Part shown: positions 1 through 9,467 of the stretch, piece by piece
How positions within the stretch are numbered: position 1 is the stretch's first letter
Layout of the letters: every line of letters begins with the position of its first letter
IMG/VR virus record: IMGVR_UViG_2695420579_000007
From: a virus
Lineage: Duplodnaviria; Heunggongvirae; Uroviricota; Caudoviricetes
Length of the DNA: 9,467 nt
Reading direction: 5' to 3' (one strand)
Notes under the pieces: model-generated
Told to the model about the DNA's origin: nothing
Database searches by the model: none
Seen by the model: only the letters and a program-made list of their open reading frames with translations
Made by a program: the position numbers and the translations under genes

Positions 1-162
1 AAACACTATCAATAAGTTGGAGTCATTACCAAACGGTTGAAATGTATGCCGCTACTTACGGGTCCTGTAATCCTCTGAATAAACCAGAGGGAAAAGATGA
101 TTTCGACAAAATTTACCGCTTCTTGGAGGACCGCTATATCAAAAGCTTAGAGGACGCAGGGA

Positions 163-540
163 TCAAATCCCCAGTGAAGTCACCATTGTCCTGAGAACTT
201 GCAGAACGTCATGATCATAACTTCCATCCAAACCGCGACGGCGAATTGCTTCTCGTATTACCGGAAGCAGTTCGCTGGAAATCTCGGTGCATATTTCACC
301 TGATAATACGCTTGGCTCAAGTGAGAATATTGGTGAACTTACGGTCTTGGTCTCGACAGTTTCAGAGTCAGTGCCAACATTATAAAGCTCAACGAAAGCG
401 GTCTTGATTTTCCGGGCCAGATCTTTTGCTGGCTCGCTTGCAATATCTTTCCCGATTTCTCGCAGCACAGAATGCAATGTATGAGCTGCTGTTTTCTGTA
501 CATCAGACGGTAAATCTTTAAATTCCATCGTCAGCCTCAT
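163..540 (-). CDS. hypothetical protein (125 aa; possibly 121 aa from ATG at 528), distal gene of a two-gene early-left cassette
   Basis: ORF in track. Start ATG at 540-538 overlaps the upstream stop (TGATG); an internal ATG at 528 has a better SD (GAGG about 7 nt upstream). Acidic protein with no motif I recognise. Same strand as and downstream of the OL-like operators. Confidence 0.5.
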   Translation of the reverse strand: MRLTMEFKDLPSDVQKTAAHTLHSVLREIGKDIASEPAKDLARKIKTAFVELYNVGTDSETVETKTVSSPIFSLEPSVLSGEICTEISSELLPVIREAIRRRGLDGSYDHDVLQVLRTMVTSLGI

Positions 541-746
541 CAGTCAGTGTTTCTGGCTAACCAGCAACGCGCGCCAGATTCGGTTTTAAACGTTTTGCTT
601 TTGGTATACGTCATGGCGGTAAACGTTCCATCCTGGTTAGGGAACACGCCGCACACCAGAGATTCGTTGTTGCCAAGATCGATAGTATCCATGCTGACCT
701 CATTTCCCCTTAACGCCGGGGTGGCGGAACAAAAAACCTGCTGCAT
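540..746 (-). CDS. small hypothetical protein (68 aa as drawn; more likely 50 aa from ATG at 692)
   Basis: ORF in track. ATG at 746 has a weak RBS; internal ATG at 692-690 is preceded by GAGGT with a 4-nt spacer. Stop TGA (542-540) overlaps the start of the 125-aa gene, suggesting translational coupling. No recognisable family. Confidence 0.4.
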   Translation of the reverse strand: MQQVFCSATPALRGNEVSMDTIDLGNNESLVCGVFPNQDGTFTAMTYTKSKTFKTESGARCWLARNTD

Positions 747-873
747 AGTTAAAGATTGAACCCTGCCGTCATGTTCTTACGCCTCGGGCTGGCTACTTAA
801 CCCCTGACCACTGTCTGGTAACTCGAAGTATTGCCCTGCATTCTGTGGGGCGGGGTGGGTTGACGCCTGAAAC

Positions 874-915
874 AATAGCATCATTATTTTTTTTGATGTA
901 AATAGCATCGCTATT
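874..915. promoter_or_regulatory. OL-like operator pair, probable early-left promoter region
   Basis: Two 15-bp dyads: AATAGC-ATC-ATTATT at 874-888 and the perfect dyad AATAGC-ATC-GCTATT at 901-915, 27 bp centre to centre. Same consensus (AATAGY-N3-RCTATT) as the two dyads between the divergent regulator genes at 2012-2051. Lies between the terminator and the leftward cassette. Confidence 0.5.
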
Positions 916-930
916 GTTTTTTGTTGGGGC

Positions 931-955
931 AAGAAAAAACCACCCTAAGGTGGTT
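931..955 (-). terminator. Rho-independent terminator of the regulator-antitoxin-toxin operon
   Basis: On the minus strand: stem AACCACC / GGTGGTT with a 4-nt loop (938-955), followed by a U-run (TTTTTTCTT, reverse complement of 931-939). Begins 17 nt after the toxin stop at 972. Confidence 0.55.
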
Positions 956-971
956 CTGTCGGCGGGAATAA

Positions 972-1262
972 TTAACTGTTTTTGCCTGGATACTGTCTTC
1001 GAGAATGCACAATATTTACTACTTCTATGCTTGATGCTGTTACTCGGTAAAGGATGATGTAGTTAGGATGAGTTACAATTTCACGAAGACCAAGAACTCG
1101 CTCGCTTGGAGGATACAGGTAAGGATGCTCTGTGAGCGGCAAAACGGATGTTTCAATTCGAATTTTCATTCTGCGTGCTGCCGCGGGATTTTCTTTAGCT
1201 ATGTAGGCTACGATCTGGCGCAAATCATCACGAGCAGATGGTAGCCATAAAACGGGTAACAT
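972..1262 (-). CDS. parE: ParE/RelE-fold type II toxin (96 aa), ParE2-like
   Basis: 96-aa ORF with the characteristic C-terminal region (LREIVTHPNYIILYRV...IEVVNIVHSRR). Start overlaps the upstream antitoxin stop (TAATG). Third gene of a regulator-antitoxin-toxin operon, as in the paaR-paaA-parE systems of E. coli O157 prophages. Confidence 0.85.
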   Translation of the reverse strand: MLPVLWLPSARDDLRQIVAYIAKENPAAARRMKIRIETSVLPLTEHPYLYPPSERVLGLREIVTHPNYIILYRVTASSIEVVNIVHSRRQYPGKNS

Positions 1263-1456
1263 TATTCACCTCTGTGAGTTGCAGCAGCAATTTGGGCAAT
1301 AATTTGTTCCATTTCCGCCATTACCTCATCATGCGGAATCGCCGGGCGGGGATCCGCGAGGCTTGCTGCTACTTTGGCCCGCAGCCATTCGTTGTAACTA
1401 TTTTCTTGCTCAACTGTCTCAAATTCTGAAACCATTGGGGAAAGGACTGTACTCAT
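1262..1456 (-). CDS. paaA: PaaA-like antitoxin (64 aa)
   Basis: Small acidic protein (SPMVSEFETVEQENSYNEWLRAKVA...) immediately upstream of and overlapping the ParE-like toxin gene. AGGAGA SD about 12 nt upstream of ATG 1456. Closely matches PaaA2 antitoxin as I recall it. Confidence 0.8.
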   Translation of the reverse strand: MSTVLSPMVSEFETVEQENSYNEWLRAKVAASLADPRPAIPHDEVMAEMEQIIAQIAAATHRGE

Positions 1457-1475
1457 TTTACATATCTCCTCTGAT

Positions 1476-2006
1476 TTAGGCGCGACGGCCTTTTTGTGCA
1501 GCTAACCACCGCGCAACCGTACGATCCATTGATTCTTTTTTATCTTTCATCTCCTGAAGCATGTGTTCTTGATCTTCTTTCGGAAAAGCTCTGAACGTAT
1601 GGATTAAATCTCGTTCCATCGGCTCTACGGCAAACGGTAGTTCATCCTCTGTTTGTTCTGTGTCTGCTGGTAATGCGACTATGTTATCTTGCTGTGGTTC
1701 TCGACAATACATCCTTGCAATTTGCAGCAAATCTACCATGTCTGGCCTGATTGACTCAGGGGGAACTTTCAGTAAGCCAGCAAACTTTAGAACAGCCTCA
1801 AGGTTTAGTGGGGTTTGACCATTTAGGTAGTGACTTACCGCCCCTTGTGTTGAAAACCCCATAATTTCCGCCGCACGTTCCTGAGTCAATCCCAACTGAG
1901 ATTTCTTTGCCATCCAGATTTCTTTCAGTCTTCTGGCGGCGTTGAGGTCGGTGTCTGACAATGATTTTCTTTTCATACATCCAATTCTAATAAGATTGCT
2001 AATCAC
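1476..2006 (-). CDS. paaR: CI-type HTH (XRE-family) transcriptional regulator, PaaR-like prophage repressor (176 aa; start possibly at the internal Met 11)
   Basis: N-terminal HTH (LTQERAAEIMGFSTQGAVSHYLNG). No S24 peptidase-like C-terminal domain recognisable. First gene of the operon and divergent from the Cro-like gene across an operator-bearing intergenic region. Confidence 0.75.
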   Translation of the reverse strand: MISNLIRIGCMKRKSLSDTDLNAARRLKEIWMAKKSQLGLTQERAAEIMGFSTQGAVSHYLNGQTPLNLEAVLKFAGLLKVPPESIRPDMVDLLQIARMYCREPQQDNIVALPADTEQTEDELPFAVEPMERDLIHTFRAFPKEDQEHMLQEMKDKKESMDRTVARWLAAQKGRRA

Positions 2007-2087
2007 TTTGAAATAGTATCACTATTTACTTTTAAAAATAACAGTGCTATTAATTATGCATTGGTAACACATCACATAGGGCGGATT
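2007..2087. promoter_or_regulatory. OR-like divergent promoter/operator region
   Basis: Perfect dyad AATAGT-ATC-ACTATT at 2012-2026 and near-dyad AATAAC-AGT-GCTATT at 2037-2051, 25 bp apart. Candidate rightward promoter: -35 TTTACT (2025-2030), 17-nt spacer, -10 TATTAAT (2048-2054) overlapping the second dyad. Candidate leftward extended -10 (TGaTACTAT, minus strand) overlapping the first dyad. Confidence 0.45.
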
Positions 2088-2351
2088 ATGAATCTTGGAG
2101 AATATTTGCATCATTTTCATATAACCCAGAGTTCATTTGCTGAGATTGTTGGCGCATCCCAAGGGATGGTCAGCCACGTTATAACGGGGCGTGCAAAACT
2201 TACAGGAGAAAAAATATTACGTTGGTGTGAAGCAACGGGATGGGTGGTGACCCCACATGAGATTGACAGTAAAACCTACCCCAACCCAACTGACGGCTTG
2301 CCTGCTGAGTTTCAGGCTAACACACAACCATCGGCGGGGGTTGATTCATGA
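2088..2351 (+). CDS. ydaS: Cro-like HTH protein (YdaS family), 87 aa
   Basis: Track ORF begins at TTG 2061; I prefer ATG 2088 (MNLGEYL...), which has an SD-like AGGGCGG upstream. HTH segment QSSFAEIVGASQGMVSHVITG. Stop overlaps the next gene start (ATGA at 2348-2351). Confidence 0.7.
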   Translation: MNLGEYLHHFHITQSSFAEIVGASQGMVSHVITGRAKLTGEKILRWCEATGWVVTPHEIDSKTYPNPTDGLPAEFQANTQPSAGVDS

Positions 2352-2773
2352 AAATCAAGCATGAACACATCCGCATGGCGATGAAAGCCTGGGCGCATCC
2401 GGACGGTGAAAAAGTTCCGGCAGCTGAAATAACCAGGGTTTATTTCGAACTGGGAATGACGTTTCCGGTTCTGCATAACGACAGCAAGCACAACACGCTT
2501 TATCTCAACACCCAAAAGATTTTCCGTTGGCTGGATAAAGACACCCCTGACGCTGTTGAAAAAATTCAGGCGTTGTTACCTGCGATCGAAAGGGCAATGC
2601 CACCTCCGCTGGTGGCTCGAATGCGCAGCCACAGTTCAGCTTATTTTCGGGAACTGGTGGAGACGCATGAACGACTGGTGAGAGACGCTGATGATTTTGT
2701 CGCAGTGGCAATCGCCGGTTTCAATCAGATGAACCGTGGTGGCCCGGCAGGAAATGCTGTGGCAGTACATTGA
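2348..2773 (+). CDS. ydaT: YdaT-like protein (141 aa), proposed CII-type regulator of Rac/CP-933P-like prophages
   Basis: N-terminus MKIKHEHI... matches the YdaT family as I recall it. Translationally coupled to the Cro-like gene. Sits where cII sits in lambda. Confidence 0.75.
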   Translation: MKIKHEHIRMAMKAWAHPDGEKVPAAEITRVYFELGMTFPVLHNDSKHNTLYLNTQKIFRWLDKDTPDAVEKIQALLPAIERAMPPPLVARMRSHSSAYFRELVETHERLVRDADDFVAVAIAGFNQMNRGGPAGNAVAVH

Positions 2774-2844
2774 CTGACAATAGCCATATCGAATCGCTCC
2801 CGGCAACTCGTGAGTAAAAAGATTCGGTATCAGAAGAGGTGAGT

Positions 2845-3909
2845 ATGGCTAACGCCTGGCTCAGATTATGGCATGACATGCCAAATGACCCTAAGTGGCG
2901 AACAATTGCCAGGGTGTCAGGGCAGCCAATTGCAACAGTGATGGCAGTGTATATCCACCTCCTGGTGAGCGCGTCACGAAATGTCACGCGAGGTCACATT
3001 GATGTCACGACAGAAGATTTGGCAAGTGCGCTCGACGTGACAGAAGAGGTAATTGATTCAATTTTGCAGACGATGCAGGGGCGGGTACTTGATGGTGATT
3101 TAATCACTGGATGGGAAAAACGCCAGGTGCTTAAAGAGGACAACGGCAATATTTCGCAAACCGCAAAATCTCCTGCAGAGCGCAAGAGGGCGCAGCGAGA
3201 GAGGGAAAGAAAGCGGGAACAAAATGGCGATTGTCACGGCGCGTCACGAAATGTCACGCACATGTCACGACGAGTCACGACAGATACAGATAAAGATACA
3301 GATAAAGAAGATCAAAACACTATGGTCCATGGCGTAAAAAACGCCACGAACCAGGCAGGGGATGTTCAGACCGTCAATCCTGGTCAGCCAGCAGGCTCGA
3401 CACCGGAAGCCGATTCAGCGTATGCGCTGAAAGCCGATTCGGGCGCTGTGCAGCAGGTGATGACCGCAAGGCCGGAGCAATCACTCCAACTGCAGCAGCC
3501 TGAAGCCGATTCCGCCATTCAGCGGGAAGCCGATCGGGTAGCCCCGGAAAACACCGGGCAGCCTGTGGGACGAGTGGATTATCCGGATGTGTTCGAACAG
3601 GTCTGGCGGGAATACCCGTTGCGTGCCGGGGCAAACCCGAAGAAATCCGCATTCAGTGCCTGGAAGGCCAGATTGCGCGAGGGGGTGCCACCAGAGACCA
3701 TGCTGGATGGTGTGAGGCGTTACGCGAGATACCTGGCGGCGACCGGGAAAGCGGGAACGGAATTTGTTCAGCGAGCGACGACGTTTTTTGGGCCGGACCG
3801 GAATTTTGAAAACCCCTGGTTGCTCCCGGTAAGCGGCACGAACAACCAGCGTTGTGTGAATCATATTTCTGAACCGGATACCGAAATTCCGCCGGGATTC
3901 AGGGGGTGA
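2845..3909 (+). CDS. phage replication initiation / replisome organiser protein (O-like), about 354 aa
   Basis: Track ORF starts at GTG 2839; ATG 2845 has GAGGTGA 7 nt upstream. Basic linker (AERKRAQRERERKRE). Two iteron clusters inside the gene. Ends IPPGFRG, 6 nt before the DnaC-like gene. A paralogous C-terminus is seen at 7429-7698. Confidence 0.8.
   Translation: MANAWLRLWHDMPNDPKWRTIARVSGQPIATVMAVYIHLLVSASRNVTRGHIDVTTEDLASALDVTEEVIDSILQTMQGRVLDGDLITGWEKRQVLKEDNGNISQTAKSPAERKRAQRERERKREQNGDCHGASRNVTHMSRRVTTDTDKDTDKEDQNTMVHGVKNATNQAGDVQTVNPGQPAGSTPEADSAYALKADSGAVQQVMTARPEQSLQLQQPEADSAIQREADRVAPENTGQPVGRVDYPDVFEQVWREYPLRAGANPKKSAFSAWKARLREGVPPETMLDGVRRYARYLAATGKAGTEFVQRATTFFGPDRNFENPWLLPVSGTNNQRCVNHISEPDTEIPPGFRG
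2971..3041. repeat. iteron cluster A: four direct GTCAC(G/A) repeats in helical phase plus one inverted copy
   Basis: GTCACG at 2973, 2983 and 3004 and GTCACA at 2993 (spacings 10, 10, 11 bp); inverted CGTGAC at 3036-3041. The 19-mer GCGTCACGAAATGTCACGC (2971-2989) recurs exactly at 3241-3259. Confidence 0.55.
3233..3306. repeat. iteron cluster B (five phased GTCACG repeats) followed by an A-rich 12-bp tandem duplication; candidate replication origin
   Basis: GTCACG at 3233, 3243, 3253, 3264, 3274 (spacings 10, 10, 11, 10 bp), then GATACAGATAAA twice (3283-3294 and 3295-3306). Iterons plus an adjacent A-rich stretch inside the initiator gene parallels lambda ori inside gene O. Confidence 0.5.
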
Positions 3910-3915
3910 TGTGGC

Positions 3916-4662
3916 ATGAAAAACATTGCGGCAGCCGGGGTTCTTGAACGTATTCACAGACTTGCACCACAGGGGGCGGTTCCACCGTACCGGACGGTGG
4001 AGGAGTGGCGGGAATGGCAACTTGCTGAAGGACGAAAACGCAGCGAGGAGATTAACCGCCAGAATCGCCAGTTGCGGGTGGAAAAAATCCTGAATCGTTC
4101 GGGCATCCAGCCTCTGCACAGCAAATGCTCGTTTGCGAATTATCAGGTGCAGAACGACGGGCAAAAATACGCGCTGAGCCAGGCCAAATCCATAGCTGAC
4201 GAACTGATGACCGGGTGCACGAATTTTGTGTTCAGCGGTAAAACCGGCACCGGGAAAAATCACCTTGCAGCGGCGATGGGTAACCGGCTGATGGCGAAGG
4301 GGCGCAGCGTGATTATCGTCACCGAGTCTGATGTCATGAGCGTGTTGCATGACAGCTACGACAACGGCAAATCCGGTGAAAAATTTTTACAGGAGCTTTG
4401 CGGGGTTGATTTGCTGGTCCTGGATGAAATAGGCATTCAGCGGGAGACGAAAAACGAGCAGGTGGTATTGCACCAGATAATTGATCGCCGGACAGCATCA
4501 CTGTGCAGTGTCGGGATGTTAACAAACCTGAATCATGCCGCAATGAGCACGCTTCTTGGTGAGAGGATTATGGACCGCATGACCATGAACGGTTGTCGGT
4601 GGGTGACGTTTAACTGGGATAGCTGGCGTTCAAATGTCAGCTTTCCGGGAGTTGTGAAGTAA
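3916..4662 (+). CDS. DnaC-like helicase loader (IstB-like AAA+ ATPase), prophage replication protein, 248 aa
   Basis: Walker A (SGKTGTGKNHLAAA) and Walker B (LLVLDEIG) motifs. SD GGGGGTGA upstream of ATG 3916. Follows the O-like gene by 6 nt. Confidence 0.9.
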   Translation: MKNIAAAGVLERIHRLAPQGAVPPYRTVEEWREWQLAEGRKRSEEINRQNRQLRVEKILNRSGIQPLHSKCSFANYQVQNDGQKYALSQAKSIADELMTGCTNFVFSGKTGTGKNHLAAAMGNRLMAKGRSVIIVTESDVMSVLHDSYDNGKSGEKFLQELCGVDLLVLDEIGIQRETKNEQVVLHQIIDRRTASLCSVGMLTNLNHAAMSTLLGERIMDRMTMNGCRWVTFNWDSWRSNVSFPGVVK

Positions 4663-4683
4663 TTTTTGTTGGAGGATGTTTTA

Positions 4684-5409
4684 ATGGAAACTGTATTTGA
4701 CGCACTGAAAGCACTGAAAAGAGCCTCTTCACATGTGGTGGCGTCCCGCCTTGGAATCAGCCGTGAAGATGCGGTCAACGAACTGTGGAAACTGAAGCGC
4801 CGTGGTGAAGCGGATAACAAGGGTTCGATGTGGTGGCTGATTCAGGCTGGTGAAAGTGAACCAGTGTCACCGGTACCGAAAGTGACAGCGCAAATGCTGA
4901 CTGAGGCGATTGAACAACATGGCCCACAAACGGCGGATGAGCTGGCACTGATGTTCGGGATTACCTCCCGCCGGGCGAATTCATCGCTGGCCATGGCAAT
5001 CAGCAAAGGGCGTCTGATTCGCGTGAATCAGGGCGGTAAATTTCGGTACTGCATACCGGGCGCTGATTTACCGGCAGAGCCGAAAGCCGCATCCATAGCG
5101 GAAACGGATGGTAAAGTCTTTCCTCAGCCAGCAGGTGTTGCGTTACCGGTACAGGAAGCTGCAACACAGGAAGAAATTAAAACAGAAACTGTGGCGGACA
5201 TTGTGCAGTCGTTGCCATCGTTCACCGAAACGCAAGCGGATGACCTGGTTTTACCATCGCTGCATATGGCAAACCGCGAACTGCGTCGGGCGAAAAGTCA
5301 TGTCCAGAAGTGGGAGCGTGTCTGCGCCGCGTTGCGGGAGCTGAACAAGCACCGGGATATTGTTCGACAGATTGTCGATTCCTCCGGTCGTATTGTGTCG
5401 GAAAAGTGA
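4684..5409 (+). CDS. hypothetical protein, possibly winged-helix, 241 aa
   Basis: Track ORF starts at TTG 4666; ATG 4684 has GGAGGA 9 nt upstream. Follows the DnaC-like gene. No catalytic motif recognised. Confidence 0.6.
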
Positions 5410-5424
5410 TTGCCGGGGGCGCTT

Positions 5425-5556
5425 ATGGCAAAAGTATTTACACAGGAAGAGCGGGAAAAAATTAAGGGGCAGGTTGTTGAACTCGTACGCCAGAGTGGGC
5501 GCGAGACGTTACGACAACGCTCCGATGGAAAGCTTCTGGGGAACGCTGAAAAATGA
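5425..5556 (+). pseudogene. truncated 5' fragment of a small gene (31 native codons), fused out of frame to IS600-derived sequence
   Basis: ATG 5425; MAKVFTQEEREKIKGQVVELVRQSGRETLRQ is native up to 5518, then reads IS600 interior to a stop at 5554-5556. 5467-5518 is identical to 9052-9103, where the rest of the gene continues after the N gap. Confidence 0.6.
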
Positions 5557-5756
5557 GAGCCTGAGCCACTATCGTTTTAATAACCGGGATGAAGCCATCT
5601 CAGTAATACGGGAATACATTGAGATTTTCTACAATCGTCAGCGTCGTCACTCTCGTCTGGGGAATATCTCCCCGGCAGCCTTCAGGGAAAAATATCATCA
5701 GATGGCTGCTTAAAAAAAGAACAAATGGTAGTGTCCGCTATTGCCAGTACACCTCA
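5519..5756 (+). mobile_element. partial IS600 copy: 238-bp right-end fragment in inverted orientation relative to the complete IS600
   Basis: Exact reverse complement of 5758-5995, ending in the IS terminus ...CCTCA at 5756. Carries the last 65 codons of the transposase frame. Its inner boundary is an IS-interior position, not an IS end, so it is not a simple transposition product. Confidence 0.8.
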
Positions 5757-5800
5757 NTGAGGTGTACTGGCAATAGCGGACACTACCATTTGTTCTTTTT

Positions 5801-6619
5801 TTAAGCAGCCATCTGATGATATTTTTCCCTGAAGGCTGCCGGGGAGATATTCCCCAGACGAGAGTGACGACGCTGACGATTGTAGAAAATCTCAATGTAT
5901 TCCCGTATTACTGAGATGGCTTCATCCCGGTTATTAAAACGATAGTGGCTCAGGCTCTCATTTTTCAGCGTTCCCCAGAAGCTTTCCATCGGAGCGTTGT
6001 CGTAACAGTTACCTTTACGCGACATTGATGTTTTCAGACCAGACTGCTCCTGTATGACCCGGTAATCGTATGCGCAGTACTGTGAACCTCGATCAGAGTG
6101 GTGGATTAGCCCGGCAGGTGGGCGCTGGCTCCTGAGCGCCATAAACAGGGCTTTACCTGTCAGCTCTTTTGTCATGCGCTCTCCCATGGCGTAGCCGACA
6201 ATTTCGCACGTATAAACATCTTTGATGCCAGCGAGGTACAACCATCCCTCCTGTGTGGCAACATACGTCAGGTCCGCCACCCAGACCTGATTTGGTGCTG
6301 TAGGAGCGAACGTCTGGTTCAGCAGATTTGGCGCAACTGGCAGATTGTGGTTCGAGTTCGTAGTCGCTCTGAACTTGCGTTTCTGCTTACAGCGTAGCCT
6401 TAGCTCCTTACGAAGACGTGCCAGTCGGTCACGACCAACGATGATGCCATTCTCTGCCAGCTCCGTCTGGAGCCGCCGGGTTCCATATGTTTCGCGAGTG
6501 CGGATATGTGCCACCTTAATCTCCAGTTTTAGCCGCTCATCACTTTGTTTTCTGTCTGAGGGTTCATGCTGTACCCAGTTGTAATAACCGCTCCTGGATA
6601 CACCAAATACCTGACACAT
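5801..6619 (-). CDS. IS600 OrfB (DDE transposase catalytic domain), 272 aa as an independent ORF; expressed as OrfAB fusion by -1 frameshifting
   Basis: The OrfB frame is open upstream of ATG 6619 back through the slippery site. Frame is -1 relative to OrfA. Confidence 0.9.
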   Translation of the reverse strand: MCQVFGVSRSGYYNWVQHEPSDRKQSDERLKLEIKVAHIRTRETYGTRRLQTELAENGIIVGRDRLARLRKELRLRCKQKRKFRATTNSNHNLPVAPNLLNQTFAPTAPNQVWVADLTYVATQEGWLYLAGIKDVYTCEIVGYAMGERMTKELTGKALFMALRSQRPPAGLIHHSDRGSQYCAYDYRVIQEQSGLKTSMSRKGNCYDNAPMESFWGTLKNESLSHYRFNNRDEAISVIREYIEIFYNRQRRHSRLGNISPAAFREKYHQMAA

Positions 6620-6654
6620 CGCTTCAATGGGAAATTGTTGTCGCCATTGTTCGA

Positions 6655-6957
6655 TTAACGCGTATTTTTCAGCGACTCCTGTGCAAAATACGCTGTTGCT
6701 TTTTTTAATATATCTCGCTCAAGGCGAGCTTCATTTAACGCCTTACGCAGTTGCAGAATTTCAGATTCCAGTTCAGCCACCGTGCGGGAACCAGGAGTAC
6801 CGAGCCCTTTTCTGGCGGCGGTAACCCATTGTCCTAAAGTGCCTTCAGGAAGAGATAATCGGGAAGCGCCTTCACTGATCGAAAGTTGATTTTCAAGAAC
6901 CGTTCTGACAGCTTCGGCTTTGAACTCTTTAGAGTAACGTTGGGTTTTTCTGCTCAT
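6655..6957 (-). CDS. IS600 OrfA (IS3-family transposase N-terminal HTH protein), 100 aa
   Basis: 100-aa ORF with HTH and leucine-zipper-like C-terminus (LRKALNEARLERDILKKATAYFA). Contains the frameshift heptamer near its 3' end. Confidence 0.9.
   Translation of the reverse strand: MSRKTQRYSKEFKAEAVRTVLENQLSISEGASRLSLPEGTLGQWVTAARKGLGTPGSRTVAELESEILQLRKALNEARLERDILKKATAYFAQESLKNTR
6700..6706 (-). promoter_or_regulatory. programmed -1 ribosomal frameshift slippery heptamer (A AAA AAA, then G) of IS600
   Basis: Minus strand reads TTA AAA AAA GCA in the OrfA frame. The -1 frame is open from here into OrfB (...ILKK then SNSVFCTGVAEKYALIEQWRQQFPIEAMCQVFG...). Confidence 0.6.
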
Positions 6958-7021
6958 TATTAGCTCCTTCTGATGCCATTCTATTTCAGGAAGGAGTGTC
7001 CGTTAAACTCAGGCTACCTCA

Positions 7022-7698
7022 GGTTATTCGCTTCTGGGCATGGGCGGATCAACAAATGATAGACGGTAATGCAGATTGTAACGCTCGCGGCGTTACAAAA
7101 AGTGCAATAGATCGCATCACTTTTATGTCTGGTTTTGCTGATGCGTTAATTCAGGTTGGATGGCTGGTCGAAAATGACGGAGGGCTTTCTCTACCTAACT
7201 TTGAACGTCATAACGGAAAAAGCTCTAAAAAAAACGGGCGGTTACAAACGAGCGAGTAACAAAAATACGCGAACTGAAACGAAAAGGTAACGCTGCCAGC
7301 GTTACACAAACGGATCAAAAAGCGTTACCAGAGGAAGAGGAAGAGGAAGATCTAAATACTGATCTCCCCCTCGCCAAAAACGAGCGTCTAAAAAATTCGA
7401 GCCGGAGGCTATTGAGCTGCCCGATTGGTTGCCGGAAACACTCTGGCATGAGTGGGTCCGGTTCAGACAGGCATTGCGAAAACCGATTCGAACGGAGCAG
7501 GGCGCTAACGGGGCGATACGGGAACTGGAAAAATTCCGTCAGCAGGGTTTTACACCTGAGCAGGTGATTCGACACAGCATCGCCAATGAATACCAGGGCC
7601 TGTTCGCGCCGAAAGGTGTTCGGCCTGAGACGTTGCTCCGACAGGTTAACACCGTCTCGTTGCCGGACAGTGCGATCCCGCCAGGCTTCAGGGGGTAA
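7022..7698 (+). pseudogene. second O-like replication initiator gene: 5' end removed by IS600 and two frameshifts at poly-A runs
   Basis: Reading frame starts directly at the IS600 boundary (VIRFWAWADQQ..., resembling AWLRLWHDMPND near the N-terminus of the first O-like protein). Frame changes at A8 (7227-7234) and at A6 (7390-7395). C-terminus ends IPPGFRG 6 nt before the DnaC-like gene, exactly as in module 1. No GTCACG iterons. Confidence 0.7.
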
Positions 7699-7704
7699 CG
7701 GACC

Positions 7705-8451
7705 ATGAAAAATATTGCGACAGGCGGCGTTCTGGAACGCATCCGCCGACTGACCCCGCCACATGTAACCGCCCCATTCAGAACGGTAGCGGAGTGGCGC
7801 GAGTGGCAACTTGCTGAAGGCCAGAAACGTAGCGAGGAGATCAACCGCCTGAATCGCCAGTTGCGGGTGGAAAAAATTCTGAATCGCTCAGGCATCCAGC
7901 CGTTGCACCGTAAATGCTCGTTTGCGAATTACCAGGTGCAGAACGACGGCCAGCGATACGCGTTAAGCCAGGCGAAATCCATCGCCGATGAACTGATGAC
8001 CGGGTGTACAAATTTTGCGTTCAGCGGAAAACCTGGTACCGGGAAGAATCACTTAGCGGCAGCTATCGGGAATCGCCTGCTGAAAGACGGTCAGACAGTG
8101 ATTGTGGTTACCGTGGCTGATGTTATGAGCGCCCTGCACGCCAGCTATGACGACGGGCAGTCAGGCGAAAAATTTTTGCGGGAGCTGTGCGAAGTGGATC
8201 TGCTGGTTCTTGATGAAATTGGCATTCAGCGCGAGACGAAAAACGAGCAGGTGGTGCTGCACCAGATTGTTGATCGCCGGACAGCGTCGATGCGCAGCGT
8301 GGGGATGCTGACAAACCTGAACTATGAGGTGATGAAAACATTGCTCGGCGAGCGGGTGATGGATCGCATGGTCATGAACGGCGGGCGCTGGGTGAATTTT
8401 AACTGGGAGAGCTGGCGTCCGAATGTTAGCCATTCGAGGGTTGTTAAGTAG
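7705..8451 (+). CDS. DnaC-like helicase loader, second paralogue (248 aa)
   Basis: Collinear with the 3916-4662 protein at high identity (roughly 85% by eye); Walker A SGKPGTGKNHLAAA and Walker B LLVLDEIG. Confidence 0.9.
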   Translation: MKNIATGGVLERIRRLTPPHVTAPFRTVAEWREWQLAEGQKRSEEINRLNRQLRVEKILNRSGIQPLHRKCSFANYQVQNDGQRYALSQAKSIADELMTGCTNFAFSGKPGTGKNHLAAAIGNRLLKDGQTVIVVTVADVMSALHASYDDGQSGEKFLRELCEVDLLVLDEIGIQRETKNEQVVLHQIVDRRTASMRSVGMLTNLNYEVMKTLLGERVMDRMVMNGGRWVNFNWESWRPNVSHSRVVK

Positions 8452-8465
8452 TTTCAGGAGGATTT

Positions 8466-8824
8466 ATGGCGAAACCTTTTACTCCCGAACAGCGGGAAGA
8501 ACTGAAGACGCGAATTGTGGAACTCGTGCATCAGGACGGTCGGGTCACGATTCGGCAGTTGTCAGATGAAACAGGTATCAGTCGTGCGTCTGTCGGTCGC
8601 TTATGCATAGAACTGGTCGCAAGTGGTGATGTATATAATTCTGGCTACGGCTTATTCCCGTCTGAACAGGCTCGCAAGGACTGGCAAAGCGCCCGCAAAA
8701 AACTCTCGAGAGTAAAGGTGAGGAAACCGGTTGTTGTTGATCCGGACCTTATCTGGTCATTACCTGACGGAGAAATACGCCGCTACGACAGGCGCCTGAA
8801 TATAATCTGTCGCGAGTGCCGGAA
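8466..8824 (+). CDS. small HTH-like hypothetical protein, paralogue of the gene truncated at 5425; 3' end lost in the N gap
   Basis: ATG 8466 with CAGGAGGA SD. N-terminus MAKPFTPEQREELKTRIVELV. C-terminal half nearly identical to the post-gap copy (ELVASGDVYNSGYGLFPSEQARKDWQ...PDLIWSLPDGEIRRYDR...IICRECRK). Confidence 0.65.
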
Positions 8825-9051
8825 NNNNNNNNNNNNNNNNNNNNNNNNNNNNNNNNNNNNNNNNNNNNNNNNNNNNNNNNNNNNNNNNNNNNNNNNNNNN
8901 NNNNNNNNNNNNNNNNNNNNNNNNNNNNNNNNNNNNNNNNNNNNNNNNNNNNNNNNNNNNNNNNNNNNNNNNNNNNNNNNNNNNNNNNNNNNNNNNNNNN
9001 NNNNNNNNNNNNNNNNNNNNNNNNNNNNNNNNNNNNNNNNNNNNNNNNNNN
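8825..9051. other. assembly gap (227 N)
   Basis: Run of n characters. The flanks are two near-identical gene copies, so this looks like a repeat-induced scaffold break. Confidence 1.
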
Positions 9052-9432
9052 GGGCAGGTTGTTGAACTCGTACGCCAGAGTGGGCGCGAGACGTTACGAC
9101 AACTGGAAGCTAAAACCGGGGCGACAAGATATTTAATAAGCGTTCTCGCCAGAGAGCTGGTTGCCAGTGGGGATGTATACAACTCTGGCTACGGGTTATT
9201 CCCGTCTGAACAGGCTCGTAAGGACTGGCAAAACGCCCGCAAAAAACTCTCGAGGGCAAAGCTGAAGAAACCATCTGTGGTTGATCCGGACCTTATCTGG
9301 TCATTACCGGACGGAGAAATACGCCGCTACGACAGACATCAGAACATAATCTGTCGCGAGTGCCGGAAGAGTGAAGTTATGCAGCGTGTACCGGCTTTCT
9401 ATCAGGGTGATTTTCAGGAGGCGGTACTGTGA
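9052..9432 (+). CDS. 3' portion of the small HTH-like gene whose 5' end is at 5425-5518; partial because the 5' end falls in the gap
   Basis: 9052-9103 is identical to 5467-5518 and the frame continues (GQVVELVRQSGRETLRQLEAKTGATRYLISVLARELVASGDVYNSG...) to TGA at 9430-9432. Confidence 0.6.
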   Translation, partial: GQVVELVRQSGRETLRQLEAKTGATRYLISVLARELVASGDVYNSGYGLFPSEQARKDWQNARKKLSRAKLKKPSVVDPDLIWSLPDGEIRRYDRHQNIICRECRKSEVMQRVPAFYQGDFQEAVL

Positions 9433-9467
9433 GTGAAATTAGCTATCAGGCTTCAATTACCGCTGGC
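9429..9467 (+). CDS. 5' end of a downstream gene running off the window
   Basis: GTG 9429 overlaps the preceding stop (GTGA), with CAGGAGG 8 nt upstream. Open frame VSEISYQASITAG to the window end. Confidence 0.35.
   Translation, partial: MSEISYQASITAG

Follow-up and report, generated by a model that had tools for sequence, protein, structure and literature searches.

Probable dicBF-type early-left operon, interrupted by IS1, in the immunity region of a lambdoid prophage

The early-left region described here very probably represents the beginning of a leftward early operon of the dicBF type. We analysed a stretch of 9,467 nt (the window), which its sequence identifies as the part of a lambdoid prophage that carries immunity and replication genes, within an IS-rich genome of the E. 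coli/Shigella type. Positions 163-930 are, with high confidence from comparison with relatives, the operator-promoter, the leader and the first two cistrons of the dicBF-type operon of a lambdoid prophage of the Rac/Qin/CP-933P class. The locus is a decapitated remnant of that early-left operon, and its content is ordinary for the early-left region of a lambdoid prophage and not a new kind of system. The explanation we favour as a whole, namely the operon assignment taken together with its proposed regulation and with roles of the two encoded proteins as accessory binders, is probable.

To the right of this segment, on the minus strand, lies an operon belonging to the paaR-paaA-parE type (972-1976), with a RefSeq-annotated counterpart at a 98% identical locus. 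It consists of an HTH repressor gene at 1476-1976 (Pfam HTH_3, 35.7 bits), a PaaA2-type antitoxin gene at 1262-1456 (Pfam PaaA2, 81.9 bits) and a ParE toxin gene at 972-1262 (Pfam ParE_toxin, 64.1 bits), and its regulator is the presumed ligand of the left and right operators (OL and OR). An intrinsic terminator at 931-957 on the minus strand, predicted from a hairpin (-15.1 kcal/mol, z -3.3) with a U-run behind it, appears to close this repressor-antitoxin-toxin operon and so to insulate the leftward promoter PL from it. To the right of the repressor there are a cro/YdaS-like gene and a gene of the YdaT family (Pfam YdaT_toxin, 36.9 bits), and the divergent regulatory region between the repressor and the cro-like gene occupies about 1980-2090. 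This arrangement is like that of prophage CP-933P of O157:H7, in which an HTH regulator, a PaaA2 antitoxin and a ParE toxin are likewise followed by a leftward promoter, the left operators repeat those of the divergent PRM/PR region, and YdaS- and YdaT-like genes lie to the right. The promoter of CP-933P, PL933P, is located downstream of parE2, has the operators OL1-3 and is repressed by PaaR2 and YdaS; it has been tested experimentally and is the analogue of the candidate PL in the window (PMC8630535). The two prophages differ in the operator sequence, with 18-bp GTTTAGTAA-type repeats in CP-933P and AATAG-N5-CTATT in the window, and in the number of left operators, which is three in CP-933P whereas two recognisable ones are predicted in the window.

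A pattern search of the window for AATAG-N5-CTATT, allowing at most one mismatch, found four sites in 9.5 kb where 0.20 are expected, and none of 200 shuffles reached four. The four sites fall exactly in two regulatory gaps. One pair, OL1 at 874-888 (AATAGCATCATTATT) and OL2 at 901-915 (AATAGCATCGCTATT), each a 15-bp palindrome, is placed between the ParE terminator and ydfA, the first gene of the leftward operon; the other pair (2012-2026 and 2037-2051) lies between the repressor and cro-like genes, where an additional weaker right operator site occurs at 1989-2003. The left pair is accompanied, directly upstream of ydfA, by promoter-like hexamers, which form a candidate PL analogue at 872-902 on the minus strand: a -35 element TTTACA (902-897) overlapped by OL2, and a -10 element TATTGT (877-872) overlapped by OL1 and preceded by a TG (880-879), giving the extended -10 sequence TGcTATTGT (880-872). 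A sequence-only reading had placed two small genes in the early-left (PL) slot behind an OL-like operator pair, and both points are upheld, as the pair in front of ydfA repeats the type of the OR sites. In the alignment, the PL spacer measures 19 nt in the window versus 17 nt in strain RMDEC465, and the spacing of the left operators is 27 bp versus 25 bp in RMDEC465, that of OR being 25 bp. Because of these differences from RMDEC465, PL may be weakened, or else the A-run at 887-894 may have been miscalled.

From the sequence we infer the promoter, the transcription start and the repressor binding, and the regulation may be pictured as follows. The CI-like HTH repressor (1476-1976) would bind OL2 over the -35 element and OL1 over the extended -10 element, and since it would thus cover both parts of PL, the operon is proposed to be silent in the lysogen. 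Relief of repression would allow RNA polymerase to read a leader of about 173 nt, then ydfA and then gene 2. Silencing by the resident repressor and expression of ydfA and gene 2 ahead of the rest would be in keeping with the experiments on Qin and CP-933P, from which they are extrapolated.

The 5' leader of the early-left transcript is located by alignments at 693-865 on the minus strand, with a putative start. Its core of 117 nt (746-862) is nearly invariant between different immunity types, and the ydfA-proximal segment of about 45 nt (693-735), which carries the Shine-Dalgarno sequence, is conserved as well. The core is present in 3693 of 5426 E. coli genomes (68%); in Rac it is 93% identical and sits, unannotated, between racR and ydaG. 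The leader sequence also includes TCTTTAAC, which we take to be the rrn boxA consensus core. An Rfam search of the leader gave no match, its folding is no better than that of shuffles (MFE z +0.8 and +1.3), no rut-like tract (extended, C-rich and G-poor) is found past the first ~25 nt, and the hairpin ahead of the ydfA Shine-Dalgarno sequence is not significant. Two open reading frames of this region were rejected, namely a 13-codon leader ORF, whose ATG reads ACG in phage Evi and in RMDEC465, and a 51-aa ORF at 777..932, which is spurious, with no family match and a start upstream of the promoter.

The first cistron, at 540-692 on the minus strand, is identified by profile matches as the gene of the 50-aa protein YdfA (DUF1391). 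It scores 98.9 bits against PF07151 (cut-off 27.3), covering profile positions 1-47 of 48, it matches phrog_751 with an E-value of 1e-35, and its nearest relatives in RefSeq carry the annotation ydfA or DUF1391. The sequence-only reading could name no family for either gene, which holds for gene 2, without a named family, and not for this one. The start is the ATG at 692 (MDTIDLG...), with a GAGG Shine-Dalgarno sequence upstream. The longer form of 68 aa (ORF 540..746), in which the DUF1391 match covers residues 20-66, was rejected because K-12, BL21, E7-1N7 and mEp460 do not retain its ATG at 746. As had been described, the protein contains several cysteines, two in the 50-aa form (pI 5.05) and three in the 68-aa form. 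Members of the family occur only in Escherichia, Shigella and Salmonella and are at least 78% identical throughout, and the protein must be strongly constrained, because dN/dS stays at 0.03-0.18 despite dS values of 1.0-1.5 at most.

As in Qin, ydfA is promoter-proximal and the first ORF past the leader; published work on the dicBF operon places it next to the promoter (PMC10448788, PMC5069750), which is dicBp, and DicA represses transcription from there (PMC10448788). Papers up to 2024 assign no function to ydfA, ydfB or ydfC (PMC5069750, PMC11430063), and the Rac paralogue ydaF is likewise uncharacterised (PMC11014345). When ydfABC-ydfD of K-12 were induced from Plac with dicF and dicB deleted, growth, viability and morphology were normal (PMC5069750), so that YdfA does not act as a toxin or inhibitor of division at the level of expression reached; the result concerns the K-12 protein, about 86% identical to the window copy, and not gene 2. 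An "ydfA" reported from IncI plasmids (PMC12111858) is an unrelated gene sharing the name. Structure prediction, which the sequence-only reading had proposed for both proteins, gave a fold for YdfA: the AlphaFold model is beta-beta-beta-alpha with a mean pLDDT of 80, the block means being 83-94 over residues 11-50. Comparison of YdfA by hhalign with other beta-beta-beta-alpha domains, those of AP2, lambda Int-N (integrase arm-binding) and YegP (UPF0339, DUF1508), gave no support for a relationship.

The second cistron, gene 2, at 163-528 on the minus strand, encodes a 121-aa phage protein which matches phrog_33007 over its full length (E 4e-80, positions 1-121 of 121). Its start is the ATG at 528 (MEFKDLP...), with GAGG 6 nt upstream, and M1 is nearly invariant among 63 family representatives; the alternative ORF 163..540 would give 125 aa. 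The stop codon of ydfA (542-540) overlaps the alternative ATG at 540-538 by one base and lies 11 nt before the ATG at 528, so the two genes are tightly coupled; both minus-strand ORFs, of 50-68 and 121-125 aa, are thus present as the sequence-only reading had described them, including the acidic character of the second product (pI 5.16, net charge -5). Three parts are predicted in the protein: a helical hairpin at the N-terminus (residues 1-52), a disordered linker of acidic character (53-84) and, at the C-terminus, a domain of two helices (85-121). Its AF2 model is poor (mean pLDDT 57.5); the hairpin helices 8-25 and 32-51 reach about 73 and are followed by an acidic disordered stretch (54-82) and two C-terminal helices. 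Among the copies from E. coli, Salmonella and Enterobacter, the N-domain has a dN/dS of 0.2-0.4 and the C-domain one of 0.06-0.24, against 0.7-1.3 for the linker, which indicates two constrained domains joined by a free, neutrally evolving linker. These substitution patterns show ydfA and gene 2 to be real protein genes under purifying selection.

The N-terminal part of gene 2 reaches beyond its own family. Residues 1-52, with the motif MEFKDLPxxVQxxAAxTLxxxL...EPAKxLARxIxxAFxELY, are the only part in common with other PHROGs (phrog_9419, 1363, 2151 and 6937), and the N-domain occurs in ~94 representative clusters (E up to 1e-3); in the alignments, the C-terminal parts of the family variants are unrelated to one another. 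No match to gene 2 was obtained in Pfam, NCBIfam, PADLOC or PDB by sequence or profile, its homologues are exclusively "hypothetical protein" entries and show no domain fusions, and a fold search of BFVD with the poor AF2 model returned only members of its own family. A relationship as a distant YdfB or YdfC paralogue was rejected by hhalign. The description of the cassette as unannotatable does not hold, because 99% identical annotated DNA exists in E. coli B/BL21(DE3) and also in phage mEp460_ev081: window positions 31-560 (ydfA, gene 2 and a convergent 66-aa gene) are 99% identical to hypothetical genes in BL21(DE3) and REL606, 393 of 5426 complete E. coli genomes contain this segment, and mEp460_ev081, a viable phage, carries a copy with 97.7% identity. 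Since gene 2 is essentially absent from plasmids, the many plasmid matches of the cassette search would stem from the IS1 end of the window.

That end, at positions 1-30, is an exact match (30/30) to the terminal 30 bp of the annotated IS1A of K-12, and homology to intact relatives begins at position 31, so that the early-left operon ends at IS1, 132 bp past gene 2. The insertion also took the promoter and the first 16 codons of the convergent 66-aa gene, whose 3' 50 codons and stop remain at 42-194 on the plus strand (phrog_34441, E 6e-36, profile positions 17-66 of 66) and share 32 nt with the 3' end of gene 2. In E. coli, Salmonella and Enterobacter the 66-aa gene is found complete alongside gene 2, and its dN/dS is about 0.2. 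Both the IS1 that cuts the operon and the convergent gene had escaped the sequence-only reading. In the 99% identical relatives BL21, E7-1N7 and mEp460_ev081 the order is repressor, ydfA, gene 2, convergent 66-aa gene and DicF (Rfam, 53-77 bits), followed by dicB, ydfD/DUF1482, exonuclease, xis and int, and transcription in these intact relatives would run antisense through the 66-aa gene into that tail. The genes dicF and dicB, present there, are absent from the window because IS1 interrupts it at position 30. Every one of the seven gene 2 family variants examined is overlapped in its variable 3' part by a convergent ORF; these ORFs are mutually non-homologous, and three of them are in PHROGs.

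The small genes of the early-left region vary greatly among prophages. They are ydfA-ydfB-ydfC in Qin and also in RMDEC465, whose immunity region is that of the window; ydaG-ydaF with sieB convergent in Rac; ydfA-gene 2 in the window, BL21 and mEp460; ydfB-gene 2 in Salmonella, where the ydfB ORF is uncalled; and gene 2 alone, directly after an S24 repressor, in Enterobacter. Other gene 2 family variants form the first gene in Serratia and others, and phage Evi carries a 118-aa gene, ydfC and then a 135-aa gene 2 family member. The shuffling of ydfA, ydfB, ydfC, ydaG and gene 2 among these loci shows that each is an accessory module of its own, and that ydfA and gene 2 do not constitute a two-component system. 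The functional pair that the sequence-only reading had in mind is thereby contradicted, since ydfA occurs with ydfB-ydfC instead and gene 2 with ydfB or alone (Salmonella, Enterobacter); nor do ydfA and gene 2 show the obligate co-occurrence of a type II toxin-antitoxin system or a match to a toxin-antitoxin family.

Among characterised operons, Qin dicBF (dicBp-ydfA-ydfB-ydfC-dicF-dicB-ydfD) has a leftward repressor-controlled promoter (PMC10448788), to which the candidate PL of the window would correspond, and shares with the window ydfA as the first cistron, a small acidic second gene tightly coupled to ydfA, and the dicF-dicB-ydfD tail, which is present in the relatives 99% identical to the window. 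However, the window has gene 2 and the convergent 66-aa gene in place of ydfB and ydfC, its immunity is of the paaR-paaA-parE type and not dicA/dicC, it possesses the long conserved leader core which Qin lacks, and its operon is cut by IS1 ahead of dicF/dicB. The Rac prophage (racR, leader, ydaG, ydaF, sieB, kilS, kilR) has in common with the window the leader core, a DUF1391 gene (ydaF) and a convergent gene that runs into the end of the final small cistron. It differs by having ydaG ahead of the DUF1391 gene and no member of the gene 2 family, and its convergent gene encodes the membrane protein SieB, whereas that of the window encodes a soluble 66-aa protein.

As to function, we tentatively take ydfA and gene 2 to encode non-toxic accessory early proteins acting by binding another macromolecule, a proposal which may be right but to which we attach only limited confidence. 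YdfA would work as a compact beta-beta-beta-alpha domain, and gene 2 as an adaptor, whose N-terminal helical hairpin would dock on a common partner while the exchangeable C-terminal domain would give specificity. Such roles would group both proteins with the small PL-operon modulators DicB, Kil, cIII, Gam and Ral. A more specific version, which we consider unlikely, is that YdfA and/or gene 2 are anti-defence or host-takeover effectors inhibiting a specific host protein early in lytic growth. Their neighbours in related prophages include the small PL-operon effectors dicB, kilR and gam, and the conserved N-domain and hypervariable C-terminus of gene 2, often seen in arms-race proteins, together with its neutral linker between two constrained domains, would suit such effectors. 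Neither protein, however, is similar to characterised inhibitors, and the high identity and low dN/dS of YdfA are unlike an arms-race pattern.

That the first PL cistron or cistrons and the conserved leader serve to make early-left transcription processive, as an analogue of N/nut or put, is distinctly improbable. The position agrees with it, as ydfA and gene 2 occupy the place of N in N-less prophages, and so do the retention of the leader core in 68% of E. coli genomes and the presence of TCTTTAAC within the leader. On the other hand, the leader core, ydfA and gene 2 each occur independently: phage Evi possesses the core but no ydfA, the reverse holds for K-12 Qin, BL21 and mEp460, and Enterobacter has gene 2 alone. 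The folding and Rfam results for the leader and the hhalign comparisons of YdfA likewise speak against it. Likeness to the lambda N/PL operon is in position alone, the first genes following a leftward promoter, a candidate one in the window, with operators beside the immunity region. Unlike N, the window proteins lack an arginine-rich motif (their N-termini are MDTIDLGNNE and MEFKDLPSDV) and any sequence similarity to it, both are acidic or neutral, a fold is predicted for YdfA, and nothing resembling boxB was recognised in the window. The sequence-only reading was right on this point, and in hmmscan searches of Pfam (E up to 0.1 or 10), NCBIfam and PADLOC (both E up to 0.1) neither protein matched N, KilR (PF27398), DicB, Kil or SieB.

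Hardly more credible is a pair for exclusion and escape, in which the 66-aa gene would be a moron expressed in the lysogen, acting in exclusion or abortive infection from the slot of Rac sieB, and the C-domain of gene 2 would neutralise it during the lytic growth of the prophage. The model for such a pair is the neutralisation of sieB by esc. It agrees with the convergent ORF found over the variable 3' part in seven of seven family variants, with ORFs that are non-homologous and in three cases in PHROGs, with the convergence of Rac sieB on ydaF at the same position, and with the constraint on the 66-aa gene itself. However, the co-variation is trivially explained by the physical overlap of two reading frames, some of the convergent ORFs may be chance ORFs, and the 66-aa protein has neither a membrane segment (GRAVY -0.68) nor a PADLOC match. 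The least probable reading, to which we give very little credence, is that of a toxin, a cell-division inhibitor or a toxin-antitoxin-like pair, as the sequence-only reading had suggested, because the ydfABC-ydfD induction in K-12 was neither toxic nor filamenting and so contradicts the idea for YdfA (PMC5069750), ydfA and gene 2 are not obligately linked, neither has a Pfam or PADLOC match to a toxin, antitoxin, Kil or DicB, and laboratory B strains of E. coli still carry the cassette without rearrangement, although the genes are small and coupled and DicB/Kil-type inhibitors lie nearby in related prophages. None of these four alternatives has positive evidence beyond position.

Returning to the accessory-binder proposal, a far-reaching extension of it would regard the MEFKDLP-domain proteins as an undescribed but widespread class of lambdoid early-left effectors, in which the N-terminal hairpin would attach to a shared partner and the C-terminal "warhead", exchanged between members, would always come with a small convergent gene expressed in the lysogen. 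We rate this as a long shot; if true, an example would be an esc-like self-immunity domain matched to an exclusion or abortive-infection moron in the Rac sieB slot. The value of the present analysis lies mainly in annotation, which resolves positions 163-930 into the PL/OL region, ydfA and a hypothetical gene of phrog_33007 belonging to an IS1-decapitated dicBF-type operon. Of the two genes, ydfA is found in most E. coli genomes under very strong purifying selection, and the family of gene 2, unnamed but catalogued, often provides the first early-left gene in prophages of Enterobacterales. While it would overturn nothing current, a binding partner of either protein would fill a modest gap in lambdoid phage biology.

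Directly downstream of the inferred start of the leftward early promoter PL lies a 117-nt leader core (746-862, minus strand), which is near-invariant among the window, Evi, Tritos and Rac, prophages with differing operators and first genes. Among 5426 complete genomes of E. coli, 3693 carry it, and not even the K-12 copy, situated between racR and ydaG, is annotated. The leader core has no match in Rfam, and its folding energy shows no excess.

The PL of the window has a 19-nt spacer, and the two operators that overlap it, OL1 and OL2, are 27 bp apart from centre to centre. In the locus of RMDEC465, which is otherwise 98% identical, the A-run (887-894 in the window, inside 881-896) is 2 nt shorter, giving a 17-nt spacer and a 25-bp operator spacing, and the right operators of the window are likewise 25 bp apart. 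The longer A-run is either a promoter-down or phasing mutation, or a homopolymer sequencing error. A promoter-like match (TTGACG and CATTAT, 16 nt apart; 860-887, plus strand) overlaps OL1 and is directed rightward into the ParE terminator; since three such sites were found in the region scanned and 3.7 were expected, it probably arose by chance.

As for the small early-left genes of relatives, an uncalled 42-aa ydfB homologue was seen in the Salmonella locus L013 (4861-4989), between the repressor and gene 2. It is joined directly to the conserved leader and Shine-Dalgarno sequence of ydfA, the first cistron of the early-left operon in the window, and the arrangement looks as if a precise deletion had removed ydfA. 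YdaG of Rac (44 aa; L017, 2313-2447) matches the UBA-like Pfam domain UBA_4 with 24.2 bits against a gathering threshold of 21.8.

Regarding the window itself, positions 1-30 match the terminal 30 bp of IS1 exactly, and we infer that this end is the source of the many plasmid and multi-copy matches to the 1-560 query. A perfect 249-nt inverted repeat (5508-6006), flanking a single N within IS3-family transposase sequence (orfA, 6655-6957; orfB, 5801-6619; domains HTH_Tnp_1 and rve), has the appearance of an artefact of assembly or masking. Two DnaC/IstB-like replication genes (3916-4662 and 7705-8451) are 84% identical across 300 nt, further segments are duplicated at 8606-8824 and 9150-9368, and an N-run covers about 8820-9050. 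These duplications suggest either that two prophage replication modules are linked via IS elements or that the assembly is collapsed or chimeric.

At its 3' end, gene 2 is overlapped by a convergent gene (42-194, plus strand) for a 66-aa soluble protein of phrog_34441, with dN/dS of about 0.2, which also occurs in L004 (4964-5164), L011 (5335-5535) and L013 (5335-5535). In Rac the equivalent slot is filled by SieB. Some convergent overlapping ORF stands at the equivalent place in all gene-2-family variants examined, and the ORFs of different variants are mutually non-homologous.

Follow-up and report, generated by a model that had tools for sequence, protein, structure and literature searches.

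Gene content of the probable switch region

The window analyzed here, a stretch of 9,467 nucleotides of viral DNA (Caudoviricetes; IMG/VR record IMGVR_UViG_2695420579_000007), contains a repressor gene and, divergent from it, the gene of a Cro-like protein. The regulator gene is followed directly, on its own strand, by genes for a PaaA-family antitoxin and a ParE toxin, and a gene for a YdaT protein comes after the Cro-like gene:

540–692, minus strand: first gene downstream of the leftward promoter, DUF1391, ydfA-like
972–1262, minus strand: ParE-family toxin gene, 96 aa (PF05016, E 1.8e-17; ParE2, PDB 5cw7, E 6.7e-37)
1262–1456, minus strand: PaaA-type antitoxin gene, 64 aa (PF21217, E 3e-23; PaaA2, PDB 3zbe, E 1.4e-23)
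1476–1976, minus strand: immunity repressor, 166 aa, with a lambda-CI-like N-terminal HTH domain and a PaaR2-type C-terminal tail
2088–2351, plus strand: Cro-like HTH protein in the YdaS position, 87 aa (phrog_35)
2341–2358: YdaT operator at the ydaS/ydaT junction, an exact copy of the published motif TTGATT-N6-AATCAA (PMC9986795)
2348–2773, plus strand: YdaT, 141 aa (phrog_163, CII-like activator)

Residues 2–81 of the repressor, which starts with a basic N-terminal arm (MKRK), match the N-terminal domain of lambda CI (phmmer, E 2.9e-9 to 1lmb), and its C-terminal 44 aa share 52% identity with PaaR2 (E 5e-15). The label "PaaR-like CI-type", given to this protein in a first-pass annotation, is thus accurate. 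The PaaR-type tail could be aligned in all variants examined, with a looser fit for the two most distant homologues, and no structure of such a tail was found among the PDB sequences searched with the repressor. Pfam assigns only HTH_3 and HTH_31 to the protein, and an S24 peptidase domain is absent. The Cro-like protein resembles the HTH of the repressor (E 5e-7), and the recognition helices of both are alike (TQGAVSHYLNG in the repressor, SQGMVSHVITG in the Cro-like protein), with the common motif (T/S)QG(A/M)VSH.

Dyads and predicted promoters in the two candidate operator regions

Four copies of a 15-bp dyad, AATAGY-N3-RCTATT, had been noted in the first-pass annotation, one pair on either side of the operon. 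A motif scan, shuffled sequences, and a weight matrix confirmed all four at 874–888, 901–915, 2012–2026, and 2037–2051. Two copies are exact (0.00 expected) and two carry one mismatch; at one mismatch or fewer, these four compare with 0.04 expected by chance, and none of 200 shuffles reached four. With the weight matrix, which was trained on relatives only and with the window left out, the same sites ranked as the top four in the window (18–21 bits). The features of both regions are as follows:

872–902, minus strand: predicted PL-like promoter, −35 TTTACA (902–897), 19-nt spacer, −10 TATTGT (877–872) preceded by TG
874–888: candidate operator OL1, AATAGCATCATTATT, one mismatch, 18.1 bits, overlapping the −10 of the leftward promoter
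887–894: T8 homopolymer (A8 on the minus strand) of strain-variable length, in the PL spacer between OL1 and OL2
901–915: candidate operator OL2, AATAGCATCGCTATT, exact, 21.2 bits, sharing its final two bases with the start of the PL −35
934–957, minus strand: intrinsic terminator closing the repressor-paaA-parE operon, with a 9-bp stem and a U tract, between parE and OL
1984–2012, minus strand: PRM-like promoter from the promoter scan (9/12 matches), −35 TTCAAA (2012–2007), −10 TAGAAT (1989–1984)
1989–2003: weak candidate operator O3, AATAAGATTGCTAAT, 11.9 bits, rank 5 in the window, in the PRM spacer
2012–2026: candidate operator O2, AATAGTATCACTATT, exact, 18.9 bits, abutting the PRM −35 and overlapping the PR −35 by 2 nt
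2025–2053, plus strand: predicted PR-like promoter, −35 TTTACT (2025–2030), 17-nt spacer, TG-extended −10 TATTAA (2048–2053)
2037–2051: candidate operator O1, AATAACAGTGCTATT, one mismatch, 20.6 bits, overlapping the PR spacer and −10

The consensus proposed earlier is shared by all four copies, but the three middle bases written as N3 are constrained: across the family the consensus reads AATAGCA-W-TGCTATT, with outer AATA and TATT blocks about one helical turn apart, the apparent invariance of these blocks being inflated by the use of the pattern itself to pick the sites. The spacing of 25–27 bp within pairs also holds, with centres 25 bp apart in the right-hand pair and 27 bp apart in the left-hand one. 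A comparison of OR with OL by exact k-mers, a blunt method here because the dyad centres vary, recovered only 8-mers, and no second repeated motif common to both regions was seen with it in the window.

On the right, the 111-bp region between the divergent repressor and cro-like genes holds O1, O2, and O3, spaced by 25 bp (O1–O2) and 23 bp (O2–O3). The first-pass annotation counted four operator copies and missed O3. Taken alone this site is weak, with its 11.9 bits below the 95th percentile of the shuffles (14.9), but its position is kept, and a conserved ATTAG half-site lies 26–27 bp upstream of the repressor ATG in all lineages of relatives described below. With this fifth site the right-hand region would contain three operators, like lambda OR. 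The one-base deviation in O1 is conserved among relatives. In the alignment of their OR regions the AATA and TATT blocks never change, and variation is seen in the central bases and in the cro leader. The end of the PRM −10 and the repressor ATG at 1976 are 7 nt apart, a geometry retained in eight lineages (6–7 nt from the −10 end to the ATG, without room for a ribosome-binding site), and PRM was also called by the promoter scan in the relatives L001 and L006. This adjacency of −10 and start codon implies, as a prediction, that the repressor mRNA is leaderless. PR was read from the sequence and falls under the scan threshold (8/12, last base not T); the positions of its hexamers are kept in the eight lineages, with TTGACT or TTTACA as variants.

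On the left, only two candidate operators were detected in the window. They lie immediately beyond the terminator that closes the repressor-paaA-parE operon; the hairpin of this terminator (−15.1 kcal/mol, z −3.3) recurs identically in L001, the closest E. coli relative, and was called there as a terminator. The PL hexamers are kept in all lineages, and the promoter scan called PL with a 17-nt spacer in L001 (TTTACA-17-TATTGT, with TG) and L006 (TTGACT-17-TATTGT). In the window the scan missed it owing to the 19-nt spacer, which in turn results from the A8 tract. The length of this tract differs among strains, with A6 in L001, A8 in the window, L017, and L019–L021, and A9 in L018. The A8 tract also accounts for the 27-bp spacing of the OL pair in the window, whereas A6 in L001 gives 25 bp. 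With its 19-nt spacer, PL of the window may be weak or dead. Downstream of PL, the DUF1391 ydfA-like gene opens a ydfABC-dicB-type early-left operon in relatives; in L001, ydfA-ydfB-ydfC-dicB lie downstream of OL. A plus-strand "promoter" reported by the scan at 860–887 (TTGACG-16-CATTAT) faces the terminator and the 3' end of parE, serves no gene, and is regarded as incidental.

Conservation and candidate readers of the dyads

The window matches sequences of Shigella sonnei. Its exact repressor sequence occurs on thousands of assembled contigs, apparently of S. sonnei, and diverged versions are found in E. coli, E. albertii, and Salmonella. When one genome of each species was scanned with the repressor, no relative emerged, and tblastn against 50,697 phage records returned only lambda-CI-like matches, all below 60% identity (about 31% among the matches listed). 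Thus, these records include no sequenced free phage with the repressor of the window.

The repressor HTH domain is common to eight diverged lineages from E. coli, E. albertii, Salmonella diarizonae, and metagenomes, in which the repressors are 47–90% identical. All eight carry the dyads at −75, −50, and −27 relative to the repressor ATG, to within 1 bp, and an OL-equivalent pair downstream of the cargo. In 55 kb of sequence, every match at one mismatch or fewer (35 of 35) falls at OR or OL. The motif scan of related prophages proposed in the first-pass annotation thus had the outcome expected there, with the dyad conserved at equivalent positions. The cargo that follows the repressor varies while the dyads are kept: it can be PaaA-ParE, HigBA, HipA_2 with DUF3037, or ORFs without known function, or it can be missing altogether. 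In loci with other types of repressor HTH (L002, L010, L011, and the E. coli O157:H7 cryptic prophage CP-933P, our L012), the dyad was not found even at two mismatches; these loci carry repeats of their own, read by eye in both OR and OL. Across the three immunity types compared, the operator sequence co-varies with the recognition helices of the repressor and the Cro-like protein, which share their recognition helix within each type. Two-domain variants of the repressor retain the first HTH and the AATAG dyads. These comparisons support the view that the dyads track the HTH type of the repressor and Cro-like protein, and neither the toxin-antitoxin cargo nor YdaT.

In this sample each repressor type comes with its own Cro-like type throughout, so that the contributions of the two cannot be told apart there. 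The dyads might therefore be read only by the Cro-like protein, which has a clear HTH and co-varies with them exactly as the repressor does; the repressor would then bind elsewhere or recognize something else in these regions. However, the recognition-helix motif is common to both proteins, and no further repeat present in both OR and OL was seen in the window. In CP-933P and in lambda, moreover, both proteins act on the same operator regions, and the two-domain variants keep the same dyads together with the first HTH. We consider exclusive reading by the Cro-like protein unlikely. A further concern is that the likeness of the sites merely reflects duplicated AT-rich promoters, PL and PR, or chance, without binding of a regulator. 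The right half-site does feed the −10 (TATT+AA, TATT+GT) and a −35 follows each upstream dyad, so that part of the conservation could be promoter constraint. Yet the half-sites distal to the promoter are just as invariant as the others, the dyads form true palindromes, and O3 lies outside any duplicated promoter. Chance would account for only 0.04 sites, and the motif changes wholly with the HTH type while the promoter architecture stays, which leaves such an origin very improbable.

Type II toxin-antitoxin systems are usually autoregulated via the antitoxin, and the dyads flank such an operon; they could in principle be classical autoregulatory operators bound by a PaaA-ParE complex. This is contradicted by their cargo-independent conservation, as the dyads stay where the operon carries HigBA, HipA_2 with DUF3037, other ORFs, or no cargo. 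They are missing from other paaA-parE loci, and PaaA2 has been reported to lack a DNA-binding domain; binding by this complex is extremely doubtful. YdaT, although a DNA-binding protein encoded beside OR, can practically be dismissed as the reader, because it is 77% identical in CP-933P, which is free of the dyads, and its own published operator is separately present at 2341–2358.

A probable lambda-type switch and its known relatives

Very probably, the dyads thus serve as the operators with which a cryptic lambdoid prophage runs a lambda-type immunity switch, and this switch encloses a ParE toxin-antitoxin pair. The earlier proposal that OL- and OR-like pairs flank the regulator-antitoxin-toxin operon and are read by one CI-type repressor, possibly in competition with the Cro-like protein, gains support from the conservation of the dyads, their co-variation with the HTH, and the precedent of CP-933P (PMC8630535). 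The sites overlap the −35 and −10 hexamers of the predicted PR and PL and bracket the predicted PRM. Dimers of the 166-aa repressor would bind the 15-bp palindromes in a presumed hierarchy. O1 and O2 would cover the −10 and −35 of PR and shut off the genes for the Cro-like protein and YdaT. O2, whose centre lies some 43 bp ahead of the predicted leaderless start of PRM, may at the same time activate PRM as CI does from lambda OR2, and O3 in the PRM spacer might mediate autorepression at high levels of the repressor. With the same geometry, OL2 and OL1 would cover the −35 and −10 of PL and silence the early-left genes (ydfA to dicB type). The Cro-like protein most likely competes for the dyads, because its recognition helix is nearly the same as that of the repressor. 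Higher-order assembly, cooperative binding at O1 and O2, and an OL–OR loop of about 1.1 kb probably depend on the PaaR-type tail; as the repressor is devoid of the lambda CI C-terminal domain, this cooperativity and looping are suggested by analogy to PaaR2. A bolder reading, to which we give a small chance, is an undescribed immunity specificity in which a lambda-CI-type DNA-binding domain sits on a PaaR tail that drives cooperativity and looping, and in which slippage of the A6/A8/A9 tract acts as a tuner. The variable tract would alter the PL spacing and the phasing of the operators, and would silence the early-left kil/dicB-type operon in S. sonnei.

The arrangement resembles lambda in that three OR sites lie between divergent PRM and PR, with a distal OL beyond non-essential cargo, which is rexAB in lambda and paaA-parE in the window. 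The operator spacing in lambda OR is comparable to the 25 and 23 bp found here, and lambda OR2 lies at about −42 of PRM. The repressor mRNA of lambda is leaderless, as is predicted for that of the window, and the repressor N-terminal domain is homologous to that of CI, including the basic arm. In contrast, the lambda operators have 17 bp and are of the TATCACCGC type, compared to 15 bp of other sequence in the window, whose repressor also lacks the S24 domain with RecA cleavage. YdaT takes the place of CII, and the distance between OL and OR is about 1.1 kb instead of about 2.4 kb. The Qin (DicA/DicC-dicB) and Rac (RacR/YdaS-YdaT) elements of E. coli K-12 are likewise lambdoid and cryptic; in these prophages a repressor that cannot be induced keeps both the Cro-like gene and a leftward ydfABC-dicB or kil operon silent. 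They differ from the window in their repressors and operators, and K-12 is not known to carry toxin-antitoxin cargo in this slot.

Closer in organization is the second paaA-parE locus of O157:H7 ("PaaR1-type"; L002, L010, L011), which has an identical layout and, as judged by eye, a closely similar repressor tail. It differs by its recognition helix, QQTVQQW, and by its own dyad at both OR and OL (AAAAACTGTT...AACAGTTTTT) in place of the AATAG dyads. The only characterized relative is the paaR2-paaA2-parE2/ydaS-ydaT region of CP-933P, which we located via a primer sequence from Table S3 of Jurenas et al. (2021; PMC8630535). In that report, which combined footprinting with reporter assays, PaaR2 and YdaS footprint repeats within a 97-bp OR, and PL933P, with OL sites beyond parE2, is repressed about 100-fold by PaaR2 and by YdaS. 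The same report describes paaR2 as leaderless and PaaR2 as octameric in solution and without a RecA-cleavable domain (PMC8630535). Gene order is identical in both loci, PaaA and ParE are homologous, the PaaR tail and YdaT are 52% and 77% identical, respectively, and the YdaT operator is the same. However, the repressor N-terminal domain of CP-933P is unrelated to that of the window and gave no alignment, its Cro-like protein has no detectable similarity to the one described here, and none of the dyads of the window is present. Its operators are of the GTTTAGTAA type, with three or four sites in mixed direct and inverted repeats, as opposed to clean 15-bp palindromes. This mixture is ambiguous, and the precise binding sequences are said to be still undetermined.

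Thus, the PaaR-like reading of the first-pass annotation stands for the tail and the layout, but it missed that the predicted operator specificity is not that of PaaR2. Cross-repression among the window, CP-933P, and "PaaR1" types would accordingly not be expected. The slot between repressor and OL is a bay in which toxin modules (ParE, HigB, HipA-like) are exchanged, and the putative sites provide a PaaR-family switch with a clean operator map of three plus two sites, as in a lambda-like system. The architecture itself was already known from CP-933P; the switch proposed for the window extends the published model and overturns nothing in the current understanding.

Probable operator dyads and gene context

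The first-pass annotation had proposed that four copies of a 15-bp dyad, AATAGY-N3-RCTATT, form OL- and OR-like operators flanking a regulator-antitoxin-toxin operon. These four dyads are genuine and not due to chance. All were recovered at the proposed coordinates, two as exact copies and two with one mismatch; the four matches at ≤1 mismatch compare with 0.04 expected, and none of 200 dinucleotide-preserving shuffles of the window reached four (0/200). The features of the region are as follows.

874-888: OL1, dyad with one mismatch
901-915: OL2, exact dyad
minus strand: predicted PL, leftward promoter; -35 TTTACA overlaps OL2, -10 TATTGT overlaps OL1
934-957, minus: hairpin and U tract ending the toxin operon (-15.1 kcal/mol, z -3.3)
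972-1262, minus: ParE toxin (PF05016; E 6.7e-37 to ParE2, PDB 5cw7)
1262-1456, minus: PaaA-type antitoxin (PF21217; E 1.4e-23 to PaaA2, PDB 3zbe)
1476-1976, minus: 166-aa helix-turn-helix regulator (repressor)
1989-2003: O3, third OR site AATAAGATTGCTAAT (aligned position in relatives and matrix score)
2012..1984, minus: PRM-like repressor promoter TTCAAA-17-TAGAAT (promoter scan)
2012-2026: O2, exact dyad
2025-2030 and 2048-2053, plus: candidate PR, -35 TTTACT, 17-nt spacer, TG-extended -10 TATTAA (read from the sequence by us)
2037-2051: O1, dyad with one mismatch
2088-2351, plus: 87-aa Cro-like helix-turn-helix protein, divergent from the regulator operon
2348-2773, plus: YdaT, likewise divergent

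O3 is a fifth site added to the original four. In a window scan with a weight matrix trained on relatives only, it ranks fifth with 11.9 bits, behind the four dyads at 18-21 bits and under the 95th percentile of shuffle maxima; the support for it lies in its conserved position among relatives. The left dyads lie directly past the 934-957 terminator, which was called in the near-identical locus L001, and upstream of a DUF1391 (ydfA-like) gene, which in the closest E. coli relative is the first of a ydfA-ydfB-ydfC-dicB operon. The published YdaT operator, TTGATT-N6-AATCAA (PMC9986795), occurs without mismatch at 2341-2358, across the junction where the cro-like gene ends and ydaT begins; prophage CP-933P has it in the same place.

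Both the promoter geometry and the conservation of an MKRK N-terminus point to the ATG at 1976 as the true start of the repressor. The ORF list places it further upstream, at a GTG at 2006, and the database entry P0001 (178 aa) likewise has an earlier start; the extended ORF would cross O3 and the PRM -10.

Rightward of the immunity region, there are clear signs that the prophage has decayed and undergone rearrangement. Two 248-aa paralogues (3916-4662 and 7705-8451) resemble, by eye, DnaC/IstB-type replication or loader proteins, and ahead of the second lies an incomplete repeat of the C-terminal part of the upstream replication gene (ending IPPGFRG), which suggests that the replication module was duplicated or recombined. 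An insertion sequence, IS3-family by eye (region ~5360-6960), carries a transposase ORF pair on the minus strand (6655-6957 and 5801-6619); a partial duplicate of its transposase C-terminus is found at 5360-5713. An ORF near 8820-9050 is broken by a run of N.

Promoters and a possible regulatory circuit

The PRM -10 ends 7 nt before the repressor ATG in the window, and a gap of 6-7 nt, too short for a ribosome-binding site, is found in all lineages. This spacing suggests that the repressor mRNA is leaderless, like those of cI and paaR2. O3 occupies the PRM spacer, and O2 adjoins the -35 with its centre ~43 bp from the presumed start, near the position of lambda OR2 at roughly -42. The PR hexamers are conserved in relatives, with the variants TTGACT or TTTACA; O2 overlaps the -35 and O1 the -10. 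PL has the same design, and the scan finds it with a 17-nt spacer in L001 and in the Salmonella locus L006. A promoter-like match on the plus strand (TTGACG-16-CATTAT, 860-887; also in L001) overlaps OL1 and faces the parE terminator; it may be the promoter of an antisense RNA, or it may be incidental.

Between OL2 and OL1 the window has an A8 tract (T8 at 887-894, plus strand), which accounts for the 19-nt PL spacer and the 27-bp spacing of the left dyads. The closest E. coli locus, from FDAARGOS_944, has A6 here (17-nt spacer, 25-bp operator spacing); of the near-identical copies (L001, L017-L021), four of Shigella type share the A8 of the window and one has A9. With tract length, the PL spacer changes between 17, 19 and 20 nt, and the phasing of the operators between 25, 27 and 28 bp. 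PL may be weakened in the window's lineage; the length differences could reflect real slippage or homopolymer assembly error. In L019, T6 replaces T5 between O1 and O2.

Repressor dimers on O1/O2 and OL1/OL2 would silence PR and PL, and O2 and O3 would mediate positive, then negative autoregulation. The Cro-like protein would compete for the same sites, and the PaaR tail would confer cooperativity and possibly an OL-OR loop of ~1.1 kb.

Conservation and co-variation with the regulators

Regulator homologues, sought among 5.8 billion proteins, share 43-100% identity and a near-invariant helix-turn-helix with the recognition helix GF.TQGAVSHYLN. Besides the near-identical Shigella and E. coli copies, the loci compared derive from E. 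coli (L003-L005, L015; 78% and 75% regulator identity), E. albertii (L016; 79%), Salmonella diarizonae (L006, L007; 47%) and three lineages with 243-255-aa regulators (L008/L009, L013, L014). As predicted for a genuine operator set, dyads recur at equivalent positions in every lineage, at -75, -50 and -27 from the repressor ATG (within 1 bp) and as a further pair downstream. Across the eight lineages (55 kb), the pattern is matched 35 times at ≤1 mismatch, each time in an OR or OL region (35/35). When the OR regions are aligned, AATA and TATT are invariant at each site, whereas variation is seen in the central bases and in the cro leader. Pooling the sites gives the consensus AATAGCA-W-TGCTATT; because they were chosen with the pattern itself, the outer blocks were to some extent bound to come out invariant. 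In the 243-255-aa homologues (P0013-P0023), two distinct helix-turn-helix domains follow one another, the first of the window type and the second resembling 132-134-aa 'PaaR1-like' proteins, followed by the common PaaR tail; AATAG dyads are still present in the OR of their loci.

The cargo between repressor and OL varies (PaaA-ParE, HigB-HigA, HipA_2 with DUF3037, two unknown ORFs, or nothing), differing in L003, L006, L008, L013 and L014. The slot resembles the rexAB position in lambda, apparently a bay in which toxin modules, for the most part, accumulate. The dyads are kept when this cargo changes or is missing and are thus independent of the toxin-antitoxin pair. Nor are the dyads tied to YdaT. 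Rather, they follow the helix-turn-helix type: AATAG dyads are absent from the other O157:H7 paaA-parE locus (L002, L010, L011), which has its own repeat, AAAAACTGTT...AACAGTTTTT, at OR and OL, whereas CP-933P has GTTTAGTG-type repeats in its OR. In all three types, repressor and Cro-like partner have a recognition helix in common (TQGAVSHYLNG and SQGMVSHVITG in the window type, QQTVQQW and QQTVWQW in the other O157:H7 locus, SYLSQLMSGR and SYLSQMASGR in CP-933P). Shared helices of this kind are the hallmark of a pair of proteins that compete for a common set of operators.

Comparison with CP-933P and lambda

The proposed architecture is already published, because Jurenas et al. (2021; PMC8630535) described it for the homologous locus of the O157:H7 prophage CP-933P. 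There, both PaaR2 and YdaS footprint the 97-bp intergenic region, and a promoter with OL sites, PL933P, lies beyond parE2, where each of the two proteins represses it ~100-fold. The paaR2 mRNA is leaderless, and PaaR2, which has no RecA-cleavage domain, is reported to form octamers (PMC8630535). The window locus, however, is a different one. In the CP-933P sequence, located via a primer sequence in Table S3 of that study, the window dyads are absent at up to two mismatches. The window regulator resembles PaaR2 (123 residues, N-terminus MQKKE) only in the last 44 residues (52% identity, E 5e-15), and its first 80 residues align instead with the N-terminal domain of lambda CI (E 2.9e-9 to 1lmb). 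Between the two loci, YdaT is 77% identical, but no similarity is seen between the Cro-like proteins.

Three lines of evidence support the OL/OR-like reading: the dyads are conserved, they co-vary with the regulators, and experiments on a homologous locus provide a precedent. The system is useful and cleanly organised, though not surprising: it represents a new immunity specificity inside a known kind of system.

What the first reader, a model, noticed from the sequence alone, without database searches (positions are those of the whole stretch)
972..2773. Three-component toxin-antitoxin operon embedded in the prophage immunity switch
A CI-type regulator, a PaaA-like antitoxin and a ParE/RelE-fold toxin form one leftward operon ending in an intrinsic terminator, divergent from Cro-like and YdaT-like genes. 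This organisation is described for paaR2-paaA2-parE2 of E. coli O157 cryptic prophage CP-933P, where the TA operon takes the place of rexAB and is regulated by a CI/Cro-like bistable switch. So this is a known system type, but it makes the toxin's expression depend on lysogenic state.
Basis: partly seen in the sequence, partly recalled or inferred. Interest (0 to 1): 0.45.

Follow-up and report, generated by a model that had tools for sequence, protein, structure and literature searches.

The report
Prophage repressor operon carrying PaaA-ParE toxin-antitoxin
This is an intact copy of a known arrangement: a lambda-like prophage repressor gene followed in the same operon by a PaaA antitoxin and a ParE toxin, facing Cro-like and YdaT regulators, so it is an ordinary new variant rather than a new kind of system.

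Summary
On the minus strand, a 166-aa repressor (1476-1976), a 64-aa PaaA antitoxin (1262-1456) and a 96-aa ParE toxin (972-1262) are packed as one operon. It ends in a strong hairpin plus U-tract at 931-957. It faces a Cro-like gene (2088-2351) and ydaT (2348-2773).

PaaA and ParE are clear homologues of the E. coli O157:H7 proteins. They are 67% identical to PaaA2 and ParE2. They are 78% and 83% identical to the pair in the second O157 prophage system.

The regulator is not a PaaR2 orthologue. It shares only the C-terminal 44-64 residues with the O157 PaaR regulators, a module that also matches DicA. Its DNA-binding domain is homologous to the lambda CI N-terminal domain. The Cro-like protein is unrelated to CP-933P YdaS.

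A 15-nt operator occurs four times (0.18 expected), only at the OR and OL positions. It was found in 40 of 40 related loci with this DNA-binding domain and in 0 of 40 with other domains.

So this is a heteroimmune variant of the known paaR-paaA-parE immunity module, probably from Shigella sonnei. In related prophages the same slot holds BstA, weak matches to the PD-Lambda-2 and PDC-M66 defence models, or unknown genes. That permits an untested anti-phage reading. Interest is low to moderate.

The parts
872..915 (-). OL/PL-like control region. It holds two operator copies (874-888 and 901-915) and a leftward promoter-like pair: -35 TTTACA (902-897) and TGcTATTGT extended -10 (880-872).
   Evidence: The operator family was found (4 sites, 0.18 expected by chance). 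It occupies the same position in relatives. The promoter hexamers were read from the sequence. The spacer is 19 nt here and 17 nt in relatives.
931..957 (-). Intrinsic terminator of the regulator-paaA-parE operon: AGAACCACC-UUAG-GGUGGUUUU followed by a U-tract.
   Evidence: RNA fold of -15.1 kcal/mol, z = -3.77, and 0 of 200 shuffles fold as well. Conserved in L001 and L002.
972..1262 (-). parE-family toxin gene, 96 aa.
   Evidence: Pfam ParE_toxin 1.8e-17. PDB ParE2 6.7e-37. 67% identical to ParE2 and 83% to the second O157 ParE. dN/dS about 0.06.
1262..1456 (-). paaA-family antitoxin gene, 64 aa, with no DNA-binding domain. Its stop overlaps the parE start (TAATG).
   Evidence: Pfam PaaA2 3e-23. 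PDB PaaA2 1.4e-23. 67% identical to PaaA2 and 78% to the second O157 PaaA. Sequence read.
1465..1471 (-). Shine-Dalgarno sequence GAGGAGA for paaA, in the 19-nt gap after the regulator stop codon.
   Evidence: Read directly from the sequence.
1476..1976 (-). Prophage repressor, 166 aa. It has a lambda CI-type N-terminal HTH domain (about residues 1-90), a disordered linker (92-112) and a DicA/PaaR-type C-terminal helical module (about 117-166). It has no S24 peptidase domain.
   Evidence: PDB lambda CI N-terminal domain 2.5e-9. Foldseek TM-score 0.81-0.93 on the target, rmsd 1.1-2.0 A. The C-terminus is 52% identical to PaaR2 and 56% to the second O157 PaaR. The NCBIfam DicA model matches residues 106-162, at 32 bits, below its 101-bit cut-off. 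AlphaFold model. Start codon as annotated.
1984..2053 (.). OR-like divergent control region. Operators lie at 2037-2051, 2012-2026 and, weaker, 1989-2003. The PRM-like promoter (minus strand) has -35 TTCAAA (2012-2007) and -10 TAGAAT (1989-1984), 7 nt before the regulator ATG. The PR-like promoter (plus strand) has -35 TTTACT (2025-2030) and TGcTATTAA (2045-2053).
   Evidence: Operators. PRM-like hexamers. Sequence. Conserved in L001, L002 and L008. The weak third site and the PR hexamers were read by eye.
2088..2351 (+). Cro-like HTH gene, 87 aa.
   Evidence: Pfam HTH_3 at 4.9e-4, below the gathering score. No similarity to CP-933P YdaS. 35% identical over 68 aa to the YdaS of the second O157 system. 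Start codon as annotated.
2341..2358 (+). YdaT operator OM, TTGATTCATGAAAATCAA, spanning the cro-like stop and the ydaT start.
   Evidence: Exact match to the published 5'-TTGATTN6AATCAA-3' site (PMC9986795). Present at the same junction in CP-933P, phage Evi, the second O157 system and L002.
2348..2773 (+). ydaT, the CII-equivalent regulator, 141 aa.
   Evidence: PDB 3c4r 3.9e-79 and 8bt1 (CP-933P YdaT) 3.1e-70. 77% identical to CP-933P YdaT.

Best explanation
This is the immunity region of a lambdoid, Rac/CP-933-like prophage, probably in Shigella sonnei.

**Proposed mechanism (inferred from CP-933P, not shown for this locus)**
- The CI-equivalent repressor is transcribed leftward from a PRM-like promoter, probably as a leaderless mRNA, together with paaA and parE. 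Transcription stops at the hairpin at 931-957.
- The repressor binds the 15-nt AATAGnnnnnCTATT-type operators at OR (between its gene and the cro-like gene) and at OL (beyond the terminator).
- Binding shuts off the rightward promoter (cro-like, ydaT, replication genes) and the leftward PL-like promoter.
- The Cro-like protein competes at OR.
- YdaT binds its operator at the cro/ydaT junction and, as in CP-933P, would switch on an alternative leftward promoter.
- PaaA has no DNA-binding domain. It neutralises ParE by direct binding.
- Because PaaA is protease-labile in the O157 system, loss of the module would free ParE and kill the cell. The immunity region would then be addictive.

**What is shown by sequence:** gene identities, operon packing, the terminator, the operators and their co-variation with the DNA-binding domain, the YdaT site, and purifying selection.

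**What differs from CP-933P:** the locus is heteroimmune. The segment from the regulator's DNA-binding domain through OR to the cro-like gene is a different type. The regulator's C-terminal module, paaA-parE and ydaT are shared.
For: - **Homology of PaaA, ParE and YdaT to the O157 proteins:**
- **Operon packing and terminator:**
- **Regulator:** N-terminal domain is lambda CI-like by sequence and by predicted fold. The C-terminal module is shared with PaaR2, the second O157 PaaR, and DicA.
- **Operators:** 4 sites against 0.18 expected by chance, and 0 of 200 shuffles reach the observed count. The sites lie only at OR and OL.
- **Operator and DNA-binding domain co-occur:** the motif is present in 40 of 40 IMG/VR loci with the CI-like domain, at both OR and OL. 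It is present in 0 of 40 loci with other N-terminal domains. It is also present in L008/L009, which have the same domain but a different cargo.
- **PRM-like promoter:** the -10 lies 7 nt before the ATG and is conserved in distant relatives. This parallels the experimentally leaderless paaR2 and cI (PMC8630535).
- **YdaT operator:** an exact match to the footprinted site (PMC9986795).
- **Selection:** dN/dS 0.05-0.09.
- **Published basis for the mechanism:** regulation, bistability and addiction of the homologous CP-933P locus are shown experimentally in PMC8630535.
Against: - Nothing has been tested for this locus. Toxicity, neutralisation, co-transcription, the transcription start and operator binding are all inferred.
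- Promoter-like hexamers in the region are no more frequent than chance (3 found, 3.1 expected).
- The PL-like promoter has a 19-nt spacer here, against 17 nt in relatives. It may be weak, or the extra bases may be a homopolymer sequencing error.
- The surrounding prophage is disrupted by an IS element and the scaffold shows assembly problems. The switch may therefore no longer control a lytic programme.
- In CP-933P no ParE2 activity was seen in either transcriptional state (PMC8630535), so the biological role of the toxin remains open.
Confidence: 0.85

Rival explanations
1. PaaA-ParE is mainly a lysogen-expressed anti-phage module, occupying the same niche as lambda rexAB, rather than an addiction module. 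It would be transcribed with the repressor, and infection by another phage would release ParE.
For: In related prophages, the slot directly after repressors with the same C-terminal module holds defence genes or matches to defence models.
- BstA (PADLOC 7e-125), in L016 and L047.
- A HigB/HigA pair matching the PD-Lambda-2 A and B models at about 1e-14, in L010/L011.
- A pair matching the PDC-M66 A and B candidate models at 1e-13 and 5e-19, in L008/L009.
- Unknown small genes in other loci.

Lambda rexAB sits at the same position (PMC8630535).
Against: - This is guilt by position only.
- PADLOC has no model that matches PaaA or ParE.
- Nothing in the literature searched links PaaA-ParE to phage defence.
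- The homologous CP-933P module stabilises a plasmid (PMC8630535), which fits addiction.
- The two roles are not mutually exclusive.
Confidence: 0.25
2. The locus is a decaying remnant. The genes are intact by chance in an IS-ridden cryptic prophage, and neither the toxin-antitoxin pair nor the switch works any more.
For: - An IS3-family element, a second partial replication module and assembly artefacts lie 3-6 kb to the right.
- The PL-like spacer is 2 nt longer than in relatives.
Against: - All five ORFs are full length.
- ParE, PaaA and the Cro-like protein are 100% identical, and the regulator 165 of 166, to those of an E. coli genome.
- ParE, PaaA and the regulator N-terminal domain are 100% identical in six to eight IMG/VR contigs.
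- dN/dS is 0.05-0.09.
- The operators, terminator and YdaT site are conserved.
Confidence: 0.07
3. The 96-aa protein is a RelE-type mRNA interferase rather than a ParE-type toxin that acts on the nucleoid or a topoisomerase.
For: The NCBIfam RelE_StbE subfamily model scores 29.3 bits, just above its 27.9-bit cut-off. RelE and ParE share one fold.
Against: - Pfam ParE_toxin scores 64 bits.
- The best solved relatives are ParE2 (128 bits) and other ParE proteins, and no RelE appears.
Confidence: 0.05

Closest known systems
paaR2-paaA2-parE2 with ydaS-ydaT in the immunity region of E. coli O157:H7 cryptic prophage CP-933P (PMC8630535, PMC9986795; locus L003 here)
   Same: - Same gene order and orientation, and the same slot between the repressor and the DUF1391/dicB side of the prophage.
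- PaaA 67-75% identical, ParE 67%, YdaT 77%.
- Identical YdaT operator at the ydaS/ydaT junction.
- Regulator C-terminal 44 aa 52% identical.
- Regulator lacks an S24 peptidase domain.
- The -10 element sits directly before the regulator ATG, consistent with a leaderless mRNA.
- Operators at both OR and OL.

   Different: - The regulator is 166 aa, against 123 aa for PaaR2.
- Its DNA-binding domain is unrelated to that of PaaR2 at sequence level and is homologous to lambda CI.
- The Cro-like protein has no detectable similarity to CP-933P YdaS.
- The operator sequence differs: AATAGCATCGCTATT-type here, against the GTTTAGTAA half-sites reported for CP-933P.
- The intergenic region is 111 bp, against 97 bp.

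Second O157:H7 three-component system (locus L014), in the prophage next to an 'ECs1072 family' gene. It is presumably paaR1-paaA1-parE1 of CP-933M/Sp4.
   Same: - It carries the closest toxin and antitoxin of the two characterised O157 systems: ParE 83% and PaaA 78% identical.
- YdaT is 81% identical.
- The regulator C-terminal 64 aa are 56% identical.
- The Cro-like proteins are 35% identical over 68 aa.
- The YdaT operator is the same.

   Different: The regulator is 133 aa, with a different XRE-type N-terminal HTH domain. The window's operator motif is absent from it. The assignment of this locus to paaR1 rests on its position and on the statement in PMC8630535. It was not checked against a published sequence.
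Bacteriophage lambda immunity region (cI-rexA-rexB, OR/OL, cro, cII)
   Same: - The regulator N-terminal domain is homologous to the lambda CI N-terminal domain: 31-40% identity, and rmsd 1.1-2.0 A between the model and 1lmb/3kz3.
- The basic N-terminal arm is retained. Acidic residues align with lambda CI E34 and D38, which I know as its positive-control patch (own knowledge).
- Divergent PRM/PR-type promoters overlap the operators, and OL lies beyond the cargo genes.
- The cargo is co-transcribed with the repressor, as rexAB is.

   Different: - There is no C-terminal S24 peptidase/dimerisation domain, so RecA-stimulated self-cleavage is not expected. A short helical DicA/PaaR-type module takes its place.
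- The cargo is PaaA-ParE instead of RexAB.
- The CII role is taken by the unrelated YdaT.
DicA, the repressor of the E. coli K-12 Qin prophage
   Same: The C-terminal module of the regulator (residues 106-162) aligns to positions 74-130 of the 135-position DicA model. DicA occupies the same repressor position in a lambdoid cryptic prophage (PMC8630535).
   Different: The score of 32 bits is far below the model cut-off of 101 bits. The N-terminal domain is different. DicA has no toxin-antitoxin pair downstream (own knowledge).

Membership tests
paaR-paaA-parE three-component toxin-antitoxin system | ParE-family toxin homologous to ParE1/ParE2 | tested here: met
   Pfam ParE_toxin 1.8e-17. ParE2 in PDB 6.7e-37. 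67% identical to ParE2 and 83% to the second O157 ParE.
paaR-paaA-parE three-component toxin-antitoxin system | PaaA-family antitoxin without a DNA-binding domain, encoded directly upstream of parE | tested here: met
   Pfam PaaA2 (PF21217) 3e-23 is the only domain found. PDB PaaA2 1.4e-23. TAATG stop/start overlap with parE.
paaR-paaA-parE three-component toxin-antitoxin system | A regulator gene is the first gene of the same operon | tested here: met
   The gap is 19 nt and contains a Shine-Dalgarno sequence. No terminator-like site was found in it. A single terminator follows parE. Co-transcription itself was not measured.
paaR-paaA-parE three-component toxin-antitoxin system | Regulator homologous to PaaR1/PaaR2 | tested here: inconclusive
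   Only the C-terminal 44-64 residues are homologous (52-56% identity). The N-terminal DNA-binding domain is not. The same C-terminal module also occurs on repressors followed by other cargo.
paaR-paaA-parE three-component toxin-antitoxin system | The toxin is toxic, is specifically neutralised by its PaaA, PaaA is protease-labile, and the module is addictive | not testable with these tools
   These are experimental properties, shown for the O157 systems only (PMC8630535 and the work cited there).
Lambdoid CI/Cro immunity switch | Repressor and Cro-like genes are divergent and share repeated operators that overlap the two promoters | tested here: met
   There are two strong operator copies and one weak copy at 1989-2051, between the two genes. 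They overlap the PRM-like and PR-like hexamers.
Lambdoid CI/Cro immunity switch | A second operator cluster (OL) at a leftward promoter beyond the repressor operon | tested here: met
   Two copies at 874-915, directly after the terminator. The position is the same in 40 of 40 related loci.
Lambdoid CI/Cro immunity switch | Repressor of the lambda CI family with an S24 (LexA-like) self-cleaving C-terminal domain | tested here: not met
   Only the N-terminal domain is CI-like. No peptidase domain appears in Pfam or NCBIfam. The model shows a two-helix C-terminal module. PaaR2 is the same in this respect (PMC8630535).
Lambdoid CI/Cro immunity switch | Leaderless repressor mRNA from PRM | tested here: inconclusive
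   The -10 TAGAAT ends 7 nt before the ATG, with no Shine-Dalgarno sequence. The arrangement is conserved in L008. The transcription start has not been mapped.
YdaT (CII-equivalent) regulon | A YdaT protein, plus a 5'-TTGATTN6AATCAA-3' operator at the ydaS/ydaT junction | tested here: met
   YdaT is 77% identical to the crystallised CP-933P protein. The operator at 2341-2358 is an exact match and is conserved in four other loci.

The most novel reading that the evidence does not exclude
The position just downstream of repressors carrying the DicA/PaaR-type C-terminal module may be a cargo hotspot for lysogen-expressed defence genes, bracketed by OL and OR.

On this reading, PaaA-ParE is one interchangeable anti-phage cargo among several: BstA, genes matching the PD-Lambda-2 and PDC-M66 defence models, and unknown genes. 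It would not be a dedicated 'three-component TA'.

This also argues that PaaR and PaaA are not a split antitoxin. The regulator's C-terminal module travels with the repressor, not with the toxin-antitoxin pair.
Probability: 0.3. Interest if true: 0.55.

Novelty: new member of a known kind. Interest (0 to 1): 0.3.

Why it matters
The locus adds a natural hybrid to a system studied in only one immunity type. The same PaaA-ParE cargo and YdaT are driven here by a repressor whose DNA-binding domain is a true lambda CI homologue with its own operators.

This hybrid gives a way to test whether the bistable, addictive behaviour reported for CP-933P belongs to the cargo or to the switch. It also gives a way to test whether the conserved C-terminal module is a general oligomerisation device.

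The variable cargo at this position in related prophages gives a concrete reason to test PaaA-ParE for phage exclusion.

For genome annotation, these regulators are currently named only 'helix-turn-helix domain-containing protein', and PaaA is named 'RelB family antitoxin'.

Tried and rejected
- **Regulator start codon.** The GTG at 2006 (176-aa ORF) was rejected. It lies inside the operator and -35 region. The closest E. coli annotation starts at the ATG at 1976.
- **Plus-strand promoter-like site at 860-887.** It is not conserved in L002 and points antisense to parE, so it is probably chance.
- **Promoter and terminator scan.** It found no more sites than shuffled sequence, and it missed the real terminator, which I then folded separately.
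- **Rfam.** No RNA family reaches its gathering score anywhere in the window.
- **PADLOC.** No defence model matches ParE, PaaA, the regulator or YdaT.
- **Exact 60-nt OR pattern in the one-genome-per-species collection.** No match, so the source species could not be confirmed this way. Attribution to Shigella sonnei rests on protein names.
- **The search for related loci.** With the C-terminal module it gave only 2 genome loci, but 80 IMG/VR loci.
- **Literature access.** The original 2010 description of the paaR-paaA-parE systems and a PaaR2 crystallisation paper are not held. PaaR2 was instead located through published primer sequences.
- **PaaR2 structure.** No solved structure was found by sequence search.
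Full report

The ORF table shows a 96-aa ORF at 972-1262(-), a 64-aa ORF at 1262-1456(-) and an HTH ORF at 1476-2006(-). Opposite them lie a 96-aa ORF at 2061-2351(+) and a 141-aa ORF at 2348-2773(+).

- The 96-aa protein matches Pfam ParE_toxin (1.8e-17). The 64-aa protein matches Pfam PaaA2 (3e-23). The 141-aa protein matches YdaT_toxin. The two remaining proteins match HTH_3, the second of them below the gathering score.
- Against solved structures, the toxin's best match is ParE2 of E. coli O157 (5cw7, 6.7e-37).
- The antitoxin's best match is PaaA2 (3zbe, 1.4e-23).
- The 141-aa protein's best matches are 3c4r and CP-933P YdaT (8bt1, 3.1e-70).

The closest complete E. coli genome is RMDEC465, 96.7% identical over 900-2850. 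It annotates the regulator from the ATG at 1976 (166 aa) and the Cro-like gene from the ATG at 2088 (87 aa).

The three minus-strand genes are tightly packed. The regulator stop and the paaA ATG are 19 nt apart, with GAGGAG placed 9 nt upstream. The paaA stop overlaps the parE start as TAATG.

Fifteen nucleotides after the parE stop codon, the RNA folds into a 9-bp hairpin followed by a U-tract. It spans 931-957, at -15.1 kcal/mol, with z = -3.8 and 0 of 200 shuffles folding as well. The hairpin is conserved in relatives.

**2. Comparison with the published systems**

The CP-933P locus was located through primer sequences in the supplement of PMC8630535 (locus L003). A second O157:H7 system was found in the same genome, in the prophage carrying an 'ECs1072 family' gene (locus L014). 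PMC8630535 states that a homologue lies on CP-933M, so L014 is presumably paaR1-paaA1-parE1. I did not confirm this against a published sequence.

| Window protein | vs CP-933P (L003) | vs second O157 system (L014) |
|---|---|---|
| ParE | 67% (ParE2) | 83% |
| PaaA | 67% over the full alignment, 75% over 56 aa (PaaA2) | 78% |
| YdaT | 77% | 81% |
| Regulator | 52% over the last 44 aa only (PaaR2) | 56% over the last 64 aa only |
| Cro-like | no detectable similarity (YdaS) | 35% over 68 aa |

The window's toxin and antitoxin are therefore closer to the second O157 system than to PaaA2 and ParE2.

**3. The regulator is modular**

- By sequence, the N-terminal ~90 residues match the lambda CI N-terminal domain (1lmb, 2.5e-9).
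- A tblastn search of 50,697 phage records gives lambda cI itself as the best match (31%).
- An AlphaFold model (mean pLDDT 78.5, N-terminal domain about 90) shows a helical HTH domain, a disordered linker (92-112) and a C-terminal helix-turn-long-helix.
- Foldseek ranks lambda CI N-terminal domain structures first: TM-score 0.81-0.93 on the target, rmsd 1.1-2.0 A, 37-40% identity.
- In the alignment the basic N-terminal arm is retained. Acidic residues align with lambda CI E34 and D38. I know those two residues as the positive-control patch (own knowledge). That the contact with sigma is retained here is inference.
- The C-terminal module matches the C-terminus of the NCBIfam DicA model, but well below its cut-off.
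- No S24 peptidase domain is present. PaaR2 also lacks one (PMC8630535).

A homologue search and alignment show the same ~45-aa C-terminal module joined to at least three N-terminal domain types. These are the CI-like type seen here, an XRE type in 132-133-aa proteins, and the PaaR2 type. Double-HTH forms also exist.

**4. Operators and promoters**

A 15-16-nt near-palindrome of the AAATAGCATCGCTATT type occurs at 874-888, 901-915, 2012-2026 and 2037-2051. Allowing 3 mismatches there are 4 sites, counted as 6 matches over both strands. Chance would give 0.18, and 0 of 200 shuffles reach that count. A weaker copy at 1989-2003 was found by eye.

The sites lie only between the regulator and the Cro-like gene (OR) and just beyond the terminator (OL). 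This is the lambda and CP-933P layout (PMC8630535).

The degenerate motif occurs in every fetched locus with the CI-like N-terminal domain, including L008/L009, where the downstream genes differ. It occurs in none of the other loci fetched up to that point, including CP-933P and L014.

In 80 IMG/VR loci retrieved with the C-terminal module, the motif is present at both OR and OL in 40 of 40 loci with the CI-like domain. It is present in 0 of 40 loci with other domains. These loci are related to one another, so the split is not a set of independent events. Even so, it matches what is expected if this domain reads these operators.

The promoter elements are as follows:
- **PRM-like (minus strand):** -35 TTCAAA at 2012-2007 and -10 TAGAAT at 1989-1984, ending 7 nt before the ATG. 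The arrangement is conserved in L008, where the -10 reads TAAAAT. It matches the experimentally leaderless paaR2 and cI (PMC8630535).
- **PR-like and PL-like:** both read GCTATTTAC(T/A), a spacer, then TGCTATT..., so the operators overlap the -35 and -10 elements. This was read from the sequence.
- **Caveat:** the generic promoter scan is not enriched over chance. These assignments are plausible, not shown.

**5. YdaT site and the mosaic boundary**

The footprinted YdaT operator, 5'-TTGATTN6AATCAA-3' (PMC9986795), occurs exactly once as a perfect match, at 2341-2358, spanning the cro-like stop and the ydaT start. The same site sits at the same junction in CP-933P, phage Evi, L014 and L002.

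An alignment of the four immunity types is divergent to the left of this site and nearly invariant from it rightward. The exchanged immunity cassette therefore runs from the regulator's N-terminal domain, through OR, to the cro-like gene. It is flanked by shared sequence on both sides.

**6. Are the genes maintained?**

Against relatives 74-82% identical in DNA, dN/dS is 0.057-0.059 for parE, 0.054-0.092 for paaA and 0.083 for the regulator.

ParE, PaaA and the Cro-like protein are 100% identical to those of E. coli RMDEC465. The regulator matches at 165 of 166 residues. ParE, PaaA and the regulator N-terminal domain are identical in six to eight IMG/VR contigs. The regulator is named as a Shigella sonnei protein in the protein collection.

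Among 5,426 complete E. coli genomes, 72 carry at least 80% of the 1.95-kb region. The primer-derived paaR2 probe matched 593 genomes. A sequenced phage, Evi, carries the CP-933P type.

**7. The slot after the repressor is variable**

| Loci | Genes directly downstream of the repressor | Evidence |
|---|---|---|
| Window, L003, L005-7, L014, and 69 of the 80 IMG/VR loci | PaaA-ParE | |
| L016, L047 | BstA | PADLOC 7e-125 |
| L010/L011 | HigB/HigA pair matching PD-Lambda-2 A and B models | about 1e-14 |
| L008/L009 | HipA_2 + DUF3037 pair matching PDC-M66 A and B models | 1e-13 and 5e-19 |
| L012/L013, L015, L034, L036-40, L043-44 | unknown genes | |

The sample is ranked by similarity to this window, so the proportions carry no meaning. 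What it shows is that the C-terminal module belongs to the repressor, not to the toxin-antitoxin pair. PaaA-ParE is one of several cargos in a rexAB-like slot. This supports the view in PMC8630535 that the pair was inserted into an immunity region. It leaves open an anti-phage role, for which I found no direct evidence.

**8. Verdict**

The locus is a heteroimmune member of the known paaR-paaA-parE/ydaST immunity-region family. It is intact and under selection, and it lies in a prophage that is otherwise disrupted by an IS element.

The mechanism is inferred from CP-933P. The steps specific to this locus (operator recognition, leaderless start, toxicity) are predictions. Novelty: a new member of a known kind. 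Interest: low to moderate.

Noticed in passing
window 5508-5756 and 5758-6006: A perfect 249-nt inverted repeat around a single N at 5757. It is made of the 3' end of the IS3-family transposase gene joined to its own reverse complement. It looks like an assembly artefact rather than biology.
   Followed up: partly
window 5801-6957: An IS3-family element with orfA (HTH_Tnp_1) at 6655-6957(-) and orfB (rve) at 5801-6619(-). It interrupts the first prophage after its DUF1627 gene.
   Followed up: partly
window 3916-4662 and 7705-8451; also 8606-8824 and 9150-9368; N-run 8825-9051: There are two DnaC/IstB-like replication genes (84% nt identity over 300 nt) and a repeated DUF977 gene segment (89%) on either side of a 227-N gap. 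Two lambdoid replication modules appear to be joined on one draft scaffold.
   Followed up: partly
window 889-900 (A/T run between the two OL operators); L017-L024 around 4711-4739: The spacing of the two OL operators is 24, 25, 27 or 28 nt among contigs that encode identical ParE proteins and identical or near-identical PaaA proteins. It is 27 nt in the window. This makes the PL-like -35/-10 spacer 19 nt here, against 17 nt in E. coli relatives. It is either homopolymer sequencing error or slipped-strand variation that could tune PL.
   Followed up: partly
P0018 and P0020 (244-255 aa); IMG/VR loci L041, L042, L053-L060: Some repressors of this family carry two HTH domains before the shared C-terminal module. 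One form has the CI-like domain plus the XRE domain. In ten other loci a PaaR2-like N-terminal region lies upstream of an XRE HTH, and I did not check whether that is one gene or two.
   Followed up: no
window 163-540(-): A 125-aa ORF downstream of the DUF1391 (ydfA-like) gene has no Pfam, NCBIfam or PADLOC match. It sits roughly where RMDEC465 has ydfB and ydfC.
   Followed up: no
L001 13644-14206: In E. coli RMDEC465, the same prophage carries a second, classical ParD/ParE-family pair about 5 kb to the right of the immunity region.
   Followed up: no

Follow-up and report, generated by a model that had tools for sequence, protein, structure and literature searches.

We propose that positions 2969-3325 of the window, that is, of the whole 9,467-nucleotide stretch of DNA analysed here, constitute the origin from which a lambdoid-type prophage replicates, an element lying inside the gene of its own initiator and composed of iterons and an unwinding element; judging from the sequence, we assign this reading a probability of roughly 0.8. 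The initial annotation had pointed to a candidate origin of phased initiator repeats and an A-rich region within this gene, and all of the sequence-level tests that were run support that proposal. The elements of the putative origin and the genes that bear on it are the following:

2845-3909, plus strand: replication initiator gene, 'phage replisome organizer', 354 aa, ATG start at 2845 with an alternative GTG at 2839.
2973-3009, plus strand: iteron array 1, four (T)GTCAC(G/A) hexamers at 2973, 2983, 2993 and 3004, with spacings of 10, 10 and 11 bp; GTCACG at 2973, 2983 and 3004, GTCACA at 2993.
3036-3041, minus strand: inverted hexamer, single copy, CGTGAC on the plus strand, 63 nt past the first hexamer.
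3233-3279, plus strand: iteron array 2, five GTCACG hexamers at 3233, 3243, 3253, 3264 and 3274, with spacings of 10, 10, 11 and 10 bp.
2969-2989 = 3239-3259, plus strand: exact 21-bp duplication common to both arrays, GCGCGTCACGAAATGTCACGC.
3280-3323, plus strand: candidate DNA-unwinding element, an A-rich, purine-skewed tandem repeat (ACAGAT/ACAGATAAAGAT) with an A-rich continuation.
3323-3353, no strand assigned: imperfect palindrome, GGTCCATGGCGT AAAAA ACGCCACGAACC, located where the exchangeable C-terminal module begins.
3916-4662, plus strand: DnaC/IstB-like helicase-loader gene (Pfam IstB_IS21, E=3e-19; PHROG 50).
7021-7698, plus strand: second initiator, degraded and of a related subfamily, its 5' end truncated by IS600 and its frame shifted (PHROG 2509/6451).

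The nine GTCAC(G/A) direct repeats were found where the initial annotation had placed them, in two clusters with 10-11 bp between neighbors, and so were the inverted copy and the A-rich 12-bp tandem repeat behind the second cluster (3282-3308); the exact duplication, which had been reported as 19 bp long, is real and extends over 21 bp. As this duplication is shared by both arrays, gene conversion or concerted evolution between them is suggested. The total of GTCACR sites in the window is unremarkable (12 against 8.5 expected), and it is their clustering that stands out: 10 of the 12 fall within 307 nt, and in 2000 dinucleotide-preserving shuffles no 342-nt span held more than 5 sites, compared with the 10 observed. 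Array 1 is written in the DNA encoding residues 43-55, which cover the last part of helix 29-45 together with the loop preceding the helix-turn-helix, while the DNA of array 2 codes for the disordered interdomain linker (residues 130-145). Comparison of the sequences supports the inverted copy less well than the two arrays: roughly one in two GTCACG-clade loci has it at an equal offset, and in the GCAACG clade its counterpart, CGTTGC, occurs at +65 both in Ralstonia phage Hennie and in Cupriavidus but is absent from the two Burkholderia loci.

The candidate unwinding element starts directly 3' of the last hexamer. A tandem repeat of AGATACAGATAA was detected there in 2.2 copies (TRF, 3282-3308), an alternative reading being 4.8 copies of ACAGAT from 3280, and the 12-bp unit varies from 2 to about 7 copies among E. 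coli strains. Of all 40-mers in the gene, the one beginning at 3284 is the least stable (dG of -43.2 against a gene mean of -57.7, sd 3.8), and it ranks second least stable across the whole window. The tract is selected for AT-rich codons: among 47 relatives AT-rich synonymous codons are favoured within it, GAT being used in 97% of cases against 50% elsewhere and AAA in 87% against 55%. The repeat is also frame-locked, with GAT standing as a codon in 45 of 46 loci, and part of its conservation may reflect the D/K/T-rich linker peptide. Directly 3' of it, at about 3313-3316, lies the junction with other E. coli initiators. The palindrome at 3323-3353 may, with some uncertainty, be a third element of the origin, as hinted by the sequences of PhiR5_2 and 75/02 Stx, which carry GGCGA AAAAA TCGCC and hence a compensatory double change, and by palindromes being weakly enriched family-wide in the 130 nt after array 2. 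Because one compensatory change and a weak enrichment are insufficient, we do not call it part of the origin. A promoter and terminator scan gave nothing above shuffle expectation, the palindrome being flagged by it as terminator-like on the minus strand.

The initiator comprises an N-terminal winged-helix domain (residues 1-95), whose fold resembles that of DnaD-NTD, a basic helix (110-127), a disordered linker (about 128-245), a helical C-domain (247-315) and, finally, a DnaT-like C-terminal tail. The PGAP/NCBI name of the protein is 'phage replisome organizer', and PHROG 'replisome organizer' families were matched with E=2e-5 and 4e-4. The match to Phage_rep_org_N (PF09681) is below threshold (E=0.013, 15.9 bits against a gathering cutoff of 23.3), with positions 1-119 of the 121 in the profile aligned, and a search of the PDB with an N-domain profile gave no meaningful match. 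Immediately downstream, where organizer systems are expected to have a helicase loader gene, lies a gene whose product matches the NCBIfam models PRK12377 (E=2.4e-150) and DnaC (E=1.9e-88); this DnaC-like loader is presumed to be the partner recruited by the C-terminal domain of the initiator.

Based on this arrangement, we hypothesize that the (T)GTCACG hexamers are the sites to which the initiator attaches through its N-terminal winged-helix domain. Since the sites are one helical turn apart and in the same orientation, each array would place four to five protomers on a single face of the DNA, and the arrays, 260 bp apart, could be bridged through protein-protein contacts. The oriented complex on array 2 would adjoin the A-rich tandem repeat, the least stable duplex of the gene, which would melt, and the exchangeable C-terminal domain with its DnaT-like tail would recruit the loader encoded next to it and the host DnaB. 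Binding, melting and helicase loading are the activities that we infer for the initiator.

The same layout recurs widely in the family. At least three adjacent identical pentamers at 10/11-bp spacing, within the first 600 nt of the gene, are present in 61 of 74 relatives and in none of 534 flanking control windows, and, counted from the start of the gene, the arrays cover about nt 125-165 and 350-430. Array 2 is the most constant element; the low-stability A-rich tract always adjoins it, in a fixed orientation, and from one bacterial group to another the AGATA(A/C)AGA repeat that follows it hardly varies. Some relatives (L003, L136, L137, L144, L150 and L156) have lost array 1 or have only a degenerate form of it, and array 1 may for this reason be accessory or regulatory, outside the minimal origin. 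In phage Tritos, whose genome is complete, the sole GTCACG cluster is found in the organizer gene, which holds 9 of the 25 sites in 46 kb. A scan of viral contigs returned only relatives at least 98% identical.

The hexamer itself varies by lineage (GTCACG, GTAACG, CGAACG, GCAACG or GTGACG), and the top hexamer is identical in both arrays of one gene at 49 of 58 loci, compared with 16.5 expected and a permutation maximum of 28. The motif is independent of the host: Pseudomonas has GTCACG and GTGACG types, the present window has GTCACG and GTAACGC types, and GTCACG is spread over Escherichia, Pseudomonas, Bordetella, Stenotrophomonas and Desulfovibrio-like genomes. Likewise, it is independent of the partner gene, which may be DnaC-like, Toprim plus DnaB-like, lambda-P-like or a DnaB helicase, and in relatives the position after the organizer is occupied by DnaB, P-like or primase-helicase genes. 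The N-terminal domain and its hexamer are inherited together, irrespective of the host, the C-domain or the helicase partner. The comparison with related prophages advised in the initial annotation accordingly bore out the co-variation, as hexamer type tracks the initiator N-domain across the 74 relatives, though some of this is expected from shared descent alone, given the physical linkage of array 2 to the N-domain.

The degraded second initiator of the window, compared with its intact E. coli homologue (L163, 1098-1886), provides an example of another motif. It contains GTAACGC/GCGTTAC at 7078-7096, 7241-7260, 7287-7305 and 7322-7328, with a purine repeat, AGAGGA, 3' of these motifs at 7330-7353, and the pairs occupy positions equivalent to those of the GTCACG arrays. 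The earlier description of this gene as having no such iterons is correct as far as GTCACG is concerned, but the gene does carry repeats of its own; the different origin specificity deduced from it stands, whereas the reason then given does not.

Several other explanations of the repeats were weighed against an origin. It is extremely improbable that they have no function as DNA and arose merely because the gene codes for a repetitive peptide, or else through neutral slippage during replication or through gene conversion. The peptides do look repetitive (ASRNVT twice, TDTDKDTDK), and both the exact 21-bp duplication and the variable copy number of the 12-bp repeat would fit such a history. However, the hexamers begin in all three codon phases, and the gene holds nine of them against 1.94 +/- 1.12 (maximum 6) across 5000 synonymous-codon permutations. 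Furthermore, in 24 non-redundant GTCACG-clade loci the third-codon positions within array-1 hexamers show a conservation of 0.92, compared with 0.52 at other amino-acid-conserved codons (p=8.7e-6). The DNA motif also survives where the peptide changes: Pseudomonas phage phita81A, with an N-domain 69.5% identical, has 4+4 GTCACG at identical spacings and an A-rich tail, and preserves array 2 as DNA although the encoded linker peptide differs. In addition, the layout is kept across many bacterial groups, with motif switches matched in both arrays. Extra hexamers in relatives are insertions in the array-1 loop. The repeats are conserved as DNA and under DNA-level selection, not as amino-acid repeats. 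Coding constraint as their sole cause, which the initial annotation had named as the outcome that would speak against an origin, is ruled out by the codon-phase, synonymous-permutation and third-position tests.

If the repeats are selected as DNA, they could still be sites of the initiator used mainly for control, through autorepression, a transcriptional roadblock in the initiator/loader operon, titration or handcuffing, with initiation occurring elsewhere or at array 2 alone. We consider this unlikely, even though transcription of the initiator's own operon runs through both arrays, array 1 is 260 bp from the A-rich tract, and L144, L150, L156 and L137 have no array 1 and a larger array 2, of 6-8 copies; in iteron plasmids, the same sites serve initiation and control, which also speaks for a control function. 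Such a function is most plausible for array 1 alone. The constant apposition of array 2 and the low-stability tract is, in contrast, the anatomy of an origin, no alternative hexamer cluster is available in a complete phage genome to be the real one, and the roles in initiation and control can coexist. Less likely still is the binding of some other protein, such as a host factor, a centromere-binding protein of the ParR type, or one of the nearby HTH proteins (YdaT/cII-like or DUF1627/DUF977). Centromeres of the ParR type, such as parC of plasmid R1, have two sets of direct repeats of about 11 bp; certain partition sites are thus similar to the two sets of short, helically phased direct repeats seen here, and several small HTH proteins are indeed encoded near the initiator. 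Nevertheless, the motif follows the initiator N-domain and neither the host nor the neighboring genes, differing motifs occur inside one genus, the neighboring genes are wholly different in phita81A and Hennie, and partition genes are absent from the window.

An origin recognized by the product of the gene in which it lies, the reading that we favour, invites comparison with lambda ori. The layout of lambda ori in an O-like gene, as originally claimed, holds for the phased repeats followed by an A-rich tract within an initiator gene, and fails for homology to O and for the plan of the arrays. In a BLASTP comparison with lambda O (E=0.15) the low-complexity linker alone was aligned, and there was no match to a Pfam O family; the gene is O-like by analogy only. 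In both systems the repeats are in the DNA for the interdomain region and a purine-rich A tract follows directly 3' on the coding strand (in lambda after iteron 4), in the window at the boundary between the specificity and loader halves. Also in both, the N-terminal half and the origin are exchanged as one module that sets specificity, with the C-terminal half paired to the helicase loader. Lambda ori has a palindrome beyond its A-rich tract, to which that at 3323-3353 may correspond. Lambda, however, has one array of four dyad-symmetric 18-bp iterons (~18-19 bp) spaced 20-24 bp, whereas in the window the units are asymmetric, 6-7 bp long and spaced 10-11 bp, and form two arrays separated by 260 bp, and the lambda partner is P instead of a DnaC-like protein, although some N-domain relatives do pair with P-like proteins.

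Two separated origin parts served by one initiator, with octamer iterons in phased arrays, are also found in ori/crr of the satellite phage P4, but there the initiator is the alpha primase-helicase and the parts are kilobases apart, not both in the region coding for a DNA-binding domain. The RepA/pi iteron origins of plasmids have units of about 17-22 bp, usually DnaA boxes, and an intergenic oriV, in contrast to the intragenic units of 6-7 bp seen here; no DnaA boxes were found in 2800-3400, and matches to them across the window are at chance level. A unit of 6-7 bp is short for an iteron, and this counts against an origin, as do the absence of nearby DnaA boxes and the sub-threshold Pfam match of the initiator. 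The primosomal winged-helix proteins DnaD and DnaB(Bsu) are among the closest known systems.

In phage SPP1, gp38 (G38P) binds direct repeats (AB boxes) of oriL inside gene 38, beside an AT-rich DUE, and a 356-bp fragment of oriL suffices (PMC6316719, PMC5737612). The window resembles it in the name that NCBI gives to its protein, in having the putative origin within the initiator's own gene and in an organizer that has no AAA+ domain and would hand over to a separate loader and helicase; direct repeats in the organizer gene adjoining an AT-rich unwinding element, a trait of the SPP1 type, are present here as in the 61 relatives mentioned above. The differences are the host, which for the window is Gram-negative, the DnaC-like partner in place of G39P/G40P, the two arrays in one gene, unlike oriL, and the second SPP1 origin, oriR, elsewhere in the genome, while Tritos, a relative, has no second cluster. 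Finally, in gene 18 of the P22-like phage L six imprecise 11-bp repeats (TGTCCAACGGA) were inferred by its authors to be an origin, and P22 gene 18 has four repeats of about 20 bp (PMC8022706). Phage L shares with the window the one-turn periodicity and the way in which the origin was inferred, and differs in its motif and in the one array reported.

More tentatively, and less probably than not, the family may use a conserved two-part origin or recognize AGATA(A/C)AGA. Array 1, written in the loop of the DNA-binding domain, could be a second anchor, for looping to array 2 or for copy control, and both arrays would evolve in concert at each specificity switch (GTCACG, GTAACG, GCAACG, CGAACG, GTGACG). 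By analogy with DnaA-trios, the AGATA(A/C)AGA repeat might be a specific single-stranded DNA recognition element and not merely AT-rich. If true, either array 1 as a second anchor or the single-stranded element would be something that the SPP1 and lambda models do not cover, and would also give a natural series of matched protein-DNA specificities.

The prophage is common in E. coli and Shigella, and the phage family, uncharacterised, is very widespread: the initiator gene is present in 2497 of 5426 complete E. coli genomes, and relatives of the initiator are found in prophages across many Proteobacteria and also outside them. An origin inside the initiator gene is an already known arrangement, and what is new here is its presence in this family; searches of the open-access literature on GTCACG iterons, GATAAAGATAAAGAT, replisome organizer iterons and oriJ/Rac gave no account of this origin type, and none seems to have been defined for the family. 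A defined origin would explain why the N-domain, the iterons and the A-rich tract move as one mosaic unit, would provide compact parts for vectors or for origin-based inhibition of phages, and would make it possible to predict both replication specificity and cross-interference among co-resident prophages, the window itself carrying two replication modules with different motifs. The matched motif switches, in turn, offer ready material for comparing how a winged-helix initiator shifts its DNA specificity while its sites overlap its own coding sequence.

The repeats carried within the initiator gene of this prophage are best accounted for as an origin in which iterons and an unwinding element lie inside the gene for the initiator, and it is probable, at roughly 80%, that replication of the prophage starts in this region, or that the region is at the least the core of the origin, where the initiator binds and the DNA unwinds. 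The initial annotation had placed a candidate origin here, and the core of that proposal is supported while three of its details are corrected below. The gene order around the initiator is that of the early-right region in lambdoid prophages, and the relevant features are:

1476-2006, minus strand: cI-like repressor gene, upstream
2061-2351: cro-like gene, upstream
2348-2773: YdaT/cII-like gene, upstream
2845-3909, plus strand: initiator gene, 354 codons, containing the repeats
2973, 2983, 2993 and 3004, plus strand: array 1, GTCACG/GTCACA hexamers, spacings 10, 10, 11
3036-3041: single inverted copy of the hexamer
3233, 3243, 3253, 3264 and 3274, plus strand: array 2, GTCACG hexamers, spacings 10, 10, 11, 10
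3282-3308: A-rich tandem repeat, 12-bp unit AGATACAGATAA, 2.2 copies
3323-3353: imperfect palindrome GGTCCATGGCGT AAAAA ACGCCACGAACC, just 3' of the A-rich repeat
3916-4662: DnaC/IstB-like ATPase gene, downstream
downstream of the initiator gene: DUF1627 gene

The two clusters of GTCAC(G/A) repeats spaced 10-11 bp apart and the inverted copy lie where the initial annotation had located them, and the 12-bp A-rich repeat reported after the second cluster is present, readable also as ACAGAT x4.8 starting at 3280. The exact duplication between the clusters exists as well, with a length of 21 bp (2969-2989 identical to 3239-3259) and not 19 bp. The total of GTCACR sites in the window is unremarkable (12 vs 8.5 expected), and it is their clustering that stands out, with 10 sites inside one 342-nt span vs 5 in the densest span of 2000 dinucleotide-preserving shuffles. 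Upstream, a PaaA2 antitoxin gene (1262-1456, PF21217) lies directly downstream of the cI-like helix-turn-helix gene and is followed by a ParE-family toxin gene (972-1262, PF05016), both on the minus strand; we take this layout to resemble the three-gene PaaR2-PaaA2-ParE2 module of E. coli O157 prophages, and the cI-like 'repressor' may be part of a module of that type.

The initiator protein belongs to PHROG 3729, 'replication initiation protein' (E=3e-250), and is named 'phage replisome organizer' at NCBI; the Pfam profile Phage_rep_org_N aligns over its whole length with the N-terminal 125 residues, at a sub-threshold score (E=0.013, 15.9 vs 23.3 bits). A lambda O homologue was ruled out as its identity (BLASTP E=0.15). 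An AlphaFold model built with 84 homologues as input confidently predicts an N-terminal domain at residues 1-95 (three helices, loop 46-55, helix-turn-helix 56-77, beta-hairpin 78-88), then a basic helix (110-127), a disordered stretch up to about residue 245 and a helical C-domain. According to this layout, array 1 codes for a helix end and surface loop of the DNA-binding domain (residues 43-55), and array 2 with the A-rich repeat for the start of the disordered linker (130-155). For the C-terminal tail (3835-3906) there is a match to the end of primosomal protein DnaT (NCBIfam NF002770, E=0.0016), the DnaT-like ssDNA-binding domain PF17948 is present in many relatives, and the sequence ...IPPGFRG ends both this protein and the second initiator (7627-7695), each directly before a DnaC-like gene, which hints that the tail is a DnaC-docking element. 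Of 5426 complete E. coli genomes, 2497 have a match to the gene, as do seven sequenced E. coli phages, Tritos and Evi among them. In Tritos (L164 32105-33638) a small hypothetical gene follows the organizer gene in place of a DnaC-like loader, and the origin module can thus occur without such a loader as its partner.

Since the repeats are embedded in coding sequence, they could be conserved merely as amino-acid repeats, an explanation the initial annotation had itself asked to be checked. The hexamers begin in all three codon phases, and when synonymous codons were permuted with the protein fixed, 1.94 +/- 1.12 hexamers were obtained (maximum 6 in 5000 trials) vs the nine observed. When 24 non-redundant relatives sharing the motif were aligned by codon, third-codon positions showed a conservation of 0.92 inside array-1 hexamers vs 0.52 at other codons with an amino acid at least 90% conserved (Mann-Whitney p=8.7e-6), and of only 0.29-0.42 in the spacer codons separating hexamers. 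In Pseudomonas phage phita81A, whose N-domain is 69.5% identical and whose C-domain is different, four GTCACG are retained at 10, 10, 11 spacing with an inverted copy at +63, and four further GTCACG at 10-bp spacing are followed by GATAAAGATACAGAAGAAGAG, even though its array 2 encodes a different peptide from that of the window. Codon phases, permutation, third positions and phita81A thus agree that the repeats are conserved as DNA, and the hexamers are under DNA-level selection.

The A-rich repeat is frame-locked, unlike the hexamers, with GAT as a codon in 45/46 loci, so part of its conservation may serve the D/K/T-rich linker peptide. Codon choice over the 15 codons from its start, compared with the rest of the same genes, points to selection on DNA: Lys is AAA in 87% vs 55%, Thr is almost always ACA, and Asp is GAT in 97% vs 50%, a figure for which choosing loci by their motif fixes about half of the GAT count, the ratio without those still being about 90 to 6. 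The least stable 40-mer of the initiator gene begins at 3284 (nearest-neighbour dG -43.2 vs a gene mean of -57.7, sd 3.8) and ranks second in the window, after the cI-like/cro-like intergenic region. Repeats of the form (C/T)AGATA(A/C)AGA run on from the last hexamer in nearly all related loci; within E. coli the 12-bp ACAGATAAAGAT copies vary from about 2 (window 3280-3308) to about 6-7 (L160 about 3444-3530, L161 about 644-718), always in frame, while array 2 is constant at five hexamers. The palindrome that follows reads GGCGA AAAAA TCGCC in the E. coli/Shigella phages PhiR5_2 and 75/02 Stx, through a compensatory pair of non-synonymous changes in the stem. Family-wide, the 130 nt after array 2 show a weak excess of palindromes (mean best stem 6.7 vs 6.1 pairs, p=1e-5), many taking the form CCCCCC-N-GGGGGG.

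When one genome per bacterial species was scanned, 74 loci were found to encode N-domain relatives (30-98% identity), in Gamma-, Beta- and Alphaproteobacteria, Desulfovibrio-like bacteria, Acidobacteria and others; 69 of these, the window and four phage loci made up the 74 loci analysed. A phased array, defined as at least three adjacent pairs of an identical pentamer 10 or 11 bp apart in the first 600 nt of the gene, was found in 61 of them vs 0/534 same-size flanking control windows, the arrays lying at about nt 125-165 and nt 350-430 of the gene. The hexamer is GTCACG in Escherichia, Pseudomonas, Bordetella, Serratia, Stenotrophomonas, Chromobacterium and others, GTAACG in Pantoea, Enterobacter and Marinobacter, CGAACG in many Beta- and Alphaproteobacteria, GCAACG in Ralstonia, Burkholderia and Cupriavidus, and GTGACG in some Pseudomonas. 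The two arrays of one gene are matched in motif, the top hexamer being identical in 49/58 loci vs 16.5 expected (maximum 28 in 10,000 permutations). Some relatives (L086, L111, L153, L154) carry additional hexamers as protein-loop insertions; the DNA array dictates and the protein loop tolerates it. In a minority (L003, L136, L137, L144, L150, L156) array 1 is weak or absent, and array 2 sets tend to be larger there.

The motif is linked to the N-domain. As the comparison of relatives advised by the initial annotation brought out, the hexamer goes with this domain and not with the host, GTCACG and GTGACG both occurring in Pseudomonas genomes and the window itself holding one GTCACG and one GTAACGC module, nor with the helicase partner, since GTCACG-type N-domains are followed by a DnaC-like loader in the window, a Toprim and DnaB-like protein in phita81A, a lambda-P-like protein in Aquitalea and a DnaB helicase in Stenotrophomonas. 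PhiR5_2 and 75/02 Stx share only the C-terminal half with the window, from about 3316, and have an unrelated N-terminal half with their own GAAGGGGCTTC repeats and purine-rich AACAGG repeat; the exchangeable unit is therefore the N-domain with both arrays and the A-rich repeat, which, judged from sequence, has the expected look of an origin-specificity module. In the complete Tritos genome (46 kb) the sole GTCACG cluster, 9/25 sites, sits in the initiator gene. Phage Stx2c_EH0474 (L165 540-680) has tandem GGTAGTGCAGGAGATTCAC-like units of ~19 bp at the equivalent position, and its initiator shares only the C-terminal part. This is a third repeat type, and E. coli prophages thus have at least four origin specificities joined to related C-terminal modules.

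The degraded second initiator, previously described as having no such iterons, does lack GTCACG but contains repeats of its own:

7078-7096: GTAACGC/GCGTTAC pair, in the loop homologous to array 1 (...NADCNARGVTK...)
7241-7260: pair with core GTTAC...GTAAC, linker
7287-7305: GTAACGC/GCGTTAC pair, linker
7322-7328: extra GCGTTAC, linker
7330-7353: AGAGGA purine repeat, after the GTAACGC/GCGTTAC motifs

With the first pair in the array-1-homologous loop and the others in the linker, this gene follows the plan of the first one, using another motif set in inverted pairs. The different origin specificity previously assigned to it was right, but not because iterons are absent from it. Compared with an intact E. 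coli homologue (L163 1098-1886, 263 codons including the stop, upstream of ydaV), the gene (7021-7698) is truncated 5' by IS600 at about 7020, is missing 10 nt and is frameshifted by one extra A within an A-run, and is therefore a pseudogene. A single N at 5757 lies between 249-nt perfect inverted arms (5508-6006), inside end copies of IS600 (IS3 family), and a run of 227 N occupies 8825-9051. These two sites have the appearance of scaffold joins at IS copies, and the two replication modules may therefore be neighbours only through an assembly artefact.

Among known systems, SPP1 oriL/G38P is the closest that is experimentally defined, a 356-bp fragment within gene 38 being necessary and sufficient in vitro (PMC5737612; PMC6316719). 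The closest textbook analogue is ori-lambda, and the likeness proposed earlier holds for the position inside the initiator gene and for the purine-rich A tract directly 3' of the iterons, on the coding strand after iteron 4 in lambda; it does not extend to protein homology or iteron form, which set the element outside the lambda O family. The element is likewise distinct from plasmid-type iteron origins, and anatomically it is of the replisome-organizer type, with a domain assignment that is borderline by sequence. There is a precedent for deducing an origin in the initiator gene of a lambdoid phage from short repeats at one-turn spacing, namely gene 18 of phage L with its six 11-bp repeats (PMC8022706). 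By analogy with SPP1 gp38/oriL and lambda O/ori, from which we infer initiator binding, melting and helicase loading, the hexamers would be bound by the winged-helix N-domain, and given one-turn spacing and uniform orientation 4-5 protomers would occupy one face per array. The array-2 complex would adjoin the A-rich tract and destabilise it, and the C-terminal domain would then bring in the DnaC-like loader with host DnaB; looping may bridge the two arrays, or array 1 may have a control function.

A search of the open-access literature turned up no description of this origin or of the family-wide two-array plan. We regard the element as one of an expected kind, with modest variations in its hexamer units, its two arrays and the placement of one array inside the sequence coding for the DNA-binding domain. 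Nonetheless, the family is very widespread and untouched by experiment, its putative origin is well defined here, and its members give a clean natural series of specificity switches.

Follow-up and report, generated by a model that had tools for sequence, protein, structure and literature searches.

One of the nearest described counterparts of the DNA analysed here is a lambdoid prophage of Shigella sonnei Ss046. This prophage is defective, occupies about 1.656-1.666 Mb of CP000038.1 between dmsBC-type genes and ydfI, and has IS1 copies at its borders. Its gene order comprises PaaA2/ParE, cI, cro, a YdaT-like gene, an initiator gene, a DnaC-like gene, DUF1627, DUF977 and a next gene, the intact DUF977 gene being followed by a pair of genes for a methylase and a restriction enzyme and then by IS1. 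A second related system is the Rac-type ydaU-ydaV-DUF977 (ydaW) region, which in closed S. sonnei genomes belongs to a prophage remnant on the modABC side. The third one is the insertion sequence IS600 of the IS3 family. Sequences of all three systems occur in the window, i.e. in the complete stretch of 9,467 nucleotides from an IMG/VR virus record, which contains two replication modules in tandem. The elements involved are already known. The sequence comparisons presented below make it highly probable that the tandem modules are a scaffolding artefact, in which pieces of two known S. sonnei prophage remnants were chained at repeats.

Positions 1-5518 and 9052-9467 of the window are 100% identical to positions 6086-11603 and 11552-11967 of the Ss046 prophage segment L017 and share its gene order. 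The two stretches are contiguous in Ss046, and their overlap is exactly the 52-nt sequence that is duplicated in the window (5467-5518 equals 9052-9103). In contrast to the window, the Ss046 prophage contains neither IS600 nor a second module. Positions 5758-8824, which cover IS600, a ydaU remnant, ydaV and DUF977 copy 2, match the separate remnant adjoining modABC, with about 99.4% identity in closed S. sonnei chromosomes, and positions 7022-8824 are 99% identical in E. coli FDAARGOS_944 and FDAARGOS_943. The window differs from this Rac-type region in that it lacks the 5' end of ydaU and the immunity genes preceding IS600, with a contig of the other prophage in their place. Exact copies of both loaders, the DnaC-like protein of module 1 and YdaV of module 2, are encoded on single closed chromosomes, where the two genes lie far apart and point in opposite directions. 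In the two closed chromosomes carrying both modules in which the separation was measured, the modules are located at about 2.205 and 3.090 Mb (CP104423.1; 885 kb apart) and at about 2.168 and 3.063 Mb (CP146292.2; 895 kb apart). An earlier note on this DNA had read it as contigs of two related lambdoid prophages that shared repeats had brought into a non-native order, IS600 having entered the O-like gene of one of them, and had proposed a comparison with closed relatives. This comparison supports its reading, since the modules belong to separate, distant remnants; in closely related finished genomes the segments joined here lie apart, and their native neighbours could be identified.

The immunity region of remnant 1 was delimited at positions 1476-2773 from the genes called in closed genomes and their Pfam families. 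It includes a cI-like repressor gene on the minus strand (1476-1976/2006) and, on the plus strand, a cro-like gene (2088-2351) and a YdaT-family gene with a YdaT_toxin match (2348-2773). Module 1 starts with an open reading frame on the plus strand (2845-3909), also called in closed genomes, that specifies a putative replication initiator or replisome organiser of 354 amino acids. The motif GTCACG, with 11 matches compared with 4.0 expected, forms iteron-like arrays inside this gene at 2973-3041 and 3233-3279. The initiator gene downstream of cI and cro and the adjacent loader gene have the positions expected of a lambdoid module that would work like lambda O/P, and a GTCACG array of candidate iterons lies inside the initiator gene of module 1. 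Neither the 354-aa protein nor intact YdaU matched a Pfam family at E <= 0.01, and this includes the phage replication protein O family of lambda O; the sole hit is a weak similarity between the ~20 C-terminal residues and the C-terminus of DnaT. The designation 'O-like' is justified by gene position only. The next gene on the plus strand (3916-4662) encodes a DnaC/YdaV-family AAA+ helicase-loader-like protein (PF01695, E 3e-19; NCBIfam PRK12377, 499 bits) and is followed on the same strand by a DUF1627 gene (4684-5409; PF07789, E 6e-93) and the first 94 nt of DUF977 copy 1 (5425-5518). The native continuation of this copy is found at 9104-9432, and the gene is uninterrupted in Ss046 (L017 11510-11932) and in the draft contig L030. 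The terminal piece of the window (9052-9467, plus strand) accordingly carries nt 43-423 of DUF977 copy 1, ending at 9432, and the start of the next gene (9433-9467). The claim that the copy truncated at 5518 resumes exactly behind the gap was thereby verified.

Module 2 consists of the 3' part of a ydaU-type initiator gene, starting from nt 105 as aligned to the intact gene (7022-7698), the gene for the DnaC-family loader-like protein YdaV (7705-8451; RefSeq name ydaV at 99% identity; PRK12377, 510 bits) and the first 359 nt of DUF977 copy 2 (8466-8824), all on the plus strand. The latter gene is cut by the gap and has its full length of 423 nt at L020 10762-11184. The ydaU remnant contains a variable (GAGGAA)n tract at 7330-7350. 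It is a pseudogene because of the IS600 insertion, a frameshift in an A8 run at 7227-7234 that is A6 in the intact gene, and a 10-nt deletion after position 7364. The IS600/ydaU junction at 7022 is common to six IMG/VR contigs and several closed chromosomes.

The proteins of both initiator reading frames terminate in IPPGFRG, and 6 nt separate each stop codon from the ATG of the loader gene. The open reading frames, the parts of IS600, the gap, the 52-nt duplicate and these IPPGFRG ends lie where the earlier note had placed them, and the small gene behind each module is indeed present as paralogues, namely DUF977 copies 1 and 2. The DnaC-like genes, for which about 85% identity had been claimed, share 78.9% of their nucleotides and 200 of 248 residues (80.6%) of their proteins. 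Both loaders carry an IstB/DnaC-type ATPase domain along with the family score of DnaC/YdaV-family AAA+ loaders: they exceed the PRK12377 cut-off of 389 bits and remain with 296 (module 1) and 306 bits (module 2) below the cut-off of 357 for the chromosomal DnaC equivalog. The proposed collinearity holds for the order initiator-loader-DUF977, which occurs twice, but not for the DUF1627 gene between loader and DUF977, which module 2 lacks; the modules are only partly collinear. The repeated gene order might also be explained by an internal tandem duplication of the replication module within a single prophage. The loaders are, however, only 79% identical at the DNA level, an alignment of the module 1 initiator and intact YdaU (L021) over 240 positions has just 81 identities, aside from the common IPPGFRG tail, and closed genomes contain the two copies at different chromosomal sites, each with a separate immunity region. 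Such divergence and the separate sites rule out this duplication, to which we assign practically no probability.

The complete IS600 element of 1264 bp (5758-7021, minus strand) interrupts ydaU of remnant 2 and is 100% identical to IS600 copies of S. sonnei 53G; identical copies are annotated in RefSeq as IS600 with programmed frameshift. The overlapping reading frames orfA (6957-6655) and orfB (6619-5801) contain HTH_Tnp_1 (E 1.5e-20) and rve (E 9e-26) domains, respectively, and the NCBIfam model transpos_IS3 was matched with 334 bits at a cut-off of 160. The element ends with TGAGGTAGCCTGAG and TGAGGTGTACTGGC, which represent imperfect terminal inverted repeats starting with TGAGGT. Four closed chromosomes (L020, L024, L026 and L027) and contig L005 share the arrangement GAAGGT, IS600, GGTTATTCGC, in which GGT is present on both sides of the element; it occurs once in the intact ydaU of L021, and the window has kept the right-hand GGT only (7022-7024). 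The insertion in the closed genomes is a simple one, with a 3-bp target duplication, GGT in this case, into an otherwise continuous ydaU gene, the 5' end of which forms the native left flank. The insertion of IS600 into the O-like gene of one prophage, as stated in the earlier note, is thereby confirmed. In distinction from annotated copies, the window contains an additional IS600 fragment of 238 nt (5519-5756, plus strand) that begins internally, comprises the 3' end of orfB and everything up to the right end of the element (nt 1027-1264), and meets the full copy tail to tail. It is the perfect (100%) reverse complement of 5758-5995, lies in opposite orientation to the full copy and is missing at the corresponding place in Ss046. 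The tail-to-tail arrangement is not a transposition product, and the fragment is probably a non-native tail on the preceding piece.

The joins in the window coincide with N characters and repeats. A single n at 5757 sits between the IS600 ends, and its flanks are adjacent in none of the closed genomes examined. It forms the 1-nt spacer of a perfect palindrome with arms of 249 nt (5508-6006), which the earlier note had missed. A run of 227 N (8825-9051) lies between the DUF977 paralogues, and the sequences on its two sides map to different loci in closed genomes. The sequence of 52 nt is duplicated at the edges of the two outer pieces. The downstream genes of the remnants are paralogous as well, with exact repeats of up to 91 nt. 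The window most probably represents a draft-assembly scaffold of S. sonnei or a very close relative that is composed of three pieces of two defective lambdoid prophages. Piece 1 (1-5518, extended to 5756 by spurious IS600 sequence) belongs with piece 3 (9052-9467) to one remnant, in which they are natively contiguous, and piece 2 (5758-8824) to the second remnant next to modABC, with its simple IS600 insertion in the ydaU-type initiator gene. Owing to the paralogous DnaC-like, DUF977 and downstream genes, the exact repeats and the multi-copy IS elements that adjoin both remnants, the contigs were probably interleaved by homologous position (1a-2a-1b), with a scaffolding or contig-ordering step, the kind of which we infer, marking the joins by the single n and the 227-N run.

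Repeat-induced mis-scaffolding in short-read drafts is likewise characterized by N-marked joins with sequence shared by the edges of two pieces, by breakpoints that fall at the ends of IS elements or inside exact repeats between paralogues, and by the interleaving of two paralogous loci. Two draft scaffolds of different assemblies, L009 and L037, repeat the pattern, with pieces of these two loci alternating at single Ns (1a-N-2a-N-1b-N-2b). This recurrence backs the misjoin along with the non-adjacency of the segments, the contiguity of pieces 1 and 3 and the native flank of IS600. Additionally, the pair of methylase and restriction-enzyme genes was found downstream of module 1 in all 32 long contigs read, and the order DUF1627-DUF977-next gene was kept in 31 of them, the exception being L015 with an internal deletion. 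The native order is also retained in the unscaffolded IMG/VR contigs L030, L031, L035 and L039.

The alternative in the earlier note was a genuine IS-mediated fusion. Such a fusion of the two remnants in this strain, by recombination between inverted IS600 copies (an inversion of about 0.9 Mb) or by another IS600-mediated event, would place module 1, IS600 and module 2 in this order, so that the assembler had misplaced only the small piece with DUF977 and the next gene. The opposite orientation of the modules in closed chromosomes is the geometry needed for such an inversion, and in the closed chromosome CP146292.2 (L023) this same IS600 copy has a different flank as the outcome of a real rearrangement. 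Moreover, Shigella chromosomes carry 229-348 IS copies with variation from strain to strain (PMC7373316). The gapless contig L004 of 13.5 kb is 100% identical to 1-5518, 5758-7350, 7330-8824 and 9052-9467 and is the only support for the fusion by a contig; in it, module 1 is followed by the intact DUF977 gene and the next gene and, after about 96 nt, by IS600 and module 2. However, L004 is a mosaic that follows Ss046 only to L017 12332 and then continues with sequence seen at neither locus; among IMG/VR contigs and closed E. coli genomes the left junction of its IS600 is unique, and 314-nt direct repeats flank an internal IS1. Measured against closed genomes, a mosaic with unique junctions is ruled out as proof of a real tandem. 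An uninterrupted junction recurring in independent finished genomes was not found, L004 being the only gapless example, and IS600 with module 2 followed module 1 in 0 of the 32 long contigs. The order of the window is furthermore 1a-2a-1b instead of 1a-1b-2a, and the order 1a-2a-1b-2b, as continued in L009, is impossible in any single chromosome. A genuine fusion is quite unlikely on this evidence. The more specific proposal of a real tandem formed in this strain by an IS600-mediated event, such as the inversion of roughly 0.9 Mb, with the tail-to-tail junction and its microhomology breakpoint as the trace of a real inverted-repeat template switch, appears very unlikely. If true, the fusion would add one more IS-mediated rearrangement to a species already known for them.

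Mis-scaffolding as the preferred explanation differs from the usual pattern at the junction 5518/5519, where a breakpoint within 11 nt suggests a chimeric event in addition to mere mis-ordering. The word GTTACGACAAC (5508-5518, plus strand) is common to DUF977 copy 1 and IS600 nt 1016-1026, and the breakpoint falls within it, a detail absent from the earlier note. It is one of three 11-mers shared by the locus and IS600, about 3.5 being expected by chance. A software merge of blunt contig ends was rejected as its source, since a chance 11-nt suffix-prefix match is far too unlikely; GTTACGACAAC therefore probably caused the join, in a chimeric molecule or by real recombination. The DUF977/IS600 junction is probably a chimeric or erroneous extension at the shared word. 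Breakpoints inside short shared words are typical of microhomology-mediated events. The breakpoint could be real DNA within an otherwise mis-scaffolded layout. The 11-nt repeats would then have undergone RecA-independent recombination or a template switch, and the product would be present in part of the cultured cells or in an additional copy of the region. The breakpoint lies exactly in one of the three longest words that the locus has in common with IS600, which agrees with this view, as does the presence of both continuations of 5467-5518 in the assembly, which implies that reads supported both. Template switching during library amplification leaves, however, an identical signature, and long perfect palindromes such as the present one would be expected to be unstable in enterobacteria. 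No second instance of the junction turned up among 5,426 closed E. coli genomes, GTDB representatives, IMG/VR and JGI metagenomes, and no fusion protein with any of three possible starts is on record, which weighs little as the start choice of a gene caller may differ. A real breakpoint is thus considered unlikely. The abutting tail-to-tail IS600 junction was likewise absent from the 5,426 closed E. coli genomes, GTDB representatives and IMG/VR; six closed E. coli genomes contain tail-to-tail IS600 pairs, which are separated, since the matched places span 403-652 bp for a query of 136 bp. E. coli VL40 (H51), with IS600 near a DUF977 gene, was dismissed as a second case, the DUF1627 gene being the site of its IS600 insertion. 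No specific, verified scaffolder behaviour accounts for a breakpoint of 11 nt in the interior of IS600 or for the gap length of 227 N.

Draft assemblies of Shigella, with hundreds of IS elements and several paralogous prophage remnants per chromosome, can thus yield scaffolds that mimic chimeric or duplicated phage regions. Such scaffolds enter prophage collections, with similar ones present in IMG/VR, and could pass for novel mosaic phages or tandem replication modules.

The ends of the pieces yield no single k-mer size of an assembler, as the values disagree (30 nt of IS1, 34 nt of the 91-nt repeat and 52 nt of overlap). At its right end the window stops after 34 nt of the exact 91-nt repeat that remnant 2 also contains, and three of the four unscaffolded contigs in native order end inside the same repeat at nearly the last base of the window (L017 11967-11969). 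At its left end the window begins with the terminal 30 nt of an IS1 copy (1-30; position 1 equals L017 6086 and IS1 covers L017 5348-6115), i.e. at a repeat edge, as expected for a draft contig.

The full window was read, its open reading frames (ORFs) were listed and the sequence was compared against itself, and this self-comparison bore out the feature coordinates of the earlier note. According to the ORF list and the self-comparison, module 1 comprises an ORF in the initiator position (2845-3909) and a DnaC-like ORF (3916-4662). The self-comparison also delimited an IS600 fragment of 238 nt (5519-5756), which is separated by a single n at 5757 from a complete IS600 of 1264 bp on the minus strand (5758-7021). 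Module 2 follows with an initiator (ydaU) remnant (7022-7698), a second DnaC-like ORF (7705-8451) and a DUF977-type gene (copy 2) that starts at 8466 and is interrupted by a run of 227 Ns (8825-9051). The sequence beyond this run begins with an exact repeat, as 9052-9103 is identical to 5467-5518. The window opens with the terminal 30 nt of IS1 (1-30), so that its left end represents a repeat-bounded contig end. Additionally, a gene pair for a PaaA2 antitoxin and a ParE toxin adjoins the prophage repressor on the minus strand (972-1456); the respective Pfam families were taken from the gene calls of closed genomes.

Both DnaC-like loaders were located by exact-protein look-up in closed chromosomes of 4.5-5.0 Mb, including CP000038.1, which we take to be that of Shigella sonnei Ss046, and HE616528.1 of S. 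sonnei 53G. In the closed genomes, module 1 is followed by DUF1627, an intact DUF977 gene, a gene for a protein of 118/137 aa, a methylase and restriction-enzyme pair and IS1, within a prophage remnant that is bounded by dmsBC-type genes and ydfI. Module 2 sits in a separate remnant adjoining modABC. The two loaders lie 885 kb apart in CP104423.1 and 895 kb apart in CP146292.2, in opposite orientation in both. With respect to the Ss046 locus, window 1-5518 corresponds to 6086-11603 and window 9052-9467 to 11552-11967, each with 100% identity; these pieces therefore form a single continuous stretch and their overlap is the duplicated 52 nt. The intervening piece (5758-8824) aligns to positions 8037-11120 of another closed-chromosome locus (L020). 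Among the long module 1 contigs that were read, the methylase and restriction-enzyme pair is located downstream in 32 of 32 and the DUF1627, DUF977 and 118/137-aa genes are kept in 31, the exception (L015) having an internal deletion, and IS600 plus module 2 was found beside module 1 in none of the 32. The closed-genome comparison supports the reading preferred in the earlier note, which assumed two prophages, IS600 in one initiator gene and a repeat-driven, non-native joining. The tandem arrangement of the replication modules is very probably not genuine; the window would combine remnants of two known S. sonnei prophages that are separate from each other, joined non-natively at repeats, and the initiator gene of one of them carries IS600. 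Chromosomes of this species contain hundreds of IS copies (PMC7373316).

The IS element carries the orfA and orfB domains of the IS3 family as well as imperfect terminal repeats, and its sequence matches annotated IS600 copies with 100% identity. Module 2 is of the Rac type (ydaU-ydaV-DUF977) and shows 99% identity to two closed E. coli genomes with intact ydaU. Besides the IS insertion, the ydaU remnant differs from the intact gene in three respects: a run of eight instead of six A residues (7227-7234), the loss of 10 nt after 7364 and a (GAGGAA)n tract of reduced length. Three units of this tract are present both in the window (7330-7350) and in the L021 gene, in which ydaU is intact, compared with six in L020, a closed chromosome of the S. 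sonnei type, and seven in 53G, which may reflect either real length variation or repeat collapse in short-read assemblies. In one additional contig as well as in four closed chromosomes, GGT is present on both sides of IS600 within an otherwise continuous ydaU; the ydaU 5' end, which contains ATGGCTTCAAACTGG..., is therefore the native neighbour before 5758, rather than module 1. Moreover, the IS600/ydaU junction is present in six IMG/VR contigs, so the insertion is genuine and shared. Unlike the window and several closed chromosomes, 53G has a ydaU without IS600 (9189-9994 of its locus, L025), which makes the insertion lineage-specific. In the closed CP146292.2 chromosome (L023), the IS600 in ydaU is bordered on its left, at 8054, by ...GCGAGGCAGCTCAC instead of the ydaU 5' end, which for at least one finished genome indicates a genuine IS600-associated rearrangement at this copy.

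The fusion at 5518/5519 has two properties that the earlier note did not mention. The segment 5508-6006 is a perfect palindrome with arms of 249 nt and the n at its centre, and the switch from DUF977 to IS600 takes place inside the 11-nt word GTTACGACAAC, which is common to the gene and to IS600 nt 1016-1026. Since the breakpoint is at an internal IS600 position, it cannot have arisen by transposition. The locus and IS600 have three 11-mers in common, GTTACGACAAC among them, with about 3.5 expected by chance; the word is unremarkable in itself, yet the fact that the breakpoint falls exactly within it points to a switch driven by homology. The junction was absent from closed E. coli genomes, GTDB representatives, IMG/VR and JGI metagenomes, a search for it as a called fusion protein gave no match, and no abutting tail-to-tail IS600 pair was detected in any collection searched. 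Both continuations of 5467-5518 occur in the assembly and hence were present among the reads. The junction would most likely have originated from a chimeric molecule in the library or from erroneous extension at gap closing. It may instead represent a minority or real microhomology event, but a perfect palindrome of such a size would be expected to be unstable in enterobacterial cells, and this speaks against a real event.

The DUF1627/DUF977 copy 1 boundary was found in 14 IMG/VR contigs, and the unscaffolded contigs L030, L031, L035 and L039 keep the order of Ss046. Three of these four end at most 2 nt from the end point of the window, which is located inside a 91-nt exact repeat common to the genes downstream of both DUF977 copies. 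In two scaffolds with single Ns, L009 and L037, pieces of both loci are interleaved. With 1 and 2 denoting the remnants and a and b their successive parts, the order in L009 is 1a|N|2a|N|1b|N|2b, which is impossible in any single chromosome and is the outcome of ordering contigs of paralogous loci by homologous position or via collapsed repeats; the order of the window, 1a|n|2a|N227|1b, has the same pattern. In L037, which stems from another draft assembly, DUF977 copy 2 directly adjoins an IS600 end at about 7215-7235, as numbered with module 1 on the plus strand (...GAAGCTA|TGAGGTGTACTGGC); the uninterrupted target is TGCAGCGTGTACTGGC, and this insertion thus adjoins sequence resembling the end of IS600 itself. 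A strain-specific fusion of both remnants mediated by IS600 would place them in tandem. Such an arrangement is seen in the gapless contig L004, in which module 1 is followed by an intact DUF977, the gene after it, IS600 and module 2. However, L004 departs from the Ss046 sequence at position 12332 of its locus, its left IS600 junction occurs nowhere else in the sequences searched, and its internal IS1 is flanked not by a 9-bp duplication but by 314-nt direct repeats (9613-9926 and 10695-11008) of 97% identity, which suggests that two different paralogous copies were joined through this IS1. L004 was accordingly discounted as unreliable evidence for a real fusion, and such an event is considered highly improbable.

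The loaders of the two modules show identities of 78.9% (DNA) and 80.6% (protein), slightly less than the value of about 85% estimated previously. They score 499 and 510 bits against the NCBIfam model PRK12377 (cut-off 389) and remain under the NCBIfam cut-off for chromosomal DnaC, and by these sequence models both are assigned to the AAA+ proteins of the DnaC/YdaV family. Apart from the common IPPGFRG tail, the module 1 initiator and the intact YdaU of L021 have 81 identical residues over 240 aligned, and a DUF1627 gene is present in module 1 and absent from module 2. The previous designation of the initiators as O-like holds by gene position only, as no family was matched in a Pfam search with these proteins. 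Their last approximately 20 residues show a weak likeness to the DnaT C-terminus; the IPPGFRG tails (3886-3909 and 7675-7698) matched NF002770 (DnaT) with E values of 0.0016 and 0.006. A DnaT-like tail directly upstream of a DnaC-like gene echoes the chromosomal dnaT-dnaC arrangement. The hexamer GTCACG occurs 11 times in the window, with 4.0 expected and 11 reached in none of 200 shuffles. Nine of the 11 copies are clustered within the module 1 initiator gene (2973-3041 and 3233-3279), five of them in one run with a spacing of about 10-11 nt, and by analogy with lambda this cluster looks like a putative iteron-type origin inside the initiator gene.

Follow-up and report, generated by a model that had tools for sequence, protein, structure and literature searches.

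Structures in which two ends of an insertion sequence (IS) lie close together are known from several systems. An engineered 246-bp interrupted palindrome studied in E. coli lacZ by the Leach laboratory leads to hairpin formation, SbcCD cleavage and inverted chromosome duplications (PMC3315005). In the IS3 family, circle junctions, tandem dimers and IS911-type targeted insertions bring IS ends together with few bases between them, and these junctions connect IRL to IRR of complete elements through a spacer of target-duplication length. Similar arrangements can also be made by sequencing and assembly. Draft genomes assembled with Velvet, SSPACE and GapFiller, of which the latter two are greedy tools that can make false joins, contain false scaffold joins at multi-copy IS, recognizable by contigs that end at IS termini, N placeholders and distant blocks placed side by side; Shigella sonnei is known for such IS-fragmented short-read assemblies (mean 405 contigs per draft) (PMC5320598). 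Furthermore, sonication libraries yield chimeric reads at cis- and trans-inverted repeats, and the inverted chimeras of the PDSM or MDA type join a sequence to the reverse strand of another through short perfect complementarity (PMC10908179).

The window analysed here is the whole 9,467-nt stretch of IMG/VR virus record IMGVR_UViG_2695420579_000007. A repeat finder detected inverted-repeat arms at 5508-5756 and 5758-6006, which are 249 nt each, 100% complementary and 1 nt apart; the palindrome spans 499 bases, and its centre base, 5757, is N. The left arm (plus strand) consists of the last 249 nt of IS600, comprising the OrfB C-terminus and IRR, with 100% identity to IS600 copies, and it terminates precisely at the IS end (...CACCTCA, 5756). 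For 5700-5756, thousands of E. coli records contain annotated IS600 copies with 100% identity. The right arm (minus strand) is, in window order, the first 249 nt of a complete IS600 at 5758-7020. A perfect inverted repeat of 249 nt cannot have arisen by chance, and the arms are perfectly complementary because both are copies of one multi-copy insertion sequence. The original prediction had described two IS600 right ends lying head-to-head around one ambiguous base, with the left copy truncated and tied to a truncated phage gene via an 11-nt microhomology. Both parts of this description were correct: the 11-mer lies at 5508-5518, and its reverse complement (GTTGTCGTAAC on the plus strand, within the minus-strand IS600 copy) lies at 5996-6006, where it forms the outer limit of the right arm.

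The structure resembles the lacZ palindrome in being a long inverted repeat in an enterobacterial chromosome. However, the lacZ palindrome exists as real DNA, is not as long and contains a spacer, whereas the arms here are 249 nt long, the centre is a 1-nt N, and the whole is unsupported as continuous DNA. As in the IS3-family junctions, IS ends abut with few bases between them, but here IRR faces IRR, one partner is a 249-nt fragment, and one N takes the place of the spacer; the end-to-end junction expected for IS600, namely IRL-IRR of complete elements with a 3-bp spacer, was not what we found. Instead, the window is very probably part of a scaffolded short-read draft of S. sonnei, in which the palindrome was made by assembly and does not correspond to continuous DNA. 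The 499-base palindrome is almost certainly no real piece of a chromosome. It is an ordinary artefact, in which two contigs, each ending at an IS600 repeat boundary, were joined.

The symmetry axis carries much of the evidence. Since the base at 5757 is N, this position was never sequenced, and no determined sequence crosses the axis, which represents a scaffold joint. In SSPACE and ABySS, a single N is the convention for neighbours with no measurable gap and no overlap. For a genuine long palindrome, determined sequence through the axis would be expected, together with arm flanks that are genomic neighbours or a structure that recurs in relatives; the window has N at the axis, its arm flanks are not neighbours in finished genomes (see below), and the palindrome structure was absent from the finished S. 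sonnei genomes compared, as well as from 5,426 E. coli genomes, GTDB representatives and JGI metagenomes. As a point against our reading, the N might conceivably reflect an ambiguous consensus where an odd-length palindrome has its centre, and not a gap placeholder, because strand reads of such a palindrome disagree at the central base only. The N would have this meaning if the palindrome were real, with a truncated and a full IS600 abutting right end to right end after an aberrant IS600 event and a subsequent microhomology deletion. Such an event could have been the targeting of a resident terminal repeat, a synapsis of IRR with IRR, or a hairpin or snap-back at a transposase-cut end; IS911, also of the IS3 family, is reportedly able to insert beside its own terminal repeats, which counts in favour. 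We consider such an origin highly improbable. The lacZ example does indicate that a 246-bp interrupted palindrome is maintainable in the E. coli chromosome, but SbcCD would be expected to act strongly on a near-perfect palindrome of 499 bp (PMC3315005 and, in part, general background).

The real-palindrome explanation also draws on two finished E. coli genomes, 2013C-4830 and 2012C-4227, which carry a natural IS600 IRR-IRR junction (locus L025, 2501-2577). There, a 37-nt IS600 right-end fragment is followed by 3 nt (GAG) and then by the right end of a full IS600, head-to-head. The same two right ends face each other as in the window, and the left copy is likewise truncated, so head-to-head IS600 ends are biologically not impossible, which is a further point against our reading. 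In contrast to the window, this junction has arms of only 37 nt and a determined 3-nt spacer, and it stands in finished genomes. Directly next to the truncated copy lies a further element of the IS3 family, which from its ends we take to be IS629-like, and no target duplication that would support targeted insertion was present at the junction (flanks GAG vs CTG). Both the length of these arms and the spacer speak against a real palindrome in the window, where 1 nt stands in place of the 3 nt seen in the IS600 target duplication and in the natural example. In addition, an exact scan for IRR-N{0,12}-IRR gave no hit in GTDB species representatives and JGI metagenomes, collections that hold few Shigella drafts. 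A variant in which the palindrome exists in at least some cells would have IS600 transposase cut or nick a right end, the end close into a hairpin or be copied by snap-back synthesis, and a template switch at the 11-nt microhomology link the inverted IS600 end to the DUF977 gene of the prophage described below; this, too, is very improbable.

The arrangement of the whole window is that of a scaffold. It consists of three blocks and has only two N features, namely 5757 and a run of 227 N at 8825-9051, with non-collinear sequences on either side of the latter. Note that the second N feature, as well as a 52-nt duplication beside it, had been missed in the original prediction. Block 1 (1-5518, plus strand) belongs to a Rac-like/lambdoid prophage of S. 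sonnei, here termed prophage A, and is 100% identical over 5518 nt to complete chromosomes including Ss046 (CP000038). Its last feature is the start of a DUF977 gene (5425-5518, plus strand; first 31 codons), which is cut at 5518 and continues, on translation, as a 43-aa chimeric ORF ending at 5556. In complete genomes, DUF977 is intact at the corresponding position and encodes 140 aa. The truncated gene is therefore DUF977, starting at 5425; the 241-aa gene named in the original prediction is DUF1627, which lies upstream and is intact.

The remainder of the DUF977 gene was found in block 3 (9052-9467, plus strand), which runs from DUF977 codon 15 to the stop codon at 9430-9432 and then into the start of the next gene. 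Blocks 1 and 3 overlap exactly (100%) by 52 nt, 5467-5518 being repeated on the same strand at 9052-9103, directly after the 227-N gap. This 52-mer occurred once per prophage A locus in complete genomes (11552-11603) and was absent from the loci of a second prophage, prophage B, among the loci fetched. In nine complete S. sonnei genomes, blocks 1 and 3 were both 100% identical to one uninterrupted locus, where they overlap by 52 nt, and for the joined sequence 5100-5518 + 9104-9467, a single unbroken alignment covering 100% of the length was obtained in 1,885 complete E. coli records. These results show that block 3 is the true continuation of block 1. Redundant k-1 overlaps of this kind between neighbouring graph contigs are a feature of IS-fragmented short-read drafts; in contrast, a 52-nt redundancy between blocks 1 and 3 could not be created by transposition or recombination, which weighs against a real palindrome.

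We also considered block 3 as a continuation of block 2 across the 227-N gap. Position 8824 is equivalent to prophage A coordinate 9368, and block 3 resumes 316 nt earlier, at the equivalent of codon 15 of the paralogous gene; this backstep, together with an identity of block 3 to prophage B of only ~90%, led us to reject the continuation. The 227-N run might be masking instead of an original scaffold gap, one sequence collection being described as having some stretches masked as N runs, and the argument from non-collinearity is independent of that.

Block 2 (5758-8824) starts with the complete IS600 (5758-7020, minus strand; 1263 nt). Its termini have the TG...CA form of terminal inverted repeats in an element of ~1.26 kb (TGAGGT.../...ACCTCA), with TGAGGTGTACTGG... 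at 5758 and ...CAGGCTACCTCA at 7020, and 23 full-length IS600 copies in the fetched loci have the same limits. The predicted OrfA (6655-6957, minus strand) has the Pfam domain HTH_Tnp_1, and the predicted OrfB (5801-6619, minus strand) has HTH_21, rve, rve_3 and rve_2. Overlapping frames for an HTH-containing OrfA and an OrfB with a DDE integrase core, expressed through a programmed -1 frameshift, would be expected of IS600, and in two loci (L001 and L002) the annotation of matching copies reads 'IS3-like element IS600 family transposase, programmed frameshift'. The element is followed by prophage B DNA (7021-8824, plus strand), containing the 3' part of an IS600-interrupted replication gene, ATPase_B (7705-8451, plus strand; Pfam) and the first 119 codons of the paralogue DUF977_B (8466-8824, plus strand). 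The range 5758-8824 aligned as one piece, with at least 99.9% identity, to complete S. sonnei genomes (e.g., L021 and L024 at 8054-11120).

In the complete S. sonnei genomes, this IS600 copy is flanked by a 3-bp target-site duplication (GGT, IS600, GGT). Specifically, it is preceded by ...GGGAAGGT and followed by GGTTATTCG, the uninterrupted target being GGGAAGGTTATTCG, and the replication gene without IS600 was seen in locus L003. The native left flank of prophage B, directly before IS600, reads ...GCATTAGGGAAGGT, and the base preceding the element, at the position of the axis N, is the T that closes the GGT target duplication. Of the two GGT copies, the window retains the right-hand one (7021-7023) only, and N plus the second IS600 arm replace the left one. 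Because the copy is flanked by GGT in finished genomes, the true neighbour of 5758 is prophage B DNA and not a second IS600. Block 2 is thereby shown to be a genuine insertion of IS600 into prophage B.

On the chromosome CP104423.1, the coordinates are 2.19-2.21 Mb for prophage A and 3.08-3.10 Mb for prophage B. The palindrome is thus flanked by sequences from loci ~885 kb apart and in opposite relative orientation, which is difficult to reconcile with a real palindrome. As in the false joins at multi-copy IS mentioned above, blocks separated by N derive from loci that are not adjacent in finished genomes (block 2 from the other prophage), true neighbours are split (blocks 1 and 3 are contiguous in nine genomes) and overlap redundantly by 52 nt, and contig ends (5756 and 5758) coincide with the IS600 terminus. 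The original prediction had favoured an assembly artefact or chimeric read over real illegitimate recombination, and this preference is borne out by the N at the axis, the second N gap, the distance between the flanks, and the interrupted gene, which is intact in finished genomes and resumes at 9052 with the 52-nt overlap. One refinement is that two separate events are involved: the axis at 5757 is a scaffold join, and the inner junction at 5518/5519 needs reads that carry a chimeric or a rare real microhomology junction.

The inner junction lies at the microhomology GTTACGACAAC (5508-5518, plus strand), 11 nt common to the DUF977 gene and IS600 nt 1015-1025. Prophage A and IS600 share only three 11-mers and no 12-mer, and the probability that a random join shows an identity of at least 11 nt is ~3e-6. 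A simple new IS600 insertion in DUF977 was rejected, as 5519 is internal to IS600 (nt 1026) and no IS end. The junction resembles the PDSM or MDA-type inverted chimeras, in that the sequence is joined to the reverse strand of another through short perfect complementarity, here the longest available; on the other hand, published PDSM chimeras are mostly in cis and within a few hundred bases, whereas the partner here is a multi-copy IS elsewhere, i.e., in trans (PMC10908179). A chimeric path probably existed in the reads, either as a library chimera or as a rare real microhomology event.

The latter would apply if the isolate, or some of the cultured cells, truly carried the inner junction, with the axis still a scaffold join. 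Under this explanation, which we regard as unlikely, the interval between the two 11-nt repeats was tandemly duplicated when these repeats exchanged unequally or slipped. Finished chromosomes carry the 11-mers of the prophage A DUF977 gene and the prophage B IS600 as direct repeats ~885 kb apart, and in the observed junction, sequence from upstream of the B repeat runs through the repeat into what lies downstream of the A repeat, as expected of the novel joint. Both the native (9093-9104) and the novel (5508-5519) junctions are in the assembly; a duplication keeps all native junctions and therefore fits the intact junction in block 3. The position of the junction at a microhomology of maximal length also agrees with it. 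Nevertheless, RecA-independent exchange at 11 nt across 885 kb is rare, and any IS600 copy may have taken part. Moreover, 5,426 complete E. coli genomes lacked the junction, and an exact scan did not detect it in the GTDB species representatives and JGI metagenomes, where few Shigella drafts make the negative a weak one; an exact-protein look-up found neither the 43-aa chimeric ORF nor a 117-aa OrfB-tail ORF on record. In contrast, the formation of chimeras during library preparation, where short sequences are inverted or complementary, is documented (PMC10908179).

The inner junction could alternatively be algorithmic only, if a scaffolder or merger fused neighbouring contigs on an 11-nt end identity with no read involved. 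The break at 5518 is the end of the 52-nt overlap, and block 1 may thus originally have ended in GTTACGACAAC; scaffolders do join neighbouring contigs whose ends overlap by a short stretch, as with the -n option of SSPACE. However, the default minimum overlap of SSPACE is 15 nt. This origin would also require a 249-nt IS600 contig beginning exactly at the 11-mer, and among 36 copies no polymorphism that would make such a node was present at or next to 6007. It leaves the graph break at 5518 unexplained, as the fetched loci contain no second copy of the 52-mer. Taken together, we find the algorithmic origin improbable. Note that a 249-nt arm as a graph node bounded by an IS600 polymorphism near 6007 was rejected in its own right, the nearest variable site being 6042 (36 copies).

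We therefore return to an assembly artefact fed by junction-carrying reads, and the most probable course of events is as follows. A side branch would have left the path of the prophage A DUF977 gene at 5518/5519 in the de Bruijn graph, leading via the shared 11-nt word into the last 238 nt of IS600. This branch would have split the DUF977 gene into two contigs overlapping by k-1 = 52 nt, corresponding to k = 53. In line with this, the start of block 3 at 9052 equals 9104 - 52, the first native-specific 53-mer if the graph branches at 5518/5519. The upstream contig would then have grown along the side branch and halted precisely where IS600 ends, since the multi-copy repeat opens there into many flanks; block 2 would start at the same terminus for the same reason. 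Subsequently, a greedy scaffolder would have set both contigs end to end. Since the ends are reverse complements without overlap, the contigs were not mergeable, and a single N would have been written between them. The side branch must then have come from reads carrying the junction, most likely chimeric library molecules annealed at the 11 complementary nucleotides; a real rearrangement at the microhomology, present at low frequency in the cultured cells, is a less likely source.

The nature of the assembler, k = 53 and whatever led the scaffolder to set block 2 between blocks 1 and 3 are inferred. Two observations do not fit this course readily. The end of contig 2 at 8824 is unexplained by a k = 53 graph with the two known paralogues, and ordinary forward-reverse read pairs from IS600 alone would not back the orientation of the join. 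A third paralogue with the 52-mer, which could have been another reason for the contig break at 5518, was not found in the fetched prophage A and B loci.

The locus is chiefly of value as a quality-control example for IS-rich genomes such as those of Shigella. Scaffolded short-read drafts can carry spurious palindromes, gene truncations and prophage fusions that resemble exotic recombination, and they can be exposed simply by a lone N on the axis of symmetry, a k-1 stretch present twice and a comparison with finished genomes. The DUF977 truncation and the linkage of prophages A and B in this record should not be used for gene-content or synteny analyses. If the inner junction were true, it would merely be one more microhomology rearrangement. 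In the very unlikely case that the palindrome were true, it would suggest an unrecognised side reaction of the IS3 family; a hairpin-type or IRR-IRR product lies outside the accepted copy-out/paste-in pathway of this family.

Apart from the DUF977 gene, block 1 carries further genes, assigned from Pfam and the gene tables. It encodes YdaT (2348-2773), a replisome organizer (2839-3909), a DnaC/IstB-like ATPase (3916-4662) and the intact DUF1627 protein (4666-5409), as well as a ParE/PaaA2 toxin-antitoxin pair with an HTH repressor.

The only long inverted repeat found in the window by the repeat finder has arms at 5508-5756 and 5758-6006, which are 249 nt each, 100% complementary and one base apart, the base between them (5757, hereafter the axis) being N. 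These features agree with the original prediction, which described two IS600 right ends placed head-to-head around one ambiguous base. Both arms are the IS600 right end, and 5700-5756 was 100% identical to IS600 copies annotated in thousands of E. coli records. A perfect 249-nt inverted repeat is far beyond chance, and it is present here because both arms copy one multi-copy insertion sequence. The 11-bp microhomology that had also been predicted was recovered: GTTACGACAAC occupies 5508-5518, the outermost end of the left arm, where it is common to the arm and the incoming phage gene, and its reverse complement lies at 5996-6006 in the right arm.

Ns occur at only two places in the window, singly at 5757 and as a run of 227 at 8825-9051, and split it into blocks 1 (1-5756), 2 (5758-8824) and 3 (9052-9467). 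Block 1 is the early region of a Rac-like/lambdoid prophage (prophage A), with YdaT (2348-2773), a replisome organizer (2839-3909), a DnaC/IstB-like ATPase (3916-4662), DUF1627 (4666-5409) and a DUF977 gene that begins at 5425 and of which only the first 31 codons are present. Besides a full IS600, block 2, from a second prophage of the same chromosome (prophage B), contains the 3' portion of another replication gene and paralogues of the ATPase (7705-8451) and the DUF977 gene (8466-8824; first 119 codons only). Block 3 takes up the prophage A DUF977 gene at codon 15 and continues to the stop codon (9430-9432). The first 52 nt of block 3 (9052-9103) are 100% identical to 5467-5518, the 52 nt ending exactly at the IS600 junction (repeat finder, family D6). 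The 227-N gap is flanked by paralogous parts of two different DUF977 genes, and the join across 8825-9051 is collinear with no finished genome. The run might be a mask instead of an original gap; the argument from non-collinearity is independent of its origin.

Exact-protein look-up of the block 1 ATPase led to complete S. sonnei chromosomes, including Ss046 (CP000038). In nine of these chromosomes, window 1-5518 was 100% identical to locus positions 6086-11603 and window 9052-9467 to positions 11552-11967, indicating that block 3 directly follows block 1 in real genomes, with exactly the duplicated 52 nt as their overlap. In these chromosomes the DUF977 gene is intact (140 aa), and a synthetic join of 5100-5518 and 9104-9467 gave an unbroken end-to-end alignment in 1,885 complete E. 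coli records. The prophage B locus, reached via the block 2 ATPase, was found in the same chromosomes as prophage A, and the entire 5758-8824 aligned to it in one piece at at least 99.9%. On CP104423.1, prophage A occupies 2.19-2.21 Mb, and prophage B, with the opposite relative orientation, occupies 3.08-3.10 Mb. That block 3 continues block 2 was rejected: 8824 is equivalent to prophage A coordinate 9368, the start of block 3 falls 316 nt before this point in the paralogous gene, and the identity of block 3 to prophage B is only about 90%. The two prophages share an exact 91-nt run from window 9434 (from 11934 in comparison locus L005 and from 11186 in L015), and their identity in the roughly 700 nt that follow is about 92%. 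Such shared stretches likely tangle short-read graphs, and the one near 9434 may have helped to link block 2 to block 3. In another S. sonnei chromosome (GCA_006370445.1, VFAD01000001.1), the window alignment ends at 5049 (about 11135-11146 of the fetched locus); its prophage A is a real deletion variant, without DUF1627 and DUF977 and with a truncated methyltransferase gene immediately after the break.

No determined sequence crosses the axis, and both contigs bearing the arms end exactly at the IS600 terminus. These contigs are about 885 kb apart in finished genomes, and block 3, the true neighbour of block 1, is displaced 3.5 kb downstream with the redundant 52-nt overlap, a flanking duplication that no transposition or recombination product would leave. 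The palindrome is thus almost certainly a scaffolding juxtaposition and not a real feature; the testable signs of a scaffold artefact were found in it, and the axis N, the distant flanks and the redundancy bear out the original preference for a chimeric read or assembly artefact. Assemblers would halt at the IS600 terminus, where a multi-copy repeat fans into many flanks, and the contig ends, being reverse complements without overlap, would not be merged and would receive a placeholder N. We infer the assembler, k value and scaffolder of the record. The tools of one widely used bacterial pipeline (Velvet, then SSPACE and GapFiller) are described as greedy and capable of false joins, and S. sonnei is listed there among the most fragmented species, with a mean of 405 contigs (PMC5320598).

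A complete IS600 (5758-7020), with termini TGAGGT... and ...ACCTCA, begins with the right arm and encodes on the minus strand OrfA (6655-6957; HTH_Tnp_1 match) and OrfB (5801-6619; HTH_21, rve, rve_3 and rve_2 matches). In finished S. sonnei genomes, this IS600 is a simple insertion with ...GGGAAGGT before and GGTTATTCG after it, and the uninterrupted homologue of the target reads GGGAAGGTTATTCG, indicating a 3-bp GGT target duplication. In the true sequence, 5758 therefore adjoins prophage B DNA, and a T would stand at "5757". All tests run on 5758-7020 (domains, ends, length and 3-bp duplication) identified it as IS600. In S. sonnei 53G (HE616528.1; 4469-6901 of the fetched locus), two IS600 copies of the same orientation lie immediately side by side: the first, which is complete, runs to 5734, and the next, without its first 96 nt or so, starts at 5735, making a head-to-tail pair with one partner truncated.

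It is very improbable that the isolate carries a real palindrome with 249-nt arms. Natural head-to-head IS600 right ends do occur in the finished genomes of E. coli 2013C-4830 (NZ_CP027325.1; 2501-2577 of locus L025) and 2012C-4227, where a 37-nt IS600 right-end fragment is followed by GAG and a full IS600 right end. However, the spacer there is determined (3 nt, GAG) and the arms are only 37 nt, whereas the window has an N and 249-nt arms; moreover, the truncated fragment directly adjoins the end of another IS3-family element, whose inverted repeats lie at 1191-1215 and 2476-2500 of L025. No matching 3-bp target duplication was found at the natural junction (GAG vs CTG), which may be a relic of IS600 insertion beside a resident IS600 end. 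Against a real palindrome in the window stand its axis N, its 1-nt rather than 3-nt spacer, the non-adjacent flanks and the 52-nt redundancy, as well as the known fate of long palindromes in E. coli: hairpins form even at a 246-bp interrupted palindrome and are processed by SbcCD, and inverted duplications can result (PMC3315005). None of the marks of a genuine palindrome (an unbroken sequence, flanks that are neighbours, recurrence) was present in the window structure, which also differs from an IS3-family end-to-end junction, where opposite ends of complete elements would face each other across 3 bp.

The inner junction (5518/5519), where the DUF977 gene meets IS600, was rejected as an IS insertion because 5519 is IS600-internal (nt 1026 of 1263). 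Prophage A and IS600 have only three 11-mers in common, including GTTACGACAAC, and no 12-mer; about 80% of shuffled IS600 sequences shared at least one 11-mer with prophage A, and such sharing is expected by chance. The probability of a random join landing on at least 11 nt of identity is only about 3e-6, indicating that the junction was made by an annealing- or overlap-dependent process. Given a k=53 de Bruijn branch at 5518/5519, the block 3 start (9052, that is, 9104 minus 52) is the first native-specific 53-mer start, and the left arm start (5508) is the first 53-mer common to the chimeric path and genuine IS600. Both starts fit a graph built from reads of which some carried the junction; at the resulting side path the DUF977 gene would break into two contigs, the upstream one being extended along that path as far as the IS600 terminus. 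The k=53 model does not account for the block 2 end at 8824. A less likely alternative is that the algorithm alone merged two contigs on 11 nt; among 36 IS600 copies, no polymorphism was found that would make a 249-nt node ending at the 11-mer. The junction reads could derive from a rare real event, a tandem-duplication joint: on finished chromosomes the two 11-mers lie about 885 kb from each other as direct repeats, and, judged from the coordinates, the joint has the topology of a tandem-duplication junction, with which all native junctions would stay intact. We favour a technical origin of these reads, as library chimeras, because the junction was absent from 5,426 complete E. coli genomes and, in exact scans, from GTDB representative genomes and JGI metagenomes, and because exact-protein look-ups found the chimeric ORFs (43 and 117 aa) on no record. 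Chimeric reads at cis- and trans-inverted repeats have been reported for sonication libraries (PMC10908179), in line with this origin.

Elsewhere in block 1, GTCACG motifs with 10-nt spacing (e.g., GTCACGAAATGTCACGCGAGGTCACATTGATGTCACGAC) cluster at 2973-3011 and 3233-3281 within the replisome-organizer gene (repeat finder, family D4), and look like putative origin iterons of a lambda-O-type initiator gene. In addition, a predicted three-gene toxin-antitoxin module occupies 972-2006 on the minus strand in the prophage immunity region, consisting of a ParE-family toxin (972-1262), a PaaA2-type antitoxin (1262-1456) and an HTH regulator (1476-2006), as labelled by Pfam from the identical genes in L005.
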